A DNA stretch of 19,745 nucleotides from Candidatus Hydrogenedentota bacterium (GCA_046583315.1 JAYGCN010000330.1:1-19745); one strand, 5' to 3'. Positions 1-19,745 are shown, numbered from the stretch's first letter. Numbers and translations: made by a program. Notes: generated by a model not told the origin, from the letters alone.

Positions 1-180
1 ATCCACGTCTTCCACGGAACCGATGACCCCCTTGTGCCCTTCGCTTACGCCGAACACCTTGCCGCAAACGTCCCCCACTGCGAACTCCACATCCTTCAAG
101 GTCAGGGCCACCTCTTCCCCATCGAACACCAGGCATTGATATTCGAAACTGCCCTCGAAGAAATTCCTGCCTCACCCTGA
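1..180 (+). CDS. Alpha/beta-hydrolase fold protein, C-terminal fragment (5' end outside window)
   Basis: Frame +1 translated by hand (not in ORF track): IHVFHGTDDPLVPFAYAEHLAANVPHCELHILQGQGHLFPIEHQALIFETALEEIPASP*. It has the HGxxDxxVP (catalytic Asp) and G-H (catalytic His) motifs; stop TGA at 178-180. Confidence 0.85.
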   Translation: MHVFHGTDDPLVPFAYAEHLAANVPHCELHILQGQGHLFPIEHQALIFETALEEIPASP

Positions 181-217
181 CACGACTCTAGCTGAAATCA
201 TCACCCACGACCTGAAT

Positions 218-1294
218 CTATACGGTAACTTCCTTAATGCGCCCTGCCCAATCGACCTGTCCCCCGCCTTTCTGTTCAGCCATTGCCAGATACTCAGGAT
301 AGTCCGTCCCGCGATGCAGGCAATGCTCGAAAGCCCACGCGTCCATCGCCACTGGATCAAGTCCCGCCAAAACAACGTCTCCATCTTTCACGAAGGAAAT
401 ATCCCCGCCCGTAGGCCCCATTTCCGCCAAGACGCGCGTGCCATCGATAATGCTCAGCGTTGGTTTCATCATCAACGCGAGATCAGAGAGTAGGTTGTGA
501 ATATCGTCGTGAAACTGGTTGCGCGTGCCTCCAAGCAAACCCATCCAATTTTTGATGCTGATGGACGCGCCACAAAGATTGTGATCCTTCACGGGGCACA
601 ACCCGATCACTTTATCAACATGCTTAAAAGGTGTGGCAAAGAAGGGCCAATACTCGATCAAACTCGCCCCGGGCGTATTCAAAACCCGAAACGATTGTTC
701 CGTCGGCAAATGCACGCGACCACCCGCAGAAATCGTTGCGGGGCCAATCCCCGTCTTCCGAAAACAATCGACGGCATTCTCAATCGGATTGTCCGCGACA
801 CGGACTTCCAATGCTTTCGCATCACGATACAGCATACGCACCAATTCACCGACCATCTCTGGATCGGAAGTCGCACCCATATTCGCGGATCGATCAAACG
901 CAACATTCGGTTTGATGAGCACGGTCTCACCGGGTTTCACATAATGTTCGATGCCGCCCACAGCGTCAAGCGCGGCTTTCAATAAATTTCGTTTCTCTTC
1001 AATCGTATAGCGTCCAGGATTCAGCGCCTTTCCGCGTGCAATGCCGATATCCTGCGTCGTACCTTTCGGTTTCTCGACACGAAAATTACCCAAACGAAAC
1101 GGAGTCGGCTCAACAACACTGCGCTTGCCAGATGCGTCTCTAAGCGAAAACGGAGCATCCTCCGGAGCGAAGGCGATATAGCCCGCGCCCACCGTGATCG
1201 CCCCGGCAACCCCAGCCCGACGCATGAACGCACGGCGGTTCATCGGGGCAGATTCATAATCGGGGCTCTGGTCTGGCTTCTCTGTCGGCGCCAT
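218..1294 (-). CDS. DUF362 domain-containing protein with twin-arginine (Tat) signal
   Basis: Motifs V(K)PGETVLIKPN, T-x-P, PVKDH, SIKNWMG, IDG, DPVAMDA. N-terminal NRRAFMRR followed by a hydrophobic stretch. Start moved to the ATG at 1294, which is preceded by AGAGGA; the ORF-track start at 1348 overlaps the upstream gene. Confidence 0.85.
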   Translation of the reverse strand: MAPTEKPDQSPDYESAPMNRRAFMRRAGVAGAITVGAGYIAFAPEDAPFSLRDASGKRSVVEPTPFRLGNFRVEKPKGTTQDIGIARGKALNPGRYTIEEKRNLLKAALDAVGGIEHYVKPGETVLIKPNVAFDRSANMGATSDPEMVGELVRMLYRDAKALEVRVADNPIENAVDCFRKTGIGPATISAGGRVHLPTEQSFRVLNTPGASLIEYWPFFATPFKHVDKVIGLCPVKDHNLCGASISIKNWMGLLGGTRNQFHDDIHNLLSDLALMMKPTLSIIDGTRVLAEMGPTGGDISFVKDGDVVLAGLDPVAMDAWAFEHCLHRGTDYPEYLAMAEQKGGGQVDWAGRIKEVTV

Positions 1295-1316
1295 GCTAAC
1301 TATCCTCTCTATTCGA

Positions 1317-2060
1317 TCACGACCCCGGCGTCGCACCCAGGATTTCAAGAAAATGCTCTACCCTGCCCGTCAATTCTGCAATCTTTTCGGCAAGCGTTGC
1401 GCGTTCCATTTTGCGCGCGTCACGCGTCAGTTCTTTCAAAAGCAGCGTGCCATCGGAACGGGTCGAAGCGAGATCGCCCATATAATAAATGTCGATTCGA
1501 TATACGATCTTGTCAATGCGCGTGTCCGTAACCACTTTCCATCGTTTCTGTGCAAGAAGCAAACCCGTCTCGACAACATCCAATTCCTTCGGACTCAATG
1601 GCGTGCCCAGGTCTCGGGAAACCGTCCGAACCACCTCGTCGAGAGCCGTTTCAGTGGAGGTAACAAAGTCCAAAAAGTAGGAAATGCCCTCTTTCTCGCG
1701 CAATTCGGCAAAGGCATGCCGTATCTCGTCGAGTGTCGCATAAGCGCGTTCAAAATCCCTTGCCGCGACAAATTCTTTCGATTCACTTACAAGAAGATCA
1801 ATACCTTCAAAGCCGGATCGCCACTCCGAACTCACCTCGCTCCCCCAAGTCGACTGAAACGTGCCCCAGGATTCGTCCAATTGTTCAACAGCCTCTTCCG
1901 CACGCGCCGCATCACCCTTTCTGACAGCCATGAGTGCAGGAATATACGCCTTGTCCAAAACAACCATGTCCTTGACGAGCGCAACATCCGTGGACCAGTC
2001 AGCGGCCACGGCGAGTGGGCTTATCGCGATACTTATCATGAGAGCGCGCAGAAAATTCAT
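1317..2060 (-). CDS. Hypothetical secreted, predicted all-alpha-helical protein
   Basis: 247 aa; Sec-type signal peptide (MNFLRALMISIAISPLAVAA), SD GAGGAA upstream, 22-nt gaps to both neighbours; no family recognised. Confidence 0.75.
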   Translation of the reverse strand: MNFLRALMISIAISPLAVAADWSTDVALVKDMVVLDKAYIPALMAVRKGDAARAEEAVEQLDESWGTFQSTWGSEVSSEWRSGFEGIDLLVSESKEFVAARDFERAYATLDEIRHAFAELREKEGISYFLDFVTSTETALDEVVRTVSRDLGTPLSPKELDVVETGLLLAQKRWKVVTDTRIDKIVYRIDIYYMGDLASTRSDGTLLLKELTRDARKMERATLAEKIAELTGRVEHFLEILGATPGS

Positions 2061-2082
2061 GATGGTTTCCTCTGATGGCCTT

Positions 2083-3315
2083 CTAAACCGGCTCCGGCTT
2101 CAATTCAGGCCCGTTCGCAGGCAAGTCCAGTTGTGGATCGAGTCGTTCGCCGCGTTTGACCATCTCATCCCAAGTCACCGTGCGCCCTTCATAGGCCGCC
2201 ATGCGACCTAGAATCGCCGCCATCGTACTGTCCGCGCTCTCCTGCGTATTGTTCAGATAGTCGCCGCTCATGATGCTGGCATGGAAGTCTTTGATGTTCT
2301 CAATCGCGCCCTCACCATAAATATTGCCCGTCTTCGCAGGCTGAATATTCTTCGACTTCGCCTTCAGTGAACACTCCCCAAAATAGTGTGTGTCCGCCGT
2401 GCCTTCCGTTCCAAATAACCGGCAACAAATATCGCTCCACCCGGTCAAGAATTGGGTGGCACCGTAATCAATCTGCACCTCATTCGGATAGGTGTAGTTC
2501 ACGAGGAAGTGATCCCAGCAATCCCCCACATCCGTACGCGCCTTGCGTCCGCCCATCCCCTGGGCCGATACCGGGTGATCCTTGAGCATCCAATTCGCTA
2601 CGTCTATCGCGTGAATACTCTGCTCAACAATAATATCTCCGGACAGCGCGATATCGAAAAACCAGTTCCGCAGTTTCGCGACATCCGTCCCCGCTTTCGT
2701 GCGTAACCCGAGACGACTCGCATGAAACCAGCCTTGCCCGCAAACCGGCTCACCGATCGCGCCGGCATGCACCGCTTCAACCACGGCCTGATGCGGAGCG
2801 TTCTTCCGCGTCTGGAAATCCGCCAATATTGACAGCTTGCCGCCATGTTTGTTCGCCGCATCAACGATATCCTGACACCCCGGCGCGTCCACGGCAATCG
2901 GTTTCGCCAGATACACATGTTTCCCCGCTTCGAGTGCCGCAATCGCCTGTGTCGGATGAAAATAGGCAGGACTGATGACCGCAACCGCGTCCAGCTCTTG
3001 CTCCAATAACTCCTTGTAACCATCCAGTCCAACAAATCGGCCCGACTCCGGCACCTTCAATCGAGCGCCCGCTCCATCCGTGCGATCCCGAAAATAATCA
3101 TGTACCGCCACGCATTTACTATTCGTTTCCTGTTGGAAAAAGTTCGCGATCCACGGTCCCCTACTCCCGCAACCCAGCAACCCGAACTGCAACGCCGAAT
3201 TCGCCTCCGTCCCAAGAGCGATTTTCGGACTCGTAATCATAAACGCGGAGGCCGCTGCTGCTGTGCCAGCCGCACCCAGAAATTTTCGACGCGATACGGA
3301 AGATTCTTCACTCAT
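2083..3315 (-). CDS. Gfo/Idh/MocA family oxidoreductase, Tat-exported
   Basis: SRRKFLG Tat motif, Rossmann GLLGCGSRG, GKHVYLAKP, EQSIHAIDVANW. Start at ATG 3315 with SD AGGAG; the ORF-track start at 3432 overlaps the upstream gene. Confidence 0.92.
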   Translation of the reverse strand: MSEESSVSRRKFLGAAGTAAAASAFMITSPKIALGTEANSALQFGLLGCGSRGPWIANFFQQETNSKCVAVHDYFRDRTDGAGARLKVPESGRFVGLDGYKELLEQELDAVAVISPAYFHPTQAIAALEAGKHVYLAKPIAVDAPGCQDIVDAANKHGGKLSILADFQTRKNAPHQAVVEAVHAGAIGEPVCGQGWFHASRLGLRTKAGTDVAKLRNWFFDIALSGDIIVEQSIHAIDVANWMLKDHPVSAQGMGGRKARTDVGDCWDHFLVNYTYPNEVQIDYGATQFLTGWSDICCRLFGTEGTADTHYFGECSLKAKSKNIQPAKTGNIYGEGAIENIKDFHASIMSGDYLNNTQESADSTMAAILGRMAAYEGRTVTWDEMVKRGERLDPQLDLPANGPELKPEPV

Positions 3316-3337
3316 TTTGTTTCTCCTGATGGTAGCA

Positions 3338-4441
3338 CTAAATTTGTTCCGGCACTTTGGGCGCGCCGCCATCCCCGGCACTCGCCAAGGCGGCGTAACA
3401 CACGGCCAACGACCGCAAATTCCCGCGCGCATTGTTATAAGGCTGTCTGCCCTCTTCTATCGCGCACAATAACTCACCCATCGTACCCTGAAATCCATTC
3501 GTAAACCAATCCCCCGCCAACTCCGGTGTAGCATGCCCCTCCGCTGTGTACAGCGTCACCGTCTGCTCCGTCAAACTCGGCCCACTACTGCGCAGAGTAC
3601 CCTTCTCTCCACACACCACCGTCGTATCTTGCTGCCCGAACTCGGTATCTCCATTAAAACTCAGCGTGGCCTGCCCCTCATCAAACTGAATCATTACCTG
3701 GCTCAATAAGGGAGCATGATTCGTCTGATACGGTGTGCACGAACCCGATGCCGACACAGATACAACATCCTGCCCAGCAAAAAAAACACAACACATATCG
3801 AACCAATGTATCGCGAAATCAAAGAGAATCAAATCCTCCATCTCATCGAACGGCGTACCCTTCACCCAACGATGATCCCACTGCATCGAAATCGATACCC
3901 CTCCCACGCGCCCGATCAATCCCGCCTCAATCGCCTTGTGCATATAGCTGAAATGAGGTGCCCACCGCCCATTCTGATTCACCGCGAGCAACTCTCCCCG
4001 TTCCTGAGAGATATCAGCAAGGCGTTTGCCATCCGCAAGATTCAGCACGAACGGCTTCTGACTCAATACATGTTTACCCGCGAGCAGTGCCGCCTCCACA
4101 ATGTCCACCCGGACATCTGCATGCGTCGTTACATCCACGACCTCGATGTCATCATTGGCGAGTACTTCCGCATAGTCTGTGGTCACCTCGGCGTCGGGAT
4201 AAAATTCGTCCCGTCGCGAAGTCGCCGCCTCTTCATTCACATCGCACACCATCAACACGTCCAGGCCCATCTCGCGATACGCCCGAAGATGATACTCGCT
4301 GATGCCCCCGCACCCGATAAGCCCAATCTTCGGAAAATGCAGCTTAGGTTTCGGCGGCAGATAGTCCAACGCCGGCGCGTCGAACTCCTCCGACGCACCC
4401 GCCCCGCTCAATCCGTATCCAGAAGATTCATCGTCACTCAT
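3338..4441 (-). CDS. Gfo/Idh/MocA family oxidoreductase (QKP variant), cytoplasmic
   Basis: IGLIGCGGIS, GKHVLSQKPF, NQNGRW, DFAIHWFD. Start ATG 4441 (or GTG 4444) after SD GAGGTG. Confidence 0.92.
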   Translation of the reverse strand: MSDDESSGYGLSGAGASEEFDAPALDYLPPKPKLHFPKIGLIGCGGISEYHLRAYREMGLDVLMVCDVNEEAATSRRDEFYPDAEVTTDYAEVLANDDIEVVDVTTHADVRVDIVEAALLAGKHVLSQKPFVLNLADGKRLADISQERGELLAVNQNGRWAPHFSYMHKAIEAGLIGRVGGVSISMQWDHRWVKGTPFDEMEDLILFDFAIHWFDMCCVFFAGQDVVSVSASGSCTPYQTNHAPLLSQVMIQFDEGQATLSFNGDTEFGQQDTTVVCGEKGTLRSSGPSLTEQTVTLYTAEGHATPELAGDWFTNGFQGTMGELLCAIEEGRQPYNNARGNLRSLAVCYAALASAGDGGAPKVPEQI

Positions 4442-4467
4442 CACGCACCTCGCTCATCACGCACCTC
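4437..4467. repeat. Perfect 15-bp direct repeat with 16-bp period spanning a stop/start junction
   Basis: ctcatcacgcacctc at 4437-4451 and 4453-4467; the minus strand reads GAGGTGCGTGATGAG-C-GAGGTGCGTGATGAG. Confidence 0.9.
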
Positions 4468-5539
4468 CAACCAGCGGCAGCGTCCGCTTTTCCTGCGCAC
4501 TCAAGAATGCCGTGTCCACAATCTGCTGACCAATTCGGCAAATCTCCGTCGACAGCGGCCCTGCAATCGCCAGATCATTCTCAATACAATGCACCATGTA
4601 CTGAATCGCATTCCTAAACGGCGCATTCAACGTGTCCACGGCCAAATCTTCCCCTTCAGGACTCGATTCACTCTGCACCCGAATCGTCTCCGCATAATCA
4701 TAACTGCTAATCGTGCCCTCGCTACCCACGATCACAAACCCGCACTTCGGCTGCGGCTGGTGGGTCCACGGATCCGTAAACGTACCCCACCGCGTCTCAA
4801 ACTTCGACAACCCATGCGCATACCGGGCGACCGAAATGCTGTGCTCATCCACTTCCAGCCCCTCCGGCGCATACGTCATCGAAGTCACCTCAATCGGCGC
4901 ACGACCACCCTGATACCACGTTCCCAGCGTCGTACCATAACCCATATAATCCAACAGCGATCCCCCGCCCAGTTCCTTCTTATAAAACCAGCTGTCCGCT
5001 TTACCCGCTTCCACGTCTTCGCGAGTCACCTCAATTTTATCCGCGACATGCCACAACGGTCCGCGGTTCCCGTCATAAAAATGAACTTCCAATACATCAC
5101 CAATCCGCCCCTCGTCAATCAACCGTTTTGCCGTCACATGTGGCGGATACCACGCCAGCGGCCAGTTAATGGCCAACCGTTGCCCCTCACCCATCGCCGC
5201 AGCAATCCGATCCGCATCCGCCAGACTCGACGCATACGGTTTCTCCAAAATGATATGCGCGCCCGACGACGCAACAGCTTCAACCACCTCAGCATGCCGT
5301 CCCGTAGACGGACACAACATCACGATATCCGGCTGCGTCTTATCCAGACACTCCTGAATATCCGTGAACACCGCCTCATCTGCAATCCCAAAATTCTCAA
5401 TAGACACACCCATCCGTTCACGCGATTCATCGCAGATACCCACAATATCCACATCCGGATGCTTGAACGCCACGCGCAAATTATCCCCCATATGCATGTG
5501 GTCAAAATCTATACCCACCAATTTCCAACGCTTTGACAT
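4457..5539 (-). CDS. Gfo/Idh/MocA family oxidoreductase, cytoplasmic
   Basis: GIDFDHMH N-terminus, HIILEKP, GGGSLLDYMGYG, GSEGTI; SD GGGGAG upstream. Confidence 0.92.
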   Translation of the reverse strand: MSKRWKLVGIDFDHMHMGDNLRVAFKHPDVDIVGICDESRERMGVSIENFGIADEAVFTDIQECLDKTQPDIVMLCPSTGRHAEVVEAVASSGAHIILEKPYASSLADADRIAAAMGEGQRLAINWPLAWYPPHVTAKRLIDEGRIGDVLEVHFYDGNRGPLWHVADKIEVTREDVEAGKADSWFYKKELGGGSLLDYMGYGTTLGTWYQGGRAPIEVTSMTYAPEGLEVDEHSISVARYAHGLSKFETRWGTFTDPWTHQPQPKCGFVIVGSEGTISSYDYAETIRVQSESSPEGEDLAVDTLNAPFRNAIQYMVHCIENDLAIAGPLSTEICRIGQQIVDTAFLSAQEKRTLPLVGGA

Positions 5540-5608
5540 ATTCCAAAACTCCCCTACAGCATTTGTAAACCTCCATACTCCAACATTCTAGACGAAAAAT
5601 CAACATAC

Positions 5609-5648
5609 GTCCGCGTCAATCTGTGTTTATCCGTGTTCATCTGTGGTT
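5609..5648. repeat. Four degenerate 10-bp tandem units in a divergent intergenic region
   Basis: gtccgcgtca|atctgtgttt|atccgtgttc|atctgtggtt. Confidence 0.8.
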
Positions 5649-5698
5649 AATCAGCCCCTAGAAACGCTATACTCGAAAGCCAACAAAAGGGACTCGAT

Positions 5699-6634
5699 AT
5701 GAAACGTCTATTAGCTTCATTGCTCATTGCCGCATCGGCCACAGTGGCATACGCCGCCCCGCACCCCGCCCCCACCGCCGAAGCAAACGGCTGGACCCTG
5801 GGCGTGCAGGCCTTCTCCTTCTACACGGTCACCTTCTTCGAAGCCGTCGACCACATTTCCGCCCTCGGACTCCATCACGTCGAGGCCATACCCTTCGGCC
5901 GACTGAGTCCCGAACATAAAAACATCGTCACTGACCACAACATGCCCGCCGATTACCGCGCGATCATGAAAAAGAAACTCGCCGAAGTCGACGTAACGCT
6001 CAGTAGCTACGGTGTCGTCCCCCTGCCCAACGACGAGGCCGAATGCCGCAAGGTTTTCGAGTTCGCCAAAGACATGGGCATCACCACCATCGTCTCCGAA
6101 CCGCCCCCCGAAGCCATCGACCTCATTGCGAAACTCTGCGACGAATACGAAATAGACGTCGCCATCCACAACCATCCGATCCCTTCCGCCTATTGGGATC
6201 CGCAAACGGTATACGACGCGGTGAACGGAAAAACGAAACGTCTCGGCGCATGCGGCGACACCTCCCACTGGCAACGCTCTGGCCTCGATGTCGTCGCTAG
6301 TCTAAAACTGCTTGAAGGCCGTTTGAAAACCTTCCACTTCGGTGAAGTAGACGGAGATAAAGCAGCCGAATTCGCCACAAAACGCGAAGGCCTCGCGCTC
6401 GACGACAAAAAATTTCCCAGCATGATCATGCACGTGCAGGCAATCCCCAACGTCGTCTACGGAACCGGCCCCGCCGACATGAAAGCATGGCTCACCGAAA
6501 TTAAACGCCAGAATATCCGCGCCAAATTCTCCCTCGAAGCCTTCTTCGATCGCCCACCCGATGAAGCGCAAGTCATGATGGAAAAATCCATTCGCCATTT
6601 CGAAGCCATCACCAAAGAACTCCACGGAAAATAG
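5699..6634 (+). CDS. Sugar phosphate isomerase/epimerase (xylose-isomerase-like TIM barrel), secreted
   Basis: Sec signal MKRLLASLLIAASATVAYA; motifs LGVQAFSF, SEP, IHNHP, DTSHW, FSLE; SD AAGGGA. Confidence 0.88.
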   Translation: MKRLLASLLIAASATVAYAAPHPAPTAEANGWTLGVQAFSFYTVTFFEAVDHISALGLHHVEAIPFGRLSPEHKNIVTDHNMPADYRAIMKKKLAEVDVTLSSYGVVPLPNDEAECRKVFEFAKDMGITTIVSEPPPEAIDLIAKLCDEYEIDVAIHNHPIPSAYWDPQTVYDAVNGKTKRLGACGDTSHWQRSGLDVVASLKLLEGRLKTFHFGEVDGDKAAEFATKREGLALDDKKFPSMIMHVQAIPNVVYGTGPADMKAWLTEIKRQNIRAKFSLEAFFDRPPDEAQVMMEKSIRHFEAITKELHGK

Positions 6635-6638
6635 TCCC

Positions 6639-7460
6639 ATGACCTACAGAGTTTCCAATGAAGAAGTTAAAACCTTTCATCAAGATGGCTACCTACTCGT
6701 GCCAAATCTCTTCGACGATGAAGAGGTAAACATTCTATTGACGACCGCACGCGCCGATGCCGCCATGCTGGACCACGCCCGCGATATCAAAGACGCGTCA
6801 GGCAAAAAAAGCAAGCTCGCACTTTGGAATCATCCCGGCGACGACGTGTTCGGACTGGTCGGTCGCTGCCACCGCGTCGTGGATACCGCCGAAGCCCTGC
6901 TCGACGACGAAGTCTACCATTACCACTCCAAACTCAGCATCAAGGAACCCCACGTCGGCGGCGCCTGGGAATGGCACCAGGATTACGGCTACTGGTACAA
7001 CTTCGGATGCCTCTTCCCCGACATGCTCAGCTGCATGGTCGCCCTCGACCCCGCCACCTGCGAAAACGGCTGCATGCAAGTGCTCAAAGGCTCTCACAAA
7101 GCAGGACGCATCGAACACGGTGTGGAAGGCGAACAATCCGGCGCGGATAAATCCCGTGTTGCCGAATTAGAGAAGGTATTGGAGCTCGTTTACTGTGAAA
7201 TGAGTCCCGGTGACGCCCTGTTTTTCCACGGCAACACCCTACACTGTTCCGCACCCAACGAAAGCGACGATCCGCGCTGGGTCCTCATCAGCTGCTACAA
7301 CGCTCGCTCAAACAATCCCACCAAAGACGACCAGCATCCCAAATACACGCCTATCGACGAAGTAGACGACGATGCCATCAAAGCCCACGGCATCCAATCC
7401 AGCGACACCTCGCAGCAGTACATGGAAACCAAATTACACGACAAGAGTACAACGGACTAG
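6639..7460 (+). CDS. Phytanoyl-CoA dioxygenase (PhyH) family Fe(II)/2-oxoglutarate dioxygenase
   Basis: F...GY, WHQD (HxD), ALDPATCENGC.QV..GSH, PGDALFFHGNTLHCSAPN.S..PR; starts 4 nt after the previous stop. Confidence 0.93.
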   Translation: MTYRVSNEEVKTFHQDGYLLVPNLFDDEEVNILLTTARADAAMLDHARDIKDASGKKSKLALWNHPGDDVFGLVGRCHRVVDTAEALLDDEVYHYHSKLSIKEPHVGGAWEWHQDYGYWYNFGCLFPDMLSCMVALDPATCENGCMQVLKGSHKAGRIEHGVEGEQSGADKSRVAELEKVLELVYCEMSPGDALFFHGNTLHCSAPNESDDPRWVLISCYNARSNNPTKDDQHPKYTPIDEVDDDAIKAHGIQSSDTSQQYMETKLHDKSTTD

Positions 7461-7466
7461 GACTAC

Positions 7467-8288
7467 TCAACTCCCCGTAAAGGTCGGTTCGCGTTTTTCC
7501 ATGAAGGCCGTCACCGCTTCCTTCACGTCGTTGGACTTCAGGAAGCCGGAATTCCACAGGGCGATGAATTCGAGACCGTCACGCAAATTGTGATCGTCCG
7601 AATAATTCAGAACCTCTTTCGTGCCCTGTACCGCCAGTGGTGAGAACGATGCAATTTCCGCAGCCAATTCACGCGCCCGCGCCAGCATTGCATCCTTATC
7701 ATCGAAAACATCATTGACCAGACCGCTACTCAACGCCCGATCAGACGGCAACTTGCATCCGGTAAACGCCATCTCCCGCGCGATGCCTTTACTTACAACA
7801 TTCGTGATGCGTTGCAATGTCCCAACATCCGCAACGATCGCGATCTTTGTCTCATGAATCGAAAACGTCGCTTCCTTGGTACACAGACGGAAGTCGCACG
7901 CTGTCGTGAGGTCAACTCCCCCACCGATGCAATGCCCGTGGACGGCGGCAATCACCGGCTTGCGGCATTTTTCAGCGGCACTGATGCAGTCCTGAAGGTG
8001 CAAGACGTGTTTGTAAAACTCGTAGTTCTTCGTTGCGGGGGCTTCTTCTGATGGTGGCGAAAGTAGACTCGTAGACGCAAACAGATCCAGTCCCGCCGTA
8101 AAATGACGCCCCTCTGCCCACAGAATCGCGCAACGAATTTCCGGGTCCTCATCGATTTCCTCAAAGACCCGTTTAATCTCCTCAAAAAATATCGGGGCCA
8201 TCGCGTTCAGTTTCGCCGGGTTGTCCAACACCACTTCCGCCACATGCCCCACGCGATCCAATCGAATTACCGTATAGTCATCACTCAT
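7467..8288 (-). CDS. Crotonase/enoyl-CoA hydratase family, delta(3,5)-delta(2,4)-dienoyl-CoA isomerase (ECH1)-like
   Basis: FTAGLDL, KPVIAAVHGHCIGGGVDL..ACD.R, ET...I.ADVGTLQR (Glu/Asp pair typical of the ECH1/Dci subgroup), SPLAVQGTK; SD AAGGAG. Confidence 0.9.
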   Translation of the reverse strand: MSDDYTVIRLDRVGHVAEVVLDNPAKLNAMAPIFFEEIKRVFEEIDEDPEIRCAILWAEGRHFTAGLDLFASTSLLSPPSEEAPATKNYEFYKHVLHLQDCISAAEKCRKPVIAAVHGHCIGGGVDLTTACDFRLCTKEATFSIHETKIAIVADVGTLQRITNVVSKGIAREMAFTGCKLPSDRALSSGLVNDVFDDKDAMLARARELAAEIASFSPLAVQGTKEVLNYSDDHNLRDGLEFIALWNSGFLKSNDVKEAVTAFMEKREPTFTGS

Positions 8289-8361
8289 TTTAGGACTCCT
8301 TGAGAATTACTCGATAAACAGAATCGACATCATACAACCTTTTATTAAACCAACGCGAATT

Positions 8362-8370
8362 TGATACTCT
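8362..8370 (+). promoter_or_regulatory. Putative extended -10 element of the glpD-like operon (possibly leaderless)
   Basis: TGaTACTCT matches TGnTAnnnT and ends 7 nt before ATG 8378; no SD sequence upstream. Confidence 0.35.
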
Positions 8371-8377
8371 AACCGCT

Positions 8378-9979
8378 ATGCCAAGCGACAAACTCGACTT
8401 TCGAAACCGCGCCGAGCTCTTCCAGACACTCGAGCAGACCCAATACGACCTGCTCATCATCGGTGCAGGCATTACCGGTTGTGGAGTCGCTCGTGAAGCC
8501 GCCATGCGCGGCCTGAAAGTTGCCCTCGTGGACTCCCACGACATCGCCGCGGGCACCTCAAGTCGCTCCTCGAAATTGGTACACGGCGGCATGCGGTACA
8601 TGGCTGCAGGCCAACTCACTGTCGTAAAAGAAGCCTCCATCGAACGCAAAACATTGCGCCGAATCGCCCCCCATCTCGCCCAAACAACCCGTATGCTCCT
8701 GCCCGCACCCAACATAGCCGCCTCCCTAAAATTCAAGACCGCCATGCTTGCCTACGAAAAACTCGGCGAAGTGGAACCCGAAAATCGACACCAAGTCTGG
8801 GACCTCGAAACCCTGCGCGAAAACGAACCCGAAATAGACACCGACCGATTGCGCAGCGCGGTCGTCTACCCGGAATACGTCACCGATGATGCTCGCCTGA
8901 CGCTGGCGAACGCGCGTAGTGCAAAAGCCGCCGGTGCGCACATCATTACGTATGCGCCCGTCACCCAAATTCTAACCGAAAACAGATCGGCGGTCGGGGT
9001 CATCGTATCAGACTCACTCGGAGAACAAGGTGCGTGCATAAACGCGAGAATGATCGTCAATGCCGCCGGCCCCTGGCTCGATGCAGTACGCGCGCTCGAA
9101 GACAATCAAGCTCTACCACTGCTCCAACTCACCAAAGGCATCCACGTCACACTTCGGCGTGATCGACTTCCCATCAACAGCACCGTCATCCTTCAAGCCG
9201 CCGACAAACGTTCCAACTTCGTCGTGCCGCGCGGAGAATACGTCTACTTCGGCACCACCGACACCTTCTACCCAGATGCGGACTATTGGCCCGGCATCAC
9301 ACACGAAGACATTGACTACCTCCTCGATTCAGGCAGAAAAACATTTAATTCAGCCCCATTCAACGACGAGGATATCGTCTCCGTCTGGTCAGGCGTCCGA
9401 CCGCTACTGGCCCAGCGCGGCAAAAAACCCTCGGAAATATCCCGCAAAAACGAATTTTTGCAAGGCCCCGGCGGTGTACTCTCCATAGCCGGTGGTAAGC
9501 TCACCAGCTACCGGTCCATGGCCGAACGCATCGTCGACCTATGCGCGAAAAATCTGGGAATCAATACCCACCCGTCCACGACCGCAGAAGATCCGCTTCC
9601 CGGTGGCGACTTCGACGGCGACCTTGCCCCCATCGAAGCAGCTCTGTCCTCAAAAGGTCTCTCCCCCGCCCAATCAGAACGTGGCGCAAGACTCTATGGA
9701 AGCGAAGCGGCCGGAGTGTTCAGCGGCAACGACACCTTGCAGGCCGAAATCGATCAGGCCGTATTGGCCGAAGGTGCCCTAACCCTCGAAGATGTCTGGG
9801 TACGACGAACAAGCCGGGCACGATTCTCCGAAAACGGCGGCCTCGACGATCTTGAAGCAATGGCAACACACATGGGCACGCTCATGAACTGGTCTGATCC
9901 AGAACGACAAACTCAACTCGACAACTGTCGCGAAATCCATCGTAACGAACGAAGTGTTTTTCAACCACAAGGAACCTAA
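8378..9979 (+). CDS. glpD: FAD-dependent glycerol-3-phosphate dehydrogenase/oxidase (GlpD-like)
   Basis: DLLIIGAGITGCG, GTSSRSSKLVHGGMRY, TDDARL, VNAAGPW, KGIH, GTTD, GVRPL, GGKLTSYR. Confidence 0.92.
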   Translation: MPSDKLDFRNRAELFQTLEQTQYDLLIIGAGITGCGVAREAAMRGLKVALVDSHDIAAGTSSRSSKLVHGGMRYMAAGQLTVVKEASIERKTLRRIAPHLAQTTRMLLPAPNIAASLKFKTAMLAYEKLGEVEPENRHQVWDLETLRENEPEIDTDRLRSAVVYPEYVTDDARLTLANARSAKAAGAHIITYAPVTQILTENRSAVGVIVSDSLGEQGACINARMIVNAAGPWLDAVRALEDNQALPLLQLTKGIHVTLRRDRLPINSTVILQAADKRSNFVVPRGEYVYFGTTDTFYPDADYWPGITHEDIDYLLDSGRKTFNSAPFNDEDIVSVWSGVRPLLAQRGKKPSEISRKNEFLQGPGGVLSIAGGKLTSYRSMAERIVDLCAKNLGINTHPSTTAEDPLPGGDFDGDLAPIEAALSSKGLSPAQSERGARLYGSEAAGVFSGNDTLQAEIDQAVLAEGALTLEDVWVRRTSRARFSENGGLDDLEAMATHMGTLMNWSDPERQTQLDNCREIHRNERSVFQPQGT

Positions 9980-9980
9980 C

Positions 9981-11384
9981 GTGTCCTCCATCACCAAAAT
10001 CCTGACCGACGCGCTCGCCAGCGAAAAAGTCATCACCGACCCTGAAATCCTCAAAACCCGACGTCACGACTACTGGGTACTCAGCCATCTCGACAACATT
10101 CAGGACCGCCCCACCCCGGCTCCCGCATGTGTAGTCCGTCCAACCTCCACCGAAGACGTCGTTAAAATCGTCAATGCCTGCAGCGAATCCAAAACGCCAC
10201 TCATCCCCTTCGGACTCGGCAGCGGTGTAGTCGGCGGTGTCATCACCACGCCGGAACACGTGTTACTCGATCTCAGTTCCATGAACAAGATTCGCAATAT
10301 CGACGAAACAAACTACATTGCCTCCTTCGACGCCGGATACAACGGCGGAGAAGCCGAATGCGCCGTGCAGAAAAAAGGCCTCACCATCGGACACTGGCCT
10401 CAATCCATCGACATCAGCAGTGTCGGAGGCTGGATCGCCACACGCGCATCCGGACAATTCTCCACCGCCTACGGAAACATCGAAGACATCGTCTACAGCA
10501 TCGAGGCGGTATTACCCGACGGCTCCATCATCAACGCCGGTAAAGCCCCACGCGCATCCGCCGGCCCCGATTTACGCCATCTCCTCCTAGGAAGCGAAGG
10601 CACGCTCGCCGTCATCACAGGCGTCTCCTTATCCCTGCGAAAACTACCCGAGGTGTCACTCCACTCAGCATTCTACGCCCCAAATATGAAGACAGGTCTC
10701 GAATTCCAACGCGAGGTCATGCAAACGGGATATGCCCCGCCAGTCATGCGTCTATACGACTCCACTGAAGCCGCCCGCAACTTCCCCGCCGAACACAAAG
10801 ACGACGCAGCCATCTTCTTCGCAATCCACGAAGGTCCACAAGCCCTGGCCGAAGCCGAACAAGCCGGTGTCACAGCAATCGCCAAAACACATGGACTCGA
10901 AGAGGCACCCACCCAACTCGTCGAACAATGGCTGGGACATCGAAACACGGTTCCAACCTGGCAGACCTTTTTCGAAAAAGGAATCATCCTCGACACCATC
11001 GAGATTTCCTCTAGCTGGGATACCATCAACGCCATCTACGAAGCCGCCACCGCCTCCGTCCGTGAAGTTCCCGGTGTCCTCGCTGCCACCGCACACAGCT
11101 CCCACGCCTACCGCACCGGCATCAATCTCTACTTCACCTTCGCAGCACGTCCCGACAACTCCGCCGACATGGCAGACACCTATCGCGAATGCTGGAAACG
11201 CGTACTCGATGCCACCGCTGCCCACGGCGGAGGCATCGCCCACCACCACGGCATCGGACGCGTACGAAAAGACTATCTCGTGCACGATGTCGGCGAAGTC
11301 GGCATACAGACCCTGCGCAAACTCAAACAGACCCTCGACCCACACAACATCATGAACCCCGGAGTACTCCTGCCCGATGCCTGA
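9981..11384 (+). CDS. FAD-binding oxidoreductase (VAO/PCMH family), alkyl-dihydroxyacetonephosphate synthase (AGPS)-like
   Basis: PFGLGSGV.GG, GHWPQS..ISSVGGWIATRASG...YGNIED, LGSEGTLAVIT, RLYD, LYFTF, HHHGIG, LDP.NIMNPG. GTG start at 9981 with AAGGA upstream, 1 nt after the glpD stop. Confidence 0.88.
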   Translation: MSSITKILTDALASEKVITDPEILKTRRHDYWVLSHLDNIQDRPTPAPACVVRPTSTEDVVKIVNACSESKTPLIPFGLGSGVVGGVITTPEHVLLDLSSMNKIRNIDETNYIASFDAGYNGGEAECAVQKKGLTIGHWPQSIDISSVGGWIATRASGQFSTAYGNIEDIVYSIEAVLPDGSIINAGKAPRASAGPDLRHLLLGSEGTLAVITGVSLSLRKLPEVSLHSAFYAPNMKTGLEFQREVMQTGYAPPVMRLYDSTEAARNFPAEHKDDAAIFFAIHEGPQALAEAEQAGVTAIAKTHGLEEAPTQLVEQWLGHRNTVPTWQTFFEKGIILDTIEISSSWDTINAIYEAATASVREVPGVLAATAHSSHAYRTGINLYFTFAARPDNSADMADTYRECWKRVLDATAAHGGGIAHHHGIGRVRKDYLVHDVGEVGIQTLRKLKQTLDPHNIMNPGVLLPDA

Positions 11385-12792
11385 CCTCACCTTGGCACTC
11401 GACATCGGCACGACAAGTCTACGCGCGGTGATCTTCGATCCGCAGTGGGTCATCGCAGGGCAGAGTCACGACATCATCGCATCCAATGCCCCTCATCCCG
11501 GATGGCTTGAGCAGGATCCAGAAGAAATCTGGACCAAAACGATGACCGCCGCGCGCGAAGCGATCAGGGCCGCGACAGCAACAGGGAGCGATGTCACCAG
11601 CATCGGCATCACCACTCAACGCGCCTCCTGCATGGTCTGGGAACGCACAACTGGAAACCCGCTCACCCCTCTCGTCAGCTGGCAGGATATGAGAGGAATA
11701 CAGCGCGCTCACGAGTTGGGCGAACAAGGATTTCCCCTCATGCCCGCGTCCTCTGCCTGCAAACTCGAATCCATTCTCGACGCCATCCCCAACGGTCGTC
11801 AACGCATGAACGCAGACGAACTCTGCTGGGGCAACATCGACAGCTACATCGTATTTCGACTCACCGGCGGCGCCGTCCACGCCACCGATCACTCCCAAGC
11901 CTGCGCGACCGGCTACTACGATATGCAGTCCAACGGCTGGAACGACGCACTACTCAAGATTCAAGACCTCTCCCCCGACTTCTTTCCCGAACTCGTTGAT
12001 ACCTCAGGTGTAATCGGCGAAACGATTGCCAAACACTTCAACGCCACCATTCCCATCGGCGCTATCGTCGGCGATCAACAAAGCTCCGCCGTCGCCCAAG
12101 GCTGCACCGAACCCGGCGACCTCAAATTCACCTTCGGCACCTCCGGCACCTGCAATGTAAACACGGGCCAAGACATCCTGTCATTACACGGCACCTACCC
12201 CCTCGTTCTCCGTCACGAAAACGACACGACCACTTATTGCATCGAAGCCATGATCATGACCGCCGGTGCCATGCTCGATTGGACGGCTAATTTGCTGAAT
12301 CGAGACGGCCTTTTCACCGATTCCGACCACCCCGTCGACTCCAGCGGCGTATATGTGCTACCCGCCCTACAAGGTCTCGGCTCGCCCCATGCCAACCCGA
12401 ATCAAACCGCATCGATCGTCGGCCTCACACGCTCAACCACGCCCCAACACATCGCCGATGCCACCCTCGAAGGAATCTGCTACCGCGCACGCGAAATCGT
12501 CGAAGCGATTACCGAGCACAGTCCTCACCCCGTCCCCGAACGCATCGCTATCGACGGAGGCCTCTCCTCCAACACACGTTTTACACAACTTCTCGCAACG
12601 ATTATTGCAAAGCCCCTCGCCATATCCCCCCACCAAGAAGCCACCGCCCTCGGCGCAGCAGTTCTGGCACGACACCTGTCCGATTCACAAATGAGCTACA
12701 CCAAAGGATCTGAGGTACCACCAGACTCTACCCGCATCAAGCACTATAGCGATGCCTATGAACAATGGAAATCCTTCTTCCACCTACACTAA
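11377..12792 (+). CDS. FGGY-family kinase, glycerol-kinase-like with an atypical substrate pocket
   Basis: DIGTTS, GW.EQDP, GITTQRAS, WQD.R, GDQQ, K.TFGT, GLGSP, DGG, EATALGAA; the start overlaps the upstream stop (ATGCCTGA). Confidence 0.9.
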   Translation: MPDLTLALDIGTTSLRAVIFDPQWVIAGQSHDIIASNAPHPGWLEQDPEEIWTKTMTAAREAIRAATATGSDVTSIGITTQRASCMVWERTTGNPLTPLVSWQDMRGIQRAHELGEQGFPLMPASSACKLESILDAIPNGRQRMNADELCWGNIDSYIVFRLTGGAVHATDHSQACATGYYDMQSNGWNDALLKIQDLSPDFFPELVDTSGVIGETIAKHFNATIPIGAIVGDQQSSAVAQGCTEPGDLKFTFGTSGTCNVNTGQDILSLHGTYPLVLRHENDTTTYCIEAMIMTAGAMLDWTANLLNRDGLFTDSDHPVDSSGVYVLPALQGLGSPHANPNQTASIVGLTRSTTPQHIADATLEGICYRAREIVEAITEHSPHPVPERIAIDGGLSSNTRFTQLLATIIAKPLAISPHQEATALGAAVLARHLSDSQMSYTKGSEVPPDSTRIKHYSDAYEQWKSFFHLH

Positions 12793-12800
12793 CCGTACCC

Positions 12801-14510
12801 TCATTGGCCAACGGGTTCAGAAAAATCAAGCGGAACAATCTTCCACTCTATCCCCAGACCCGTCATCGCCTCGGACGTAAAACACCAAACGACAACTTCC
12901 TTCCCGTCATACCGATTGCCATCAAGTGCTGCATCGATTCGGACTCCATTTACCCCTGACTTTTTCCCAAGCATACTTAAACGATCGATTTCGAAACCAA
13001 GCTCAAACGACAGATAGTCTTGCAATCCTGCTCCAAATACCGAACCTGCCGTAAATGAACTCCCAAGAAAATAAGTAAAGCTATCGCCCAGTAGCAGAAC
13101 AGGGCTATTGCCATCCGTCTGAACCGGACGCGTGCCATTCGGTGAAGCATCATCCATTACTACCTGTGCCGTATCGGTCTCCAACCAACTCCGATTCTCT
13201 TCCTGTAAAGCCGTCTCACCCTCGTGCTCCTCATACCAATACGAAGCAATGTACCCAATCCGCGAGGGTACCGAATGAATCGTCTGCCGATTCGCCCCCT
13301 CAAAACCACTCGCTTCACGACACGTCTCCGCGACTTTCCTGGCAGCCAGGCGCACCCCCTCAGCAGACCAGTGATGGTCATCGCTAAGGTAGGGGGACCG
13401 CCCATTTTCACGACGAAATTTCTCAAATTCCGGATACAAGTCAACGACTGTCACGCCTTTTTGCTCAAGCAGATCATAAAACACCCTAAATTTTCGATCC
13501 AATCGAAAAGATGCATCAAGATCGGCAAAACGTCCGTGCCCAAAAGTTCTTTCCGTATCAAAAAGTATTCTCGGAGGAGCCGGCACCAGAACAAGCGTGA
13601 TACCGGCACGTTCAAGAGCCTCATGATACGCAACAATCGACGGGAGCACGCTCGCACCCATTAAGGAACTTTCAGAAATGCCCTCAAGATAGGACCCGCT
13701 CGGACCGCCCTGCCCATCCTTACCCGTAATGAGTGCATCACCCGCACTAGCAGTCAAATGCCACCCATCATCCCCCAACGGGTTCGCTACCCCCGGTTCA
13801 AGAGAAGACCGTCGCGCCGATAGGGCTTCCAAAAACTCCCCTTCCACATCCCGAAGCGAATCCACATACCGCTTCCGCAGTTCCAACATCCAATCGTCCG
13901 ATGATGCCGGCACAGCCGGATCGGTTTCCGATTTAATTCCCCGTCCGCTATCCCACACCCCGTAATATTCCGGCGCTGTCAAGACACTCTCGCTCGTTAG
14001 GCGAATGTGTTGAATAGACTCCAACGAGTTCCTCACTTCATCCCACGGCTGAATCGAAATAATCACAGGTTGACCTACCCGCAACTCCGTCGTGTCGTCG
14101 CGAATATAGTCCCGCATGCTCCAGACATGCGCCACCAAATGATCCTCTACCGATACGCCCCGCGTGAGGGATGTCACGTCAGAGAGAAACAGCGATATCA
14201 GGCAATTTCCATCCACGCTTTCCGTCCAAACAGGAGAAGTTGACAGTTCCCGAATCACTCCTCGAACAACAGAAGCCTTTTTCGTTGTTGCTGTTGTTGG
14301 CGCTAGTGTTGGTTCGGGAACGGAAACAGCAAGCGGCTCAGGCGTCGCATGCTCACTAGGTTTCGGAGCAACAGATACCCATACAAAAGGCAAGGCGACC
14401 ACCATTAAGAGCAGCACTACACCTGGAAGTCGACCATATTTTGCTTCCCATCCCCCTTTGTCCTCTCCGGCAGCTTCAGCCGCTACCGACTCTTTATTCT
14501 CGTCAATCAA
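12801..14510 (-). CDS. AlgJ/AlgX-like SGNH-fold polysaccharide O-acetyltransferase-related protein with N-terminal membrane anchor
   Basis: G.DGW, LVLVPAP, VDLY, DHHWSAEG (DxH) preceding VLLLGDSF (circularly permuted SGNH order), VVVW. Start placed at TTG 14510 with SD AAAGGAG; one TM segment near the N-terminus. Confidence 0.8.
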   Translation of the reverse strand: MIDENKESVAAEAAGEDKGGWEAKYGRLPGVVLLLMVVALPFVWVSVAPKPSEHATPEPLAVSVPEPTLAPTTATTKKASVVRGVIRELSTSPVWTESVDGNCLISLFLSDVTSLTRGVSVEDHLVAHVWSMRDYIRDDTTELRVGQPVIISIQPWDEVRNSLESIQHIRLTSESVLTAPEYYGVWDSGRGIKSETDPAVPASSDDWMLELRKRYVDSLRDVEGEFLEALSARRSSLEPGVANPLGDDGWHLTASAGDALITGKDGQGGPSGSYLEGISESSLMGASVLPSIVAYHEALERAGITLVLVPAPPRILFDTERTFGHGRFADLDASFRLDRKFRVFYDLLEQKGVTVVDLYPEFEKFRRENGRSPYLSDDHHWSAEGVRLAARKVAETCREASGFEGANRQTIHSVPSRIGYIASYWYEEHEGETALQEENRSWLETDTAQVVMDDASPNGTRPVQTDGNSPVLLLGDSFTYFLGSSFTAGSVFGAGLQDYLSFELGFEIDRLSMLGKKSGVNGVRIDAALDGNRYDGKEVVVWCFTSEAMTGLGIEWKIVPLDFSEPVGQ

Positions 14511-14552
14511 ATCGAACTCTCCTTTGTTGGGAATCCGGTGGACCCGACAAAG

Positions 14553-14582
14553 AGTATAATTAAGAACTCTTCCCCAGGACAA
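14553..14582 (-). promoter_or_regulatory. Putative sigma70 promoter for the AlgX-like gene
   Basis: Minus strand TTGTCC-N18-TATACT, about 40 nt upstream of the TTG start. Confidence 0.4.
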
Positions 14583-14586
14583 GATG

Positions 14587-16758
14587 TTATATCTTCGTAT
14601 GAAGCAATCGTAAGCCGTTAAAAATCACCAGCAACGAAGCCCCCATATCCGCAATAATCGCCATCCACAGCGTCGAAATACCCACCACCGCCAACAAAAC
14701 AAACGCCGCCTTCACACCCAGTGCAAATCCAATGTTCTGCTTCAAAATTCTCATGGTACGTTTCGCATGCTCGATAAGCCACGGTACTTTCAGCAGATCA
14801 TCCGAGACCAACGCAACATCCGCCGTCTCGATCGCCGCATCCGATCCCATCGCGCCCATCGCAATCCCCAAAGACGCCGCGGCCATCGCCGGAGCATCAT
14901 TTATTCCATCGCCCAGCATCGCCACGTGTCGACCCTCTCGCGTCAGTGCAGACACCGCCTCCACTTTTTCCTCCGGCAACAATCCGTACTCCACCGAATC
15001 AACTCCGACCGCTTCCGCCACGCTAGTCGCAGGCCCTTGCCCATCACCCGTCAACATTACCGACGCCACCCCACACGCATGCAACAATTCCACCATCTCC
15101 GATGCCTGCGTACGAATTTCATCCGCAACACCAATCAACCCGCAAGCATGTTCTTCATGCCCAACGACAACAACCGTGTCTCCCATTTCCACAAGTCGAT
15201 CACAATTTTCCCGAACCAACTCTTCATCCACGCCCCGCTCTTGCGCGAATCGATTGCTCCCAATCCAAAACATTCGTCCGTTGAATTGCCCCGTCGCACC
15301 CTTGCCTTGCACAATCCGATACGAATCACACTTCGGAATATCGATTTTCTCAGCGCGGGCCTCTGCAAGTATCGCCGTGGCAATGGGATGATCCGATTGA
15401 GACTCCATCGCCGCCGCGCGCGCCAAGACCTCCTCCCGCGTATGACCATTGAGCGGAAGAACCGTCTGTACAGCGGCATTTCCCAAAGTGAGCGTGCCCG
15501 TCTTATCCGTCGCCAGCGTATCGATGCGTGCGGCCCGGTCCAGAACCGTGCCGCCTTTGATCAAAACACCATTTCCAGCAGCCGCACTCAATGCCGAAAC
15601 TATCGTAATCGGCGCCGATAGGACCAGCGCGCAGGGACACGCAATGACCAGCAACACCAACCCCTGATACACACCCGCCAACCAATTCCCCCCGTTAAAC
15701 AGGGGAATGCTGACCATAACCAATGCCGACAAGACCATCACCGTAGGCGTATAAATTCCGGCAAAGCGTTCCACCCAGACCTCACGCTCCGATCGTTTCG
15801 AGTGCGCATCCTCCACCAACGCAATCATTCGACTCAGGGTCGAGTCTTCCGCCAACTGCGTAACCGTCATCTCAATCGTTGCATTGCCATTCACCGACCC
15901 CGCATACAGCATACTGCCTAAGGAAACCGGGATCGGCATCGACTCACCCGTAATCGGCGATTGATTCACATACGACTCACCAAGCGTTACTTCTCCATCC
16001 AGGGGAATACGCTCGCCCGGGCGTACCTGAACCCGTGAACCGATGTTCACCTCTTTCGCAGCACGTCGCTCAAATTCCAATGCATGATTACAAAATACCC
16101 AAGCCGTATCCGGCGTCGTAGCCAGCAACGCGCTGATCGATCTGCGCGCACGCCGCACACTCCACGCTTCCAACTGCAACGACACCGAAAACAAAAATGC
16201 CACCATGCCCTCTTCCATCCACTCGCCCAGAAACATCGCACCCAACACCGCCACCAGCATCAGAAGATTCATATCCGCGCGCCCTCGACGCGGCGCGTAC
16301 CACACTTTCGGAATCACAAACCAAAAACCGATGACCACCGCAACACCGATGGTCACAAGACTCGCCACCGGATACCCATGCTCCTCCCCTACACTCCCAA
16401 AAGCATCCGACCAACCATGCTGCACACCATGCCATAACAAAGCACCCGCATTCAGAACGCCTCCCGCTACGCACAACAAAAATCGACCGTGCAGCGACCA
16501 AAAACGTTCATCTTCCCCTTGCCGAAGCGCGAATTCACTCCATCCCGTCGCCTCGAGACCTGCTTTCCCCACAGCCACACATATCGCCTTTTCCTCCTCA
16601 TCGCTTCCCTGAGCAAGGACCGAAAGTTTGCCTCGAAGCAGATCAAAAGCGAGGTCCGACTCCGAATAACCCAGCGACAAAAGGGCCGACCGAATCGTCT
16701 TGATCTCTTCTATACAATCAAGACCCCGCACTCTAAACGCATGTACTTGATCACCCAT
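14587..16758 (-). CDS. cadA: Heavy-metal-translocating P1B-type ATPase (Zn/Cd/Pb, P1B-2-like)
   Basis: DMNLLM, PGERIPLDG, TGES, CPCAL, DKTGTLT, HP, GDGINDAP; Lys in the penultimate TM and DMG in the last TM (P1B-2 signature); N-terminal HMA-like domain GLDCIEE. Confidence 0.93.
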   Translation of the reverse strand: MGDQVHAFRVRGLDCIEEIKTIRSALLSLGYSESDLAFDLLRGKLSVLAQGSDEEEKAICVAVGKAGLEATGWSEFALRQGEDERFWSLHGRFLLCVAGGVLNAGALLWHGVQHGWSDAFGSVGEEHGYPVASLVTIGVAVVIGFWFVIPKVWYAPRRGRADMNLLMLVAVLGAMFLGEWMEEGMVAFLFSVSLQLEAWSVRRARRSISALLATTPDTAWVFCNHALEFERRAAKEVNIGSRVQVRPGERIPLDGEVTLGESYVNQSPITGESMPIPVSLGSMLYAGSVNGNATIEMTVTQLAEDSTLSRMIALVEDAHSKRSEREVWVERFAGIYTPTVMVLSALVMVSIPLFNGGNWLAGVYQGLVLLVIACPCALVLSAPITIVSALSAAAGNGVLIKGGTVLDRAARIDTLATDKTGTLTLGNAAVQTVLPLNGHTREEVLARAAAMESQSDHPIATAILAEARAEKIDIPKCDSYRIVQGKGATGQFNGRMFWIGSNRFAQERGVDEELVRENCDRLVEMGDTVVVVGHEEHACGLIGVADEIRTQASEMVELLHACGVASVMLTGDGQGPATSVAEAVGVDSVEYGLLPEEKVEAVSALTREGRHVAMLGDGINDAPAMAAASLGIAMGAMGSDAAIETADVALVSDDLLKVPWLIEHAKRTMRILKQNIGFALGVKAAFVLLAVVGISTLWMAIIADMGASLLVIFNGLRLLHTKI

Positions 16759-16764
16759 GCTTGG

Positions 16765-16792
16765 AGCATAGACTAATGATACACATTATCAA
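16765..16792 (-). promoter_or_regulatory. Putative leaderless sigma70 promoter of the ATPase, overlapped by a Fur-family-like operator
   Basis: Minus strand TTGATA-N16-TATGCT-N6-ATG with no SD. Positions 16772-16790 (actaatgatacacattatc) match GATAATGATAATCATTATC at 15/19. Confidence 0.55.
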
Positions 16793-16830
16793 TAAGAAAC
16801 CTCGCCGTGTCCGCAATTCTTTCCATTTTA

Positions 16831-16839
16831 TGGTATAAT
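16831..16839 (+). promoter_or_regulatory. Extended -10 promoter element for the diguanylate cyclase gene
   Basis: TGGTATAAT is a perfect TGnTATAAT in an AT-rich intergenic region, 66 nt upstream of ATG 16906. Confidence 0.55.
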
Positions 16840-16905
16840 AACTTTACAACTATATTTTTTTCGCATTAAATGCATTTTCAACCTGGGCAACACAGGGTAA
16901 ATACT

Positions 16906-17868
16906 ATGAAAGTTCTCGTCGTAGAAGATGACCCCACAACGCGCGCTAGCCTGACAAGCCTGCTCCAACGCTATGGCTACGACGTGATTCCCGCATCCAA
17001 CGGCACCGAAGCCCTCGAAATCCTGACCCATATGCCAGTTCCTCCACAACTGATTCTCGCCGACTGGGTCATGCCCGAAATGGACGGTATCGAACTGTGC
17101 AAACGTATCCGCGGGGACAAAACGCTTCCCTACTGCTACATCATTCTGCTCAGTGGACGAGACGAGTCAGAGGACGTTGTGCGCGGGCTTGACGCCGGCG
17201 CTGACGCCTATGTAATCAAGCCCTACAACCCCACCGAACTCCAGTCCCGAATACGGGCCGGTGCACGAATTCTCAAATTAAACGCCCGGCTGGAGCAAGC
17301 CAATCAAACCTTGCAAGTCACCGCGTCCACCGACATGCTGACCAGCCTGCTCAATCGAGGGGCCATTATGAATGTTCTCCAGGATGAATTTGCCCGCGCA
17401 CTCAGAGACGGCACTACCCTTAGCATCGTAATGGCAGACATTGATTATTTCAAAGCAGTGAACGACACCTACGGGCATATCGCAGGAGACCACGTCTTGC
17501 GCGAATTTGCCGTTCTGCTCAACTCCGGACTGCGCACCTACGATTCCGTGGGACGTTACGGCGGCGAGGAATTCATGATCATCATGCCCAATATCCGCAG
17601 AGATGCCAGCGAAGATGCCATCGAGCGACTACGCAGCCGCATAGAAAAATACGCCTTTCAAACAGCTGAAAAGACCCTTCGCTTAACCTCGAGTTTTGGC
17701 ATCGCGTGGGGCCGCCCGGCTGATTTCGGCCAGCCCAATGACTTCATTCGTATCGCCGATTCCATGCTATACACCGCCAAAACCAATGGTCGCAACCGTT
17801 TTCAATGCGCCGATGTCGTCGAATCCGCCCGCCCGGTCTTCGAAACAACCTCCGAAACCAATCCCTAA
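16906..17868 (+). CDS. Response-regulator diguanylate cyclase (REC-GGDEF, WspR/PleD-like)
   Basis: MKVLVVEDD, phospho-acceptor ADWVMPEMDG, KPY; D.LT.L.NR, DIDYFKAVNDTYGH..GD, intact RYGGEEF, I-site RxxD (RTYD), AK..GRN. Confidence 0.95.
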   Translation: MKVLVVEDDPTTRASLTSLLQRYGYDVIPASNGTEALEILTHMPVPPQLILADWVMPEMDGIELCKRIRGDKTLPYCYIILLSGRDESEDVVRGLDAGADAYVIKPYNPTELQSRIRAGARILKLNARLEQANQTLQVTASTDMLTSLLNRGAIMNVLQDEFARALRDGTTLSIVMADIDYFKAVNDTYGHIAGDHVLREFAVLLNSGLRTYDSVGRYGGEEFMIIMPNIRRDASEDAIERLRSRIEKYAFQTAEKTLRLTSSFGIAWGRPADFGQPNDFIRIADSMLYTAKTNGRNRFQCADVVESARPVFETTSETNP

Positions 17869-17895
17869 TAGTCTAAAAGCCAAGAGGATTGGGAC

Positions 17896-19005
17896 ATGTC
17901 ATACCACTACGACGACTACTATGGACAACCGGACAAAGACACTACATTTTGGGGCATGATGTGCCATCTCGTCTCCTTCGCAGGCATCCTCGGAGCCCCC
18001 ATACCATTAGGAAACATATTCGCACCACTTATTCTATGGATGATCAAAGGAAAACGCATATCCCCCCCCACCCAAAATATCGACCTCATGCCCACACTCG
18101 CCGATCTGCTTCATCTCCAACACAGCGCCACATTCGATGGCAACTCCCTGCGCGCGCACATGCAAGGCCAACCCACCGACAACAAAGACCAATCACTCAT
18201 TTATGCCAAAGCCGAAAACATATACGTCACCGCCGATCCCGTGCACATCATAATGGACGAAAAAACCAAATACGTATTCCGGGGACTGCACGAAGAAAAT
18301 CGGACCAAGACCTGGACAGAAATAGAGGAAATCACCACCCGCCTGTCCCTGCCCGACCACCTCGAAACGCGGAATCAGTCTCCCCCAAGCCAACAGACAC
18401 CACCCCCTATTCAGAGCTATGTGACCGATTTTCTAACCCCTCGATGGAAGCAATACACCAATTTATCGACCTCCACACCTGCCACTTTTCAAGTGCCGCA
18501 CTGGCAATTTCTATTCCCAGATCACGTTACCGATGCAAACGATGCAAATGACAACAAATGGACCATCGTCATCGACGGAAATCCCTTCACACCGTCAAAC
18601 TCCAATTTCTACCTCGCCTACAACAGCACCGAAAGTCCCCCAGAAATCCCCGGCATTCGAAACGTGCCCAACGGCTCCTATCAAGTAAGCATTCTTTGCC
18701 AAACCATAGCCCTCGACGGAAGACAACGCACCACATCCTTTCATTTCAGAACGAAAAAGTTAGAAGAACCCAAACTCTATTCATTAGAACCCAAATCGGA
18801 ACAAGAACCGGCCAAAGAATATGTGGTACTGGGTAACTTCGAAGTCGTCGACGGAAAATTCTACTACCACATCAATCCCGGACGTCCAGAAGACATGACC
18901 TTCATCAGCGGCTTTCGCTTCAGAGATCTCAGCCAACCTCAAGAAAAGGATATCGATGTCGATCACATAAACGAACAACTCAAAGCCCTGGGATATCTAA
19001 ACTAA
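17896..19005 (+). CDS. Chimeric ORF: truncated DUF4870 (Tic20-like) N-terminus fused in frame to a sulfatase C-terminal region; probably non-functional or an assembly chimera
   Basis: aa 1-53 (WGMMCHL...IPLGNIFAPLILWMIK) match the DUF4870 N-terminal helices. From about aa 54, RI...TQNIDLMPTLADLL...FDGNSL and terminal EQLKALGYL match the sulfatase C-terminus. No CxPxR motif and no DUF4870 GKE.LNFQ motif. SD AGAGG. Confidence 0.75.
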   Translation: MSYHYDDYYGQPDKDTTFWGMMCHLVSFAGILGAPIPLGNIFAPLILWMIKGKRISPPTQNIDLMPTLADLLHLQHSATFDGNSLRAHMQGQPTDNKDQSLIYAKAENIYVTADPVHIIMDEKTKYVFRGLHEENRTKTWTEIEEITTRLSLPDHLETRNQSPPSQQTPPPIQSYVTDFLTPRWKQYTNLSTSTPATFQVPHWQFLFPDHVTDANDANDNKWTIVIDGNPFTPSNSNFYLAYNSTESPPEIPGIRNVPNGSYQVSILCQTIALDGRQRTTSFHFRTKKLEEPKLYSLEPKSEQEPAKEYVVLGNFEVVDGKFYYHINPGRPEDMTFISGFRFRDLSQPQEKDIDVDHINEQLKALGYLN

Positions 19006-19027
19006 CGACCAACGCCGCGCGGACAAA

Positions 19028-19744
19028 TCAATCGACAACCTCAATCACCCCCGCCGCACCCATTCCACCGCCAATACACATCGTCACCACGCCATACTTC
19101 TGACCACGCCGCTTCAATTCATGAATAATCTGGGTCGATAATTTTGCGCCCGTACATCCCATCGGATGCCCCAGCGCAATCGCCCCGCCATTGACATTCA
19201 CCTTCTCCGGATCCAGGCCCAACTCACGCGTCACCAGAATTGCCACCGAAGCAAAGGCCTCATTAATCTCAAACAAATCGATATCCTCTAGCGTCAACCC
19301 CGCCATCTCAATCGCCTTCGGAATCGCCACCAACTGCGCCGGCCCCAGATACTTCGGACTATCAGCAGCAACATTGTAACTCAAAAATTTCGCAATAGGC
19401 GTCGCACCCGTTTCCTTCAATCCCTTCTCACTCATCATCACGACAGCCGCCGCCCCATCACTCATTTGGCTGCTGTTCCCTGCCGTATGAAATCCATTCT
19501 TTGGACTCGCGGCAAACGCAGGACGCAACGCAGACAACGCTTCCATCGAAGCATCCGCACGAGGACCTTCATCCGTATCAAATTTTCCGCCCTCAGGCAG
19601 ATCAAGTGCAGTTATCTCATCGGAAAACTTACCCTCGGCAACCGCCGCAGCCGCCTTCTGATTACTCGCCAGAGCGAATGCGTCAATATCCTCGCGACTG
19701 ATATCAAAATCCTTCGCAACATTATCCCCTGCGTTCCCCATACC
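19028..19744 (-). CDS. Acetyl-CoA C-acyltransferase (thiolase), C-terminal part (5' end outside window)
   Basis: TAGNSSQMSDGAAA, EINEAFA, VNVNGGAIALGHPMGCTG, CIGGGMG; the frame stays open to the window end. Confidence 0.95.
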   Translation of the reverse strand, partial: GMGNAGDNVAKDFDISREDIDAFALASNQKAAAAVAEGKFSDEITALDLPEGGKFDTDEGPRADASMEALSALRPAFAASPKNGFHTAGNSSQMSDGAAAVVMMSEKGLKETGATPIAKFLSYNVAADSPKYLGPAQLVAIPKAIEMAGLTLEDIDLFEINEAFASVAILVTRELGLDPEKVNVNGGAIALGHPMGCTGAKLSTQIIHELKRRGQKYGVVTMCIGGGMGAAGVIEVVD

Positions 19745-19745
19745 G

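What the first reader, a model, noticed from the sequence alone, without database searches (positions are those of the whole stretch)
8378..12792. Candidate bacterial glycerol-ether (alkylglycerol) cleavage/salvage operon: kinase + GlpD-like dehydrogenase + AGPS-like flavoenzyme
Seen: three tightly coupled genes (1-nt gap and 8-nt overlap). The middle protein keeps the hallmarks of alkyl-DHAP synthase: GHxPxS...GGWIATRASG...YGNIED, Arg in RLYD, Tyr in LYFTF, and HHHGIG. Established: AGPS uses FAD non-redox to exchange the C1 substituent of acyl/alkyl-DHAP; FAD-linked GlpD runs oxidatively; ether biosynthesis needs a DHAP acyltransferase, a fatty acyl reductase and an NADPH reductase, none of which is in the window. 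Inference: the set runs catabolically. 1-O-alkylglycerol is phosphorylated by the kinase, oxidised to alkyl-DHAP by GlpD, and the AGPS-like enzyme releases the alcohol plus DHAP or acyl-DHAP. That would be an O2-independent ether-cleavage route distinct from alkylglycerol monooxygenase. Similar gene trios exist in other bacteria, but I know of no demonstrated function for them.
Basis: partly seen in the sequence, partly recalled or inferred. Interest (0 to 1): 0.72.

Follow-up and report, generated by a model that had tools for sequence, protein, structure and literature searches.

The report
Candidate bacterial glycerol-ether breakdown operon
Three tightly linked bacterial genes, found together in many aquatic and soil bacteria, encode relatives of glycerol kinase, glycerol-phosphate dehydrogenase and the enzyme that makes ether-lipid bonds; the kinase has lost its glycerol-gripping residues, so the set likely strips an ether-linked chain off glycerol, which would be a breakdown route nobody has yet demonstrated.

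Summary
In detail: a GlpD-like gene, an AGPS-like flavoenzyme gene and a GlpK-like kinase gene, with a 1-nt gap and an 8-nt overlap. The trio is conserved (101 of 122 well-flanked loci). It is not a glycerol pathway: 0 of 133 partner kinases keep GlpK's E84, Y135 or F270, all keep R83, W103 and D245, and 11 of 11 host genomes checked carry a normal glpK elsewhere. Related AGPS-like genes recur with five other kinase/dehydrogenase pairs that would each yield a substituted DHAP, some with lipid kinases. Best reading: a glycerol substituted at sn-1, likely a 1-O-alkylglycerol, is phosphorylated, oxidised and stripped to DHAP plus alcohol (about 0.5; about 0.75 for some 1-substituted glycerol). 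The substituent is not settled. The flavoenzyme is a short form, sister to E. coli YgcU, and some copies sit in sulfoquinovose or galactose clusters. Oxygen independence is unshown. The gene set is not new: Pseudomonas aeruginosa PA3026-PA3024 is a published, functionally untested counterpart, and this scan noted similar trios on other DNA. The remodelled-kinase evidence and this subfamily appear undescribed.

The parts
8378..9979 (+). GlpD/GlpO-like FAD dehydrogenase, 533 aa; predicted to oxidise a 1-substituted glycerol-3-phosphate at C2
   Evidence: Pfam DAO + DAO_C; best PDB match glycerol-3-phosphate dehydrogenase 3da1, E 2e-90; below every NCBIfam GlpD/GlpO/GlpA cut-off; equivalents of E. 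coli R54, Y55, R317, R332, K354 kept (their roles are recalled)
9981..11384 (+). Short AGPS-like VAO-family flavoenzyme, 467 aa; predicted to remove the C1 substituent from a substituted DHAP
   Evidence: Pfam FAD_binding_4 + FAD-oxidase_C; best PDB matches AGPS 4bby and 2uuu; R257, H372, H375, Y384, H421-423 invariant in a 40-sequence alignment; model pLDDT 85.7; sister to the YgcU group
11377..12792 (+). GlpK-derived FGGY kinase with a remodelled substrate pocket, 471 aa (A83 for E84, A124 for Y135, T258 for F270, a deletion of about 10 residues)
   Evidence: Pfam FGGY_N/C; best PDB and fold matches are glycerol kinases; below GlpK cut-offs; signature analysis
8289..8377 (.). 89-bp A+T-richer intergenic stretch between divergent starts; likely promoter region (inferred from layout only)
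   Evidence: no sigma-70-like site found there
7467..8288 (-). Divergent crotonase/enoyl-CoA hydratase; linked to the trio in this family only, possibly incidental
   Evidence: NCBIfam PRK06142 above cut-off; same position in L002, L107, L108, L109, with an acyl-CoA dehydrogenase beyond it in L107-L109

Best explanation
The three linked genes encode a GlpK-like kinase that lacks the glycerol-gripping residues, a GlpD-like dehydrogenase and an AGPS-like flavoenzyme, which together likely break down a 1-O-alkylglycerol left over from ether lipids. Step 1 (inferred): the kinase phosphorylates the free sn-3 hydroxyl; the substituent occupies the space vacated by E84, Y135 and F270. Step 2 (inferred): the dehydrogenase oxidises C2, giving alkyl-DHAP, with electrons to quinone or O2. 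Step 3 (inferred from recalled AGPS chemistry): the C1 carbanion adds to flavin N5, the alcohol leaves, and water (giving DHAP) or a fatty acid (giving acyl-DHAP) replaces it. An oxidative variant giving alcohol plus a 3-phospho-dicarbonyl and reduced flavin is not excluded. DHAP enters glycolysis; the alcohol would go to oxidation. The broader claim, some 1-substituted glycerol routed through a substituted DHAP, I put at about 0.75.
For: (1) 0 of 133 distinct partner kinases keep E84, Y135 or F270; 133 of 133 keep R83, W103, D245. These are GlpK signature positions described as identical across GlpK clusters (PMC3245297). (2) 11 of 11 host genomes checked have a canonical GlpK elsewhere. (3) The loss is convergent: a second kinase family in the same slot and a Microbacterium kinase beside another AGPS-like gene lack E84 and Y135 too. 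(4) That second kinase family bridges the subfamilies: in 20 fetched loci it sits with the window-type flavoenzyme in 3 and with long AGPS plus GlpD in 17, three of those with a YegS lipid kinase. (5) A GlpD-lipid-kinase fusion lies directly upstream of a long AGPS in L096, and GlpD + AGPS + YegS cluster in Streptomyces L119. (6) In P. aeruginosa the counterpart operon is co-activated with a phospholipase C, and its deletion had no effect on glycerol or the Biolog plates tested (PMC8151288). (7) AGPS active-site residues kept, D-lactate-dehydrogenase E/H residues absent. (8) No sugar ABC or TRAP system recurs beside the trio; the commonest transporter (24 of 194 loci, two lineages) is spinster-type, best match 6e8j E 5e-79, then human SPNS1/2. 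(9) Inference: GlpK/GlpD descent favours an sn-1 substituent, as in alkyl and acyl chains; an ester needs only a lipase, an ether has no such shortcut.
Against: No enzyme of this family has been assayed, here or in any paper found. The flavoenzyme lacks the N-terminal extension of long AGPS and a 24-residue cap segment present in Dictyostelium AGPS, has His283 where most relatives have Phe, and is sister to YgcU-type proteins that sit with soluble-solute transporters: this argues against very long chains. 23 of 194 loci carry a sulfoquinovosidase, 18 a sulfoquinovose monooxygenase-like gene, and several a galactose pathway. In 4 of 6 genomes without an adjacent kinase none of this type was found with this query. 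Some AGPS-like relatives are linked to ETF or fused to an Fe-S/CCG domain, which suggests redox chemistry. The fold search does not separate AGPS (Z 35.1, rmsd 2.5, 457 aligned) from D-lactate dehydrogenase (Z 35.7, rmsd 2.6, 434 aligned). Lipid-type neighbours were not tested against their background frequency in these genomes.
Confidence: 0.5

Rival explanations
1. The substrate is 1-monoacylglycerol from lipolysis of glyco- and phospholipids: kinase gives lysophosphatidic acid, the dehydrogenase gives acyl-DHAP (the natural AGPS substrate), and the flavoenzyme releases fatty acid plus DHAP.
For: Same stereochemistry and kinase pocket as the best explanation. Explains co-location with sulfoquinovosidase, alpha-galactosidase and hydrolases, whose lipid substrates leave acylglycerols. 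Known alkylglycerol kinase ACAD10 also takes 1-O-acylglycerol (PMC13596139).
Against: A lipase does this in one step (established knowledge). 29 of 34 flavoenzyme-carrying genomes in one family sample had no sulfoquinovosidase match.
Confidence: 0.12
2. The substituent is a polar group: a betaine-lipid head group (glyceryl-trimethylhomoserine), a sugar (galactosyl- or sulfoquinovosyl-glycerol) or cysteine (S-glycerylcysteine from lipoproteins).
For: Short soluble-type flavoenzyme with His283 and extra Trp residues; sister to YgcU-type proteins, whose clusters include a betaine-type ABC binding protein (L118) and an aspartase-like lyase with alcohol and aldehyde dehydrogenases (L117). LysR regulator in 44 of 194 loci, gamma-glutamyltranspeptidase in 17.
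Against: These head groups sit at sn-3, so both GlpK- and GlpD-derived sites would have to switch stereochemistry (inference from recalled structures). No betaine transporter recurs beside the window type. The Y135 position tolerates Q, L, I, F.
Confidence: 0.1
3. The flavoenzyme is an oxidoreductase and the trio degrades an unsubstituted longer polyol or sugar alcohol; no C-O bond to a substituent is broken.
For: FGGY kinases change sugar specificity at the same positions (PMC3245297). Relatives are linked to ETF, sugar ABC systems and a CCG-domain fusion. Fold tie with D-lactate dehydrogenase.
Against: Tyr384 and HHH replace the H and GEH of D-lactate dehydrogenase. No sugar transporter, isomerase or aldolase is conserved with the window type. 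The P. aeruginosa deletion had no Biolog phenotype.
Confidence: 0.1
4. The substrate is DHPS (2,3-dihydroxypropane-1-sulfonate): phosphorylation and oxidation give sulfo-DHAP, and the flavoenzyme expels sulfite, a new desulfonation route.
For: Trio embedded in sulfoquinovose clusters in two families; both carriers among 251 sampled genomes of the Sphingopyxis family lie within about 3 kb of a sulfoquinovosidase; loss of E84 removes a negative charge; sulfatases recur nearby; the window's genome has a SmoC-like gene, 51% identical, on C330.
Against: No new conserved basic residue seen in the kinase pocket. A sulfite exporter was seen in only 3 loci of one lineage. 40 of 42 sulfoquinovosidase genomes in that family lack the trio, and only 5 of 34 carriers in the Caulobacter family have the glycosidase. 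No true sulfoquinovosidase in the window's assembly.
Confidence: 0.08
5. The set makes or remodels ether lipids: salvaged acylglycerol is taken to acyl-DHAP and exchanged with an alcohol, as proposed for the P. aeruginosa operon.
For: Forward AGPS chemistry is the only one demonstrated for the family; the P. aeruginosa authors drew this direction; the genome has a GPAT_C acyltransferase.
Against: The biosynthetic Myxococcus AGPS is in an operon with a FAR-GNPAT protein (PMC9131029); no such partner recurs here. The genome's 14 NAD_binding_4 matches are weak (best E 2.6e-13; not examined one by one). FAD-linked GlpD runs oxidatively (established knowledge).
Confidence: 0.08

Closest known systems
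Alkylglycerone-phosphate synthase (AGPS/ADPS, EC 2.5.1.26; PDB 4bby, 2uuu; Myxococcus MXAN_1676)
   Same: Best sequence match in PDB; same fold; active-site Arg, Tyr and HHH kept.
   Different: 467 aa against 584-658; lacks the N-terminal extension and part of the cap; no FAR/GNPAT partner; activity untested.
P. aeruginosa PA3026-PA3023 operon, GliR regulon (PMC8151288)
   Same: AGPS-like oxidoreductase + GlpD homologue + FGGY kinase in one operon; not needed for growth on glycerol; function undemonstrated. Loci of that layout were recovered through a kinase family shared with window-type clusters.
   Different: Loci of that layout have long AGPS first, an AraC regulator, sometimes YegS; the window has GlpD first, a short flavoenzyme and a GlpK-derived kinase. 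The PA proteins themselves were not fetched, so the link is by layout.
E. coli ygcU-ygcW-ygcE cluster
   Same: Short AGPS-like protein in the sister clade with the same motifs, plus an FGGY kinase.
   Different: Uses an SDR instead of GlpD and a different kinase; carries ETF-like genes, MFS transporters and an antiterminator; about 34% identical; function unknown.
Glycerol kinase GlpK and glycerol-3-phosphate dehydrogenase GlpD
   Same: Closest characterised families of the two partners.
   Different: Below all NCBIfam cut-offs; three of five GlpK signature residues lost; canonical copies exist elsewhere in the genome.
Alkylglycerol monooxygenase (AGMO) and ACAD10 alkylglycerol kinase
   Same: Act on the proposed substrate (PMC3520006, PMC13596139).
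   Different: Unrelated folds; AGMO hydroxylates with tetrahydrobiopterin and does not accept alkylglycerol-phosphate.

Membership tests
AGPS/ADPS (EC 2.5.1.26) | VAO-family FAD-binding and cap domains, AGPS as closest sequence match | tested here: met
AGPS/ADPS (EC 2.5.1.26) | Active-site Arg419, Tyr578 and HHH motif | tested here: met
   R257, Y384, H421-423
AGPS/ADPS (EC 2.5.1.26) | N-terminal extension and cap insertion of long AGPS | tested here: not met
   the link of these segments to lipid handling is recalled
AGPS/ADPS (EC 2.5.1.26) | Hydrophobic tunnel for a long chain | not testable with these tools
   model coordinates could not be inspected (one search lists no model file)
AGPS/ADPS (EC 2.5.1.26) | Acyl-for-alkyl exchange on DHAP | not testable with these tools
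   needs an assay
AGPS biosynthetic module | FAR and GNPAT partners in the operon | tested here: not met
   absent from window and from recurring neighbours; an unlinked GPAT_C gene exists
Glycerol kinase GlpK | Signature R83-E84-Y135-D245-F270 | tested here: not met
   R-A-A-D-T in the window; 0 of 133 keep E, Y or F
Glycerol kinase GlpK | NCBIfam equivalog cut-off | tested here: not met
   344.9 bits against 590.35
GlpD/GlpO | DAO + DAO_C domains and phosphate-site Arg/Lys motifs | tested here: met
   residue roles recalled
GlpD/GlpO | NCBIfam equivalog cut-off | tested here: not met
   296.7 against 360 for PRK12266; 322.6 against 840 for type 1 oxidase
D-2-hydroxyacid dehydrogenases (LDHD, GlcD) | His405-type residue and GEH motif | tested here: not met
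   Tyr384 and HHH instead; GlcD model 179.4 against 567.9
D-2-hydroxyacid dehydrogenases (LDHD, GlcD) | Overall fold | tested here: inconclusive
   Z 35.7 against 35.1 for AGPS, a tie

The most novel reading that the evidence does not exclude
Bacterial AGPS-like flavoenzymes are a catabolic family that runs ether-bond chemistry backwards on DHAP. The window's trio is a monooxygenase-free route for degrading alkylglycerol ethers, and sister clusters, E. coli ygc among them, use interchangeable kinase/dehydrogenase pairs to strip other groups, such as the ether-linked head group of betaine lipids.
Probability: 0.3. Interest if true: 0.85.

Novelty: new variant of a known kind. Interest (0 to 1): 0.62.

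Why it matters
A 2021 review's abstract calls AGMO the only known enzyme that breaks down alkylglycerols (PMC7911779, search listing). If this trio cleaves glycerol ethers through alkyl-DHAP, it gives bacteria a second chemistry for a bond treated as hard to degrade, relevant to lipid-biomarker preservation and lipid turnover. It would also give a function to the orphan P. aeruginosa and E. coli clusters. It warns against a current practice: agps homologues in genomes are read as capacity to make ether lipids (10.64898/2026.06.23.733905), whereas many sit in modules that look catabolic. The kinase signature makes the question cheap to test.

Tried and rejected
Duplicate glycerol pathway: rejected. 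Aryl-glycerol ethers such as guaifenesin: considered; one paper search gave nothing relevant; not excluded. Obligatory sulfoquinovose link: not supported at genome level. Papers showing a function for this trio, YgcU/YgcE, the mycobacterial counterpart, bacterial alkylglycerol cleavage or betaine-lipid catabolism: none found in searches; subscription papers are mostly outside the library, and one search was swamped by an unrelated term. The AGPS mechanism paper (PNAS 2012) is not held, so mechanism details are recalled. PMC11962113 and PMC10132767 passages gave nothing usable. A kinase tree did not finish and was not repeated. In one search the D-lactate-dehydrogenase-like row was translated from the wrong strand and is meaningless; it was corrected. 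The promoter/terminator scan was at chance level. A plasmid search with the second kinase family found nothing at E 1e-60. A look-up of earlier findings by sequence gave nothing. No complex prediction or read mapping was run.


Full report
Observation. The window holds three + strand ORFs at 8378-9979, 9981-11384 and 11377-12792, with a 1-nt gap and an 8-nt overlap. Pfam gives DAO + DAO_C, FAD_binding_4 + FAD-oxidase_C and FGGY_N + FGGY_C. The best solved relatives are a glycerol-3-phosphate dehydrogenase (3da1, E 2e-90), AGPS (4bby, E 1e-58) and glycerol kinase (4e1j, E 7e-80). None of the three reaches an NCBIfam cut-off. A crotonase gene runs the other way from an 89-bp gap.

Conservation. 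Close relatives of the flavoenzyme came from named genomes (80 loci, 52-66% identity), metagenomes (80 loci) and handle genomes. Of 195 loci, 122 had 2 kb of flank on both sides: 101 held both partners, 12 GlpD only, 3 the kinase only, 6 neither. The loci are partly redundant. The subfamily is patchy: 6 of 13 genomes of the window's family and none of 27 others in its order; 6 of 301, 17 of 201, 15 of 201, 2 of 251 and 34 of 201 in samples around five other carriers (the last count includes one unpublished genome). Named carriers include Caulobacter, Phenylobacterium, Sphingopyxis, Novosphingobium, Luminiphilus, actinobacterial and myxococcal MAGs.

The kinase is not a glycerol kinase. Its model (pLDDT 91) matches glycerol kinases best (Z 50.4, rmsd 2.1, 465 aligned; xylulose kinase Z 43.2). 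Five positions define FGGY specificity; in GlpK they are R83, E84, Y135, D245 and F270 and are described as identical across clusters (PMC3245297, passages). In a solved GK these residues bind the glycerol hydroxyls and backbone, and the Asp activates the C3 hydroxyl (PMC2680290, passages). The window kinase reads R, A, A, D, T and lacks about ten residues nearby (the Y135 column may be off by one). Among 133 distinct partner kinases of at least 400 aa, none keeps E84, Y135 or F270 and all keep R83, W103 and D245. That E84 and Y135 face the non-phosphorylated end of glycerol is recalled, not read. The window's genome has a canonical glpK on C207 and a second glpD-like gene on C190, and ten other host genomes out of ten checked have a canonical GlpK. 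The dehydrogenase keeps the motifs around E. coli R54, R317, R332 and K354.

The flavoenzyme. It keeps the AGPS-type residues and has Tyr384 and HHH where D-lactate dehydrogenase has His and GEH. The fold search ties AGPS and D-lactate dehydrogenase. In a FastTree of 160 sequences the window type forms one clade (support 0.99) inside a group (0.99) that also holds E. coli YgcU; the long forms that sit with lipid kinases branch elsewhere. Rows were a chosen subset of 22 close loci, later loci, representatives of 430-600 aa, and one outgroup; eukaryotic AGPS was not in the tree. The window type lacks the N-terminal extension of long AGPS and a 24-residue segment present in Dictyostelium AGPS, and has His283 where most relatives have Phe.

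Partners converge on a substituted DHAP. More distant relatives (32-37%) sit with other pairs: GlpD plus YegS lipid kinase (Streptomyces; a GlpD-lipid-kinase fusion in L096); SDR plus YgcE-type kinase; glycerol dehydrogenase plus SDR plus xylulokinase-like kinase; a GlpK-like and GlpD pair in Microbacterium whose kinase has also lost E84 and Y135; and PdxA plus a four-carbon acid kinase. These were 11 plasmid hits chosen from 60. Each pair would give a phosphorylated three-carbon ketone (inference). One protein fuses the flavoenzyme to a PfkB kinase, one to a HAD domain, one to an Fe-S/CCG domain. A second FGGY family replaces the kinase in some window-type clusters; it was found in 80 of 301 genomes of one order. 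In 20 of those 80 loci that I fetched, 3 had the window-type flavoenzyme and 17 a long AGPS plus GlpD, often with a divergent AraC regulator, 3 with YegS and one beside a wax ester synthase; all 17 of these kinases that were aligned lack E84, Y135 and F270. That layout matches P. aeruginosa PA3027-PA3023. There the operon is activated together with a phospholipase C, its deletion did not affect growth on glycerol or on the Biolog plates used, and the authors proposed glycerol-to-alkylglycerone-phosphate synthesis without a test (PMC8151288, abstract, outline and passages; supplements not read). I found this paper's relevance through an earlier scan note.

What is the substituent? Neighbours are mixed. 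Lipid-type: crotonases in 11 of 194 loci, acyl-CoA ligases in 17, acyl-CoA dehydrogenases, thioesterase, and a spinster-type MFS in 24; these genomes are rich in such genes and no background control was run. Sulfur-type: sulfoquinovosidase in 23 loci, SmoC-like in 18, various sulfatases. At genome level the sulfoquinovose tie is loose: 5 of 34 carriers against 12 of 167 non-carriers in the Caulobacter family; 2 of 2 carriers but 40 non-carriers in the Sphingopyxis family. A galactose pathway adjoins several Caulobacteraceae copies. Glycolipid catabolism would explain both. A stereochemical argument (inference from recalled structures) narrows the field: GlpK and GlpD work on the sn-3 phosphate, so the substituent should be at sn-1, as alkyl and acyl chains are, whereas lipid head groups are at sn-3 and suit the clusters that oxidise C2 first. 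Between ether and ester, only the ether lacks a one-step hydrolase. Hence the best reading, at 0.5. Against completeness: of six genomes without an adjacent kinase, two had an unlinked one and four gave none with this query; there the substrate may arrive phosphorylated.

Direction and oxygen. The biosynthetic Myxococcus AGPS shares an operon with a FAR-GNPAT protein (PMC9131029, passages; PMC13012113, passages and one section). No such partner recurs here, though the genome has an unlinked GPAT_C acyltransferase and only weak NAD_binding_4 matches. The chemistry of step 3 is recalled from the AGPS literature, which I could not read. Oxygen independence is open, since the dehydrogenase could be an oxidase.

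Novelty. The gene set is known by sight (P. aeruginosa paper; three earlier scan notes on other DNA). I found no demonstration of function in nine of ten paper searches aimed at it. The short-flavoenzyme, GlpK-derived-kinase variant and the convergent pocket change appear undescribed in that library. Verdict: real, conserved, a new variant of a known but unexplained module, with a testable and fairly likely new catabolic chemistry. Interest 0.62.

Noticed in passing
L117:1-13235 (Priestia megaterium plasmid) and L141:11998-14556: A YgcU-type cluster lies beside a Zn alcohol dehydrogenase, an aldehyde dehydrogenase (best score betaine-aldehyde dehydrogenase, below cut-off) and an aspartase-like lyase; a 57% relative of the lyase is annotated in one ORF with a BCCT transporter. 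This would fit degradation of the betaine-lipid head group to DHAP, fumarate and trimethylamine. One locus only.
   Followed up: partly
L118:4749-8032 and L121:3589-8053: YgcU-type clusters with a betaine-type ABC transporter (Enterococcus) or with succinate-semialdehyde dehydrogenase and formaldehyde-activating enzyme (Streptomyces).
   Followed up: partly
L096:8268-10868: 866-aa fusion of a GlpD-like dehydrogenase and a DAGK/YegS lipid kinase directly upstream of a long AGPS.
   Followed up: yes
L013, L011, L028 and related Sphingopyxis loci: Sulfoquinovose monooxygenase-type cluster (sulfoquinovosidase, SmoC-like, aldo-keto reductase, TonB receptor) with the trio in its middle.
   Followed up: partly
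G000 contig C330:8026-11995: SmoC-like monooxygenase with TRAP transporter genes and an aldo-keto reductase at the contig end; no true sulfoquinovosidase in the assembly.
   Followed up: partly
L114:9004-14038 (Methylobacterium nodulans plasmid): AGPS-like gene in an operon with PdxA-like dehydrogenase and a four-carbon acid kinase, suggesting a substituted tetronate substrate.
   Followed up: no
P0063, P0090, P0019: AGPS-like domains fused to a PfkB kinase, a HAD hydrolase and an Fe-S/CCG domain; several other long representatives look like read-through duplications.
   Followed up: no
window:2083-5539: Three tandem Gfo/Idh/MocA oxidoreductases on the - strand, followed by a DUF4363-like and a DUF362 gene; a xylose-isomerase-like and a PhyH dioxygenase gene lie on the + strand at 5699-7460.
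   Followed up: no
window:17896-19005: 369-aa ORF with a weak DUF4870 start joined to what looks like the tail of another protein; possibly a rearranged or broken gene.
   Followed up: no
window:1-19745: Steady negative GC skew (cumulative -9.2) across the contig; heavy-metal P-type ATPase at 14587-16758 and an AlgX-like SGNH protein at 12801-14582.
   Followed up: no
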